A DNA stretch of 64,000 nt. Source: Oopsacas minuta (Eukaryota; Animalia; Porifera). This document shows, piece after piece, positions 1-64,000 of this stretch. A model generated the notes under the pieces. The model was not told where the DNA came from. It made no database searches and worked only from the letters and a program-made list of their open reading frames with translations. Within the stretch, counting starts at the first letter, position 1. Every line of letters starts with the position of its first letter. Where the stretch lies: positions 372,001 through 436,000 of the forward strand of contig JAKMXF010000210.1 of the NCBI GenBank assembly GCA_024704765.1, written 5' to 3'. The position numbers were made by a program, and so were the translations under genes.

Positions 1-1
1 A

Positions 2-646
2 GAGATTGCAGCAGCTCTGAAAGTGAATAAATCTCTCCAGGTATTAGATCTAGGAATGAACAGAGTTAGGAAACGTGGTGCTGGGCTTCTCTGTGAAGCT
101 CTTCAGGAGAATTCAACTCTTAAGACTCTTAAACTGAAGTTTAATCTCATTCCTGATGAGTTTTCTATTAAGGTAGTGAAGACAGTGCTTGAGTCTAAGA
201 ACTCTCAGTTAACACAGTTATTTTTAGCTGGAAATGCACTGGAATATGAAACATTGGTCATTATTGTCGGCTTGATCAGAGATTCAACTAAACATTTGGA
301 ATTCGATTTATCTAGTCGTGCTGAATATCTAGATCCCGAGCGCATTGAAAGAACTATCTACTTAACTCCGCTCGCCGCCAATATTACTTTAGAAATGGTG
401 AAGAGGCTGCTGTACACTGCCAAGTGTGGAGCGATTATTTCAGTGAAAGTTGAGAAGCATAAAAAGCGTGGGAGCTTTGCCTCTGCTAAATACGCGTTGG
501 TAGAATTCGCCCACAAAGCTAGTGTAGACCTTGCACTGGATCTTGTAAACAGAGGAGAAGCACAGATAGGACCAGGTCTCCCTATACGTATCGTAAGAGC
601 TGGTGTTGGTAAAGGAGCTACACTTGACCCTGCTATGGCGTCTTAA
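2..646 (+). CDS. RNI-like leucine-rich-repeat protein with C-terminal RRM-like domain (5' partial)
   Basis: Frame is open from the window edge (EIAAALKVNKSLQVLDL; 'start' 23 is GTG). RI-type LRRs (ALQENSTLKTLKLKFN, LTQLFLAGN) are followed by RNP2-like TIYLTPL and RNP1-like KYALVEF. Confidence 0.75.
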   Translation, partial: EIAAALKVNKSLQVLDLGMNRVRKRGAGLLCEALQENSTLKTLKLKFNLIPDEFSIKVVKTVLESKNSQLTQLFLAGNALEYETLVIIVGLIRDSTKHLEFDLSSRAEYLDPERIERTIYLTPLAANITLEMVKRLLYTAKCGAIISVKVEKHKKRGSFASAKYALVEFAHKASVDLALDLVNRGEAQIGPGLPIRIVRAGVGKGATLDPAMAS

Positions 647-1038
647 ACAACTCAGTATATAGTAGATATACTCATTTTAGTTCTTAGGTTTTACGGAGAC
701 ATTTTTCATAAGTTATAGAGTTTGTGGAGATTGTAGATTAGAAATATTAGTTTTTCTTGTAATTCAGCGTTTCTCACAGTATTATTGGAAAGCGCTCATT
801 TTTGGGATTGAGTGGGGCCTCTGTCACTTATATACGTAGTAAACCCTATTCGTAGAGTTTTCATTTGACCGCAGCTAGATATTCTAACGCGTTAATTGAT
901 GCGCTTATCACGCTTTGGGCGAAGCACTGTTGTAATTATTGACTAATCAATTTGATGTATTCCCTTATTATTTAGTCTATTGTAATTGCTACGTCATATA
1001 TACTTCATTACATACTTTATTCAGTTGCTATTAGAGAA

Positions 1039-4000
1039 ATGAGTACTCCATCTTTGAGTGCTATGGAGCCTGTGTACTCTCACGCTAGCATGCGTTCTAT
1101 AGGATTATCTCTCTCGCAGTTATCTCATGCCTCCCTCAAGCAAATGTCTGGCCTATCAGCTAGCCATGCCAGCATTCATAGTGCTACTAGTCGCGGGTAT
1201 TTAGACGGGACAGGTGGCCCCAGTTCCAAGGCTCTGTTCAGAGAGAGAATGGAGTTATGTTTGGAATGGTTCAACAGTTGGACAGATGGACAGAGAAGAA
1301 AGTAAGTATCAAGTTAGTATTAAATAAATCCACATTCATTATTTATTTTTAGGTATTTATCTTGTTTGGGTATTTGCTTTAAACCTAGCGAACTATTACA
1401 ACTAGCTTCTCTAGTTGAACTCAAAGCACCTAAAGAACAGCTAGATTTTACAAACATACTAACTAAAGATTTATCACTACGGATATTCTCCTATCTAGAT
1501 CCCAGATCTCTCTGTAGATGTTCTCAGGTTATCCCTTAATAATATACAATATATTTTATTTGTTTAATGCATGCCATTATGCAACAATAAGACAGCGCTT
1601 GTAAGCAAGGATAGTGTCCGTATTTAAATAATTTTTATGTAACGAAATTTGTTTATCTTAAGCAGTGGTGTTAAGTTTCGCGTTCAGGCCATTGCCATGT
1701 ACCTATGAGGCTGTATGTTATCAAAATTGCTGTACTCTCTCCCTGTTTGCATGTTACCTATCATAGGAATATCTTGATAGAATCCAACTTGTTTCTTTTC
1801 ACGTGGTGATTCCACAGGAGATCTCTGACTGGTGTGACTGGCAGTTGAGATATTCCTCTCTCTGCGTAGAGGAATTCTTCTGGGACTTTCTATGCGTTGT
1901 GTCAGTAGAGATTGTGTTAGAGGATTATTAGTTGCATTGCGATTGTAAACATTACTGTCATCCTTATTGTAGCTAAAGTATGATTCTAGTGATTTACGGG
2001 GTTGAACTACTTGTGTTCTAATTTCACTTCCCCGTCTATCAGCAAGTATGTTTTCTAGTTCTGTTATTTTTCTCTTTGATATACTCAACTGATGCTGTTT
2101 TGTAGTAGCTTCTTCTGCCAGTTCAGCGACCTTCATTTTAAGCTCGAAGGCTTCATTACTTGCTGAATCAGCTCTTAGATTTGATCTATCCAGCAATTTG
2201 TATAGCTGTTCTAGTTGATCTTCCATATTTGCTAATTCTTTATCATTTCCTTCTTCCATCTTTTTGATTTTTGCCTGTAGAGCTTCTTCCCTCTGAAGAG
2301 AAGCTTCTAACTCTGCCTTTAGTTCTCTAATACGTGTTTCATTGTATGTAGCCCGAACAGAATTAGTCCTACACCGATAGGTTGGTGGAGATTCGACCTC
2401 ATAATTACGAGGACTTCTCTGCCGCTGAAACTGTTCAGAAGATCTCCTGCTTTGTGCGAATTGTGTTACTGTCAATTCTAGATTAGTAATCTGATTGGTT
2501 AATTCATCAATTCGAGATTTTGTCAGATTATATTCTCCCTGTTAAATAGAATATGTCTAATTATGCTTCATAATAAATTCTCATAATATTTAGTTATTAT
2601 ACTTACCACAGATGGTACGAGGCCGTCTACTACTACTTTCATTCTTTTGAAAATAGATGCGATATTGTATCTCATCTTTTCGATTTTGTAGCGGTCATTG
2701 TTATCTTTTGGCCTATCTTCACTCCAATACGTCTAAGATAGTATGAGTATATAAGTTTATGATATTCTAATTCGAAAGTTCAACAAATTCATGGATTTGC
2801 TTACCTTCATTCTACTGATTTGTTTGTCTATGGTTCGTTTCAGCAGTTCTACTTCAATCTCGTACTGACTACTACCAGTCTCTTATACACATCTTGGTAA
2901 TCGATAGGAGTGTCAGAATATTCAGCCACCTGTATAGAAAATATTGTTAAAATATTTGCTATAATATTTTCCTTTTTACAATTATTTGTACTTACCTCAA
3001 CAGCTGGAAATAGCTTATCAACAACAGATTTCATGTTTTCAACCTCTGCAATCATTTCCTTTAATTTCTCCCATTTCTCATCCACCGTTTCGGTTTCCTG
3101 AATAATCTCATCAATTGACGAAAAACTGAGACTGTTAAGACGAGTCTTTTGCTGGTTATTGTCCAAAGGAATAAAACTGACCAGTTTATCTCTCTTGTTC
3201 TTGTACGTTGTCCTCGGTAAAGTATAAGACCTCTCACGTGTGTATTCACGGGAAGGCAGCTGTGGAAGTAGCCCCAGTGATTGGGTATAGGGTGCGCTGT
3301 GATTTGACATTACATCTAATCTATCCATAATTAATTAATTAACTAATTACCTACAATAATATTAAACTAATTGCCCTTCACTGCTATATATTGGGTTTAT
3401 ATAGAAAATGCTCCATACTCAAATTACCAAACGATTGGTTTCGTAGACTTTCATAAGTAATTTTATTCTTCCGTATGATACGAAACATGAGTTATTTCTT
3501 TATTTTTATTACAATTTTCTTGGATAATGTAACGAAACTGATTTTATATTTGCTGACATGTTTATTGTATTGAATATTTTGATGAGTAATTCGGTTAATA
3601 ATAATATTTTCATTTCGTCAATCAATTATTGACAATTAACATTCTAGGTATTAAAATCATTTTCATTACTGTTTTAGTTTAGGTTCTGCCAGTTGCATTT
3701 TAATTAATTTCTTCACCTAGTGGAATAAATAACTCATTTAGAAATGTAGATGTAATTCTATTTGTGTTTGCTGAGTTCACAATCTGAGCACTTAATTTAT
3801 ATATATCTAGTTGAAGCTAATTACCTGTATCAATGAGTTCTTAGAAATTATTGATATATGCGTGATCGCCCATCTGTCTCTCCTAAAAAATTACATCCAT
3901 ATACAGATATTTTGTGACTTCTAAATATGTGTACACCAGATATCATCATCAAAGGCTTCTAAGGATATTAAACATTATTATAGAATGACTTCCTAACTGG

Positions 4001-7000
4001 AATACATAATTTCCCTGCTTTACAGTATTCCCTTTAGGTTAGTTGGCACTGGCTTTGGCTATCAGAACAGGATTCCATATGGCAGCCTAAGTGTGTAGAA
4101 AGGGGGTGGTTCCTACATTACTCTCCTCTCCCCAAACAGTATGGTGCTTGGAAACAGCACTACGTAGCCTGTTTGACTGCTCCACCATCAGGTGTGCATC
4201 TCCCAATCACTAGCCAGCACATTAGACACACCCCTTCTACAAGTTATCTTAATCAGAGTGTTCCTATTATCCAACAAGATGACTGGGACAATACTAATAG
4301 ACAAGTTGTCTCTGAGTAAGTAAATTATCTTAATAAATTCTACTTATACAGCATCATAGATCGTACCTATTGATGTTACATCCCTCACATACATGTTTCT
4401 ATGTAATATTATTATGTAGTTATGTTACAGTGTGTTTTATCGGCTTTCATACTATCTTTGCTGTCTGTTAGATCTGCAGGAGCTCATCAGCACAATACTA
4501 CTAACCAGGATACATTTCCTTTCTATCTATCTTCTCAGAAACAGGACATTACACTCAAAGATAACAGTAATATCAACAAGCCCTGGTTAGATCCTGATCC
4601 ACACCCTCAAGATCTTGAGAAAGGATGGAATGCTCTATGTGATGGCACTCTAGCTATGCATAGAAGTATTGATACACAAAAACACGGTTCATTACACCCA
4701 TCAACCTATAGTTCTGTGTCTAGAGCATACAGTAAAGCTTCTGCTTACCAGTCTACCTCCATGACTAGCTGGAGACCTCAATCCAAACAGAAACGAGTTC
4801 AGAAGCTAAGTGATACTCTTAGAGAACATCAGGACACTAATACAGATCAGTTAAGACCTAAGACAGCACCTGCTAGTACTGCTCAGCTAGATAGAAATGC
4901 TACTTACAAACCAGTAGCAGTATCAGAGCTATCCGTAACAGATACTCCATGGTATAAAGCAGCTAGTCTCCCTATACGAGAAGGAGAACCTCTTTTCTAT
5001 TCACATCCAAGCCTGTACTATAATTCGAAAGCATTAGTACCTGCTACACGTGATCTACACTATTACGTGTATCCACATACAGACTACTGTAGTCTAGCTC
5101 GTGGTCTGCCTACTCTATATCATCCACGATTACTATTGCTTCCCTCTACGCTTCTATCTTGGCAGCTATTAGCAGCAGCTACGCAACCCGATACACTTTG
5201 TCTCGTGTTCAATCCTAGAGATATAACACTACCTTCTCTAACTAGGAAGCTAGATTCTCTTCTTGCTGGTAGAATTGCTCGATCTATCGCTGTATTCTCT
5301 CCACTAGCTTCTAACTGTATGCCCTTACATTCTATCTTAGCATTTGGTCCTAAAGCTAATCTTGTTGATCCAAATTCCTATGTACCCTCTTGGGAGGGAG
5401 ACACGAGTGCGGTGGAATCTTCTGATTTTCTATCATTCATAAGAGGCTGTATCCTTCCTCCAGCTCTTGGCTCTAGAATTGATATATTCTCACCTTCTCT
5501 CCCAGCTGATAAATCACAACCTCGTCTACATTCTATGTCCAGTTTATCTAAATTAGTACAGCTACCTGTTAGCAGTCCATCTTCTGTGACAGCTCTATAC
5601 TCTCTGAGGAACGAGGAGTGGATTTGGGTAACTCCAACCCAATCTCCAGAAGACGTTACTATCAGCTCTGTGCCTTCTCACACCCCTCCCTCTCTATACT
5701 TTGTAGTGACAGACTTCCTATCTTGGTGTCATCTCGCGGAATCTGCCACCAATTCTCTCCGTAAAGTAGAGAAACACCTCTCTATGTACTTGAGAGAAAC
5801 AAGAAGTGATATAATGGGTACTATAACAGGTAGAATCGTTCACCACGCATTAGCTCTAGGATCGAGTAGTGATATGATAATGATGACTGATACTCTCAGA
5901 CCTATTCTATTAAAATACACAAATGACGTCATGAATGAACAGCTGGATACTGATGCATTTAGTGATGACATAATTGGGTTATTAAGACACGGAGAAGATC
6001 TTGAAGAACCTCATCCTATACTTGCACCAGAGGTTTGGCCAGCCCATCTTCTTGGTCCGAATGCAGGATCATGGCACTGGTTCGAAGGTACCGGACTATC
6101 TCAGAGAATATGTTACCCGATGTTATGGGGTCATAACCTAACTGAATGGGGCATGTACACACCCCCGAAAGACAGACGGGGTCGTGTCCTATGGGAATGG
6201 TTCCATACAGAACTAACTTATAACCACATGCTGCATTTAACTCTACACGAGTATCAGAAACCTTTGAAAGAAGCAGTGGAGAATAGTCCCTCTCAATCTA
6301 TTGGTCTTACCTCCCATGAGCTTGATATTATATTCTCTGATATACAGCTGCTCAGTAACTTGTCTACTCAACAGCTGGCTCATTTAGAAGCTCTGTTAAC
6401 TCATTGGGATACTTCCTCTCCTCCAGTCGCTGCCCCTCTTCTACTTAGTTTACTTTCTTCTCTGACTATTTATAAGAATTATATATTCAATTATCCAGCA
6501 CTAACTCATACACTTAACCAAGGTATTTACAGCTCAGGGCGTTTGCGTGTGTTTCTACGTAGAAGAGGAATACAGCCTTACACTAACAACTGTTCTCTTC
6601 CTATCCTACTGCTTGCTCCCTTACAGAGGATTCGTAGTATCTATCAACTACTATCTTCCCTTATTAGCATAACTCCTGATACGCATCCTGATGTAAAAGA
6701 AGGTGGGATTACTCTGGCTAGACTCACTTCTCTCCTCACTGATGCTGATTCTCTGGAACTGAGAGCTTCTAGTGAGAGAGAACTTGTATCTCTTTCTAAT
6801 TCTATCACAGGGTGTCCTGTTCTGTTTGAGACAGGGAGACAATTATACGGAAGTTGGAGAGCAGATCTCATGGTAGGTACACGGCAGAATGGAGATAAGA
6901 AGATAGAGAGTATAGACTCTCTTAAAATATATTTATTCACAGATGCACTACTTATCTCACGAGTAAAGCTATCTAATCCAGGATTCAGCACGCAGATATG

Positions 7001-7184
7001 CGAGGATGAGGAATTTGTTGATAGTATAGGTTTAAACAGAGTCCGTGTTTGTGAAGCAAATTCAGAGGATTTATCTGCTTTTGGTTGTGAGATAAAGGGA
7101 ACAAAGAAAGTATGGAAAGTCGCGTTTCTCTCTCAAGAAGATAGAGTTACATTTTTTGAATGTTTTGCATCTCTCACTAGTTAG
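1039..7184 (+). CDS. ECT2L: ECT2-like RhoGEF: F-box, DUF4347-like region, DH and PH domains. Exons approx 1039-1301, 1353-1527, 4038-4315, 4472-7184
   Basis: LFRERMELCLEWFNSWTDGQR, then DFTNILTKDLSLRIFSYLDPRSLCRCSQ spliced in phase 0 to VSWHWLWLSEQDSIWQPKCVERGWFL..YGAWKQHYVAC. Later RIARSIAVFS, DH domain (RRGRVLWEWFHTE..LLLAPLQRI) and PH domain (IYLFTDALLIS). This matches the ECT2L architecture. GT-AG sites read at 1528/4037 and 4316/4471. Confidence 0.88.
1684..3328 (-). CDS. Uncharacterised coiled-coil protein nested antisense in ECT2L intron 2. Exons approx 3328-2996, 2864-2805, 2732-2607, 2539-1684
   Basis: GTAAGT/GTAAGC donors and YAG acceptors join ORFs 2849-3328 and 1684-2475 through two small unannotated exons (YEIEVELLKRTIDKQISRMK; TYWSEDRPKD..MKVVVDGLVPSV) in phase 0. 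Heptad-rich segment RIRELKAELEASLQREEALQAKIKK. The exon-2 acceptor is uncertain. Confidence 0.7.
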
Positions 7185-7289
7185 ATATACCCCCAACACG
7201 ATACTTGAATATTTATGATTATTTATGTACTGAGAATGTATGTATTTACATTTGTGGAGATATTATGCTCTTATTTTACATTTATTTGT

Positions 7290-7718
7290 TCATAATAGCA
7301 AAATCGCGTTTAGTTTCACCAAATTAGAATTTAGGATTCGAATGCCCACACGTCTAACCAGAACATACAGTTGCTTATAAGAAGTTAGCTTATTATGAAA
7401 TTTTTCTTTTACGATTGGAACTAATTGATTTATCTGATAATGTGGCCATTTCTCAACCCACTCCCTTACACCGCTAATTATGTTAATTAATACTTCAATT
7501 GTATACAAATTGCGAGGTTTGTGTGATATAACAATTAGTATAAGACTGAGCTACCGAAAATCAGGACACTCCAGATTTTTGCATTTTTGCAAACTAGAAT
7601 TATCACTGAATATGTCCGAACATGGAGGAGTTGGTAAGCAAATATGCAGTCTCTGGTATGCTATCCTATTGGAGCCTATATCTAATACTGTAATAAGTTG
7701 TGAAAATTCGCTCTCCAT
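7290..7718 (-). CDS. Candidate small two-exon gene (~115 aa; exons 7718-7555 and 7473-7290)
   Basis: MESEFSQLITVLDIG..LECPDF(R) joins GVREWVEKWPHYQINQLVPIV in phase 2 across an 81-nt GT-AG intron with TTAAC near the acceptor. The donor (GTAGCT) is weak. Confidence 0.42.
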
Positions 7719-7874
7719 TCATAATAAAGCCATTTTCTCTTAACCGAGCAGATCATACACATAACACCATTCATTGATTTAATTAGTCACAACATTGATC
7801 ACTATTGGTGTTTTTGGAAAATACATATATTTATGATAATATTTCTCTAATATTGTAGCTCGATATTATGCTAT

Positions 7875-9309
7875 ATGGCATCCTTTATTGAGAATGCGAA
7901 TTCAGAAATTGACAATGATAAACAAGTTGAAACATTCTCCGCAATTATAAACCTCAACGTAGGAGGGACACTATTCACTACAAGATTAAGGACTCTCACA
8001 TCACGCTCTGATAGTATGCTTTCTAGAATGTTCTCTGGTTATTCAATTGATAAAGACTCAGATGGTAGATATTTCATCGACAGAGATGGAAAATATTTCT
8101 CTCATATTCTAAACTATCTAAGAGATCCAAGTAACTTTGTAATCTCCGTTGATATTATCCCTGCTGTGTTGGTAGAAGCAGAGTATTATCAGGTTAATGG
8201 ATAATTTCCTTGTTTAATATTTTATATGACCGATATGTCTACGATTGAGATTGTTTTTAGATATCAGGTATGGTTGAACTTCTAAGAGGTCATCCTTCAC
8301 TGCTTACTACTAAGGTAATGAAGAGATATCGTGATCATCTGGGAGCAAGATATACAGACCTGAAACAGAGTGTAATTTTATTATTGATATCTTCTAAGAA
8401 ACAAACAACAGCTACTAACTTCTTGTCTGCCGGTTTTAATTCAACTCAAAGATGTATAGATCCTAATCTGCAGTCTGAAATGATTACTGATGACATGGTA
8501 TCAGATTCTCAGAACAGTAGTTATGTCCCTTCACATCCTGCACGAGTTGAGAATCTTCACGGGTCTCTACAGACTGAAGTTCGTATAGCTACTCCCACGG
8601 TCATATTTGAAGGCATAGAAGTACAAAATGCTCCAACTGTAAGTCTATATTTTCATAGATTAACCCGATTCCGTAAATAAAAAACATTTATGATTTTGTA
8701 TAGCTCCGTAAACAATTACACGTTGTTAGTATAATAGAGTTGAAGTACTTTAATTAGACTCGTAATTACTTAATTAATACACTTTGCTGTTTTCTAAAGT
8801 TTGTTTGTTTATTTTTTGTTTACTTGTTGATATTATAAAGTTTATAAACTTTGAATTACGATTGCTTCTAGAGTCTTCATGTGTTGATGATCCATTTTCA
8901 TAATCAAATTAGTAATTTAACACGACAATGATAGAATATTTTAATTAATATTATGCACTATTCTTAGACATTTACACAGAATGCTACACGACGTAACCAC
9001 CAACGTCCGTATAATCAGTGCTTATCAGATGGTCATGATTTCCTACACATAGATATAGTTTCTACTTACTGGCAGAAGAGTGAAATATGGCATTTACTCT
9101 TACACGATTTGAGACAAGAATTGAATACTATTGTTGAGCTTAAGATGGAACAGCATACAGTGTATTGCAGGAGATGTCAGTATAACAATCCATACGGTGT
9201 ATGTATCTTATCGATCTTTTGGCTGAAAAGTAACATTCCTTCTTTCTGTACTCAAGAGTCTACACAGTATCTTACTACCCAAGATTCAACCTATTCAACA
9301 ATTTCATGA
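7875..9309 (+). CDS. BTB/POZ (T1-type) KCTD protein, KCTD7/14-like. Exons 7875-8192, 8261-8638, 8980-9309
   Basis: IINLNVGG..FTTRLRTL..DSMLSRMFSG..YFIDRDGKYFSHILNYLR. A GTAAGT donor at 8639 splices in phase 0 to a CAG acceptor at 8979, which explains the ATG-less open frame 8968-9309. Confidence 0.82.
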
Positions 9310-9549
9310 ATATTTTGCTACAGGTTCGTATCATATATGGTCACGTCCTTATGCATAAGCAATTAAGTTATTCAGATGGATTCAAATATTTTTACATTGT
9401 TGAAAGACAATTCTGTTTTGTGACAATAATTCTGAGAGTATGCCTGCAATATATTGGATTATATAACCAGATTCTGCATATTGCTTACTACCCGTAGGAG
9501 TTTTGATAATGTTAGTTATTTCTATGAATTAGATTGTATTAGTCTGGTA

Positions 9550-10212
9550 ATGACGTCATTTAATATAATAATTCTTGGAGATGGAGGTGTGGGCAAGAGT
9601 TCTATAACTCTCCGTTTCTATGAAGATAGATTTGAAGATGAGTACCATCCCACTGTAGAAGATGCGTTTACTATGGAGAAGGTAATTGATAGGGAGGTGG
9701 TGAGGTTAGAGGTGATTGATACAGCTGGACAGGAGGGGTTCCACCACCTGAGAGAGATGTATATGAGTACTGAAGGTGCAGGATATATGCTAGCTTATGC
9801 TATTAACCTCAGAGATTCATTTCTATCACTCACGGTATGTAACAGTTATTATATTCACTATATTCTCAATATATTAAAATTTTCACTTTTTATTTAGGAG
9901 TTACACAAAAGTCTAAGTGAAGCTCGTAACCTTGGAGTTGGCCAGTTCGTACCGGTCGTTTTAATCGGGAATAAATCTGACAGAGCTGAGCAGCGCTGTG
10001 TATCTACTGCTGAGGCTATGCAGCTTGCGAGAGGGTTTGGAAATGATTGTCCGTTCTTTGAAACATCTGCTAAGACAGGCGCAAACATTGAAGAAGCTTT
10101 TACTGCTTTAGTGCGCCAAATGAAAAAATCATCTCCCATCCATCAGAAGAGCTTTTCTAAGTCGAAAACTTCTAAGAAGAAAGCAGGAAAATCTGGTTGT
10201 AGCTTAATCTAA
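9550..10212 (+). CDS. Ras-family small GTPase 1 (exons 9550-9834, 9898-10212), polybasic tail plus CAAX CSLI
   Basis: G1 GDGGVGKS, effector loop YHPTVED, G3 DTAGQE, G4 NKSD, G5 ETSAK. 63-nt GT-AG intron. Confidence 0.92.
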
Positions 10213-11109
10213 TCAGTATCCATTAAACCAGATTAACAACTAATGTATATTTCGTAATTGATGTATAATATATTCATAAAATAACAAGATAATAATTAGC
10301 CGTTTGCTGTCTATTTCTATATTCTAAACATTTCTGATTGTGTCTATAATAGTTCCTCTCACATGAATCAGACAAAATACATACATATTTCTATCTAGAT
10401 ATGGTATCATATGCAAATTATGCAGATGTTCATTTTCATGAGCTTTGTTGTTATGACTCCCATGTATATATGAGTATTAGTACCTGTTATATCATTTGAT
10501 CCTTTTACGTGCATAAATAAAGTATTCAAGTTATGCTAGTTATTGCTCTTTTAGAATAATGAATAGTTGAATCCGTTTTTGCTTCTTAAGGTATTAATCA
10601 TTGGTGTACAAGTTATTACGCAATTATATTTAATATCTTAACTATTATCGCATATGTTTTGTAGATGAATTGTGCGATTTCACAATTGTGTAGAAGAAGA
10701 AGAATACTTTTATTATAATAATCATTCTGATTACATAACAGTTAAAAGAGCTTATTGTCAACTCAAAATTTAATATTAAGCGATATTATTTTAATAATAA
10801 TTTGAATTATAGGACCGCAGACTTAGTTCATCATAAGGGGGATGCTCAGCCATGGGAATGCGTTCATGCTTTTGCTATGATTTGGGACACATTGAGACTG
10901 TATTTGCATTACTACAGGAATGCATACTATGACCATGGATATAGTCACTACATGTACTTTTAATCAGCCTAGAATGTGAATCTAGAAGGTTATCGTAAGG
11001 TTATTATGGTGGAGATAAACGTGTTATTTTTCTTAGCATTGTAGGCCGTCCACGTCACCATAACATATTTTTTTAAAATTTAATTTTTTAGTAGCTTCAA
11101 GTATCTGCT

Positions 11110-11764
11110 ATGACCAACACAAATGACCTATTATACGAGGTGATAATAATGGGAGAGGGAGGCGTTGGTAAGAGCTCTTTAACTCACAGATTTATGGGAT
11201 ACGAGTTCCTTGAAACTTATGATCCTACGATAGAGGGAACATTCCGTGCAGAGTCAGAAGTTGACGGTGTAACTGTAGAAGTGGAAATCACTGATACAGC
11301 TGGTCAGGATTCATTCAGAGATATCATCAGCACGTACTACAGTCGAAGGGGTGCTGGTTACATGCTTGTGTTCTCTCTTACAGCTAGAGATTCATTCTTT
11401 GCTCTACAGGTAATGAATAGTATTTAATATTTATCGATATTATTGATATTATGGTTATATGCTATAGAATAGAATATATGAGGAGTTAATGGATACGAAG
11501 AGATCTCTCTCTGGTCAACAACATGAACGTGTACCCATTGTGCTGATAGGTAACAAGTCTGATTTACCTTCTAATAGAGAGGTACAATTGACAGAGGGTC
11601 AAGCTCAAGGGAGAGAATGGAGTTGTAACTACTTTGAAACCTCAGCGAAATTCAATGAGAATGTACGAGAATCATTTGTGACTCTAATTCGTGAGATGAA
11701 TATAGCTCGTCAATCAGAGAAGAAAACTCTTTCGAAAGAGAAAGGTTGTTGCACGCTGTTGTAA
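11110..11764 (+). CDS. Ras-family small GTPase 2 (exons 11110-11409, 11468-11764), tail GCCTLL
   Basis: G1 GEGGVGKS, YDPTIEG, DTAGQD, NKSD, ETSAK. The intron is at the same codon position as in GTPase 1. Confidence 0.92.
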
Positions 11765-11766
11765 GA

Positions 11767-11800
11767 GGTTGTTTATTTGTTTGTTTGTTTGTTTGTTTAT
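11767..11800 (+). repeat. (GTTT)n microsatellite in the 3' UTR of Ras-like gene 2
   Basis: gtttatttgtttgtttgtttgtttgtttatt. Confidence 0.8.
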
Positions 11801-12133
11801 TAACAGCTTTCATATTTTATATATTTTAGGTATTATTTTTGAACTTTTTATAAATATTTTACCGACATTTCCTCATAATAGTACAGATGATTCTGGTACT
11901 AAGTACCCCTTGGGTGTAGCAATATTAAAATATACAGGAATATATGAGAACCGTAATCCAGAGGATGGTGCCTATTTCCAGCATCCATTGTATTATGTAA
12001 TTATCTTGTTTTGTTAACATAGCTTTTATATTCCACAAGATTCTATTCATAATACAATAATACACTATTCTTCTATTCAATCTGGCCTCTACTCTAAAAC
12101 ATTCACCATTACCACCATATCTACTAACAATTC

Positions 12134-12764
12134 ATGGCCCCAGAATTTGCAGGAACTGCAAAATAACTCTTTACAAATATCGGTGCAGGCACCCAGCAAC
12201 TCGGTTCCCACCGAAGAAGTACCCCTCGTCCCTCTCTCTAAATCCGGTGCACACGCTTCTCCACTTATCGGACCCTCTTTGCTGTCCCAAACCTTCTCCG
12301 ATCTCACAAATAACATATCCTCCTGTGAAATTATCAGATTCATACCTCCAGATCCTAAACATGCATGTGACCCTCCAGTCAAGCCCCTCCTCCTGGACCC
12401 CTCAGAAATACAACACCTCTCTTCTTCTGAGACACCCGGTACAGAAGGGACTGTTTTCCTCTTGACAGAGAAGAGAGCATTCCTTTTCTTCTCCTGCCAA
12501 AAGGATCTCCTCTCTCTTCGAAAAGAGAACCTGGTCGCCCTTTGTGACTTTATTGAGATACGACTTGAAGTCACAGAGCTATTCACTCTCCTCCCTCGCT
12601 GCAGTATTTCCTTACCATCTCCATCAGGTCACGAGGATTTACTCCAGTCAATGCGAACTCTTAGATTGCTGGGATTTGATTTGATAGCTCCTAACTCTAA
12701 GGCGTGGCCTAGCGCCTATCTTTCTCCTGAAACCTATTCCTGTCTTGTTTATATGTTAGAATAA
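12134..12764 (+). CDS. OAZ: Ornithine decarboxylase antizyme (start and decoding mode unresolved)
   Basis: KENLVALCDFIEIRLEVTELFTLLPR..MRTLRLLGFDLIAP..CLVYMLE* aligns by eye with the OAZ1 core [47 protein letters not shown]. No in-frame ATG precedes the core. Confidence 0.82.
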
Positions 12765-13024
12765 CACTTCACATTTATTGCGATGTACAAATCAGCTTTT
12801 GATACGCAATTACTCATTGACCAAGTCAGTTATGAACGGTTGTATATTATTAATGCATGCTACACTTTTTCGGCTGCTATTTATGTTCTGAGTATTTGCT
12901 AATGAGTATGCTAATATTATCTTTAGATTACGGCTTCTTTGCTAAATTTATACTGATTTATTGCTAGTTTTTCAATAATCAATCATTTTATTGGATAGTT
13001 TCAACTGATTACATTTGTGGAGGA

Positions 13025-13780
13025 ATGGGCGAAGATTTGAAAATCCATGACCAGAAAGTGATCGAGTTCCGTGCACAGTATCTTGTCGCTGCAGAAGAAA
13101 CATTACGTACAGAATTCCCATTAAAGGTTGTAGAATTGACAGAGATGCTTAGCTCAGAACTTTTCAGTGAAGCTACCCTTAATCGTGTCAAACTAGGAAC
13201 AACCTTCTCTCCTACTTGTTGTCAAGAAGATGGGAAAGATGGACATTGCGTAGAGGCTCGTGTGCGGACTAAGAAAAGAAAAGTAGAGGACAGTGATAAC
13301 TCAAATGAATCAGATCCTCCTACCGATAACTGTGGTGTAATACAAACTAATAGCGAGCTGCAACGCATATCATCTATTGTAAAGCCTCACATCCTATCTC
13401 TTATACTTCATCTTAACACGCTAAAACTGTGGATAGAACTACTCATCCCTCGTATTGAAGACGGTAATAATTTCGGTGTCAGTGTACAAGAAGAAGCATT
13501 GAGTGAGATATCACGCTCAGAGACAGAAGCTTCCAGCTTACTTGACAGTCTATCTCGTTATTATCTGAGTAGAGGCAAGATTGCTTCTAAGTGCATCAAA
13601 TACCCAGGGCTTCAAGACTATAGAATAGCTCTAGGAGAGATGGATGAGAAGAAGTTCTACTCCCTGAAGATAGTTGTATCAGAACTACGTAACCTATACA
13701 CTACTATTTACGATATATTACTCAAGAACCTGGAGAAAATAAAAACTCCTAGAAACAGTAATACTAGCTCTATGTACTAA
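13025..13780 (+). CDS. PSME3: Proteasome activator PA28 (gamma-like), intronless
   Basis: Activation loop LLIPRIEDGNNFGVSVQEE, KCIKYPGLQDYR, C-terminal KIKTPRNSNTSSMY, basic NLS-like RTKKRK in the linker. Confidence 0.9.
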   Translation: MGEDLKIHDQKVIEFRAQYLVAAEETLRTEFPLKVVELTEMLSSELFSEATLNRVKLGTTFSPTCCQEDGKDGHCVEARVRTKKRKVEDSDNSNESDPPTDNCGVIQTNSELQRISSIVKPHILSLILHLNTLKLWIELLIPRIEDGNNFGVSVQEEALSEISRSETEASSLLDSLSRYYLSRGKIASKCIKYPGLQDYRIALGEMDEKKFYSLKIVVSELRNLYTTIYDILLKNLEKIKTPRNSNTSSMY

Positions 13781-14078
13781 CTACTTCATCATCATTAGTT
13801 ATTTCAGGGGATCGGCTTAGCCACACATAAGCCGAGATCTGTCTGGCTAATTCGCTTAGTTCAATGACACACAGTTTCTTGTAGGGTTGCAAATGTAACA
13901 ACACTCCTCACATTCTAATTATATTGATTATTGTTACTTTATAGAGTAGAGCAATTATTCTTGTAACTGATTAATTATGTACACTATTTTATCCAGGAGA
14001 TCGTTCTGTAACTACTTTATTATTTAAATATATATATTTCCTTATTGGTGCTATTGAATAATACGTGTTTATGGTAGT

Positions 14079-16016
14079 ATGAGTATATCTGGTGCAGAAG
14101 TATTAGCGTTATCTCTCCATGCTCAAGGCATAGAGTTCATATTCGGTATTGTTGGTATACCTGTTATAGAAGTAGCTACAGCATGTCAACAACAACAAAT
14201 ACATTTCATTTCTATGAGGAATGAACAAGCTGCTTCCTATGCTGCATCAGCTGTTGGTTATCTTACAGACAGCCCTGGGGTGTGTTTGTGTGTGTCAGGA
14301 CCTGGACTAGTGCATTCTCTTGCTGGAATGGCTAATGCTCAAGCTAATGGATGGCCTCTTATAGTTGTAGGTGGTGCAGCTAATACGACGCAAGAAGGAT
14401 GCGGTGCATTCCAAGAGTCTCCACAGGTAACCATAGAATTATACAAATCATTGGCTAGACATAGTTTAATCTTTTCAGGTACAATGGGCAGCTCCATACT
14501 GTAAACTATCTATCCGCCCTTCCTCTATACACACTATCCCCTCATGTATAGAGAGAGCTGTACGTATATCTACATATGGTAGGCCTGGTGTTGTATACAT
14601 AGATCTACCAGGTGATATGATTAACACAGAGTTATCACAAGCTCCGAATATCCCTGTCCACTGTCCCCCTCCTCCTCTATCTACTGCTCCATCCTCTCTT
14701 ATACTCGATTGCTATAAAGAAATATATTCATCTCATAATCCACTAGTAGTAATTGGTATGTTAGCTTAATCTGTTAATTAATACTCATTTATATTTTCTA
14801 TATGTAGGGAAAGGATGTGTTCTTGCCAGAGCAAGCTCAGAGGTTAGAGAATTCATAAATCAAACTCAACTACCATTTCTACCTACACCAATGGGTAAGG
14901 GGGTACTAGAGGACACACACCCTTGCTGTGTCGGTGCTGCTCGCTCTCTCGCTCTCTCATCCTGTGATACCATCGTCTTGTTAGGAGCACGACTAAACTG
15001 GCAGTTGCATTTTGGTCTGCCACCTCGTTTCAACTCCAAGGTACTTATATACTCATTACTTCATATCTATATTAATGAATATTTGTATAGGTAAGAGTAA
15101 TTCAAATTGATATTTGTCCAGAGGAATTACACAGTAATGTACCAGCTACAGTAGCTATTAATGGACATATACGTGGTGTAGTTCCTCAGCTGACTGAGGT
15201 ATTCAGAAAGAATAATTTCGAATATTCTAAGAACTCTAAATGGTGGAGAGATCTCATGGTTAAATGTGAGAAAAACCGCGTTATCAGTGAAGAGCTTTTA
15301 AGCGATCGTTCTATTCCGATGAATTTCTATTGCGCTATGGATACATTATCAAAGTATCTACCAAAAGATAGTATGATAGTTAGCGAGGGAGCTAGCACCA
15401 TGGATATTGGTCGCACCATGTTACCAACACACTATCCTGGACATAGACTAGATGCAGGAACCTACGGGACCATGGGTGTAGGTCTTGGGTTTGCTATAGC
15501 TATTGCTAGTATCAAAAAATTCGGTGGAAACAAATATGATTATTTGAATATTGGTCCAGTAAGTATTTGATTGTTTTTAACATTATTTATGTTTATTTGT
15601 TGTTTATCTTATAGGTTGTTTGTGTTGAGGGAGACAGTGCATTCGGGTTCTCAGGGATGGAGATAGACACGGCAGCTAGGTATCAGTTGCCTATTGTTTG
15701 TCTTATCTTTAATAATTCAGGGATTTCATTTGGAGTTAATATGGATACCTGGGAGCAATGTATTGCTAACGGACCACCAAGCCTTACAATACCACCAGTT
15801 GCTCTCAAACCAGGTACGAGGTATGATATGATAGCGCCTGCTTTTGGCTGTGAAGGGTTCAATGTGAGAACCCCAGAGGATTTAGAGCATGTCCTCAATC
15901 ACTGTTTCTCAGATTACCCAGCTAAGAAACGCCCTGTGTTAGTTAATATTGAGATTAACCCTCAGTCTCAGAGGAAACCACAGGAGCATTTTTGGCTTAC
16001 AAGATCTAAAATATAG
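14079..16016 (+). CDS. HACL1: 2-hydroxyacyl-CoA lyase 1 (TPP enzyme). Exons 14079-14426, 14479-14755, 14808-15040, 15091-15558, 15615-16016
   Basis: [35 protein letters not shown] motif [19 protein letters not shown]1-like C-terminus SKI. Confidence 0.93.
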
Positions 16017-16468
16017 TGATAAGGTACTACACAACTTTGTAAACGAATTTATAATTTTATTATATCGAATGTAATTATTCATTCTACAACAAAATACAGC
16101 AAATGTAAGCATAGGGGAGAAATTAACAAATTATACACGTATCAAGAATACAATTCATCATTTAATTCTTAGCATTACATATATTCATTACGTGAGTGTG
16201 AGCATCTAAATATTGCATTGCTTCTCTTCTCGTACCAGTCCCTTCAGAGCCTCAGGTAGTCATTCGAACTAGATGATGATAAACTTAATTACAATATCAT
16301 TTCGATTTCATTATTTATAATACTTTGTAGCAGCTATATTATGATTTGGACATTTAAAAAAGGATATTTTATGATCGAACTTAATGTGTCATTTGAACTG
16401 ATTTTACGTATCTTCATTGGTTTAGCAGTTTATTTGCTGAAAATCATTTATTTTATGAGTGAACTTAC

Positions 16469-17907
16469 CTTTCTATTGGAGAAGTTGAATTCTTTATTGC
16501 CACTGCTTTAGAAGGCGAATCCTCGTAGAGATTGAGTTTTTTGAAGTGAGATTTTGGTGCAATTGAGTCCAATATGTTCATCTGCTTAAGGTGTTTTTCA
16601 AGGTCCTGTGTTAGCTTCTTGATCTCTTTCCTTTCTCCATCAATAATCTTATCATCTATAACTTCGTTAGGTAAACATGTGTCATCTTTATGCAGACTCT
16701 TTGGTCTGCTTTTAATTGGAGGAGGCCCTCTTAAACTATTTGTCCGATCCTTTTGGTTTTTAACTAACCTCGTTGGCTTGCGGGCTTCCTCGACATCCAC
16801 TCCTGGATATTCTCTGCGCATAGGCTTCGGCTTTGGAGCAGGAGGTTGCGGGGAAGATTTCTGTTTTTGAACCCTCTGAGGAGTGGAATTAATATTCGTT
16901 TGTTCATTTGGAATTGTTTCCTGTTTCTGTATTATAGGAGAAGTAGCCCTTGGAAAATCCTCGCCAATTTGAGGTATCGTATTCGTTGGCTTCTTTGTAG
17001 TATTTGCGAATGGTGCAATAATTTCATGTACAGGATAGAATATATTCTGTGGACTGGTACGATTCATGGAATCGCTTGTGTTCAAGATTTTCTCATCATT
17101 TGATCTTTTATCTTTTGGAGGAATTTTACATTTCTCCGATGTTTTAATTTCATTTTTTCTATCATTTATCAGATCCGCTGTTACGTTAAACTTTGGGATA
17201 AAGTCGTATCCACTAAAATTCTTTGCTTTTTCATTTCGAGTACCAGAGCATGACTGTCCTCTACGTTTTAGCGATTCTACTCTTTTGGGAGCTTTAGGGA
17301 TCATGCTATGAAACTCTTTCCTTAAAATGCCATGTGTATGCGAGTGTACAGCCTTGTTGGTTATAGTCTTTCTGATAGGCGGTATGATAATATCTGAGAA
17401 CTCGTAACAATATGTAGAGGAATTTTCCATGTCTATATAATCTTCCTCTGGTTCCATCGGTTGAGGTTCTGCTTCTTGAGCTTTTTTTGATGTAACATAG
17501 AAGGGTATTCTGGTGAGTGATAATGGGAAAGAAACTATATTTGGTTTTAATTCGTCTAAATCGATATAATATCCTTCCTCATTTTGCTTTGGAGGTTGAT
17601 TATTATCCGATGAGAGATTCTGCTGGGTCGATGGAATCGGAGTAGTTGGCATGGAGTTGAGGCTCTCGTTGTAATTGTAATTATCATTGTAATTCATTTG
17701 TTGTCCTCCTTTGAAGTGTTTCGATTTCTTTGGAAATATTGAAAATGTGTTGGATTTTGTTGGAGGGTTTGCAATGGATTTTTCTTTTTCGACCTGAGCC
17801 CTAGTATCTGGTACTATACATTCATTTTTTGAGAATCTATCCTCTAGCCCAGTAGGTAGGATTATGTAATTCCTATCAACGTTTTCATACACTTTATCTT
17901 CTGATTT
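16469..17907 (-). CDS. Large internal exon of a disordered Tyr/Pro-rich protein (both ends unresolved)
   Basis: About 480 stop-free codons bounded by a TAG acceptor (17908-17910) and a GTAAGT donor (16468). Motifs YENV, YYIDL, DYIDM, PPAPKPKP, PPPIKSRP. Confidence 0.7.
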
Positions 17908-19259
17908 CTATAATAAAATTAGTGATTAATTATCAGCTACAACTCTCTACAGGTAACATTATCAAATAAGTAGTACGTAGCAAGGATATGGTATAACATG
18001 TTTATAGCATTTTTAAGCTAAGACATCTTTTCAACAAACGGGCCAAAATATACAACTTCTATACGCTTGTGGGCCAGTTTGGCGAATGGTTTCATTCGTT
18101 TCTCAATGAATTCTGAATTTACTTCTGAAACAATTTTGGATTATATTTGTCTATGCATTGTAAATAGAATAATTTATGGGAGTGCCAAGGACCAGATAAT
18201 TATCCTTGCAGGTGAGATTCCTGTTGAATATCATAAAATTGTAATATTTAAAATTACTAACCTTGGACATAATAAAGATGTTGTTTGTGTCAAGTAGCTT
18301 TTAGTTGTGATGTTTTGTAAGATTATTTGTATATTTCAGTATTTATAGTTCTGACTGGTCTGGTGATTTTACTGGATAGTGTATATCTCGAATTTATAAT
18401 ATACTAATGTATGTAGCTGAGCATATCTCAAATATTATGTTTCATAGCAACTTAATCTCATGGGAGCAGTTGAAAGTCCACTTTGTTAAATAATTCAATA
18501 AATAATTATCTCTAATTTATCCTCTGGTTCTTTGGCTTGCAAGCATGAAATATTAGGTTTTTATTACCAAACTTTGATTTAAGATAATTCCCTAGGGTTT
18601 TCGTATAATGCATTTATCAAATAACATTATTTCGTGCCCACGCAAAACCGTTAATGATCATATTGTAATCGAAAATTCTTTTATTATCAGATGTCATATG
18701 TTTACCTCATACATGAGTAGTATATTATACTGTCATTATTATGTCTCATGTAGCTTATCCCTATGATCAATTCATGAAGTAATTACAGACAAAATATTTG
18801 TAATAACAAGAAATATTTCCCTAAATAGCATAGCAGTTATTGAGATCAACATCCTCATTTTATTATTACCTATTCTGTACGAGTTAGTGATGCCCTTTGG
18901 TTGTACAGTTGCGAAATTCTAAAATATATTCTCATAATTTGGTCAATGAGATGGTTAGGTTTTCCATTATACATTTAGCACAAGCATTTTCTAATTTGGC
19001 TATAATACTTACTATTGAGTCAGCTGGTATATTACAATTTCTGTATATAATCTCCATGTCTCCAAATTCGATTTATTTAATTGGGTTACTTTGATTTCAT
19101 TTTGGTTATGATTTTAACATATTCAGACTAATTCACAACAATTTTCAAAGAAAAATATTTATCTTACAAATTAACCAAATAAATACAGAATTATGTCTTC
19201 GTAAACATTAATTTTTTCTTCTGATTTATTCAACAAATTATAAGACAGTTCAGTAATTT

Positions 19260-22200
19260 ATGATGAATCGTAACTATAACCGTGAGCCATATTATGAAGA
19301 AGACACAGCTCATACCAACCCACAAAGAGAGGGGCGTCCATTCAGAGAGTCACAAGCGTATAGACCATATCACCCTGAGCCAAATCGTGAACTTTCTGAT
19401 GAGCTTTATTCTTTCTACAGACAACCACCACACGAGTTCTACCCTAATCCCACCAGACCCTATCATGGTTATAATCACTCATCTCCTAACCCTGCTTATC
19501 ATGGAACGTATTATGCAAGAGAAAGTTCAAGATATCAAGATTACTATCAGTCAGGGTATAGAAATGATTCTCATAGACCATACAGAGACTCTAACCAACG
19601 CGATCGTGATTATAATAGATACGATAGGAGGCCATATATTAGAGAAAATCCATATAACCCACTACATGAGAGACTTCAAAATAGAAATAGATTCCCTTCA
19701 CATCGTGATAATAATCATAATTATGATAACAGAGATCATGATGAGCATGAACCTGAACACTCTCCTAGCTTTAACAAAGAATCAATAGATAGGCAAACCT
19801 CAGATTCATTCTATCGCAATTGGAGACAGACTACTAAACCCAGATCTAGATGCTCTTCAACATCTAGTAAAGATGATAGCATTAGATCAAAGGATGAGTG
19901 TGTTATCTGTTATGGAACTGTTAAGATTCTTGCTCTCACACCTTGTGAGCATTCCTATTGCTATCTTTGTTGTGCACGTCTCCAGATATTGTGTGAGGAC
20001 AATCATTGTCCAATTTGTCGTACCCCATTTGAAAATCGTCCAGTTCTCCTATTCCAGTTTAATACTCCTAACCCTGTGTACAATGAATTAATCACGAATT
20101 CACGTGCTATAGATAACCATAAGATATCATTAGTTCGTCCTCTCAACAGGGGAATTATAGATGATTTGTTTGAGCTGAAATGTCCAATAAAAGATTGTCC
20201 TTATATACCTCCTCGTAACAACATGTTTCCATTGGAGAAACATCTTAAAACTGAGCATGAGCAGAACTACTGTCACGAGTGTATGTACGGATTGAAATTA
20301 TTCTTCTTTGAAATGAGATTATATTCAAAGGACGAATTGAACAGACATAAAGATGGTAAGGGGGACCCTCAGTTAGATCCTCCTGGACATCAAGGTCACC
20401 CTATGTGTAAGTTCTGTAGGAAAAGGTTTTTGGACGATTCTATCTTATACGAGCATCTACATCAGGTAAGTTTGTGCTCATTGCTATAGTACAAATAATA
20501 TTGTTTTTGTTTATGTATAGAATCATTTCTGGTGTTATATTTGTGAGAGAAATGATGCACACGTGTATTATAAGAGCCCACAAGAACTCAGGTTACATTT
20601 CAAGCAAGAACATTTCCTCTGTGAGAGAGGGGACTGTAAGCAGGAAATATACACATCTACGTTTGCTAGTGAGATTGATTTTAAAGCACATATATCTTCT
20701 GTTCATGCAGCTGATCTTAAAAAGAGTGAAGCTAAACATTTGCGAAGAGTTGATATAGAATTTCACTACGCTTCATCTAATTCGGACCAAGGATATCGTC
20801 AAAGAAAACAATGGAGAGATAGGAGGCCTGAACCAAACAATGAATCTGATAGATTGAGTGATAATGAGGATAATAAACATATTGAAATGAATTTAGAAAC
20901 TCAGGAGAGTGAATTTATATTTGAGAATTCACATCAAGATGTATCCAATGAATCTTTATCCATAAATAATTCGATAAATATTAAAAGCAATGATACACAA
21001 CATGAACCAAATATACGTGATACCAATCCTGAATATGATAATGAGCCAATGAAGTCTCCAGAAGATATTCCTAGTGATTGGCCTCAAATCTCTGAAGCAA
21101 AACCTCAGTCTGTAAACATAACCAATTCACATACTAACACTAACGAGCTTAGAAAACAAGGAGATAGAAATAATCCCATTTCCTATAGCCAATCTCTTGG
21201 CATTTCTAAACAGTTTAAAAATACTAAACAACGAAAGCAACAAAAGCAATCTCTCCCTGCTTCACAGCCAAATAAACCTGTTCCTTTTCATTATTCAGAC
21301 GCAGTTAAACCTGATCCTGTGAAATCTCACAAAAACCAGTCTCTATCTCAAATACACAAGCAGTCTCTCCTTACTCATCCTCCTGGTCTAGAAACTAAAC
21401 TCCCTCCTTCTAATTATTCAGATGGACTTAAGCCTGATTCTTTTATAGGTAATAAAAAACAGTCTCAATTACAAAAGCAATCTCTCCCTGTTAATCCTCC
21501 TTCACAGCCAAATAAACCCGTTCCTTTTCATTATCCAGACGCAGTTAAGCCTGATTCTGTAAAATCTCATAAAAACCAATCTCTCTTTAATGATCCCCCT
21601 GGTCTAGAAACTAAACAACCTTCTTCATCTCAATTTTCAGACGCACTTAAGCCTGATTCCGTAAGAACTCATAAAAACCAATCTCGATATCAATTACAAA
21701 AGCAGTCTCTCCCTATTAATCCTTCTTCACAGCAATCTAAACCTTCTCATTATTCAGACGCAGTTAAGCCTGATTCTATAAAAACACATAAAAACCAATC
21801 TCAGTCTCAATTACACAAGCAATCTCTCTTTATTGATCCCCCTGGCCTAGAAACTAAACAACCTCCTTCATCTCAATTTTCAGACGCACTTAAGCCCGAT
21901 TCCGTAAAGACATATAGAAACCAGTCTGAATTACAGGAGCATTCCTTGCCTATTGATCCTCCTTGTTTAGAAGCTAAAGCTCCATCTCATTATTCAGATG
22001 CACTTAAGCCTGATTCTGTAAAGACATTGACAAATCAATCGCAACACCAAGAACCTATCTCTGAGGTTAGCAGTGCTATTCCAAAGACTTATGAAGATGT
22101 ATTTCCTGCTCTCTCTGGGAATAAGAATCCAGTTCCTATACAAGCTGAAAAACAACCCGCCTCTGTATGTCACCAAACAAAGAACAAGAAAGCTAATAAA

Positions 22201-22953
22201 CATCGTAAAAAGGAGAACAACATGACACAACCCTCAATTCCTCAACCACCTCTAATGAATATTTCCACTTCAAATACCAATGACCATAAGTCGTCTCCAC
22301 TTAGAACCAAACAGAAAGAACTTCCTCAAGGTGATTGGGCAACCCTCCTCAATGAAAATACGGAAAAATCAGTTCCCCCTATCAATACTCAGCCAGATCT
22401 CCGTGTACAACAGCAAGTTCCTCTCACTGAGAAGCATTTCAAGGATAAGAAAGAACTGAATCCTTCTAGAGCTCGTGATGTTCAGCCTACGCTATTGCCA
22501 ATTGTAGCTACTTACTCGCAATGGCAACCTCCACATAATTATCAACAGCGTAAAATTGCATTAGAAAATCGTATTGTTTCTAACTTTATGGTTAATTCGG
22601 AAATGCTGGAGTATTTTGAAAATTATAAGAAAATGATTGAAAAGTCTCTACCAGTTTATGAATTTTTGAAGTATTTTAAATCTACGTTTAATCAAAATTT
22701 CTCTACGATATTACCCGCTGTATTGGTGCTTGTTCCTGATATAGGTTTACAACAAGAACTTTTGACTGCCAAAGAACTTCTATTCCCCTCAACTCCATTC
22801 TTATCTTTTCCATCCAATACATCTTCTTGGTCCAAACAGACCAATATTGAACTCGAATTCTGTCCCAATTGCAGTCAAATCCTCCTACCAAGTGACTATG
22901 TATATCATAAGGGACTACATTCTACAGAAGAAGAATTCCCAGCTCTTTTCTAA
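19260..22953 (+). CDS. ZNF598: E3 ubiquitin ligase ZNF598/Hel2 (exons 19260-20465, 20521-22953)
   Basis: RING CVIC..CEHSYCYLCCARL..CPICR, then C2H2 fingers (GHPMCKFCRKRFLD..LYEHL, HFWCYICE, HFLCERGDC), GIGYF-type/PAH-like C-terminal helical region and terminal EEEFPALF. Confidence 0.9.
21241..22050 (+). repeat. Coding tandem repeat in ZNF598: 7 monomers containing (Y/F)(S/P)D(A/G)(V/L)KPD, arranged as about 3.5 dimer units
   Basis: Recurrent DNA blocks caaaagca(a/g)tctctccct, gacgcagttaagcctgattc and cctggtctagaaactaaac. Confidence 0.9.
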
Positions 22954-23604
22954 CTCTAGATTTATTATATATTTGATGTCATTTTTGCACGCATTTCTAC
23001 ATTCTTAGAAATCACAATTTACAACTGAATCTTTGTGACTTGAATTGCCACAAATATTTCAATTGAATGTGTCTGTTTCTGCGTGCGAGTGTAATTGACA
23101 TTATCTATTCATGTATTTTCTTATCTTAGAGAAGCAATTCGGTAAAACCATATATTGATATCATTCTATTTATTTCGTGGTGTAATTTCACGCTTTTGAT
23201 ATTCAATACATTTACAGCTGCTTTGATGTTTGGGTTGAGACCATTATTTCTTTGAATTTCTCAACTTTCTAATTGCACATGTATATTTTGAATATAATAT
23301 GATTCGATTCGTGTAGTCATTATTCCCAAAACTGTCGTCCTTACAAGAGTGTTGTTATATGCGCTAACCATATTACACCAAATGTATTTAGATTTTAGAG
23401 AATCCTTGCAGGGTGTACACTTAATATCCTCAGTGCAAATGCATTTTTGGGGGTCTATCGTCCCTTTTTGACAGCCAGAGCCAGAGGGCATTGGTGGTGG
23501 CTACCCGGCCCCCCATGGCATTCGTGTCTAGTATCTTTCATCAACTCTGTGAAATTCTAGTTAAATTATCGTGTCGAATTCAAAATGAATTATTTATGCT
23601 ATAG

Positions 23605-24168
23605 ATGATTACTCATATTATAAGCAGAAATATTATAATATTTTCACGAACTACGAAACATCTGATCTCTGTAACAAAATCAAAATTTAATTCAACAGAA
23701 AATGCAGACTATTATTCTACTTTTTCTAAAGAGTTGAAAAGTAGACTAGCTGAGTTAGAGGTTGAGAGCCTCAAGAGCTCTGGGCCAGGTGGTCAAAATG
23801 TAAACAAACGTAATACGAAAATTAGATTGAAGTTTAATATTGGAGAATGTTCCTGGTTAAGTGAACAGGCGAAATTAAAATTGGAAAGACAAGAAGGTAA
23901 TCGCATTAATAAGGAGGGTGTGTTGATATTAGAATGTCAAGAATATCGTACTAAGGAACAAAATCACGACAAGGTATTAAAAATACTAAAAAACATGCTA
24001 GAACTTGCAAACGAAACTCAGGATACCTTATCGAGGAAAACTATCTCCAAATTAAAACAGAGAAAGAACTACCTAAGAAGTAAGGCTAGATCAGCTCGAA
24101 AACACAAACTGATAGCTGAAAGGAAGAAGGAAGAGAAAATTACAGATACTTCTGAGCGACCTGACTAG
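23605..24168 (+). CDS. MRPL58: Mitochondrial peptidyl-tRNA hydrolase ICT1 / mL62
   Basis: SSGPGGQNVNKRNTK (GGQ motif), RINKEGVLILECQEYRT, basic C-terminal tail, presequence-like N-terminus. Confidence 0.88.
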   Translation: MITHIISRNIIIFSRTTKHLISVTKSKFNSTENADYYSTFSKELKSRLAELEVESLKSSGPGGQNVNKRNTKIRLKFNIGECSWLSEQAKLKLERQEGNRINKEGVLILECQEYRTKEQNHDKVLKILKNMLELANETQDTLSRKTISKLKQRKNYLRSKARSARKHKLIAERKKEEKITDTSERPD

Positions 24169-25310
24169 TAAATATGACCATTATTGCCCGGAATTTATTA
24201 GTAATTTATCAAACCCTAAAAATCCAACTATTTGTCCTTGTAATTTGTATATTATCAATACTCTTATGTGTATTACTCTATACTCTAGATTTGTATTGAT
24301 TAGGATGAATCATCATTGGATGCAGTTGATGTTATTCTACATTTTCATCTTACATGGATTCCAAACACCCGACACTGCTAATACCTTTCTCAACTTACTG
24401 CTTCTATGAACAAGTAAATATCATTGTCTATTCATTTCTAGTACAGCATTATACAATAATGCTTCACTCCGATAATTCTATTTTCTTTTGCTATACAACA
24501 TTTTTCCGTAAATTTACAGAGCAAATCTAGATATGAATGAAAAATGTCATTTGTTGGATTCTCTAACCTTTGACTCCAAATATTGAATTTGTTCTTAAAT
24601 ATGCAACTAGATGCATATGCCATCAGCTATAAATAATTAGATATGCTCAGAATGCACTATTGTACTATCTCTCTGTATGTAATTGGTTGTTAGTTTATTG
24701 ACTAGTTTCGACATTTCTAATTATCTCAGACTGTATGAATGGCATCATCTAGAAACCTATTGTATACCATCAACAAGTTGAATAGGAATGCGCATGCATT
24801 ATGAACTGTAAATCTAAATAACCACAATCAAGCAGCAACATAATATCTATTCAAAAACTATATACCCGGTTAATATTGCTAGAAACTAACAATAGTGATT
24901 GCATTGTAGCTCCTGCACTTGGAATAATAATATGCAGATTGCTATTTATATTGTTTTGTACATAACTACAGGCTAAGTCAGTAATTATGCATTTGGTGTG
25001 TTTGTAATTATAGGCTATTGATTATCTATTGGCCATTCAAACTGATTTATCAATAAAAACTTCCCTACACAGTAGATTAGATATAATATGTTATTTTGTC
25101 TATTTTACTAAAATCAAGTTTATGAATTCCAATATTATTTTCTAGTAAACTTGTTGCAAAGAATGTTGTCTAGTGGCCAACGTATATAGGCTCTTTTCTC
25201 TTTGTTCATAAACAATAGTTTATATTATATTTATTCCTTTTTGTTTTATAAATATTTCTTTTTAACTCTTGACATTAATTGTTTAGCTCTCCTATTCACC
25301 CTTCTTTTCA

Positions 25311-28300
25311 ATGTCGGACAGCTTTGCAATTATTTCCGAGGAATTTGCTAATCATCAGAATCCTCCAGCTGTAGTAGTCCCTGGAGATGGTATACAAGAG
25401 CAATATAACAATATTGTTAATGATTTAGCTATTAACGCTGCCCTGGATGGAAATGGTCAGATGTCATCTGAAACTAATGGCAAAGAAATAATGCCTTCTG
25501 GTAAGCTTGTTATTCAATCATAAATTTCTCTTGATACATGTTTATTTGTATTCTTTTCAGCTACTAATAATCTGATATTACCTGATCCTGTACAAATACA
25601 TGCAATCACTTCTAACCATAACACATCCTCTTCTATCGAGCATGTACAGATAAACAGCACCACTCCTAATGATGTTCACATTCCTAATCTTGTTCAAGTT
25701 GTTCAGTTCTCTCCTGCTGTAGATCATATGACTGAGGTAAATATTAATTATTCTTTTGTTCGTGTATAAACCACAAAGTCGCTAATTGATTATTTTGATT
25801 TATTGTTTCAGCTAATTCATTGATGTTTGTGTCAGATCACAAGTATAATTTTCTCGAATCTGAGCTCAATGATGCTGTGAAAATTCGAATACACTTGACA
25901 CATATTTAATAAATACGTGTTTGTTCAATTTGGCTAATCAGTTATAAATTATCTAAATATAGCTGAGAATCACAAGAATTAACATGTGTGTTGTGATTGC
26001 ATAACTATGATCCATTATTTGTTTACGCATTCTAGGTATGTTATTTACCCAAAATATAGGCTTCAGCTTAGTTTATAAAGTAACAACATGCATTATTATT
26101 TGAGTTGTTGTATTTTGGTCAACTATGTGTTTACGAGATTACCAATAGACATTACTATCTTGCACCTGTGCTTTTGTTTATCGAGATTGCAATATCTATA
26201 AAACATTTTGTTTAGGGTATTATGTTTCATCCTCTCTACCCTACTCCAAATCAAGGGAGACACAGTCCTGGCGACACCAGATTTATAAAAAAAGAGAAGC
26301 TTGAAATGGATGATACTCCTTACAAACAGTTTCTTACTGTTGGATCACTACAACACTACCAAAAACCAACTTCACTGTCTTTTGACAAACCTAGACTTAG
26401 TAAAATGGGTAGGAGATCTTCACCAGACCTGAGACACACTTCTTCTGATATTTTGCAACAACTCCATCTTTCAATTTGTAATGATAAATCTGATAAGCGA
26501 TCTCATAAGTAGGTCTATTTGATTGTTTACTTTTTACGTATAATATAGTGTTAATTGTACTTTTATTAATCTATAGGAATGAACGGCTTCACAATAACTC
26601 ACATGCTCCAGGTGAGTATTAATTTGCAGCTGCAATTCATTTATTCAGTAAACAATTGTTGTTATGAATCTTATATTGACTGAAATTCATCCTTTAGAGT
26701 CTGTTATAAACGATGTACTCTACTCAGATCACAAATGTAAATGGCCAGGATGTACTGAGAGCTTTCCTCTCCTATCAGAGTTTACCCAGTACGTTTTTCA
26801 TGTCTATTTACAAAACTTTATTTTCTGGTGAATTTTATTATACTTTCTTCGTAGACATTTACAAACGACTCATATATTGGAAGAGAAATCAACAGCACAA
26901 GTTCGATACCAGAAAAATATGGTGACTCATCTAGAACAGCAGGTTTGTTTCAAATTCGTATTTTCATACAAAGTGCGCCATCTTTGCATTCAAACTATAA
27001 CAAATAAGATCAGAATTTACGCACTTTTACTTAACATTCCATTTTGACAAACCGTAAATCAAACCCTGTAATCCTCCCCATTTCAAACTTCTCATTTGTC
27101 GAGCATTACTAGAGTAAAATTATTGATTGAGTTCCCTTCTTCTTTAGTAATGTTTATAGTATTGTATATAATAATACTCATTATGAAATGCATTCCACAA
27201 GCACATCTATTAAATTGCAGAGCGCGAAAAGAGTAATACGTTGCAGTATTTCCTGGCTATTCGCTCTGATTTGTATGATGAATGCCTTCACATCAAATTT
27301 ACGATTTACTTTCTAAACATATTTGTGTAGTTGAAGAAAGAGAAATCTCTCCTGACCGCAATGACAACTCATCTCAACCATCAACCAAGCTTAATATTTC
27401 CTCGCAATAATATTATTCCTTCTGTGCCGATTATTTCAGCTATGGACACTGAAACGCGTATTCTAAATCAAACCAATTCTTCTGATGATCATCTCACTAA
27501 CTCAGATAGTACTCCAATATTCAGTACTACAGGGACAGAAATTAGTCCCTCTATGATTTCAGTCTCAGCAACACCTCATAATCACTCCCAAGGACACACA
27601 CTGACCCCTCATATATTTCCTACAGTATACCAGACCGCTGATTCTACACAACAACAGCCTCTACTCATTTTGCAACAACCATCTGGTTCTACTACATTAT
27701 TGCCTGGTCTCTATCCTTCAGCTTCTACAGGCAGTTTACCATCTCTTAACTCGACTCCCCTACTCGCTCCTGTATCTATATCAGCTCTTCCTGGTGAGTT
27801 ACTAGCAACTACACCTAAACTTAAATCTATATAATTAATCCATTTTATTCGGCAATTAGGTGCTGGAGAAACCTATTCACAAACACCGCTATCTGTTAAG
27901 TCAGAGTTTAGTCCTCTTGACTTTCACCTCAAGTCATCTCCTCATCTGTTAGATGCCAGCCCAGGCAGGAAGATGCCGCGGATGCAATTGTTCTCTGATG
28001 TCGATGGTAAATAGCTTTATACATTTTCAAATTGTATTTGATCATAATAATCTATTTTATATTTCTATAGACGCCCGCAACACATTAGAACAGTTTAAGA
28101 ATATCAATAGCAGACCTCCCTTTACATACGCTGCTCTTATTAGACAGGTTTGTTGAACTTTGCACTTATTCTACTTTTTTGTAATTTCATTATTTACTTA
28201 TTTTTCCCACTTTCTAGGCTATTATCGAGTCAGAGAATCGAAACCTTACTCTAAACGAGATATATAATTGGTTTTCGCGAAACTTCGTGTATTTTCGAGA

Positions 28301-29145
28301 TAACGCTCCAACATGGAAGGTTTGTCATTCATTTTGTATTAGCCAATGGTGACTTCACCGTACAATATTTCGTACAGTGCAACAACATAGACAAACTGTT
28401 ATTCTTAATTGAACTCTGTCAATATTTATTTATTAAGGAATCCTTGTTTTTTTGTGATGGCAGATTATACATTCCTTATTTATTATTCATTCAATTCTAG
28501 AATGCCATTCGTCACAATCTATCTCTACACAAGTGTTTCCAACGAGTGGAATTACCTAGCCAGAGAGGAGCAGTGTGGACTGTTAATGATGAGCTTTTTA
28601 AGAAGAGAAAGACAGTCATTAGAACGTATGTTATATACTCTAATTTTAGTTCATTAATTAAAATACAGTTATTTATTTCTGATTTCTTCAGGCCATATCA
28701 AGATGAAAATGCGGAATCTTTCTATTCACATGACTCACAAGATTCTAATAGCACTTTTCTTCCATTTCAAAATTTCACATTATCTGCTTCACGGGAAAAA
28801 CTATATGGAAACGGTACCATTAGTGAAGTTAAAAATGAAGAATTAGATACAACTCCTATACATTTTGATGCTAAAACAATGAACTTGTCGAATTTTTCAA
28901 CAAATACCGATTCAATGGATATTGGAAATACTGTGTGTATTAAAACAGAACTTGATGTTGATATGGAAAGAAATGATTTGAACAGTCTTCCGAATCTCGA
29001 CAAAATATATGAGGTTCTTGTTCACCCAACTGAGTAAGTTATTTTTTGCCTCGGTGCGAATTTCGCATATCCAGTTTACATTTCCTTATTTTTTAGACAA
29101 GATACAGATACTCAGGAGTGTTCAGATTCAGAGCAAAACGCTTAG
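25311..29145 (+). CDS. FOXP: FoxP transcription factor, about 13 exons (25311-25500, 25561-25736, 26216-26508, 26577-26611, 26698-26788, 26855-26942, 27331-27793, 27860-28006, 28071-28147, 28218-28319, 28501-28625, 28692-29033, 29097-29145)
   Basis: Zn finger KCKWPGC..HLQTTH, leucine zipper [19 protein letters not shown]|[15 protein letters not shown], forkhead [12 protein letters not shown]|[18 protein letters not shown]|[19 protein letters not shown]. Splice phases were checked by hand and are consistent. Confidence 0.92.
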
Positions 29146-29447
29146 CTTTTATTTTCTAATTCTCTTTATCGCGTACGCAAGCCTTAGCAGAAGCAAGCAG
29201 TTATCTAATTTACAATCAATTTAATGATGTAATTCCATCTCTTCCTTCTGCACACAGCTTCTATCGAATTTAAACAAAATTAAATTTTCGATCTTTCTAC
29301 ATGTTGCATTCTATCTTTGTATAAATTGTAGATTACTTTACTGCTCTATTCTAAAAGCTGATTGATAATTATATATAGATTCATCATGTATTAAATTTCT
29401 TGCTACCACCTGTATTCTTAACATTCGTAGCTTTCCATTGGATCTAC

Positions 29448-30410
29448 ATGGCAGCTGTATTTCGCAATTCTAACGACGTTTTAACACATGATAACGAAGT
29501 ATTAGCAGCTCCTTCATTGGAGGATGAAATTCATAGTCAAGCAATTGGCAAACTTAGGAATATTGCAGATTTAGAAACAAGAGGAGAATTCACGAATGCT
29601 GATAGCATTAACGTATTTACATGCTGTTGGAATCCTCCCTCTATAGAGATAAAAGCTCTGCTCTGTATAGTACACGGGTATGGAGATCACTGTATACGTT
29701 TTTCAGGTTATGGGGAAGAGTTCGCTAAACATGGGATTGTATGCTTCTCTCAGGATTTAGTCGGATTTGGTAGGAGTGGTGGTGTCAGAGGTCCTGTTGA
29801 TAATATTAACAATTATGTAAGAGATGTTATACAACAAATAGAAATGATGAGAGGTAAATATCTGCATCTGCCTCTGTTTATTTATGGACACTCTCTAGGT
29901 GCTGCTATATCTCTATCTGTTGTTTTAGAGAAACAGGCTTGGTTCAATGGATTAATTGTCTCAGGAAATAATATGAAGGCACCATTGAAAGTTGGGAGAG
30001 TCCGTAGACTCCTGCTAGGATTCGCAGGTAAAGTTTACCCCTCAATGACTGTCATAGCACCAGATCTCACCAGGTTAACTCGAGACAATGCAGAGATAGA
30101 GAAAGTCAGACAAGATCCTCTGCTGGCAAAATCACCTATACAAGTAAAGTTTGGTGTTGAGATGTTCAGGTATCTTGATAATATGTACCCTCGTCTCAAC
30201 GAAATAACTCTACCCATTTTTGTTACCCATGGAGAACTAGATGTTCTATGTCCTCCTGAGAATGCTGTGTTTGTGTATGATTCAGTCTCAAGCAGAGATA
30301 AGAGTGTTGAGGTTTGGAGAGGTTGTAAACATAATCTACAAGCAGAGTTAGAACCAGACAGAAGTGAGATATTATCAAGATATGTAGATTGGATTCTGGA
30401 GCGGGTGTAG
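29448..30410 (+). CDS. MGLL: Monoacylglycerol lipase-like alpha/beta hydrolase, intronless
   Basis: VHGYGDHC, DLVGFGRSGG, nucleophile GHSLG, HGELDVLC, KHNLQAE. The first ATG is at 29448; the ORF-track start is TTG. Confidence 0.82.
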   Translation: MAAVFRNSNDVLTHDNEVLAAPSLEDEIHSQAIGKLRNIADLETRGEFTNADSINVFTCCWNPPSIEIKALLCIVHGYGDHCIRFSGYGEEFAKHGIVCFSQDLVGFGRSGGVRGPVDNINNYVRDVIQQIEMMRGKYLHLPLFIYGHSLGAAISLSVVLEKQAWFNGLIVSGNNMKAPLKVGRVRRLLLGFAGKVYPSMTVIAPDLTRLTRDNAEIEKVRQDPLLAKSPIQVKFGVEMFRYLDNMYPRLNEITLPIFVTHGELDVLCPPENAVFVYDSVSSRDKSVEVWRGCKHNLQAELEPDRSEILSRYVDWILERV

Positions 30411-30887
30411 TACATAAGTATATACTTATTTGTATACGTATTTGATTTGTATATGTATTTGATTTGTATATTCGTCCTTGATTCATGATCTAAACATTTT
30501 ATGAGCTAGACGTTCAAAGTTAATATAATTATTTCCGAATGTTTTTAATGGTATACTCCCTATAGGACTGTATTACCTCGAATTGAAGCCACACCACTCG
30601 AATTCTCACCATCAGTGTAGACAAATTCTAACAAACTAACTACGAACATAATTTTCTGTTGATGCCATACTAGCATATCAGTTCAGTTAGTGGAGTTATT
30701 GTTGTGGACCATGGTTGAATCGTGATTATTTAATTAGTTCCAGTTTCATTTGTAGTAATAATTTATATACACTAGGATATTACTTCTAACATGTTTACAG
30801 AATTATTTCAGAATTAAATGCTTCATCAATCAACTCAATTGCATTATTGTTTATAGATATTTTTTCAGTCAATACTTATTTAAAAGC

Positions 30888-33800
30888 ATGATATCTAAGA
30901 AACCGAAGGCTTTCATTGGACAACCGGTACCCCTTGGTTACCAAGCTGGAGTAGGGAGGGGAGCAACCAGTTTCACAACTCGTTCTGATATAGGACCAGC
31001 CAGAGATGTTAATGACGTACCAGATGAGAGACACAGACATGTGTCTTACAAGAAGTCTAGTGAACCTGAGGTTGTACAGGAAGTAGATGAGGAATTGGAT
31101 GAGGACTTGAATGATACTAATTATGATGAGTTCTCTGGGTATGGAGGATCTCTATTCAGGTGAGTTTATGTATAAATTAATAAATATGTACTTTCATATT
31201 ATATAATTGCTGATACAGCTCAGGGCCCTATGAGAAAGATGATGAAGAAGCAGATGAGATATTCACTGGGATAGACAGACGTATGGATGGTCGTAGGAAA
31301 GAGCGTAGAGAGCAGAGGTTCAAGGAGGAGGTACTGCGTTACCGCGAGGAGAGGCCCAAGATACAGCAGCAGTTTGCCGGTCTCAAACGCGATCTGGCTC
31401 AAGTATCTAAAGACCAGTGGGCCTCAATCCCAGAGGTAGGTGACGTCAGAACAAAGAAACAGAGAGGAGCTAGTCGTGCGGAAAAGTTCACACCTGTTCC
31501 TGATCTGCTATTGAGAGGCGCGACTAACACGACTATCTCAAACCACAGCATAGACCCACGTACCGGTCTGACAACACCCTTCCCAGGGAGCATGACTCCT
31601 GGATTTAGCACTAGCTCTAAAATGGATCTTAATTTATTCGGAGAAGAGAAAAAGAAATTTATAACTGTCAAGCTAGATCAGGTATATCAACACATTGTAT
31701 TGAGTGATTTGTGAAGTAATATACACGTTTATTATATTGTAGATGTCAGATTCTGTTAGCGGTCAGACTGTTGTTGATCCTAAGAGCTTTTGCACTGATC
31801 TGAATAGTATTGCTCCACAGTCCTTCACAGATATAGGAGATTTGAAGAAAGCTAGACTGCTTCTAGACTCCATCACTAAAACCAATCCCAATCATGGTCC
31901 TGGTTGGATTGCTAGAGCAGGTTTGGAGGAGGTAACAGGACACATACAGATGGCTCGTCAGATAATAGCTAAGGGCTGTGAGGCTGTGCCTAATTCAGAG
32001 GAAGTATGGCTAGAGGCTACACGGCTACAAACACCAGAAAATGCTAAAGCGGTAGTAGCTAGAGCTGTAAGGTAAATGATTTATTTCTAATTATTAGTGA
32101 CCAATTTTGATAGTATTATTTGTTAGACAAATCCCTCAGAGTGTGAGGTTATGGGTTAAAGCAGCTGAATTGGAGATAGAGTCTATTAATAAGAAAAAAG
32201 TATTAAGGAAAGCTCTAGAACATGTACCTACTAGTGTTGCACTATGGAGAGAAGCAGTTAAGCTTGAAGAACCAGATGATGCTCGTATTTTGTTAAGTAG
32301 AGCTGTTGAGTGTTGTCCTACCTCTGTAGATCTATGGGTTGCTCTAGCAAAACTGGAAACATATGAAAATGCTAGGAAAGTTCTGAATAAAGCCCGAGAG
32401 AAGATACCAACAGACAGACAGATATGGCTTACAGCTGCTAAGCTAGAAGAAGCACATCAGAATGTTGACATGGTTAAAACTATTGTAGACAGAGCGATTA
32501 GTTCTCTGTTATCTAACGGAGTTGAAATCAACAGAGATCAGTGGCTTAAAGATGTAAGTGAATTATGTATTTTGTCCTGTGCAGGGTATTTATACCTTTC
32601 TGTTTGTATAGGCTCATGACTGTGACAAGTCTGGTAGCAAGCTAACCTGTCAAGCTGTAGTACACGGGGTTCTAGAGATAGGAGTAGAGACCGAGAGTAG
32701 AAAGAGTCAGTGGTTAGAAGACGCAGATACAGCTGTACAAGTTGAAGCTCTATCATGCGCGCGTGCTATATACTCACATGCTCTAACAGTATTCCCGAGT
32801 AAGAAGGGCATATGGCTTAGGGCAGCTTACTTCGAGAAAGAATACGGGACCAGAGCATCTCTAGAGAGATTGCTACAAGATGCAGTGCTGCATTGTCCTA
32901 AAGCTGAGGTGTTATGGTTAATGGGAGCTAAGTCTAGATGGTTAGCTGGAGATGTTCCTGGTGCAAGGACTATCCTATCAGAATCCTTCAAAGTGAGAAT
33001 ATTATCTATTTATATAAAATATGTAATATTGTTCTAATAGTTTATCAGCTGTTTGTAGGCAAATGCGAATAGTGAAGAGATTTGGTTAGCAGCTGTTAAA
33101 CTTGAGAGTGAGAATAATGAATACCAGAGGGCAAGATCGTTGCTAGCTAATGCAAGAGAAAGCGCAGGGACTGCTCGTGTAGTAATGAAATCAGCCAAGT
33201 TAGAATGGGCTCTTTCCAATCTTAAGGAGGCTAATCAGCTGATTAAAGAGGGATTAGAGAAATACCCTGACAACGCTAAATTATGGATGATGAAGGGTCA
33301 GATTTTTGAGCAACAAGGTAACAAACCTGAAGCTATAGTTTCGTATATGGAAGGACTTAAGAGGTGTCCTCAGTCCGTTCCTCTATGGGTGTTATGCTGT
33401 AAGGTACTTATGTCTCAGGGAGAGCATACAAAAGCTAGGTTAGTTATCAGTTATACTTTTATTATTATAAAATATTATGTGTGAATTTATAGAGCTAACT
33501 TGGAGAAAGGACGCTTGCGTTGCCCAAACAGCGCGGAGTTATGGTTAGAAGCAGTTAGGCTAGAGGTTAGTTTAGGTAATAGAGAAGTAGCTATGGCTGT
33601 CATGTCACGTGCTTTACAGAAGTGTCCTAGTAGTGGAATACTGTGGGCTGAAGCTATTTTCTTGGAAGCGAGGCCACAACGTAAAACTAAAAGTGTAGAT
33701 GCCCTGAGGAAATGTGAACATGATGTACATGTAATATTAACTGTAGCTAAACTATTCTGGACAGAACGTAAGATTAGTAAGGCAAGAGAATGGTTTCAGA

Positions 33801-34036
33801 AAGCGATTAAGGTAGATCCTGATGCTGGAGATGCTTGGGGATATTATTATAAATTTGAGCTAGAGTATGGTAATGAGGAACAGAGGAAAGCTGTCATAAA
33901 TAAGTGTGTTAGTGCTGAGCCAAGACATGGAGAGAAATGGTGTAGTGTATCTAAAGATATTGATAACTGGAGGAAAATGATTGATGAGATTCTTGTGATT
34001 CTAGCTAGCCAGCTCATTCCTCCAAGTAGCACTTGA
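30888..34036 (+). CDS. PRPF6: Pre-mRNA processing factor 6 (U5-102K), 7 exons (30888-31159, 31219-31681, 31743-32071, 32127-32553, 32612-32992, 33059-33438, 33493-34036)
   Basis: [52 protein letters not shown] repeats, [14 protein letters not shown]. Confidence 0.95.
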
Positions 34037-34294
34037 TAATTTGACAAGTTTGTAGATTCATTACTTGTGTTTTGTCATATTCTATTTGCAGCTCTAATTC
34101 CTTTCATACACTTGGCATGAAAATATTGAATATATTTCAATAGAAATCAATTCTCTTGTAAGTTATAAGAACGTATTCGTACCTTACATATTGTGTAAAT
34201 ACATGTGTGTTTGAACGTATATTTACCAAGATTATTTGTATTATACCATTATCTCTAGCTCAGTCTTATAAAGGCTAATTAGATTAATTCACTG

Positions 34295-35029
34295 ATGGAT
34301 ATACGATTCGATGGTAAGCGTGTTCTCGTTACAGGAGCTGGTAAAGGTATAGGTAGAGGAACTGCAATAATGCTAATGCAGTGTGGTGCTGAAGTCATAG
34401 CATTGAGTCGTACTCAATCTGACTTAGATTCTCTAGCTGAAGAACATCCTAGTATAAAGATAATTGTTATGGATTTAGCTGATATAGCTGCAGTTAAGAC
34501 AGAGATACCTAAACTATCTCCTATCCATTTGCTTGTTAATAATGCTGCTATAGGAGAAATACAGCCATTCCTTGAAGTAACTGAGGATTCATTTGATAGA
34601 GTAGTTAATGTTAATTTTAAATCATGTCTGTTTGTTGCTCAGGCAGTAGCTCGAGATATGGTGGAGAGAGGAAAGGGAGGAGCTATTGTTAATGTTAGTT
34701 CTCAAGCTAGTCAAGTAGCTTTACAAGATCATACGGTGTATAGTGGAACCAAAGCTGCGTTAGATTCTATGACACGTACAATGGCCTTAGAATTGGGACC
34801 TAAACAGATACGAGTCAATGCAGTTAACCCTACGGTCGTTCTGACTAAAATGGGTAAGGTAGGTTGGTCAGACCCTGCTAAAGCTGGCCCTATGATGTCT
34901 AAGATACCGCAAGGAAAATTTGCTGAAGTTAAGGACGTAGTACATGCTATACTGTATCTACTGAGCGATAAAGCTGATATGATTAATGGAAGCACCCTAG
35001 CTATTGATGGAGGTTTTCTAGCTTGCTAA
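34295..35029 (+). CDS. DCXR: L-xylulose reductase (SDR), intronless
   Basis: VTGAGKGIG, NNA, YSGTKAALD, IRVNAVNPTVVLT, DGGFLAC. Confidence 0.93.
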   Translation: MDIRFDGKRVLVTGAGKGIGRGTAIMLMQCGAEVIALSRTQSDLDSLAEEHPSIKIIVMDLADIAAVKTEIPKLSPIHLLVNNAAIGEIQPFLEVTEDSFDRVVNVNFKSCLFVAQAVARDMVERGKGGAIVNVSSQASQVALQDHTVYSGTKAALDSMTRTMALELGPKQIRVNAVNPTVVLTKMGKVGWSDPAKAGPMMSKIPQGKFAEVKDVVHAILYLLSDKADMINGSTLAIDGGFLAC

Positions 35030-35148
35030 TAATTGGTGACTTTATTACTTATTTATTTATGAAAACTTTTCTAACAATTATTTATATCTATATTGCTTCT
35101 GTTTATTCATATATACGTAACGTATTTAAGTTAATTAATAGACTAGTA

Positions 35149-36633
35149 ATGGATACGACAACTTTAACAAACGAGTTAAGGATTGACCTCTTCAAACATG
35201 AACTAAATTACACTCCCGCTCAAACATCAAAGTGCTATTTCTGCTCCAACTCCTCCAATGATTCCTCTTTCATCTTCTGCTCTACTTGTCAGAAGAATTA
35301 CCATATGGAATGTGTGTTTGCTCGGGAAGAAGACCAAACAGCTGATTATCAATGTCCTTCTTGTCTCCGTAAAAATTCTCATTTAACCAATGATAAACTC
35401 ATCACATACTCCCCTAGTAGTATAACTAATAACCATGTAGTACCTCTAACTGTTCTAACAAATGGTTTGACAGCACACGAAGACGCTACCTCAAGTTCTT
35501 GTGATGGTTGTAGTTACAATGGAATATCTACTGGCATTTCTAACCATAAGCAGTTCAATTATAATGGTGCTATAGATCGGGAATCTAATAGTAATCTGTA
35601 TTCAAATGATATACAACATTCTAATAGAACTACTCATATTCTGAATAATAAACCTAAGAAAGTTAAGACTCAGTCACTGTTCGATGAAACTTACGATTAT
35701 TTGGAGGGTTTTGAGCGTAGAAAGAGGAATCGTGATACTCTAACGAAAGGAGATCGTATCCCTAACGGAGGAGGTCTACACGGTCCCGAAGACTCATCTT
35801 TACAGTGTTTAGGTCCTGCGTGTACAAATGCTGCTAGAGATAACTCTAAATATTGCTGTGAAGAATGCGGTATACAACTTGCTATTGAACGGATTAAACA
35901 ACATCTCCCTCAGAGATTAGAAGAGTGGAAATTAGGAGGAGAATCTTTAGCGCAGAAAAGAGATAGAGATAAGTTGGAGAAAGTAAATAAAGACCTGAAT
36001 ATTGTAAGAGCTAGGATACAACAACTTGATGTAGAAGGACAAAGATTAAATCAGCTGATCACGAGAGTATCAAAGTTACAGATCATTTCTAATAAAGAAA
36101 AGTTTGATAACGAATCAGAAGATCTAATGCTAGATTGTCCTACTTGTGGTATACAATTTGCTATGAAGAAAATACAACTACACATGGAGAAGTGTTGGGC
36201 TAAGATAGAATCTAGCATGACACTAAGCTCATATGTCAAATTGGAAGGAGCTAATTTCTTCTGTGATAAATACGACAAAAAGTATAATACTTATTGTAAA
36301 AAGCTTAAGGTAATGTGTCCAGAACATACAAAGGAGCCTAAGATAGGTACAATGGATGTGTGTGGTTGCCCTCTGATTGAAAACCTTTCTATTCTGCCAC
36401 CAAATAGTCCATCTGTCAGGTTCTGTCAGCTTCCAAAGAGGACGTGCAGGAAACATCCTTTTTGGGAGAAAATGCGTCGAGCTACTATCGATCAAGAAAA
36501 GTTGATTCAATGGCTTAAATTAGATGAGTTGGATGAACAAAGGAAATTGCTTCGTGGTCAGTTATCTACTCGAGGGAATTTGATAGCCCTCCTCCTTCAC
36601 AGGACTATACCAGCTAATATTACATCCGTATAG
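35149..36633 (+). CDS. CXXC1: CXXC1/CFP1-like COMPASS subunit: PHD finger plus C-terminal SET1-interacting region, no CXXC finger
   Basis: PHD CYFC..CSTC..HMEC..CPSC, QCLGPACTNAARDNSKYCCEECG..LPQRLEEW, FCDKYDKK..YCKKLKVMCPEH, KRTCRKHPFWEKMRRATID. Confidence 0.87.
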   Translation: MDTTTLTNELRIDLFKHELNYTPAQTSKCYFCSNSSNDSSFIFCSTCQKNYHMECVFAREEDQTADYQCPSCLRKNSHLTNDKLITYSPSSITNNHVVPLTVLTNGLTAHEDATSSSCDGCSYNGISTGISNHKQFNYNGAIDRESNSNLYSNDIQHSNRTTHILNNKPKKVKTQSLFDETYDYLEGFERRKRNRDTLTKGDRIPNGGGLHGPEDSSLQCLGPACTNAARDNSKYCCEECGIQLAIERIKQHLPQRLEEWKLGGESLAQKRDRDKLEKVNKDLNIVRARIQQLDVEGQRLNQLITRVSKLQIISNKEKFDNESEDLMLDCPTCGIQFAMKKIQLHMEKCWAKIESSMTLSSYVKLEGANFFCDKYDKKYNTYCKKLKVMCPEHTKEPKIGTMDVCGCPLIENLSILPPNSPSVRFCQLPKRTCRKHPFWEKMRRATIDQEKLIQWLKLDELDEQRKLLRGQLSTRGNLIALLLHRTIPANITSV

Positions 36634-36740
36634 TAGGTTCTCATATTATCGTATCAAAAAGAACTATGCTATATATATACTGATCATTTTAGAATTCAAT
36701 AGATTAAAGTATTATATATTTGTCTATTTGGTTATTAGAA

Positions 36741-37421
36741 ATGGCAACAGAAGTAAAACCCAGCATTCGATTGATTTTAATTGGACCTCCTGGTGCAGGG
36801 AAGGGAACACAGGCAGCGAACATTATAGAAAAGTACTCAGTAAAGCATCTAGCTACAGGTGACATGTTAAGAGCTATGGTGACGTCAGGTCATGAGCTGA
36901 GTAAGAAGGTTAAAGATATCATGGATAAGGGAGAATTCATCTCTGATGAATTGGCTGTGTCAATTATTGAGGAAAATCTAATCAAACTAGAGAAAGGAGT
37001 TGGGTTTATGTTAGATGGATTTCCTAGAACTACTACACAAGCAGAATTATTGGATGAATTGCTGACTAGGATTAATTCAAAGATCGATGCTGTGATTGAG
37101 CTCCATGTTGAACCTTCTGTCCTTACGAAACGGATTACAGGGAGATTACTGCATAAGGCGACTGGGAGGACTTATCATGAGGTATTCAAACCCCCAAAGG
37201 TACCCATGATTGATGACGTAACAGGAGAACCTCTAGTGAAGCGAACAGATGACACTGAAGAAGCTCTATTGGTTAGGCTTGAAGCTTTTCACAACCAAAC
37301 TAAGCCTGTTGTTGAGTATTTTAAGAAACAAGGATTACATACAATAATCAATGGAGATAGAGAAGAGGGAGAAGTTTTCAAGGAAATTAATGGATTGCTG
37401 AGCCCTCTAGGGAAATTATGA
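36741..37421 (+). CDS. AK2: Adenylate kinase 2-type, intronless
   Basis: GPPGAGKGTQA, HLATGDMLRA, GFMLDGFPRT, LID RITGRLLHKATGRTYH..KPPK..DDVTGEPL. Confidence 0.88.
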   Translation: MATEVKPSIRLILIGPPGAGKGTQAANIIEKYSVKHLATGDMLRAMVTSGHELSKKVKDIMDKGEFISDELAVSIIEENLIKLEKGVGFMLDGFPRTTTQAELLDELLTRINSKIDAVIELHVEPSVLTKRITGRLLHKATGRTYHEVFKPPKVPMIDDVTGEPLVKRTDDTEEALLVRLEAFHNQTKPVVEYFKKQGLHTIINGDREEGEVFKEINGLLSPLGKL

Positions 37422-37619
37422 CCCAGCTCATGTCGAAATTAGATAACAGAAAACTAGTATCACGTATTTACCCTTTGAACTAATTCCATATATGTTTAGC
37501 ATTGTACCTTAGGAAAATCTAATTATTAGCTAATTTATCACCATTAATATTATAGCAAACTTATTATAATATCTCTACGTCTAAATACGTATATAGTGAT
37601 TGATTTATATGTTCACTAG

Positions 37620-40332
37620 ATGTTAATTCAATGGAGAACTTGTATACTGATTATGCTAGTAAGTCTCCTCGCACTACTCTATCTAGGTATATGGTTGTGT
37701 GTTGTACTCTCTACTCTGAGTATAGCCTTCCTCACTGGTGTAGCTCTTGTAATAAACAATGATACTGTTACGAAAGAAGAGCACAAGAAGGATGTATTAT
37801 TTGAACTAAGATTACCTAATAACGATTCACAGGGCTTCACCAGAGGATTAACAATGGTAGATAATGCATTACAAGAACGAATAAAAACTAAACCACATGA
37901 ATACCACCTCCAAACACAAGGATCACGTGAACTTACGCGAATTAAACAACTTGATGACGTAATAAATAATATGATCGAGTTGTGTATGGTATATTTTATT
38001 CAGGGCTGGTACTCTAAATTGAATCATGATCAAGCTTTCCTTGTTAAGACAAGACTACTGATAGAACGGTGTGTAGTATCAGGAAGTGATAGGATTAGAT
38101 CAGCTGATTGGTTTATGTTCTTAACTAGAAAAATATTGTTAGAAGTTGTTACTCATATCAGATTATATAAGACAGCTCAGCAGCGTATGCTAGCTCAGTC
38201 TTTGAGACGACAAGAAAAGCAGGATGAATCTTCTAAGATAAAGTCTATTGAAGATTGGTTCTTTTGGGTAGAGCAGGAACAAACTGATGATAGCTTTCAG
38301 GTAAATAAGTCGATATTCACTGAAGAAAATAGACAAACAATTCTCAGCTTATATGTATTTTCTAGGCCATCTGTACAAACCCAGAATGTGAATCTGAATA
38401 CCAAAAGAAGTTGATAGATATCCTCATGCTACACTTAATGCCACAAGAAGAATATGACTGTGTTCTGCTCAGAGACCTGCTGAAGGAAGTCTTAACTTTG
38501 AGGGTAGTTACTCCAGCTATTAACTACGCAGCTAATCCGAATACTATAAATTATATTATACATACAAGAGCTCCTGGATCTCTCAATTCTAAGGCATTAG
38601 TAAAGTACGTATATTATTTAAGATATTCCTTTTCAATTTCACATATTTACTAACTATTCTATATAGGTATTTAGAGAGTGCTTATATTCCAGATACAGAC
38701 CTGAATTGTGTAATTACATTTCTTGACAAAGAAATTCAAGATTTAACTCGTAAAGGTTCTTCAGATAGAGAACATTCTCATTTAGAGAGTCTGAAGGGAT
38801 TAAAGAAATATTGTAAGAGACATTTAAAACAGCTGATAGAAGAGAGTGCTAAGCTAGAGCCATCAAGTACTACCATCTCTAAGGGGAGGGCTATGCAGAG
38901 CCTATTGTATAATGTAGTTATATCAGATCAGGTTATGGACTTCTTAGGCAGGTCTAAGGAGACTAGGAGAGAAGCTCTCTTTCTAGAAGATGTTCTAACA
39001 TTCGCTAATACTTATAAATTCGTAGATGCTAGTGATGGAGAAAATACTCAGTATTCTATGCGAGAAAAAGCAATGGATATTTTCACGACTTATCTTACCA
39101 ATTCTTCTAATACATGTGTTCAATTGGATAGTAGAATAATAGCAAACTTGTCTAGAACATTTTCTGATTACTCACAAACAATTGGACCTGATCTCTTCAA
39201 AGAGGCAGTGGAGAATGTATGCTCTCGTCTCCAGGAACAAGGAGCACATCACGCTTTCCTCAACTTCTACGAGCCACAAATCAGTGGTTATGAAGACAGC
39301 TTACTATCTCCTGTTCATTTCAGTCCATTAGACTATTCTAATATTGTATTAGAGTGTAGTATGATAAAATGTAGCGTTTCTGATTACACAATCGAACCAG
39401 AACCAAACCCCTTAATTAGACCTGTTGTTCAGTACAAATTGGATATAGAATGTTTTTTGGAAGATGGATTATCTCATCAATGGACTATACAGAAGAAATA
39501 TTCAGATTTTGATGCTTTCCATAAAGGTATTATAGAACACGGTATATATCTACCTCCTGACTTAACACTACCTCAAAAGTTTGGTCTATTCACTTCATCT
39601 ACTCAAGTGCTAGCTGAGGGAAGACGTAGAGCAATTGAGGCATATCTAAGCCGGTTATTGGATCTGATACGTGCTCTCCCTGGTCTTCGCGATGATCTAG
39701 CCAAATTCCTAGTACCACTAAATCACTTTGATGTTTCAGCTAATAAACTCAGTGATCAGATACAAGATGATGATGTAGATACAAATTCTGATAGTAATCA
39801 GCTGATTAAACGGATACTAGAATTAATGAGAGAGATATTTGACCTTAGAACAGAAGATGATCGATCTCTTTACATTTCACTTAACTCTATTATCCTACAG
39901 AGTCTTATTAAGTCTACTCAAGCAGAGAAATTACATAGGAAACTTTACGAGCAATATACTGAATACACAGATCCTTCCTTCCTCGCGGTTTTACTCACAA
40001 TATTAACCAACTCTATCTGGCCACAGGGCATATTCAGAGGGCTATCTGTACCCCCTCCTGACAAACACAGTGATATAAGGAAGCAAAGAGTTGAGATATT
40101 AGCTCGGTTACATCTCTTGAACTCTGTACCTGAGGAGTTGGTTACTCTACTCAATAGCAAGGTAACTGACAAAGGTATGAATAGAATGTTTGATCTCATA
40201 CAACGTGCAGAGTTAAACAAACGATTTATCTACGTCATCATCGAATCTGCTCTCGAATTCCTTCTGCCTAACACTGTTGTTAAGCAAGAGTTTACACAAC
40301 TTAGGTCAGAATTTTCAGAAAGAACTGCTTAG
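37620..40332 (+). CDS. SNX13: Sorting nexin 13-like (TM-PXA-RGS-PX-PXC). Exons 37620-38300, 38366-38604, 38667-40332
   Basis: Hydrophobic N-terminus, DWFMFLTRK..THIRLYKTAQQ..FFWVE and ICTNPECE..LMPQEEY resemble the SNX13 PXA domain. PX KKYSDFDAFH. Perfect TACTAAC branch point at 38648-38654. Confidence 0.8.
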
Positions 40333-40561
40333 CTTTTTACACCATACAGCAAAAATATGAACAAATTTCCAATATTTGTATATATCTATTGTGTTAATTT
40401 TATTACGTGTTTGACTTGAAATATTCATTTGCAGCTATATTATCACTGTTTATCAGTTTTGAATCAAATTTATTATCACAAACTACTCTTTGTTCCATGA
40501 ACTCTTCCATCAATATCCGAAATTATTTACGAATTATTTCCCCCTACTCTTAGACTAGACA

Positions 40562-42343
40562 ATGGGATTAAAAGGGCTCTTCACTCTACTCAAAGACTAC
40601 CATTCTATATGGTTCGACTTAGAAAAAATCCAGAATCGACCAGTTAAGTTAATTATCGACGGTCGGACTATTGCTAATGCAATCTATAGTGAATGTAGAT
40701 TCGATGGTTTATGTGGTGGTCAGTATACAGAGTTTTTTGAAAAAGTTTTCCGTTTGTTTTTAAACCTGCGAGATTTTGGATTTGAAATCTTGATATTGAT
40801 GGAATGTAGTAAGCATGAGTCACACGATGTTGATGTATTTGACAGACGTATGGCTAGATGGATACAGTTTAAGAAATCTCTCAGAGACTGTGAAGCTTAC
40901 AACAGACTTCCTGTTCTAGGATATCACGTGTTTCTTAAGGTAGCTAACATACTCAACATTGAAATTATCCCAACAGATTTGGATACATCTACCACTTTGG
41001 TTGGAATCGCGAAACTTCTCAATGCGTACGTCTTAACAAACAGAAATGATGCATACATCTGTGATATCCCTGGTGTATTAGCCCTCAGCTATATCAATTG
41101 GGAATCAGATTATCTAGAAGGGCATTTCTACTCGTTTAATAGTTTTCTTGAATTCACTAATCTCGAGACTAACTATATACCCTTACTCTTCCTGTTATCA
41201 TCACCAGAGACTTATATAACTGATCCTCACTGTGTACAAGAAGTGAATGAGGCTTTTAGTAATATTACGTCACACTCAATACCAGAGGGAGAGAGAATTT
41301 ATTTCAAAAGGAAGTTTGAAAGAGCCTTGAACTATTTCAAAAGAAAGGCTCATGAATCTTATTTGTCTTCTTATTCTCTAATCAAATCCAAAATAGATAA
41401 TCGTTTCCACTTAATGATAGATGAGTCTTTAGAATTAGTTAAAACTCGAATATTTGATCCTCAAAAATTATCAAAACTTGATACACAAAAGCCTTACTTC
41501 GGTATGGACTATTCTAGTACTCTTCTTGGAGAGGATGGCCTGACTTTTGAATTGCTGTTCAGCCTAGATTATGTGTACTGGGGAGCTCTGGGGCTTAACG
41601 AGCAGTGTGTGTTCATATCGTCCCGTGCTGAGAATTTCACACTGGATGCAGCTGGCCTTATTTCACAACACATACGTAGTATTATATACGGTATAATCTG
41701 TCCTCAGAAAGAGTATATAAAGGAGCATTCTAGATCTAAAGAACCTTTGAGTCATAAGATCGATAAAGTAGCCCCTCTCACTGTTTATAACGGAAGGAAA
41801 ACTCCATTTCACCTCTTACTACCAGAAATGAAGGAGGAAGATAAAATTGAGTTTCTATTCCACTCTCTGAACTTTGACTCTTCTACCCTATCTGAATTGC
41901 CGGAGTATTGGTATTTACCTGTTGTTTCTGTTCATTATTGGCTATCTCAGTGTACTGCTAATGTTCCTGAGGAAATAGGCAAACTACTGCTTCTATGTTT
42001 CCTAGCTTGCTCCAATGGAGAAGATCATCATGTTGAATTATTACCATTAGACACCACACGTACAGTTATCTATCAGAGAATTGATACAGCGCATTACATT
42101 AGTGAATGGGAGTATGTTGTATCAGATATAATAGCTCTTAAAAGTTTGTTGAGAATAGAGAGATTGATTCTAGCTCCTGAACGACTCTACAATGGTCTAT
42201 TCTTCTTTTCATTACTTATCAGTCAGAAATTCACTGATAAAGTTAAGAATTATTTACTAGAAAATGACAAGATTGTGAGGATATATGAACTGATGTCAAG
42301 CCTTGCTCTATCGCCGATCTATAATCGAAAGCCGAACTTGTGA
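40562..42343 (+). CDS. ASTE1: Asteroid/ASTE1-like PIN (XPG-N-like) domain protein, intronless
   Basis: MGLKGL..KLIIDG..GGQYTEF..FF-like N-terminus, SQHIRSIIYGI, LPVVSVHYWL, HYISEWE, APERLYNG. Confidence 0.7.
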   Translation: MGLKGLFTLLKDYHSIWFDLEKIQNRPVKLIIDGRTIANAIYSECRFDGLCGGQYTEFFEKVFRLFLNLRDFGFEILILMECSKHESHDVDVFDRRMARWIQFKKSLRDCEAYNRLPVLGYHVFLKVANILNIEIIPTDLDTSTTLVGIAKLLNAYVLTNRNDAYICDIPGVLALSYINWESDYLEGHFYSFNSFLEFTNLETNYIPLLFLLSSPETYITDPHCVQEVNEAFSNITSHSIPEGERIYFKRKFERALNYFKRKAHESYLSSYSLIKSKIDNRFHLMIDESLELVKTRIFDPQKLSKLDTQKPYFGMDYSSTLLGEDGLTFELLFSLDYVYWGALGLNEQCVFISSRAENFTLDAAGLISQHIRSIIYGIICPQKEYIKEHSRSKEPLSHKIDKVAPLTVYNGRKTPFHLLLPEMKEEDKIEFLFHSLNFDSSTLSELPEYWYLPVVSVHYWLSQCTANVPEEIGKLLLLCFLACSNGEDHHVELLPLDTTRTVIYQRIDTAHYISEWEYVVSDIIALKSLLRIERLILAPERLYNGLFFFSLLISQKFTDKVKNYLLENDKIVRIYELMSSLALSPIYNRKPNL

Positions 42344-42460
42344 TTTTGTTTCATTATTGTAAGTAATATACATAAATTTTATCTTTTATTTTAATCAACA
42401 CATGCTATGAATCAATGTACGTTAATTCATATTACTTTATTAGTTTATTTGTATAACGAG

Positions 42461-45316
42461 ATGTGGACACAACAACAACAACAACAATCTACTCTCTCCA
42501 AGCTAGGAATAACCAAAGTAACAGTAACAGTCCTGATCACGCTACCTGCATCTTTATACATTGTCAATCTCTCCAGTCCAACATTTATTAACTTTATCAT
42601 TCTGCCTATTCTCTCTGTTATTCTGGCTATGCTAGGAGCTGCATGGGCATTCCTGCACTCCCAACCTGCTCAGATATTGTCCCCTATACACAATCAGCTG
42701 TCTAGTCCTAACTTATCTGTACCAGACACTCTTCAGTCTCGTCCCCTCTACCCTGATTCCTCCACTAACTTCTCCCTTCTCGTATCTCCCAGTTTTGATA
42801 CTCAGCTACAATCTGTCCTAGATCGTATTATAGATAAATATCTGCTACCCCTGTACTCGAAGTTTGGAAGTGACCGTTTTGAATTCAGATTGACAGTACG
42901 TAGAACAGTGTGGAATGCATTTGAACGTCTAGCAGAGCGACTCATTAAAGTTGATTACGTCACTCTCCTCACTAGAGATTTAATGATCCTGTTTACTCAA
43001 CATTTACAACTGGTTCGTACCAGAGGAATAAGCCAGAAATCTGAAATATTAGATGTTAAGAAGCTCACTTCTAAGGCCCATGACTTACACTCATGTTTAC
43101 AGAGCTATGAAAGTGAAATAGACTTCATTAGACAGATAACTGATGTATTTCTCTGTATTTGTATGAGGGAGGAAGATATGCGATGTGAACCCTTGCGTAT
43201 ACTTCTACGTGAATTCTTTGTTAATCAGGTGATATACCCAGCTGTTAAGGTTATAACAGATCCTGACGTCATCAATCAGAAGATTGTAGAAGTGCTACAA
43301 GCACAGGAGAAGATGAAGAAGACACGAGACACTTCATACACGTATGCTCGTACTTATGAGGAGTTTATTAAGTTAATAAACAAATGTTCAGAGCCTGAAG
43401 AGTTAAAACGTATCCGTTATAGTATTATGCTTGAATTAATGCAGGCTACTGCAATGCGTAACATGAAATATGCACAAGAGAGTCAACAAGATAAACTGGC
43501 TATGAATATGCATGCCTCTAAAGGACATCGGTTGCGAGAGAGGAATCTACATAAATATATTAATCAGTGTAGATGTGCTATTACTCTATGCGAGAAGAGA
43601 CTCAAGTTCCTTACAGGGGAGGATCCTGTGTTAATGAATAAAACTGATTCTCTTCCTAGTCGAAATGATAATTTGAATAAGAGTGTTGTTAAAATGGTAT
43701 ATCCTGAGGGCATGAGGGAAATATTGGATAATGTTGAGTTGAGAGCTGTGTTTCTGATGTTCTTAGAGAAAAGAGAAGATCCTCCTCTTTGTCACCTCTG
43801 GCTAGCTCTCGAAGAACTTGAAACTCAAGCTCAGTTCTATCTTGATAATGATATACACGCGATTATTGACAGCTTCTTAGAACCAGATTCTCAAAGTTAT
43901 GTTAAACTTATGTCTTCTAAATTGGAATTATTCACAAAGTTTTCCACCAGTCATGATCCTACTTTCCTGATCCTCTTTAAAGAGTATATAGTACAAGAAT
44001 TGAAGGAGCGTTTCTTCTCTCAATTCATTGAGAGCTCTGAATATCAGGAATTTCTGGTACTTAATCAACTTTACATGAAAGATCAACCTTCAAAACATCC
44101 AGGACAACAGGTTAAAACACACAAAGATGCCATTAAGAGTAACCAGTTTATTCCTAACGAGAGAGAATCTAGTGTAATGGACAGTAAGCTGAATAGTCTG
44201 TATGAAAGAAGAGATGCAGTTTCTAAACACTTGGATATTTCTAGTACTCTCACTCCAGAAGATGCTAATTCACTGAATAAAGCTTATCTAGAATTAGACA
44301 CTGAGGTTAAAGAGATGGAGCATTATCTAAGTAGAACTTCTGATTGGATTGAGAATATGGGAAATTGGTGTGTTGAGATTTCTAATGTTGAAATGGATCC
44401 GAGACAATACAATGGGGCTAATCCCATATTTATTATATTGGTTTCTCCTAAACCAGAGGATCTGGATTCATCAGATGTTTCGAGGGGTCAGGCCCTTGGT
44501 TGGGTGATACCAAAGACCTATAACGACTTCTCTGAATTACATCAAATACTATCTACAATTTGCCCAAAGATTCGTAAAGATTTTCCAGTAACAAATCCTA
44601 CTTCAAGACTCTTTCAAAGGAATTCATTCACTCTATGGGAGACTCAGAGACAAATTCTCAATCAGTACATTAACCTAGTTATGCAAGAGCAGGTGTTACA
44701 AGAGAGTGAGGCTCTATACTCTTTCCTCAGCCCCGTTAGCGGACAATTTAAACAAACTTATGTATTTGAAGGACGACCTTTTCTACTGAGCTTAACTAAT
44801 GTGTTTAAGAATCCATTTTCTAGTGAGGATTTTACAGAGGATGATAGTCAGAAGGAACAAGTTGCAGAGTATATGTTTGAGCTTATTCATGAAGTATTCG
44901 AACTGGATGGTACTCTGTTTAAATGGATTCGTAGACAGATTATCTCGGTTGCACATGCTTCATTTGGTGGATCAATTGACCGTCAATTACGGCTCACAGC
45001 TGTTTGGCTTGTTTCAGAACCAATGCTAGTCCACTACTTGGAATCTATACAGGATGTTCTATTCAAAGATGATGATTTGCTCCATTCTTCTAATCGGAGT
45101 GATGAAGAGAAGACACTAAGTAAAGAACAGGCTTATACTCTCATAAAAACTACACTACCTGATATGTTTCAAGAGGTACTTGGTTCTGATAACACAAGGA
45201 GAGGATTGGTAAAGTTATTCGGAGCTCTACAGGATCCATTACTCAATAAACATCTACTTTATGGTATTATTGAACAGCTGGTCATCACCTGTCTTCCTGA
45301 GATAAAACAGTTGTAG
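42461..45316 (+). CDS. SNX25: Sorting nexin 25-like (TM-PXA-RGS-PX-PXC), intronless
   Basis: YTYARTYEEFIKLIN..LKRIRYSIMLELMQAT..LRERNLHKYINQ..CEKRL, GWVIPKTYNDF, ESEALYSFLSP, NKHLLYGIIE. Confidence 0.85.
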   Translation: MWTQQQQQQSTLSKLGITKVTVTVLITLPASLYIVNLSSPTFINFIILPILSVILAMLGAAWAFLHSQPAQILSPIHNQLSSPNLSVPDTLQSRPLYPDSSTNFSLLVSPSFDTQLQSVLDRIIDKYLLPLYSKFGSDRFEFRLTVRRTVWNAFERLAERLIKVDYVTLLTRDLMILFTQHLQLVRTRGISQKSEILDVKKLTSKAHDLHSCLQSYESEIDFIRQITDVFLCICMREEDMRCEPLRILLREFFVNQVIYPAVKVITDPDVINQKIVEVLQAQEKMKKTRDTSYTYARTYEEFIKLINKCSEPEELKRIRYSIMLELMQATAMRNMKYAQESQQDKLAMNMHASKGHRLRERNLHKYINQCRCAITLCEKRLKFLTGEDPVLMNKTDSLPSRNDNLNKSVVKMVYPEGMREILDNVELRAVFLMFLEKREDPPLCHLWLALEELETQAQFYLDNDIHAIIDSFLEPDSQSYVKLMSSKLELFTKFSTSHDPTFLILFKEYIVQELKERFFSQFIESSEYQEFLVLNQLYMKDQPSKHPGQQVKTHKDAIKSNQFIPNERESSVMDSKLNSLYERRDAVSKHLDISSTLTPEDANSLNKAYLELDTEVKEMEHYLSRTSDWIENMGNWCVEISNVEMDPRQYNGANPIFIILVSPKPEDLDSSDVSRGQALGWVIPKTYNDFSELHQILSTICPKIRKDFPVTNPTSRLFQRNSFTLWETQRQILNQYINLVMQEQVLQESEALYSFLSPVSGQFKQTYVFEGRPFLLSLTNVFKNPFSSEDFTEDDSQKEQVAEYMFELIHEVFELDGTLFKWIRRQIISVAHASFGGSIDRQLRLTAVWLVSEPMLVHYLESIQDVLFKDDDLLHSSNRSDEEKTLSKEQAYTLIKTTLPDMFQEVLGSDNTRRGLVKLFGALQDPLLNKHLLYGIIEQLVITCLPEIKQL

Positions 45317-45474
45317 TATTTCCAACATATGAGGATCAGTATTCATTGAGCTATGAATTTTTGTATATTTTTGTTATTATTTACTGATGTATATTCACTT
45401 AATGGAAAGTTATCTCACTGTTTTCATGCTGTAATTATATTTTTCATGTTTATAGCTGAATTAGTACATTCTGT

Positions 45475-46218
45475 ATGGAAATAGCTGTAAGAAAAATCTT
45501 CAAGCTAAAGTCTTCACGTATAATCAGTTCTACAGTAAAGACTCTACAGTTAGTTATAGCTAGTATTAAACCAACTTGGCTTATAGACTCTTTCAAATGT
45601 TCCAGTGAACAATTGGTGCGATTACTCACTGAATTACAGCTACAATCTATATTATGTGTCCTGCTTGTATGTGATGATTTGTTCATAGCTAATAGAGACG
45701 GGTTAATCAGCATTATTCAAGCTAGAAATATATCAAATGTTTTAGTGACTGATGTCTCGCCCAAACTTGTTGCTCCAGTTGTAATCACTGAGACTCATAA
45801 ATCATATAAGTTAGTGATTAAACATATTGAGTATATCAATACACAGATTATGAGCTATGTATCTAACTCGTCAGTGATTGATGTGTTCCGTCTGTCAAAT
45901 GAAAATGATTTCCCTCTGGAGTTCACATTTGTATTCGGTTGGTTATTGGGTTATCCGTACTTGTATTTCAATTCAGAACACTTGGATACTCAATTGAATT
46001 GTTTATCTAAATGTCCTCTTAAGTTATTCCGAGTATCTTCTGGTGGATTTGTATTTTTATCATTCTCTATCCCTCTGCTGGTATTGGAGGATTACAATAA
46101 GAAAGTAAAGGATCTATTACTGCAGCTCTATGAACGAATCTTATGTTCTGTTAAGAATGATTGTCAGAGCATAGAAATACACGAGAGTATTCAAACCTTA
46201 GATCTTATTGCTTTGTAA
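45475..46218 (+). CDS. UPF0739/C1orf74-like (DUF4504) protein
   Basis: KPTWLID, FGWLLGYPYLY..NCLSKCPLKLF..LSFSIP motif. Confidence 0.72.
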   Translation: MEIAVRKIFKLKSSRIISSTVKTLQLVIASIKPTWLIDSFKCSSEQLVRLLTELQLQSILCVLLVCDDLFIANRDGLISIIQARNISNVLVTDVSPKLVAPVVITETHKSYKLVIKHIEYINTQIMSYVSNSSVIDVFRLSNENDFPLEFTFVFGWLLGYPYLYFNSEHLDTQLNCLSKCPLKLFRVSSGGFVFLSFSIPLLVLEDYNKKVKDLLLQLYERILCSVKNDCQSIEIHESIQTLDLIAL

Positions 46219-46992
46219 ATCGAGGATGTCAAACATCTATTTGTTTAGAAGGTGGGATGAATGCAAATGATAGGCGTTGCTCTTTGTGAGAAAGGCACAA
46301 CCGTCTACTGGCTGGAAAATCCTATATCACGATTTCTAAGGTAACTCTGCAGCCTACTGCCAGGTAACTACGGTTGAGGGCTGGTGGAAGAATCTTTGCA
46401 GGTATATTTTCAATTATATATCACAATTATTATAATATAGAATTTGTTTCCCAAAAAACTGATTTTCACACTTTGCATATTTTTTACCTCAAGACAATCT
46501 ATATTTTTGCAAAGTTACATAACACAGCTGCTCTTACGATAATAAACGGTGGTGTAAATAACAACCAGATAGCTTGTGATTGTGAACTCACTGTAAAATG
46601 GGAGATATTTACCCGGAGTTACACAGAGGACTTCAGGGATGTTCTAGAAGTCGGTACCTATTGGGTAATGCAACTAATTACAAGACACCTGTTTAATGAT
46701 AGACTTTAAGCCACTTCGTTTTGGTCGATTTGACTTTATGTACTCTTTCAAATAATATTTAACGATTCTAATACCTAGATTAATTGACTCATAAATAAAT
46801 CAAATCAAAAACTAGTAAATAAACTGTCAACTAAAGTAGTTTGTTGTCAATTGTTCCTTTTTTTGTTATAGAAAACCACTACAAATTCATTTTACATAAA
46901 GTCATTTGGTTCAAATTTAGAGAAATATAATGGTTTGCTAATATAAGAAGAGCATCTAGTTATGCTTGTTTCTAAGTGCTCGGGTTACACAA

Positions 46993-48273
46993 TCATACTG
47001 TTTGGAGATACTGTGTAGGGAGTTCATACAGGTTAGAAGGCAGTGAACCTTCCGATGTAGTCTGTATTTCATCCGTCTTCTCGGCTTGTTCGTCTCTATC
47101 ATGCTGGTTCAACATCAAGTTGCCACATTTCGCGAGACCCTTCACAGATTTTCCTGTTTTTATTTCTAACCTCCTTGGCCACAACGGTTGTATATTCATA
47201 CATTTCCTGCTAGCTAACACACAACAAGCAGATACTGTTGCTGGGGTATGCTCCAGGAAGATAACCTCCTGTAATGAGATCTCTAGGAAATACTTGGTGT
47301 AGCGTTCAAATGCTTTTTCAGCATTTTCAAATTGATCTTCCAGCTGCTTGCCTCGATATATGTCGCTTACATCCAAGGCATTATGGAGATAGTAATTGAT
47401 GAAGTGAGCTGCAGTAGGAATGTTCAAATTCCATTTGTAGAACTTGAGCACTGTTAACTCCATCCGTTTGAACTCTTCAACTCCGTATGCGTATTGTACG
47501 AAACTGGACAGAGTATCAATAGTTGGTATCAGCCTGTCCAGTTCTTCAGACTTGGCAGCTATTTGGAGACTTACGAGACAAGTCAAATGTAACTGTGTAT
47601 CAGCGATACTATGGTTATCCATGAAATGATCCATCAGATACACAGCTAGGTGCTGAGTGCCTATGTTTATGTGGAGTTTTTCACACAGAAGACCCATAAA
47701 ATCTACGAGATATCGTCTGTACTCGAGCTGGGGGGAGTTCCGTCCGTACGGTATCCTCAGTTCTTGATGCTTCTGTAAAGTGGAGTAAATGTGTTCCGCG
47801 TAAATATGCACCCACCAACCCTGTCCATCTTGGGATTTCAGTGTATCGTCCCCCCCTTTAATTGAAGAGGCTGGGGACTCGACTCGGCCTTTGGGTTTGT
47901 CCACGCTTCCGGATGGGTCCAACTCTTCTTGAGGGCAACTGAGGGACTTGAAAGACGGGAGATTACCGGGAGATGACTGAATTTGCATTACTTTTCGCAT
48001 GTAAAGGTCCCTTTCAATTGCTCGCGTCAACTCTAACCAAATAATTTTACGGAGATTTGGTCTCATAACATTTAAATAGTCCATTCTGTGTGCATACTTC
48101 AGTCTGTAGAGGTTTCTAAAGAATTTTCTCTCAAATGAATCACATTCTTCTGATGGTAAACAAGTACTAACGTTAACAGCTGATTCTACCTAAATCTCAT
48201 GTCTTCCCGCCTTTCTATTGATTCTTAGCTCATTCATCAGTTGTATAACACATCTATGTGTTGCATCTTGCAT
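46993..48273 (-). CDS. CCNJ: Cyclin J with long N-terminal extension (main ORF 48084-46993; probable micro-exon 48273-48250 plus intron 48249-48190)
   Basis: GWWVHIYAEHIY..ELRIPY..SPQLEYRRYLVDFM, HLAVYLMDHFMD..QLHL..AAKSEE, ELTVLKFYKWNLNIPTAAHFINYY. Confidence 0.85.
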
Positions 48274-48599
48274 AATTCATATAATTGAAATTTCACATTT
48301 TTTGTCTGTTTTACGATTATATTATGCAATCAGTAAATCGAGCTCGGTTAAAAAATTATAATCATTGAGGCAAAACAAGTCAATTAGTTTTTGGGAATAT
48401 ATTTATTTTACCATTAATAAATCGTACTACCGTATCATTTGATATTAATTCAGCGCAATTTCGAAATATTCGTATTCAAAAGTCCTTCACAAGGTTATCT
48501 AATTAAGTAGACTTGTCATAATATTTTAATTCGGTATTTATTTTGATCTTTCAATTTCCTAATTGTATAGATTAGTTGTATTAGTACTAGCTATAGCTA

Positions 48600-48938
48600 A
48601 TGGCTCGTCGCCTGTTCCCTAACTTGTTTAAGAGCTACGATGCAGCTTACTACCGCTGGTGGTACAGAAATGTAGGCCATCAGAAGTTCGGACTGAGACT
48701 AGATGATCTATGGGATCATCTTAATCCAGATGTAGAGGTAGCGATATCAAGATTATCAGAAGATGAGTATAATATGCGTAACTGGAGGTTGAAACGAGCT
48801 TTAGACTTGTCAATGAAGAACAGAATTCTTCCATTAGAGCAGTGGACTAAGCCTGAAGATGATCACCGTTATATCTTAAAACATGTCGTGAAAATCAGAG
48901 AGGAAAGATTGGAACGAGAGGCCTGGAATAAGCTATGA
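48600..48938 (+). CDS. UQCRB: Cytochrome b-c1 complex subunit 7
   Basis: GHQKFGLRLDD..DVEVAISRL..RNWRLKRALDLSMKNRILPLEQWTKPEDD..ERLEREAW. Confidence 0.93.
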   Translation: MARRLFPNLFKSYDAAYYRWWYRNVGHQKFGLRLDDLWDHLNPDVEVAISRLSEDEYNMRNWRLKRALDLSMKNRILPLEQWTKPEDDHRYILKHVVKIREERLEREAWNKL

Positions 48939-49236
48939 TTTGGCTAAGACCTCATTAATATTATAGGTACGAATCTCATAACGGTGCTTAATTAATTACT
49001 GTATGTACTTGAATTATTATACGTTATTTCTACACATTATTTATTTCAAAAAGACGCAAACCTTAAGTCAATACAATACGATTTCCCTCCAGCTTTTAAT
49101 GTGAATTTTTCTCATTATATAAATCTATACTTAATCAAACACAATAATATACATAACCTATTGACAAACTTGATATATAGAATTCTATATTCTCTATTTG
49201 TTCCTAAATAAGTATTCAGAGAATATTTACAAATGT

Positions 49237-51131
49237 CTAATCATCAAATTCTTCTCCTCCGAGCTCATCATGCAATTCAATCTCTTCGTACTGCTGGTAC
49301 TCATAGATCATGTCTGTTACGTTAGAACGAGCTTCTGTGAATTCCATCTCATCCATACCCTCTCCCGTGTAGAAATGTAAGAAAGCTTTTCTCCCAAACA
49401 TCTTGTTGAATTGCTCGAGGAGACGTTGAAATAAGGTTTTTATTGCGGTAGAGTTTGCAATGAAAGTTGAACTCATTTTCAAATCTTTAGGTGGTACAGA
49501 GCATACTGCTGTTTTCACATTATTCGGTATCCATTCCACGAAATAAGCACTGTTCTTGCTTTGCATTGACATCATTTGGTCATCCACCTCTTTCATTGCT
49601 ACCTGTCCTCTGAATATCGCAGCTACTGTCAGATACTTCCCAGTTCTAGGGTCACATGCTGCCATAGCATTCTTGTTATCAAACATCTGATGAGTGAGCT
49701 CTGCTACACTCAATGATTGATAACTCTTAACTGCAATAGAGGTTAGTGGGGCGTAACCAGGCATGAAGAAATGTAGACGTGGGAATGGTACCATGTTAAC
49801 TGCTAGCTTTCTTAGATCAGCATTCAGCTGTCCTGGGAATCTTAGACAAGTAGTGACACCTGACATAGTATTTGACACGAGGTTGTTCAGATGAGAGTAA
49901 CCTGCTTTCGTTATCTTTAGCACTCTTGTACAGATATTATGTAGAGCTTCATTGTCGATACAAAACGTCTGGTCAGTATTGTCGATCAGCTGGTGAGTAG
50001 ATAGCATAGCATTGTAAGGCTCTACTACTGTATCAGAAACCTTGGGAGATGGTACTACGCTAAAACTCATCATAATACGATCTGGATATTCTTCTTTAAT
50101 TTTTGCTAATAATAGTGTCCCTAGTCCTGACCCGGTACCACCACCTAACGAATGCACCAGCTGGAATCCTTGTAGACAATCACTAGCCTCTGCTTCCTTT
50201 CTGATAACATCCATTACAGAATCTACTAGATCTGCTCCTTCCGTGTAGTGACCTTTAGCCCAGTTGTTTCCAGCTCCGCTGTTACCGTTGATCAAGTTAT
50301 CTGGACGGAATAATCCACCTAAATGACCACCTTTGACTGAATCTATAGTTCCTGGTTCTAGATCAACGAGAACAGCTCTAGGTACATACTTATCGCCTTG
50401 AGCCTCACTGTAATACACGTTAAGTCTCTCAAACTGTATATCTGAGAGAGGATCTTCAGTCCTAACGAAGTTGCCTAGTGCGTCGATTGAGTGTTCTTCA
50501 TTTAACTGTTCCCAAAACTAAGAAATAATAATCATAAATTTTGCTATACTTTTTTATACAATATTCATATAACATACTAGCATGTAATCATATAATGGGA
50601 TTATCGGTAACTAAATTGCTTAAGAGGTATGGCCCAAATCTTCAAGATAGTCAAAAAGCTATCCAAGCACGATCACAAGTTTCACTTCATGAGAAAGATT
50701 ATGAATTTATCGATCGATTGAGAAAAATACAAGTTTTGACAATTCCTTACATTCCAGATGTTGGGATTAGTAAGAGTAAAATTCAACTCCTGGAGAGAGA
50801 AATCGATTGCTCTCCAGAAAATTTTGGCTCTGTTTTTGGCTACAGGCATGTATCAGAAATTTTGAGAAAATTCAGGTCACAATCTGATGCTTGGACTATA
50901 GATGACATGAGTAAAGAATTGAAAATAACTTCTACTCAAGCTCGTACACAATATTCCAAGTTAGATAGCTGGAGAAGATAATTAAGCGTTTTTTAAGTTA
51001 CTTACACCGAAGCACTTAATTTTTTTGTAGATTTGCTTGTTTCCAATTTTCATCAATTTATAAATGTAACTCACTCTCGATCCAATTTGATTACCACATT
51101 GTCCACATTGTATATGTACAATCTCTCTCAT
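49237..51131 (-). CDS. TUBB: Divergent beta-tubulin (exons 51131-51075 and 50517-49237)
   Basis: Exon 1 [19 protein letters not shown] ends at GTGAGT. The 557-nt intron ends at CTTAG before [42 protein letters not shown]. Confidence 0.95.
50595..50981 (+). CDS. NDUFAF4: NDUFAF4-like complex I assembly factor, nested antisense in the beta-tubulin intron
   Basis: N-myristoylation-type [20 protein letters not shown] and [12 protein letters not shown] resemble NDUFAF4 KDEKLLSFLKDVYV and WTAEKIMQEYQL. Confidence 0.62.
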   Translation: MGLSVTKLLKRYGPNLQDSQKAIQARSQVSLHEKDYEFIDRLRKIQVLTIPYIPDVGISKSKIQLLEREIDCSPENFGSVFGYRHVSEILRKFRSQSDAWTIDDMSKELKITSTQARTQYSKLDSWRR

Positions 51132-51618
51132 TTTCACCTCGCTTAAGAATAATTTGAATCAGATAGTTTGTAAATACATTGTCATACTCAGTCTTTTCAT
51201 CAATTTATATGAACTTCTTTATAGGTTATCTGGAAAAATGCATTCCGTAGCCTTGTAAGTATGTATGCGACTGAAACTTTGCTTCAATTCTAGGTATTGG
51301 CCGCTTGAATATGATTTCTTTATTGAACTCTTTTATTACTCTTCTTGTCCAGCTTGTATCGATTAAGTAAATAGTAACATACAAGTAGTAACGCTGTGTT
51401 CTAGCTTCATTCAATTGATAAATTTGCTTCTTCGGGGTTTCTACTGTGAAAGTAGAAATTGATTAAATAACCGGTCTATTATTACCATTTTATCTTAGAA
51501 ATTTAAATACCAAATAGCTATCCTCTGTTTACGTTGTTAGGTAATATAATATTTCAATTTATGAGTGTTTGTTTAGTTATTAACTACAAAAACTTATCTT
51601 ATTAATTAGCCTATTATA

Positions 51619-54600
51619 ATGGATTTTGATCCAGCACATCCCCAGGGGATACACTTGCCCCCTCACCTCCTCCCTGAGAACCAGATACCCCTACAACCCC
51701 CTGCTTTCCCGCCTCTTTGGCCCACTTATTATTCAGACGGTTACGCTCCTGAACTCACAGAGGAACAGTTGCAGGAGAAAGCAAGGAAATGGCAACTGCT
51801 CCAGCAGAAGAGGTATGCTGAAAAGCGCAAGTTCGGATTTGTAGAAGCTCAGAAGGATGACTTACCAGAAGAACATGTACGTAAGATAATGAGAGATCAC
51901 GGTGATATGACTAACCGTAAGTTCCGTCACGATAAACGTGTGTATCTAGGAGCTCTCAAGTACATACCACATGCTGTACTGAAGCTGTTAGAGAATATGC
52001 CGATGCCTTGGGAACAGATACGTACTGTAAGTGTGCTATACCATATTACCGGTGCTATTACGTTTGTGAATGAAATACCTTGGGTAATCGAGCCCGTGTA
52101 TATAGCACAGTGGGGTAGCATGTGGATAATGATGCGTAGAGAGAAGAGGGATAGACGACATTTTAAGAGGATGAGGTTCCCGCCCTTTGATGATGAAGAA
52201 CCTCCCCTAGACTATGGAGATAACGTGCTAGACATAGAACCATTAGAAGCTATTCAGATGGAGCTTGATGAGGAAGAGGATTGTCACATATTTGATTGGT
52301 TCTATGAACATAAAGCAAAGGATCTGATAAATTTGAAAATGGTTAATGGATCATCGTATAGGAGATGGAAGCTTAGTATGCCTATCCTCTCTAATCTATA
52401 CCGGCTTGCTAATCAGCTGCTTACAGACTTAGTTGATGATAATTATTTCTATCTCTTCGATTTGAAATCTTTTTTTACTAGCAAAGCTCTCAATCTTGCT
52501 ATCCCTGGCGGTCCTAAGTTCGAGCCTCTAATGCGAGACCAGAATATAATGGATGAAGATTGGAATGAATTCAATGATATTAATAAGATAATCATACGTC
52601 ATCATATCCGTACTGAGTATAGGATAGCATTTCCCTATCTCTACAACAGTATGCCATATTATGTACATTTATCATGGTATCATACTCCTAATGTAGTGTA
52701 TATCAAGACAGAGGATCCTGACCTACCAGCATTCTACTTCGACCCTCTTATTAATCCAATCACACACAATAAATCAGCTCAACCACACCAACATACAGTC
52801 CCTGAGATATTACCAGAAGATGATGAGCTATTCCAATTGCCTGACTATATTGACCCATTCTTACAGGAGATTTCTCTATTCACTGATAACACTGCTAATG
52901 GTATTTCCTTATTGTGGGCACCTAAGCCTTTCAATACACGATCTGGTAGAACTCGTCGCTGTATTGACGTGCCATTAGTCGCTAGTTGGTATAAAGAACA
53001 CGCTCCTACTGGTCACCCCGTTAAAGTACGAGTTTCTTACCAGAAACTATTGAAATGCTATGTACTTAACGCTCTTAAGAGGCGACCTCCTAAATCAATG
53101 AAAAAACGTTATCTCTTCCGTTCATTCAAAACAACAAAGTTCTTCCAATGCACTAAACTAGACTGGGTAGAAGCTGGCTTACAGGTATGTAGACAAGGCT
53201 ACAACATGCTTAATCTTCTCATACACAGGAAAAATCTCAACTATCTTCACTTAGACTACAATTTTAATCTCAAGCCAGTAAAAACCCTCACAACTAAAGA
53301 ACGTAAAAAATCACGATTTGGTAATGCTTTCCATCTGTGTAGAGAAATACTACGGCTCACTAAGCTAATAGTAGATTCTCATGTACAGTATAGATTGGGT
53401 AATGTAGATTCGTATCAGTTGGCAGATGGACTGCAGTATGTATTCTCTCATGTGGGTCAACTAACCGGTATGTACCGGTACAAGTATAAATTGATGAGAC
53501 AAATACGTATGTGTAAAGACCTTAAGCATTTGATATACTACCGGTTTAATACCGGACCTGTCGGGAAGGGACCGGGGTGTGGATTCTGGGCTCCTGGTTG
53601 GAGAGTTTGGATATTTTTTCTTAGAGGAATCGTCCCTCTATTGGAGAGATGGCTAGGTAACCTCCTCTCCAGACAATTTGAAGGTAGACACAGTAAAGGA
53701 ATTGCTAAAACAGTTACTAAGCAGAGAGTAGAGAGTCACTACGATTTAGAACTTAGAGCTTCTGTTATGCATGACATACTGGATATGATGCCTGAAGGAA
53801 TCAGACAGAATAAAGCTAAGACAATTCTACAGCACTTATCTGAAGCTTGGAGATGTTGGAAGGCTAACATTCCATGGAAAGTTCCAGGCCTGCCTATCCC
53901 TATTGAAAATATGATTTTGAGGTATGTCAAGAGCAAAGCTGACTGGTGGACTAACACATCTCATTATAATCGTGAAAGAATTCGTAGAGGAGCTACTGTT
54001 GACAAAACTGTTTGTAAGAAGAACCTTGGAAGATTGACTCGACTCTATTTGAAAGCTGAACAAGAAAGACAACATAATTACCTTAAAGATGGTCCTTATT
54101 TAACAGCAGAAGAAGCAGTAGCTATTTATACCACGATGGTACATTGGCTAGAGAGTAGAAGGTTCAGTCCTATCCCATTCCCACCTCTCTCTTATAAGCA
54201 CGATACTAAACTACTTATTCTTGCTCTAGAGAGATTGAAAGAAGCTTACAGTGTTAAGTCTCGTCTCAATCATTCACAGAGAGAAGAGCTAGGCCTCATT
54301 GAGCAGGCGTATGACAATCCTCATGAAGCTCTCTCTAGGATAAAACGTCATTTGTTGACAATGAGAGCTTTCAAGGAAGTAGGAATAGAATTTATGGATC
54401 TTTATTCACATCTCACTCCAGTATACGATGTAGAACCTAATGAAAAGATTACAGATGCTTATCTAGACCAGTATGTGTGGTATGAAGCTGACAAAAGGAG
54501 ACTGTTCCCACCTTGGATCAAGCCTTCTGATACTGAACCCCCTCCCCAATTGGTGTACAAATGGTGTCAAAGTATAAACAATCTATCCAGTGTATGGGAG

Positions 54601-57600
54601 ACAGGAGAGAGCGAATGTAATGTAATGATGGAGACAACCTACGAGAAAATATATGAGAAGATAGATTTTACCCTCTTGAATAGGCTACTACGTCTGATAA
54701 TTGATCATAACATTGCTGATTACATGACTGCTAAGAATAATATTGTCATAAACTATAAAGACATGAATCATACTAATTCCTATGGTATTATCAGAGGATT
54801 ACAATTCGCTTCCTTCATTGTACAGTTTTACGGGTTGATACTTGACCTTCTGGTGTTAGGACTTCATAGAGCTGCTGAAATGGCTGGACCCCCACAGAGT
54901 CCGAATGAATTCCTCTCCTACCAAGACAGTGAGACTGAGACCTTCCATCCGATCAGATTCTACTCGCGTTATATTGATCGTATCCATGTGTTCTTCAGAT
55001 TTACTTCTGAAGAAGCAAGAGAGCTTATACAGCGTTTTTTAACTGAGCATCCTGACCCGAATAACGAAAATATTGTCGGATATAATAATAGGAAATGCTG
55101 GCCACGTGATGCACGCATGCGATTGATGAAGCATGACGTAAATCTTGGAAGAGCTGTGTTCTGGGATATCAAGAATAGATTGCCGAGATCTCTGACAACT
55201 CTCCTCTGGGAGAATACATTTGTTAGTGTATACTCTAAAGATAATCCAAATCTTCTATTCAACATGACAGGATTTGAGGTTAGGATTCTCCCTAAGTGCA
55301 GAGCTGGTACAGATGATATTCACAATAAAGATGGAGTTTGGCATTTGCAAAATGAAATAACTAAAGAGAGAACTGCTCAATGCTTTCTACGAGTAGACGA
55401 GGAATCAATGCAGAGGTTTCATAACAGAGTAAGACAGATATTAATGGCATCAGGCAGTACTACATTCACTAAGATAGTTAATAAATGGAACACTGCACTT
55501 ATTGGACTGATGACTTACTTTAGAGAAGCTGTCACAAACACTCAGGAATTATTAGATCTGTTAGTCAAGTGTGAAAATAAAATACAAACTCGTATCAAGA
55601 TAGGACTCAACAGCAAAATGCCTAGCAGATTCCCTCCAGTAGTATTCTATACGCCCAAAGAGCTAGGTGGATTGGGAATGTTGTCTATGGGTCACGTGCT
55701 TATACCACAATCAGACCTGAGATGGTCTAAACAGACTGACGCAGGTATCACTCATTTCCGGTCTGGTATGTCTCATGATGAAGATCAGCTGATCCCTAAT
55801 CTGTATAGGTATGTACAACCATGGGAATCTGAGTTCATTGACTCTCAGCGTGTGTGGGCTGAGTACCGCTTGAAGAGACAAGAAGCTATTTCTCAGAATA
55901 GAAGACTCAATCTGGAGGATTTGGAAGAATCCTGGGACCGTGGAATTCCGCGAATAAACACCCTCTTTCAGAAAGATAGACAAACACTTGCATATGACAA
56001 GGGTTGGAGGGTAAGAACAGATTTCAAACAGTATCAAGTATTGAAACAGAACCCATTCTGGTGGACTCATCAGAGACACGACGGTAAGCTGTGGAATCTG
56101 AATAATTATCGTACAGACATGATACAAGCACTGGGAGGAGTAGAGGGGATATTAGAGCATACTCTATTCAAGGGTACCTACTTCCCTACATGGGAGGGGT
56201 TGTTCTGGGAGAAAGCCAGCGGTTTTGAAGAGTCCATGAAGTATAAAAAGCTTACAAATGCACAACGCTCTGGACTCAATCAGATTCCCAACCGTAGATT
56301 CACTCTGTGGTGGTCACCTACTATAAATAGAGCTAATGTGTATGTAGGTTTCCAAGTACAGTTGGATTTAACCGGCATCTTTATGCACGGGAAAATCCCC
56401 ACACTGAAGATATCTCTAATACAAATATTCAGAGCTCATTTATGGCAGAAAATACACGAGAGTGTTGTTATGGATTTATGTCAGGTATTCGATCAAGAGT
56501 TAGATGCGTTACAGATACAAACTGTACAGAAAGAGACAATTCACCCTCGTAAATCTTACAAAATGAATAGCTCATGTGCTGATGTACTTCTGTTTGCTAG
56601 CAACAAATGGTCTGTGTCTAAGCCTTCTCTCATCTCTGATGTTAAAGATGTAATGGATTCAGCTACTACTCAGAAATACTGGTTAGATATTCAGCTTAGA
56701 TGGGGAGACTACGATTCTCATGACGTAGAGAGATACGCTAGAGCTAAATTCCTTGACTATACCACTGATAACATGAGTATATACCCCTCTCCAACTGGAG
56801 TAATGATTGCTATTGATTTAGCTTACAATTTGCATTCAGCTTTTGGACATTGGATACCGGGTATGAAATCTTTAGTACAACAAGCCATGGCCAAGATAAT
56901 GAAAGCTAACCCAGCTCTATACGTATTGAGAGAACGCATTAGAAAAGGATTACAGTTATACAGCAGTGAGCCAACGGAACCTTATCTCTCCTCACAAAAT
57001 TATGGAGAACTTTTCTCTAATCAAATTATTTGGTTTGTAGATGATACGAATGTATACAGAGTTACTATTCATAAAACTATTCAAGGTAATCTCACTACCA
57101 AGCCTATCAATGGAGCTATATTCATATTCAATCCTAGAACAGGTCAACTGTTCCTCAAGATTATTCATACTAAAGTTTGGGCGGGACAGAAAAGATTAAG
57201 TCAGTTAGCGAAATGGAAAACTGCGGAAGAAGTAGCTGCGCTTATTCGATCTTTGCCAGTGGAAGAACAACCTAGACAGATTATTGTAACTCGAAAAGGA
57301 ATGTTAGATCCTTTGGAAGTTCATCTCTTGGACTTCCCTAACATTGTCATTAAAGGCTCTGAGCTACAACTCCCATTCCAAGCTTGCCTTAAGGTTGAGA
57401 AGTTTGGCGACCTAATTCTCAAGGCAACTGAACCACAAATGGTACTATTCAATCTCTATGACGATTGGCTTAAGTCAATTTCTTCCTATACAGCATTCTC
57501 TAGACTTATTTTAATATTAAGAGCTTTACATGTTAATAATGACCGCAGTAAGATTATCCTCAAGCCTGATAAGACCACTGTAACGGAATCTCATCATATT

Positions 57601-58713
57601 TGGCCGTCTCTGGGAGATGAAGAATGGACTAAGATTGAGAATGAATTAAAAGATCTTATCCTATTAGACTATGGTAAGAAGAATAATGTTAATATCAGTT
57701 CATTAACACAATCAGAAATTCGTGATATTATACTTGGTATGGAGATATCTGCTCCAAGTGCTCAGAGACAGCAAATAGCTGAGATTGAAAAGCAAGCAAA
57801 AGATCAGTCTCAAGTCACAGCTACAACAACAAAGACCACAAACAAACACGGAGACTTGATTGTTGTAGCAACCCTGTCTGATTATGAAACTCAGACATTT
57901 GCTTCTCGTACTGATTGGCCGGTGAGAGCTATCTCCGCTACAAATCTTCATCTACGAACACATCACATATACGTAAGTAGTGAAGATATCAAGGAAACTG
58001 GATTTACTTATATTCTACCGAAAAATGTGCTTAGAAAATTCATAATAATCTCAGATCTGAGGACACAAATTGCTGGATATCTGTATGGTGTATCGCCAGG
58101 GGATAACCCTCAGGTTAAGGAGATAAGGTGTATAGTCATGATACCACAATGGGGAACACATCAAACAGTACATCTCCCAGATAATCTCCCTCAACATGAG
58201 TACCTTAAGGAATTAGAGCCTATTGGATGGATTCATACACAGCCTAATGAATTGCCTCAACTATCACCACAGGATGTCAGTTCTCATGCTAAGATTATGT
58301 CTAACCACTCTTCATGGGACGGAGAAAAAACTATAATTTTAACTTGTAGTTTCACGCCAGGATCTTGCTCTCTAGCTGCGTACAAATTGACTCCCTCTGG
58401 TTATGAGTGGGGTAAGAAGAATAAAGATACTGGAAATAATCCACAAGGCTATCTACCATCACATTACGAGAGAGTACAGATGCTTTTGTCAGACCGGTTC
58501 TACGGGTTCTTCATGGTACCGGCTATGGGTTCATGGAATTACAACTTTATGGGTGTAAAGTTCTCCGCTAATATGCGTTATGAATTACAACTTGCTAATC
58601 CTAAGGAATTCTATAATGAAATACACAGACCTGATCATTTCCTACGTTTCTCTCAGCTTGATACCAGTGGGTCTCTGGATCTAGAGCCAGAACTTGAGGA
58701 TCTGTTATCTTAA
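51619..58713 (+). CDS. PRPF8: Pre-mRNA-processing-splicing factor 8, one 7.1-kb exon
   Basis: 2364-aa uninterrupted ORF with near-continuous Prp8 motifs (KARKWQ, RT-like, RNase H-like and Jab1/MPN domains). Confidence 0.99.
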
Positions 58714-58890
58714 CCTAACTAATACTAACACTATTTTCATGAATTCGTAGAATTAATTAGATTTGCCTGAAATTAACATTCGTATAATATTTTGATTTTG
58801 ATTTCTTATTGCTAATTTGTAACTATTCTCTGAATACAGGGTAGCAGATAATACACGATACTTACAAACTGAATTAGCCTCTCTATACAT

Positions 58891-61536
<2,646 letters not shown>

Positions 61537-61616
61537 ATTATTATTTATATCTTTACTTACTTTATAATCTAACCGATATTCTAAAATATTGTTTGTTTAT
61601 ATGATTAGCTGAGCTG

Positions 61617-62498
61617 ATGGGTCTAAAGTGTAGATTCTTCAAGATACTCTTTATTCACTTTCTACGACTGTACCCTTCAGAGAATGGGAAGTACTGGTTC
61701 ATATGTGATCCCTGTGGTATAATTTGTATGTTCCTAACATACTTCCTCGTAGCTTATGGTCAATTTGTTTCTATTTTTGTTATCCTCCTGCCACGCCCTA
61801 CAATACTTATATCAATTCTATGGATTTTATTCACTGGTGAATCCATCCTTGCTGTTGTGTCACATATGAAAGCTATGTGTACAGATCCCGGCTCGATGCC
61901 ACGCGACACAGATTCAGAGGAGAGCATCTCTGAGAGGAAAGAACAAGGAGAAGCAGTTTCTTACTGCAAGAAGTGTAGAGGTTCTAAGCCTTTCCGTGCA
62001 CATCACTGCAGTACATGCAATCGCTGTGTTCAAAGAATGGATCATCACTGTCCGTGGATTAATAACTGTGTAGGTGCATACAACCAAAAGTTCTTTGTGT
62101 TATTCTGTTTTTATATAATGATGGTATCTGCTACCGGTCTGTTAATGTGCTCGATTCACTTCTATGAATGTGCTTCTACCAACTTTAGCGATTGTAATGG
62201 TCTCATTACCGGTGCTCCTCATCTAGTGATCATTATACTAGCCGTATTGGAGGGGCTTTTGTTCGTACTTTTCACATTCATAATGTTCTGCTCACAAATA
62301 TACGCGATAGCTTATGACGAGACGGGAATTGAGAGACTTAAACACGAAGATGTGGAAAGAGAAACAACATTCATGGAGAGCATGCGAGAAGTGTTTGGAG
62401 GTAGAGTTTCCTGGTTTTGGTTGTCACCCTTCAATTCTCTACAAGGAATTCACTATAGAAGGAAACCATACATTGCAGATGATATTTTAGACGTTTGA
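61617..62498 (+). CDS. ZDHHC3: DHHC palmitoyltransferase, ZDHHC3/7-like, intronless
   Basis: WFICDPCG, AMCTDPG, KPFRAHHCSTCNRCVQRMDHHCPWINNCVG, DETGIERLK. Confidence 0.88.
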   Translation: MGLKCRFFKILFIHFLRLYPSENGKYWFICDPCGIICMFLTYFLVAYGQFVSIFVILLPRPTILISILWILFTGESILAVVSHMKAMCTDPGSMPRDTDSEESISERKEQGEAVSYCKKCRGSKPFRAHHCSTCNRCVQRMDHHCPWINNCVGAYNQKFFVLFCFYIMMVSATGLLMCSIHFYECASTNFSDCNGLITGAPHLVIIILAVLEGLLFVLFTFIMFCSQIYAIAYDETGIERLKHEDVERETTFMESMREVFGGRVSWFWLSPFNSLQGIHYRRKPYIADDILDV

Positions 62499-62703
62499 AC
62501 AACTGTGAAACAAAGAATCAATTCTATATCTAACTAGTTATCAAGATATACTACTCATAGTAAAGATGTTGTATTAATTTTAATTCGTATACAGAATTCT
62601 CAAGTTATTACATTCTATTTACATTATATAATGCAATTTTTCTAAAAATATAATATTTGAATGGATATTTTATTTTAACGCTTCAGTATTGTCAATTTGA
62701 GCT

Positions 62704-63509
62704 ATGTCTGCCACATATCAAGATGAAGACTCTCTCAAGGCTCTGATGCCAATCGATCCCATCCCTCCCCCTCCTATTGCTACCTTCTATTCCGAAAAGG
62801 CAGAGAGACAAGGCCTCAAGCGTATCAAGGGATTCAGTCTGGTGTCTGGCGTCTGGCTATTGTCAACTTTCTTCCTGGTGATTGGTCACGCAATCAGCCT
62901 TGGTTTCCCTCACTGGATTGCTCAGACAGAAGCAGTGCTATCTCCTAACCCAGCTAAAGTTGGTATTGTAGGTTTGGAGTACACACCAAATGACATCCTT
63001 CAGTATATATCCTACCTATCCCTAGACGGTGCAGACCTGGGTAATACTATTTTTCAATATTATTAATTTATAGTAGCAGTATTTCATATTACATATATTT
63101 AGCTTCAACTGATGTCCCTGGTGCCTTTACTGCTACAGCTGTTCTCTACTGTACTGGCAGTGCTGTACTATTCCTGTCTGGAATATTTATCATTATCGGG
63201 ATGCTGATACCTAAGATACGCGCTCTTAACAACTTCTCAATATTTGCAATCAGTTATGTATTACAGTTAATATCTCTCATTACTCTAATTGTCGGTCTTA
63301 TTGTGTACCCGATTGGTTTTGGGAATACTTTCGTTACTCAGTTCTGCTTTACCTCCACGCCCTTCAACACTGGAACCTGTATTATTGACTGGGCTTACAT
63401 CCTTGGTATGGTTTTCACTGCGGCTACATCATTTCTACCCCCGCTTGCTATTTTCTCAATGAACGTAGTAGACGATCTCCCCTTCATATGTGCTAAGCCT
63501 AACTTCTAA
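62704..63509 (+). CDS. LHFPL-family tetraspan membrane protein (exons 62704-63040, 63103-63509)
   Basis: Four hydrophobic helices, FPHWI, LIVYPIGFG..FC..PFNTGTCIIDWAYILG. Confidence 0.75.
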
Positions 63510-63828
63510 TAGGTAACCCTTTCACTATCATGACTTCTCTCTTATTTATTTTTCTATACTCTTTTTCCTTATATATGTCTAACTTTGAATTCTTACCTTT
63601 CTTACTCATTTTCACTAATAGCATTTATTATAGAATAAATTTACTTATATTTATTTAAAGTATCTTATAGTCACCACGTATTAACGTACTAACGTATTAA
63701 TGAAGTAATGTTAAATGAGGAAGCATTGAAGGGGGATAATAGCTAATAATGCGTGCTTACTTAACCTAGCCTCTCACTTCATCGTATATAATTAATGTAA
63801 TATAGATTAGAACTAATTAGGAATTTTA

Positions 63829-64000
63829 ATGGCATCAAAAGCTGAGGAATTCTCTCTACCAATGGCCTGCATAAATCGTATTATCAAGGAAAGCCTGCCT
63901 GATGGTACTATTGTCTCTAAAGAAGCTAAGTTAGCTTTAATGAAAGCTACATGTGTTTTTATACTTTACTCTACTTCAGTTAGTAACGAATTTGCTTCAA
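63829..64000 (+). CDS. POLE3: DNA polymerase epsilon subunit 3 / CHRAC17 histone-fold protein (3' partial)
   Basis: Not in the ORF track. Translates MASKAEEFSLPMACINRIIKESLPDGTIVSKEAKLALMKATCVFILYSTSVSNEFAS. Confidence 0.85.
   Translation, partial: MASKAEEFSLPMACINRIIKESLPDGTIVSKEAKLALMKATCVFILYSTSVSNEFAS

Follow-up and report, generated by a model that had tools for sequence, protein, structure and literature searches.

The hexactinellid sponge Oopsacas minuta possesses a single-copy, expressed and intronless gene for ODC antizyme, and the best explanation of its organization is that the main reading frame is entered by a +1 frameshift at AAA-UAA, after a first open reading frame (ORF1) of only ten codons. 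We put the probability of this reading, which is based on a comparison of four related genomes and on one RNA-like sequencing run, at roughly 0.7. Antizyme is a brake on polyamine synthesis, and antizyme frameshifting is the textbook case of cellular regulatory recoding, with a shift site (UCC-UGA) that is unusually conserved. The sponge would appear to use a variant of this mechanism, namely one that combines a Euplotes-like AAA-UAR site with a minimal ORF1 and a block of conserved sequence in the leader. The gene lies within a stretch of 64,000 nucleotides that was analysed as a whole (hereafter: the window), and all coordinates refer to the first letter of that stretch (Table 1).

Table 1. 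Features of the antizyme locus, in window coordinates
Feature	Position	Strand	Remarks
Probable spliced-leader trans-splice acceptor TAG	12020..12022	+	putative; exon from 12023; alternative AAG 12037-12039
Conserved 5' leader block	12078..12119	+	invariant CAATCTGGCCTCTAYTC then CATTCACMATT; 15-56 nt before ORF1 AUG
ORF1, MAPEFAGTAK	12134..12166	+	10 sense codons plus TAA; AUG in weak context, T at -3
Proposed +1 shift site AAA-UAA-C	12161..12167	+	U 12164 skipped, next codon AAC 12165-12167
ORF2, antizyme body	12165..12764	+	199 codons plus TAA; similar to 3 syntenic orthologues
Candidate 3' stem-loop TCGGTG / CACCGA	12180..12214	+	begins 13 nt after ORF1 stop
TTC-TCC-GAT (F-S-D), ordinary codons	12294..12302	+	in predicted helix (model residues 39-50), start of folded domain
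Pfam ODC_AZ domain match	12465..12749	+	residues 101-195 of ORF2 piece; 27.4 bits

Results

Identity and genomic context of the gene

An earlier note on this DNA, made from the letters alone, had assigned the gene to the ODC antizyme family, and both sequence profile and predicted structure bear this out. The Pfam ODC_AZ profile (PF02100) scores 26.8-27.4 bits on the translated antizyme frame against a cut-off of 24.2, and it is matched by all four orthologous proteins (best E-value 2e-7). When the entire assembly (61,460,524 bases in 365 contigs) was scanned in six frames, the same profile returned one locus, with 28.2 bits; this sole PF02100 locus is the antizyme gene discussed here, and a paralogue with a canonical shift site was not found in the scan. 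A profile search of the PDB sequences gave only a marginal match (1zo0, E 1.1), and a search by fold was therefore needed. For this an AlphaFold (AF2) model was built on the four orthologues, with a confidence (pLDDT) of 65 overall and of 70-86 in the C-terminal domain. The best fold match of the model is human AZ1 as bound to ODC (4zgy_B: Z 10.7, 111 residues, rmsd 3.0), followed by human AZ1 in a second structure (5bwa_B, Z 10.4); the next unrelated chain scores Z 7.3 and is, like most of the chains that rank below it, a GNAT acetyltransferase. The gene is thus an ODC antizyme with the GNAT-like alpha/beta fold.

Word-based protein searches recovered three relatives on long ENA contigs, with identities of about 68%, 63% and 56% (range 56-69%). 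The order of the genes, i.e. Ras-like GTPase, antizyme, PA28 proteasome activator and TPP-dependent enzyme, is the same in all four glass-sponge assemblies, and because of this shared gene order we take the three relatives to be orthologues from other glass sponges. The comparison therefore involves four syntenic loci, that is L010, L011 and L012 together with the window (11110-14700), all from glass sponges, so that conservation between them counts few independent events. In the three orthologues the antizyme was missed or truncated by prokaryote-style gene calls, and an antizyme gene of this kind is one that gene predictors can be expected to miss or truncate. Two details of the neighbourhood may be recorded in passing: antizyme, the protein that brings ODC to the proteasome, is encoded next to the gene for the proteasome activator PA28 at a distance of ~260 nt, which may be coincidence, and a (TTTG)n microsatellite (11770-11803) directly follows the stop of the Ras-like gene. 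The comparison with the reads passed over 11764-11807 as repetitive.

An antizyme frame without a start codon

As the earlier note had described, the antizyme frame, whose codons start at multiples of three, runs without a stop from 12018 to 12761, where it is closed by TAA at 12762-12764, and it lacks a usable ATG before the conserved core; its sole ATG codon is found near 12651, late in the domain. The claim that the gene has no UCC-UGA site likewise stands; the proposed shift site reads AAA-UAA-C. At three of the loci (the window, L011 and L012) a stop codon bounds the frame on its upstream side and no ATG comes after that stop, and for this reason an in-frame AUG further upstream is not a general solution. 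The RNA-like contigs that cover ORF2 contain neither an intron nor an indel. Between the assembly and three of the sequencing runs (X2-X4) there are single-base differences at 12521, 12780 and 12879, presumably alleles within one sample, of which the first (A>G) turns CGA into CGG and leaves the antizyme protein unaltered.

A short ORF1 and a switch in the frame under selection

The ORF1 frame runs one base behind the antizyme frame, and its stop at 12164-12166 is followed by C. The earlier note had pointed out that the ATG at 12134 opens a frame, MAPEFAGTAK-TAA-C, from which exactly a +1 shift enters the antizyme, and this too is what the sequence reads. At all four loci the ATG is invariant, lies inside the string TTCATG, has a T at -3 and is followed by exactly ten sense codons counting the ATG itself. 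The four peptides (MAPEFAGTAK, MPQKITGTAK, MAPRTTETAK and MAPHFPATAK) differ in codons 2-7, and all four frames end in ACT-GCN-AAA followed by a stop that is TAA in two species and TAG in the other two. The general layout, a short ORF1 with an AUG and a partly overlapping ORF2 in the +1 frame without one, is hence found at every locus, with an invariant AAA-UAR at the proposed shift site. The 131-173 nt upstream of the ORF1 ATG are free of further ATGs, whatever the frame, in each of the four species; the chance expectation of such a stretch is ~0.07-0.12 per species.

Up to and including the stop, GCA-to-GCC and TAA-to-TAG are synonymous for ORF1 and would replace Gln by Pro and Asn by Ser if read in the antizyme frame; directly 3' of the stop, it is the antizyme frame in which the changes (TCT/TCC and TTA/CTA/CTG) are silent. 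Because the silent changes swap frames at this point, the frame under selection switches at AAA/UAR. In addition, the structural alignment places the AAA/AAC junction near residue 61 of human AZ1, which is close to the canonical junction at 68/69. The first of three decoding models in the earlier note, AUG 12134 with a shift at AAA-UAA-C, is therefore the one that gains from the comparison: start codon, length, last codons and stop are kept in four out of four loci, silent changes swap frames where that model puts the shift, and the RNA-like contigs contain neither an intron nor an indel.

Several other routes from one frame to the other were considered. Transcriptional slippage is unlikely: the run of A at the site counts only four (three in L012), and the RNA contigs contain no indel. 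A second AAA-TAA-C in the ORF1 frame (12308-12314), just after the F-S-D site, is not conserved in the orthologues and was taken as chance. The triplet CAG at 12150-12152, five bases before ACTGC, is also invariant in the four species; it may belong to the context of the shift site or else serve as an alternative splice acceptor.

Reads, transcripts and the 5' end

Four public sequencing runs from one sample, which is probably the source of the assembly, cover the gene. Three of these are DNA-like, with flat depth and with gap-free contigs that match the window colinearly over 11808-14700. The remaining run, X4, is RNA-like: its depth is uneven and its contigs contain GT..AG joints at 11407/11466 and 14423/14476. 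In none of the contigs of the four runs were inserted or deleted letters found across the antizyme gene. X4, which does show the neighbouring introns, has no splice joint across 12012-12766, and because of this the antizyme gene can be called intronless; for the same reason a cis-intron or an upstream exon that supplies an AUG was rejected. RNA contigs that encode the window's own ORFs are not on record.

The depth of X4 in the bin 12012-12162 is 3018, against 7441 in the next bin (41%), which is too high for an mRNA that begins after 12152 and disfavours such a start. The same depth speaks against a leader acceptor at the invariant CAG, with which AUG 12134 would be lost from the message. The mature RNA thus seems to extend ~60 nt or more 5' of 12162 and to include the ATG at 12134. 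These depths were derived from contigs and are coarse, and as the antizyme leader junction is absent among the loose ends listed, the 5' end is one that we infer. The depth in every run is inflated by a dispersed repeat at 11928-11979, a unit of about 50-60 nt of which the genome contains at least 47 copies (157 candidates), sometimes in tandem with a period of 57 nt (C133:81062-81341).

The X4 contigs carry a foreign tag, ending AAAAACTTAC, before 11090, 12966 and 14076; the tag, AAAAACTTAC(AG), occurs there at acceptors 2-57 nt 5' of three start codons. A genome search for the tag followed by GT uncovered a family of spliced-leader (SL) RNA genes (leader tag ...AAAAACTTACAG). The exon end ...CTTCATAAAAAACTTACAG, directly followed by GTAAGTTGG, is common to at least ten of these genes (among them loci L002-L009, position 1500 in each). 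The leader exon has no ATG in the eight SL RNA genes inspected, and a start codon supplied by the leader was thereby ruled out. In all four species a T-rich tract followed by TAG/CT is located about 108-115 nt 5' of the ORF1 ATG, with the nearest upstream ATGs just 5' of it, and the window has no AG in 12040-12141. This is the probable acceptor of the antizyme message, and the ATG at 12134 is the first ATG that follows it.

Conserved elements that flank the proposed shift site

In the alignments of the four species (A1 and A5) the leader block begins with 17 invariant bases and is conserved above the level of the adjacent coding sequence. Counted by codon position in the antizyme frame, its changes number 11/3/10, which is a weak three-base periodicity, and it contains a single indel, of 3 nt, in L012; given both features the block could be translated. 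We nevertheless read it as an RNA element, which may act from the 5' side as a stimulator of frameshifting or of initiation. It falls in the untranslated leader because ORF1 is so short. In known antizymes, conserved 5' elements have been traced as far as 95 nt upstream of the ORF1 stop (PMC1874602). A search of metagenome contigs with the 17-nt block, aimed at more orthologues, gave only chance matches among the matches listed.

The hairpin that the earlier note had offered as an option fares modestly well: TCGGTG (12180-12185) is complementary to CACCGA (12209-12214), and the two arms can pair in all four species. Pairing is possible in 92.5% of the cells, compared to 20-45% with a slid partner. 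Compensatory changes amount to 2-3 pairs, all of which come from L011, and are not significant on four sequences (64/500 shuffles). The minimum-energy fold includes the hairpin in two of the four species. Counted from the first base of the P-site codon, it begins at a distance of ~20 nt, farther than is typical of such stimulators. We treat the leader block and the stem-loop as candidate frameshift stimulators.

The TTC-TCC-GAT site

The earlier note had drawn attention to TTC-TCC-GAT at 12294-12302, 154 codons from the stop and shortly after Gly-Pro, and all of this is present in the sequence as described; the contigs of the four runs show no indel there either. Together with the three orthologous loci, which keep the frame open, this makes an assembly error at 12297-12302 unlikely. 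The proposal attached to the site, that an ancestral UCC-UGA-U has been fused in frame, is not supported by the comparison. In the four species the site reads TTC-TCC-GAT, TTC-TCT-CAT, TTC-TCA-TGT and TTC-TCT-CAA, i.e. Phe-Ser is kept as protein, the third base of the Ser codon drifts and the Asp occurs only in this species, and Gly-Pro is Thr-Pro or Ser-Pro in the orthologues. Since this is ordinary coding variation, the site is unlikely to be a shift site or a recent relic of one.

The structural alignment agrees. Model residues 44-199 pair with residues 105-219 of human AZ1, and F44 falls on residue 105. With the canonical human junction at Ser68/Asp69, the sponge site would correspond to a point some 37 residues past it. 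The sponge domain spans 155 residues, compared to 115 in human, which amounts to ~40 residues of insertions, and it is because of these inserted residues that the distance to the stop (154 codons) matches the usual value of about 160.

Alternative explanations

The main rival to a shift at AAA-UAA is initiation at the CUG at 12156-12158, which is also what is left of a third decoding model in the earlier note: of a non-AUG start or a start in an upstream exon, only the former is retained, in the form of this conserved codon, and the AUG exon is not supported by the RNA, which shows no joint. In this scenario ribosomes would leak past the AUG at 12134 and begin ORF2 at the CUG in the antizyme frame, with ORF1 as an overlapping regulatory uORF that is possibly polyamine-responsive. 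We consider it unlikely, even though it can draw on several of the observations: the CTG is invariant at all four loci, three of which have a purine at its position -3, the T at -3 of the ORF1 AUG leads one to expect leaky scanning in every species, and the downstream hairpin could help a weak start. In L012, however, the base at -3 is a C. Kozak's work is said to show that a hairpin at roughly 14 nt favours weak starts; that of the sponge gene begins 21 nt past the CUG, a placement that better suits a ribosome whose P site is occupied by AAA. More importantly, a start at the CUG has no need for a fixed position of the ORF1 stop (kept through TAA-to-TAG), for a conserved Ala (kept through GCA-to-GCC) or for a frame of exactly ten codons. 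Precedent can be cited on both sides: non-AUG starts are known in genes of the polyamine pathway (e.g. the CUG proposed for antizyme 3), but +1 frameshifting is used by nearly all known antizymes (PMC1874602).

Much less probable still is a frameshift-free antizyme with a fused ancestral UCC-UGA at 12297-12302, whose translation would begin in an upstream exon or at a non-AUG codon 5' of the leader block, so that the block would be coding. The antizyme frame is indeed open from 12018, and the block encodes a conserved QSGLYS..FTI with few second-position changes and the one indel of 3 nt, yet the nucleotides of the supposed relic are not conserved and align with AZ1 residue 105, and no conserved start of any kind precedes the block (the candidates being ATT, ATT, CTG-TCA or none). 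The distances from acceptor to block (111, 108, 106 and 113 nt) moreover imply indels that do not preserve the frame, no cis-splice joint was seen in the RNA although neighbouring introns were seen at lower depth, and the leader, which lacks an ATG, has an in-frame TAA in the register of the window. A gene in decay, which would have lost its start codon for that reason, is an even more remote prospect: the main frame without an ATG and the weak Pfam score fit such a history, but ORF2 has been kept open in four species with mostly silent third-position change, it belongs to the sole antizyme locus in the genome, its RNA-like contig depth is similar to that of the neighbouring genes, and synteny is kept. 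The second decoding model of the earlier note, in which AUG 11944 and an intron at 11997-12039 give an ORF1 that ends in UCA-UAA-U at 12047-12053, has next to no chance and was discarded. It is favoured by the frame arithmetic of this one sequence only; X4 shows no joint from 11997 to 12039 where neighbouring introns are visible, the AUG is located inside the dispersed repeat, and the region is unalignable between species.

Discussion

Relation to known antizymes and shifty stops

A frameshift at AAA-UAR would set the sponge gene apart from the antizymes described so far. In a 2007 survey of close to 300 antizymes, which contained no Porifera, the stop was UGA in about 97% of the cases and seven P-site codons were encountered, AAA not being among them (PMC1874602). 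The shift-site codons typical of the family, a typical and not a defining feature, are thus absent from the sponge, with AAA-UAA-C in the window and AAA-UAG in two of the orthologues. A search of the literature on antizyme in combination with sponges or with AAA-UAA found no relevant report.

With a canonical metazoan antizyme such as mammalian OAZ1 (UCC-UGA), the gene shares the C-terminal ODC_AZ domain and its fold, an ORF2 that occupies the +1 frame and lacks an AUG, a proposed shift at the last sense codon of ORF1, a comparable spacing between the junction and the folded domain (junction near AZ1 residue 61 versus 68/69), and conserved sequence 5' of the site together with potential structure 3' of it. 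It differs from OAZ1 in the P-site codon (AAA instead of UCC), in the stop (UAA/UAG instead of UGA) and in the absence of UGG two codons before the site. The ORF1 of human AZ1 has 68 codons; that of the sponge has ten, so the conserved 5' block lies in the untranslated leader and not in ORF1. On the 3' side, where the stem-loop is separated from the stop by 13 nt, no pseudoknot was seen.

The identical hexamer, AAA followed by UAA or UAG with a +1 shift at an internal stop, is the classical motif of the shifty stops in Euplotes (PMC4759687). There it operates in thousands of genes, with UGA reassigned and without a need for flanking signals, whereas here a single regulatory gene is considered and its flanks are conserved. 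The genetic code of the sponge looks standard, because TGA still closes 7 of the 24 long open frames in the window. A lineage-specific shift codon, with a non-UGA stop in some relatives, is also found in OAZ1 of Saccharomyces (GCG-UGA-C, and also GCG-UAG; PMC1874602), although the P-site codon is a different one and the yeast ORF1 is long, with regulation via the nascent antizyme peptide.

Another possible parallel is the upstream conserved coding region of AZIN1/ODC, where a short frame with a weak start codon likewise lies upstream on a polyamine-pathway mRNA; that system represses the downstream main ORF and does not involve a frameshift. The work of Ivanov et al. (2018) is said to describe polyamine-dependent queuing of ribosomes at such a weak start for AZIN1 and ODC. 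By analogy, the 30 nt of the sponge ORF1, about one ribosome footprint, would put a queued 40S subunit on the AUG.

Proposed mechanism and its implications

The following route to the protein may be proposed. The mature mRNA probably starts at the spliced-leader acceptor near 12022 and would have an AUG-free leader, so that scanning ribosomes would reach AUG 12134 as the first one, in weak context, and translate the ten codons of ORF1. Once AAA (12161-12163) occupies the P site and UAA the A site, some of the ribosomes would shift by +1, because either the peptidyl-tRNA(Lys) re-pairs from AAA to AAU or U 12164 is occluded, and these ribosomes would go on to read AAC and then the 199-codon antizyme body. 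The shift is presumably stimulated by polyamines, in analogy to all studied antizymes, and the leader block on the 5' side and the stem-loop past the stop are the candidates for additional stimulation.

A more far-reaching version, to which we give little credence for the time being, is that of a compact polyamine sensor in which initiation is coupled to recoding. The conserved weak AUG and an ORF1 the size of about one ribosome footprint would then make a ribosome that is paused at AAA-UAR park the next 40S subunit on the start codon, and the leader block would act from the 5' UTR on the paused or queued ribosomes. Should this be the case, a frameshift stimulator in a 5' UTR and a Euplotes-type shifty stop would have been recruited independently in an animal with the standard code.

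For the evolution of the family, the glass-sponge lineage would have replaced the P-site codon and the stop and would have cut ORF1 to ten codons, and would nevertheless appear to have kept the regulatory circuit. If the frameshift at AAA-UAR holds true, the gene would show how little of an ORF1 antizyme frameshifting requires, it would offer a natural test of 5' stimulators that act from untranslated RNA, and it would represent an independent use, by an animal and under normal termination, of the AAA-UAR motif of Euplotes.

Follow-up and report, generated by a model that had tools for sequence, protein, structure and literature searches.

Few animal proteins are as conserved as beta-tubulin, and glass sponges are syncytial animals that depend on microtubule-based transport. 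The locus described here, from Oopsacas minuta, raises the question of why an animal of this kind should carry a beta-tubulin whose taxane pocket and lateral loops have been rewritten, and whether such a gene reflects chemical defence, a loss of constraint or a specialised microtubule. It lies in a window of 64,000 nucleotides, which is the whole stretch of DNA that was analysed and to which all positions below refer. The O. minuta genome paper makes no mention of tubulin, microtubules or the cytoskeleton (PMC10280926).

The gene, assigned below to a group that we call clade A, was found to be organised as follows.

49237-51131, minus strand: beta-tubulin gene of clade A, two exons, 445 codons, intact
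51131..51075, minus strand: exon 1, codons 1-19 (19 residues)
51074..50518, minus strand: single intron after codon 19, 557 nt, GTGAGT donor and TAG acceptor (GT..AG)
50517..49237, minus strand: exon 2, codons 20-445 plus the stop, an open frame of 426 codons encoding the beta-tubulin body

Exon 1 retains the MREI N-terminus and the GQCGNQIG sequence of the T1 loop, with the changes A9C, A18S and K19R. The intron after codon 19 stands where vertebrate beta-tubulin genes have their intron 1. A conserved ORF on the opposite strand is nested within it.

Exon 2 was searched and aligned alone; exon 1, with its 19 residues, was compared separately, by eye. Exon 2 matched solved beta-tubulin chains at E ~1e-213 (HMMER), all top PDB matches being beta chains, and it contains the Pfam domains Tubulin (PF00091, 1.2e-53) and Tubulin_C (PF03953, 9.3e-43). 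The nucleotide-binding signatures are present (T1 GQCGNQIG, T4 GGGTGSG and the T3, T5 and T7 loops). The product is collinear with beta chains through residues 357-362, without the 8-residue S9-S10 insertion of the alpha type, and within the O. minuta genome it is 41% identical to alpha-tubulin versus 73-77% to the beta-tubulins. By its domains, nucleotide signatures, best matches and position in the tree, the clade-A gene is a beta-tubulin. A model of the exon-2 product made with AlphaFold2 from a 26-row alignment had a mean pLDDT of 51 and a pTM of 0.55, values too low for the pocket to be inspected.

A word search of 5.8 billion proteins returned just six clusters above 76% identity, all of them from ENA assemblies. 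Four of these clusters belong to clade A (86-91% identity) and two to a paralogous clade B. The clade-A orthologues come from four other assemblies (ERZ25072730, ERZ25071281, ERZ25069837 and the 'BUSC20-1 ... METAG' set), and the gene order is identical in all five: Prp8, a small opposite-strand ORF, the tubulin, UCR_14kD, a cyclin and an M20 peptidase. The exon 1 peptide is unchanged in the four other assemblies except for one I/V difference and is followed each time by GT(G/A)AGT. The intron interrupts the same codon in all of them, with lengths of 523-1144 nt, and in all five assemblies the frame is open and the splice sites are intact. Pairwise dN/dS over exon 2 was 0.024-0.071, with dS ranging from 0.30 to above 2 (Nei-Gojobori, NG86). 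Values of dS this large (0.3 to above 2) rule out that the orthologues are contaminants from one genome. The clade-A gene is under strong purifying selection across deep divergence. Clade A appears so far to be known only from genomes of the glass-sponge type, and it probably represents a conserved isotype family of such genomes which, as far as our literature searches show, had not been described before.

Three further beta-tubulins were found in the O. minuta genome. The first (C312) is a canonical, intronless copy that is 97% identical to mollusc TUBB, has 18/18 taxol-contact residues in their canonical state and is 72.5% identical to the clade-A gene. The second (C365, clade B) is 77% identical to the clade-A gene and has the same intron after codon 19; it carries a longer H1-S2 insertion and the M-loop SSDTKSYQA, and it keeps H227 and F270. 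The third (C233, clade C) is 49% identical to the clade-A gene and has no tail. On the alpha side, the genome has a canonical tubulin and several alpha-like genes that are very divergent, and clade A adds to the evidence for an unusually expanded and divergent tubulin set in glass sponges.

In a maximum-likelihood tree (LG+C20+F+G4 PMSF, with a bootstrap that had not fully settled), A, B and C form one clade (support 100/100, stem 0.27) with short branches inside it. Clade A is supported at 100/99 with a stem of 0.14, and B+C at 98/92. The three are nested within animal beta-tubulins, the split between animal and non-animal sequences being supported at 100/95, and their placement among the animal sequences is ambiguous. 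The canonical copy C312 sits beside them on a branch of length ~0. This branching pattern of A, B and C is that of a burst of change followed by stasis. The features that define the divergent clade, namely monophyly, the intron after codon 19, the H1-S2 insertion and K279 with Q282 in the M-loop, were all found. Paralogues B and C share with clade A their origin, the codon-19 intron, an acidic-Pro motif in the H1-S2 insertion, and Q279K, R282Q, V333M, E198Q and W397F. Paralogue B differs from clade A in keeping H227 and F270 and in having H7 changes of its own (I229, C230 and C/S231), and paralogue C in its 49% identity, its missing tail and the loss of much of the pocket. The set L217I, H227N, A231N and F270Y was found only in clade A, not in B or C.

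The individual substitutions in the O. minuta protein had been read by eye in a first-pass annotation (human TUBB numbering), and HMMER and MAFFT alignments bear that reading out: K19R, V23Q, D26E, D224H, H227N, A231N, F270Y, R282Q, R359K, G360D, Q291H, V333M and E198Q are all present, as is the replacement of RGSQQ by IAVKS in the M-loop (R276I, G277A, S278V, Q279K and Q280S). The 4-residue insertion placed near residue 38 was also seen, as EDPL after residue 39, and so was the short C-terminal tail. The altered segments of the protein are listed below.

50497..50508, minus strand: end of helix H1, residues 23-26, where QLNE replaces VISD; fixed in 5/5 orthologues
50446..50457, minus strand: EDPL insertion in the H1-S2 lateral loop, after residue 39, from the alignments
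50281..50331, minus strand: H2-S3 lateral loop, residues 78-94, with 8/17 positions non-canonical in every orthologue
49861..49896, minus strand: pocket face of helix H7, residues 223-234, with G223S, D224H, H227N and A231N
49753..49755, minus strand: TAC codon of Y270 (F270Y), a residue of the taxane-pocket core; fixed in 5/5 orthologues, F in paralogue B
49705..49749, minus strand: M-loop, residues 272-286 (15 residues), with Y281 kept
49240..49284, minus strand: short acidic C-terminal tail of 15 residues, with no glutamate run

V23Q and D26E fall at taxol-contact positions. Ten residues are fixed in 5/5 assemblies (R19, Q23, E26, I217, N227, N231, Y270, K279, Q282 and K359), and E198Q, V333M, Q279K, R282Q and R359K are common to clade A and its sister paralogue clade. 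Only O. minuta has D224H and G360D, and Q291H occurs in 2/5 orthologues. The length of the H1-S2 insertion is kept in every clade-A orthologue, paralogues B and C being longer at the same place. Across the orthologues, K279, Q282 and S283 of the M-loop are fixed, while positions 276-278 and 280 are non-canonical yet variable; because these four still differ between orthologues, part of the M-loop may simply be less constrained. Residue T274 is A or V in three clade-A orthologues. All orthologues have tails just as short, with the common pattern EEIG-x-D-[DE]-F.

The claim that the taxane pocket and M-loop have been remodelled was upheld, in that the changes are present, the pocket set is conserved, and all five positions held to decide taxol sensitivity in yeast are non-mammalian. 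These positions (19, 23, 26, 227 and 270) agree with PMC9557061, which cites Gupta et al. 2003 for yeast tubulin made taxol-binding by A19K, T23V, G26D, N227H and Y270F. D26E and R282Q, named as known resistance alleles, are indeed listed as such together with A231T and F270V (PMC4009099; PMC11897383). Of the accompanying claim about the laulimalide/peloruside region, the presence of Q291H and V333M stood, and the implied alteration of the site did not: F294, D295, P305, R306, Y310, N337, Y340 and F341 are unchanged. Remodelling of the laulimalide/peloruside site was rejected, as only A296N/S, V333M and the non-fixed Q291H differ there.

We then asked how the changes are distributed. All clade-A orthologues are non-canonical at 83 of the 411 positions aligned (20-430). 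Segments 95-109, 160-184, 235-264 and 340-354, which comprise nucleotide and longitudinal-contact loops and H8, contain zero such changes, and the motor-binding residues E410, D417 and E421 of H12 are kept. The hot spots are H1/H1-S2 (20-49), H2-S3 (78-94), H6-H7/H7 (205-232), the M-loop (270-284), H11 and the end of H12. The three lateral loops are changed at 25/67 positions versus 58/344 elsewhere (OR 2.9, p=2.7e-4, post hoc). A taxol-contact set of 18 residues was defined from the Lowe et al. list as given in PMC9557061. In the O. minuta gene 9/18 of these residues are changed versus 99/393 elsewhere (OR 3.0, p=0.024, post hoc), which is more than chance would give. For the pocket core outside the M-loop, the fractions are 7/13 versus 76/398 (OR 4.9, p=0.0065, post hoc). 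The strongest concentration was seen for the 26 positions with fixed changes specific to clade A, which include 6/18 contact residues (V23Q, D26E, L217I, H227N, A231N and F270Y) versus 20/393 elsewhere (OR 9.3, p=3.9e-4, post hoc). Changes common to A and B fall on 0/18 taxol-contact residues.

It should be noted that enrichment at the contact set is shared with other sequences. Paralogues B and C show an overall contact-set enrichment similar to that of clade A, and among 108 other beta-tubulins several divergent animal isotypes reach OR 2-4.7, whereas the protist and plant sequences in this comparison show no contact-set enrichment. The idea that drug-site enrichment is unique to the clade-A gene was rejected on account of B, C and these other divergent animal isotypes (OR 2-4.7). 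Because other divergent isotypes are enriched too, the contact region is a general hot spot once an animal isotype diverges; and since loops and pocket change in many of them, clustering alone is no proof of special adaptation. What stands out against other isotypes is only the clade-specific fixed set and the N227+Y270 pair, which was found in clade A only among the 108 beta-tubulins compared. A ctenophore protein (P0018) has G227 with Y270.

Comparison with well-studied tubulins shows which parts of this pattern are familiar. Canonical beta-tubulin (pig, cow, human TUBB2B/TUBB, 1JFF, 4I4T and the O. minuta copy C312) belongs to the same fold family, is collinear with clade A except for the 4-residue insertion, and has identical T1, T3, T4, T5 and T7 loops, H8, E410, D417 and E421. 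In clade A ~27% of residues differ from it, forming clusters in the lateral loops, in the taxane pocket, in H11 and at the end of H12, and the tail is short, with no glutamate run. Taxol-insensitive yeast Tub2 has the same N227 and Y270, and both proteins are non-mammalian at the five positions cited in PMC9557061 (19, 23, 26, 227 and 270); yeast, however, has A, T and G at positions 19, 23 and 26, where clade A has R, Q and E. Unlike yeast Tub2, the clade-A protein is an animal paralogue beside a canonical copy rather than the organism's sole beta-tubulin, and it has a rewritten M-loop and an H1-S2 insertion. In human TUBB3, variant residues at 33, 37, 57, 80, 83, 84 and 91 alter dynamics and the paclitaxel response, and its paclitaxel resistance acts through the lateral loops (PMC11275713). 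Clade A varies at the same seven positions, with H37V in the O. minuta gene. TUBB3 (with TUBB1 and TUBB6) thus resembles clade A in its lateral-interface variation, and H37V, I84L and V91I are identical to TUBB3 (PMC11275713, Table 1). The clade-A protein, on the other hand, is ~73% identical to canonical tubulin as against ~90% or more for TUBB3, has changes in the M-loop and pocket core and a loop insertion as well, and occurs, so far, in glass-sponge-type genomes only.

Published work places the M-loop against the H1-S2 and H2-S3 loops and helix H3 of the adjacent protofilament and shows Y281 to be buried (PMC12966321). Altered lateral contacts, one of the two consequences proposed at first reading, fit the data best, as changes affect the M-loop, the H2-S3 loop and also the H1-S2 loop, where the insertion lies. 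From gene structure and conservation, from the purifying selection, from membership in the clade and from the way the changes cluster, we infer that the clade-A gene is probably a functional, lineage-restricted and specialised beta-tubulin isotype with a remodelled lateral interface, in which weak taxane binding is likely a by-product. Duplication of an ordinary animal beta-tubulin within the glass-sponge line would have given rise to A, B and C, which coexist with the canonical copy. Pairing with alpha-tubulin and polymerisation are expected because the interface loops are conserved and the gene is under purifying selection; the nucleotide and longitudinal loops, the acidic residues of H12 and the MREI motif are all kept. 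The beta-beta lateral contact has been rewritten and then frozen on each of its sides, in the M-loop on the one and in the H1-S2 and H2-S3 loops on the other. The luminal taxane pocket under the M-loop has become more polar (V23Q, H227N, A231N and F270Y, plus L217I and D26E). Such changes would be predicted to affect the way the M-loop is held and the bonding between protofilaments, giving microtubules that may differ in stability, dynamics or protofilament number and that could, speculatively, form the long tracks of syncytial tissue. Poor binding of paclitaxel-type ligands would be a side effect of these changes and not a selected trait.

What makes this isotype useful is that pocket, M-loop and partner loops were rewritten together and then fixed across deeply diverged glass-sponge-type genomes, beside an untouched canonical copy. 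It offers a natural experiment on how the pocket and M-loop set lateral bond strength, on how isotypes specify microtubule architecture and on which pocket residues matter for stabiliser binding.

A bolder reading, which we regard as unlikely, is that A, B and C make up a second, partly separate microtubule system. Their lateral loops would have co-evolved towards self-preferring bonding and would build distinct microtubules, perhaps serving syncytial transport tracks. Such microtubules might have a different protofilament number or an intrinsic stability, the M-loop supporting itself with no need of a taxane-pocket ligand, and the divergent betas might pair with the divergent alpha-like tubulins of the same genome.

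It is equally unlikely, in our view, that clade A is simply the main everyday beta-tubulin of glass sponges, which drifted in a fast lineage while the canonical copy was kept for flagella, so that the pocket changes are inconsequential. The strong purifying selection would fit a housekeeping role, and loops and pocket are generally more changeable in divergent animal isotypes. However, the branch leading to the canonical O. minuta paralogue has a length of ~0, which means that tubulin does not evolve fast in this lineage as such. GC3 is 0.60 in the canonical gene versus 0.37 in the clade-A gene and 0.36 in neighbouring Prp8, and codon bias (ENC, GC3) gives a weak hint that the canonical copy may be the highly expressed one. 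In addition, H227 and F270 almost never change, and both N and Y occur only in clade A among the 108 sequences, which is hard to reconcile with inconsequential drift.

A changed luminal partner, with the pocket adapted to bind, or to stop binding, a lineage-specific inner protein or an endogenous ligand, seems to us quite improbable. Inner proteins of doublet and of some singlet microtubules reach into or near the taxane pocket. The clade-specific fixed changes V23Q, D26E, L217I, H227N, A231N and F270Y lie in the luminal pocket core and the outer motor-binding residues are kept, which speaks for such a partner. Yet no candidate partner was identified, and a luminal ligand alone leaves the parallel changes in H1-S2 and H2-S3 unexplained.

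Target-site resistance, in which the isotype was selected to stay dynamic under taxane-site stabilisers originating from the sponge itself, from its microbes or from neighbouring organisms, is very unlikely. Taxane-site ligands work by ordering the M-loop (PMC11897383). The case for resistance is that R19, Q23, E26, N227 and Y270 are all non-mammalian and fixed, that D26E, A231, F270 and R282Q correspond to reported resistance positions, that T274 is A or V in three orthologues, and that the pocket core is where the fixed changes specific to the clade concentrate. Self-resistance, however, would have the sensitive target absent or replaced and a matching toxin present in the organism or around it, and the same genome encodes a canonical beta-tubulin with an unchanged pocket (18/18 contact residues); because this presumably sensitive copy is retained, exposure would persist. 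The M-loop changes are shared by clade B, in which H227 and F270 are unchanged, and this points to a lattice function. The laulimalide/peloruside site is intact, and we know of no glass-sponge microtubule stabiliser. Moreover, yeast tubulin with N227/Y270 is described, in the abstract of PMC3558196, as still epothilone-sensitive, which weighs against resistance. The proposal of a defence against marine antimitotics, made at first reading, did not hold up, given the canonical beta-tubulin with its untouched pocket in the same genome and the different ways in which B and C changed the region. The defence reading is unsupported, and the clade-A gene is not evidence for chemical defence.

Relaxed selection, put forward earlier as the alternative and describing a redundant duplicate that gathers neutral changes on its way to a pseudogene, could draw on the identity of only 73% to canonical beta-tubulins and on the changes private to O. 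minuta (D224H and G360D), but it is exceedingly improbable and was ruled out by dN/dS of 0.02-0.07 among the five assemblies with saturated synonymous sites, by the open frame and intact splice sites in all five, and by catalytic and interface loops that are invariant.

The divergent beta-tubulin gene of clade A in the O. minuta window has a second gene close to its start codon and an open reading frame inside its single intron:
51619-58713, + strand, Prp8, one uninterrupted open reading frame of 2364 codons
50595-50981, + strand, nested open reading frame of ~128 residues within the tubulin intron, on the strand opposite to the tubulin

Prp8 is oriented divergently from the tubulin, ~490 bp from its start codon, and the same Prp8/tubulin arrangement was found in the related assemblies. 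The nested reading frame, whose start would lie at 50541 rather than 50595 if called mechanically, was retained at the equivalent place in all four of the other assemblies with syntenic clade-A orthologues (48-60% identity). Its product begins with MGLS(V/I)TK, a start compatible with an N-myristoylation pattern, and it had no match in Pfam. It should be noted that two contigs of ERZ25072730 (L031 and L032) encode an identical clade-A protein with introns of different length (631 nt and 1144 nt); these may be haplotypes distinguished by an intron insertion.

The clade-B gene is accompanied by a fragment of itself on the same contig (G000:C365), ~1.5 kb upstream:
L014:1394-1737, - strand, inverted partial duplicate of clade-B exon 2

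This fragment covers the first 115 codons of the exon in two pieces, 100% and 97% identical to it, that are separated by a frame shift. Either the partial duplication is very recent or the fragment is an assembly artefact.

The canonical beta-tubulin of O. minuta lies on another contig (G000:C312):
L003:1444-2781, canonical beta-tubulin, without introns

Its GC3 is 0.60, compared with 0.37 for the divergent clade-A paralog and 0.36 for Prp8. The lack of introns together with this high GC3 may mean that the gene arose as a retrogene or lost its introns, and possibly that it is highly expressed. Two intact and very divergent alpha-like tubulin reading frames were also observed in this assembly, one of 476 residues ending in YEY (L008, G000:C66) and one of 432 residues without a tail (L010, G000:C222); both might pair with the divergent beta isotypes.

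Outside the sponges, a very divergent ctenophore beta-tubulin (P0018; source organism given as Mnemiopsis leidyi), 61% identical to the canonical protein, may represent an independent instance of pocket remodeling. All five "yeast taxol" positions (19, 23, 26, 227, and 270) are altered in this protein (Q, S, K, G, and Y, including Y270), and its M-loop is shortened.
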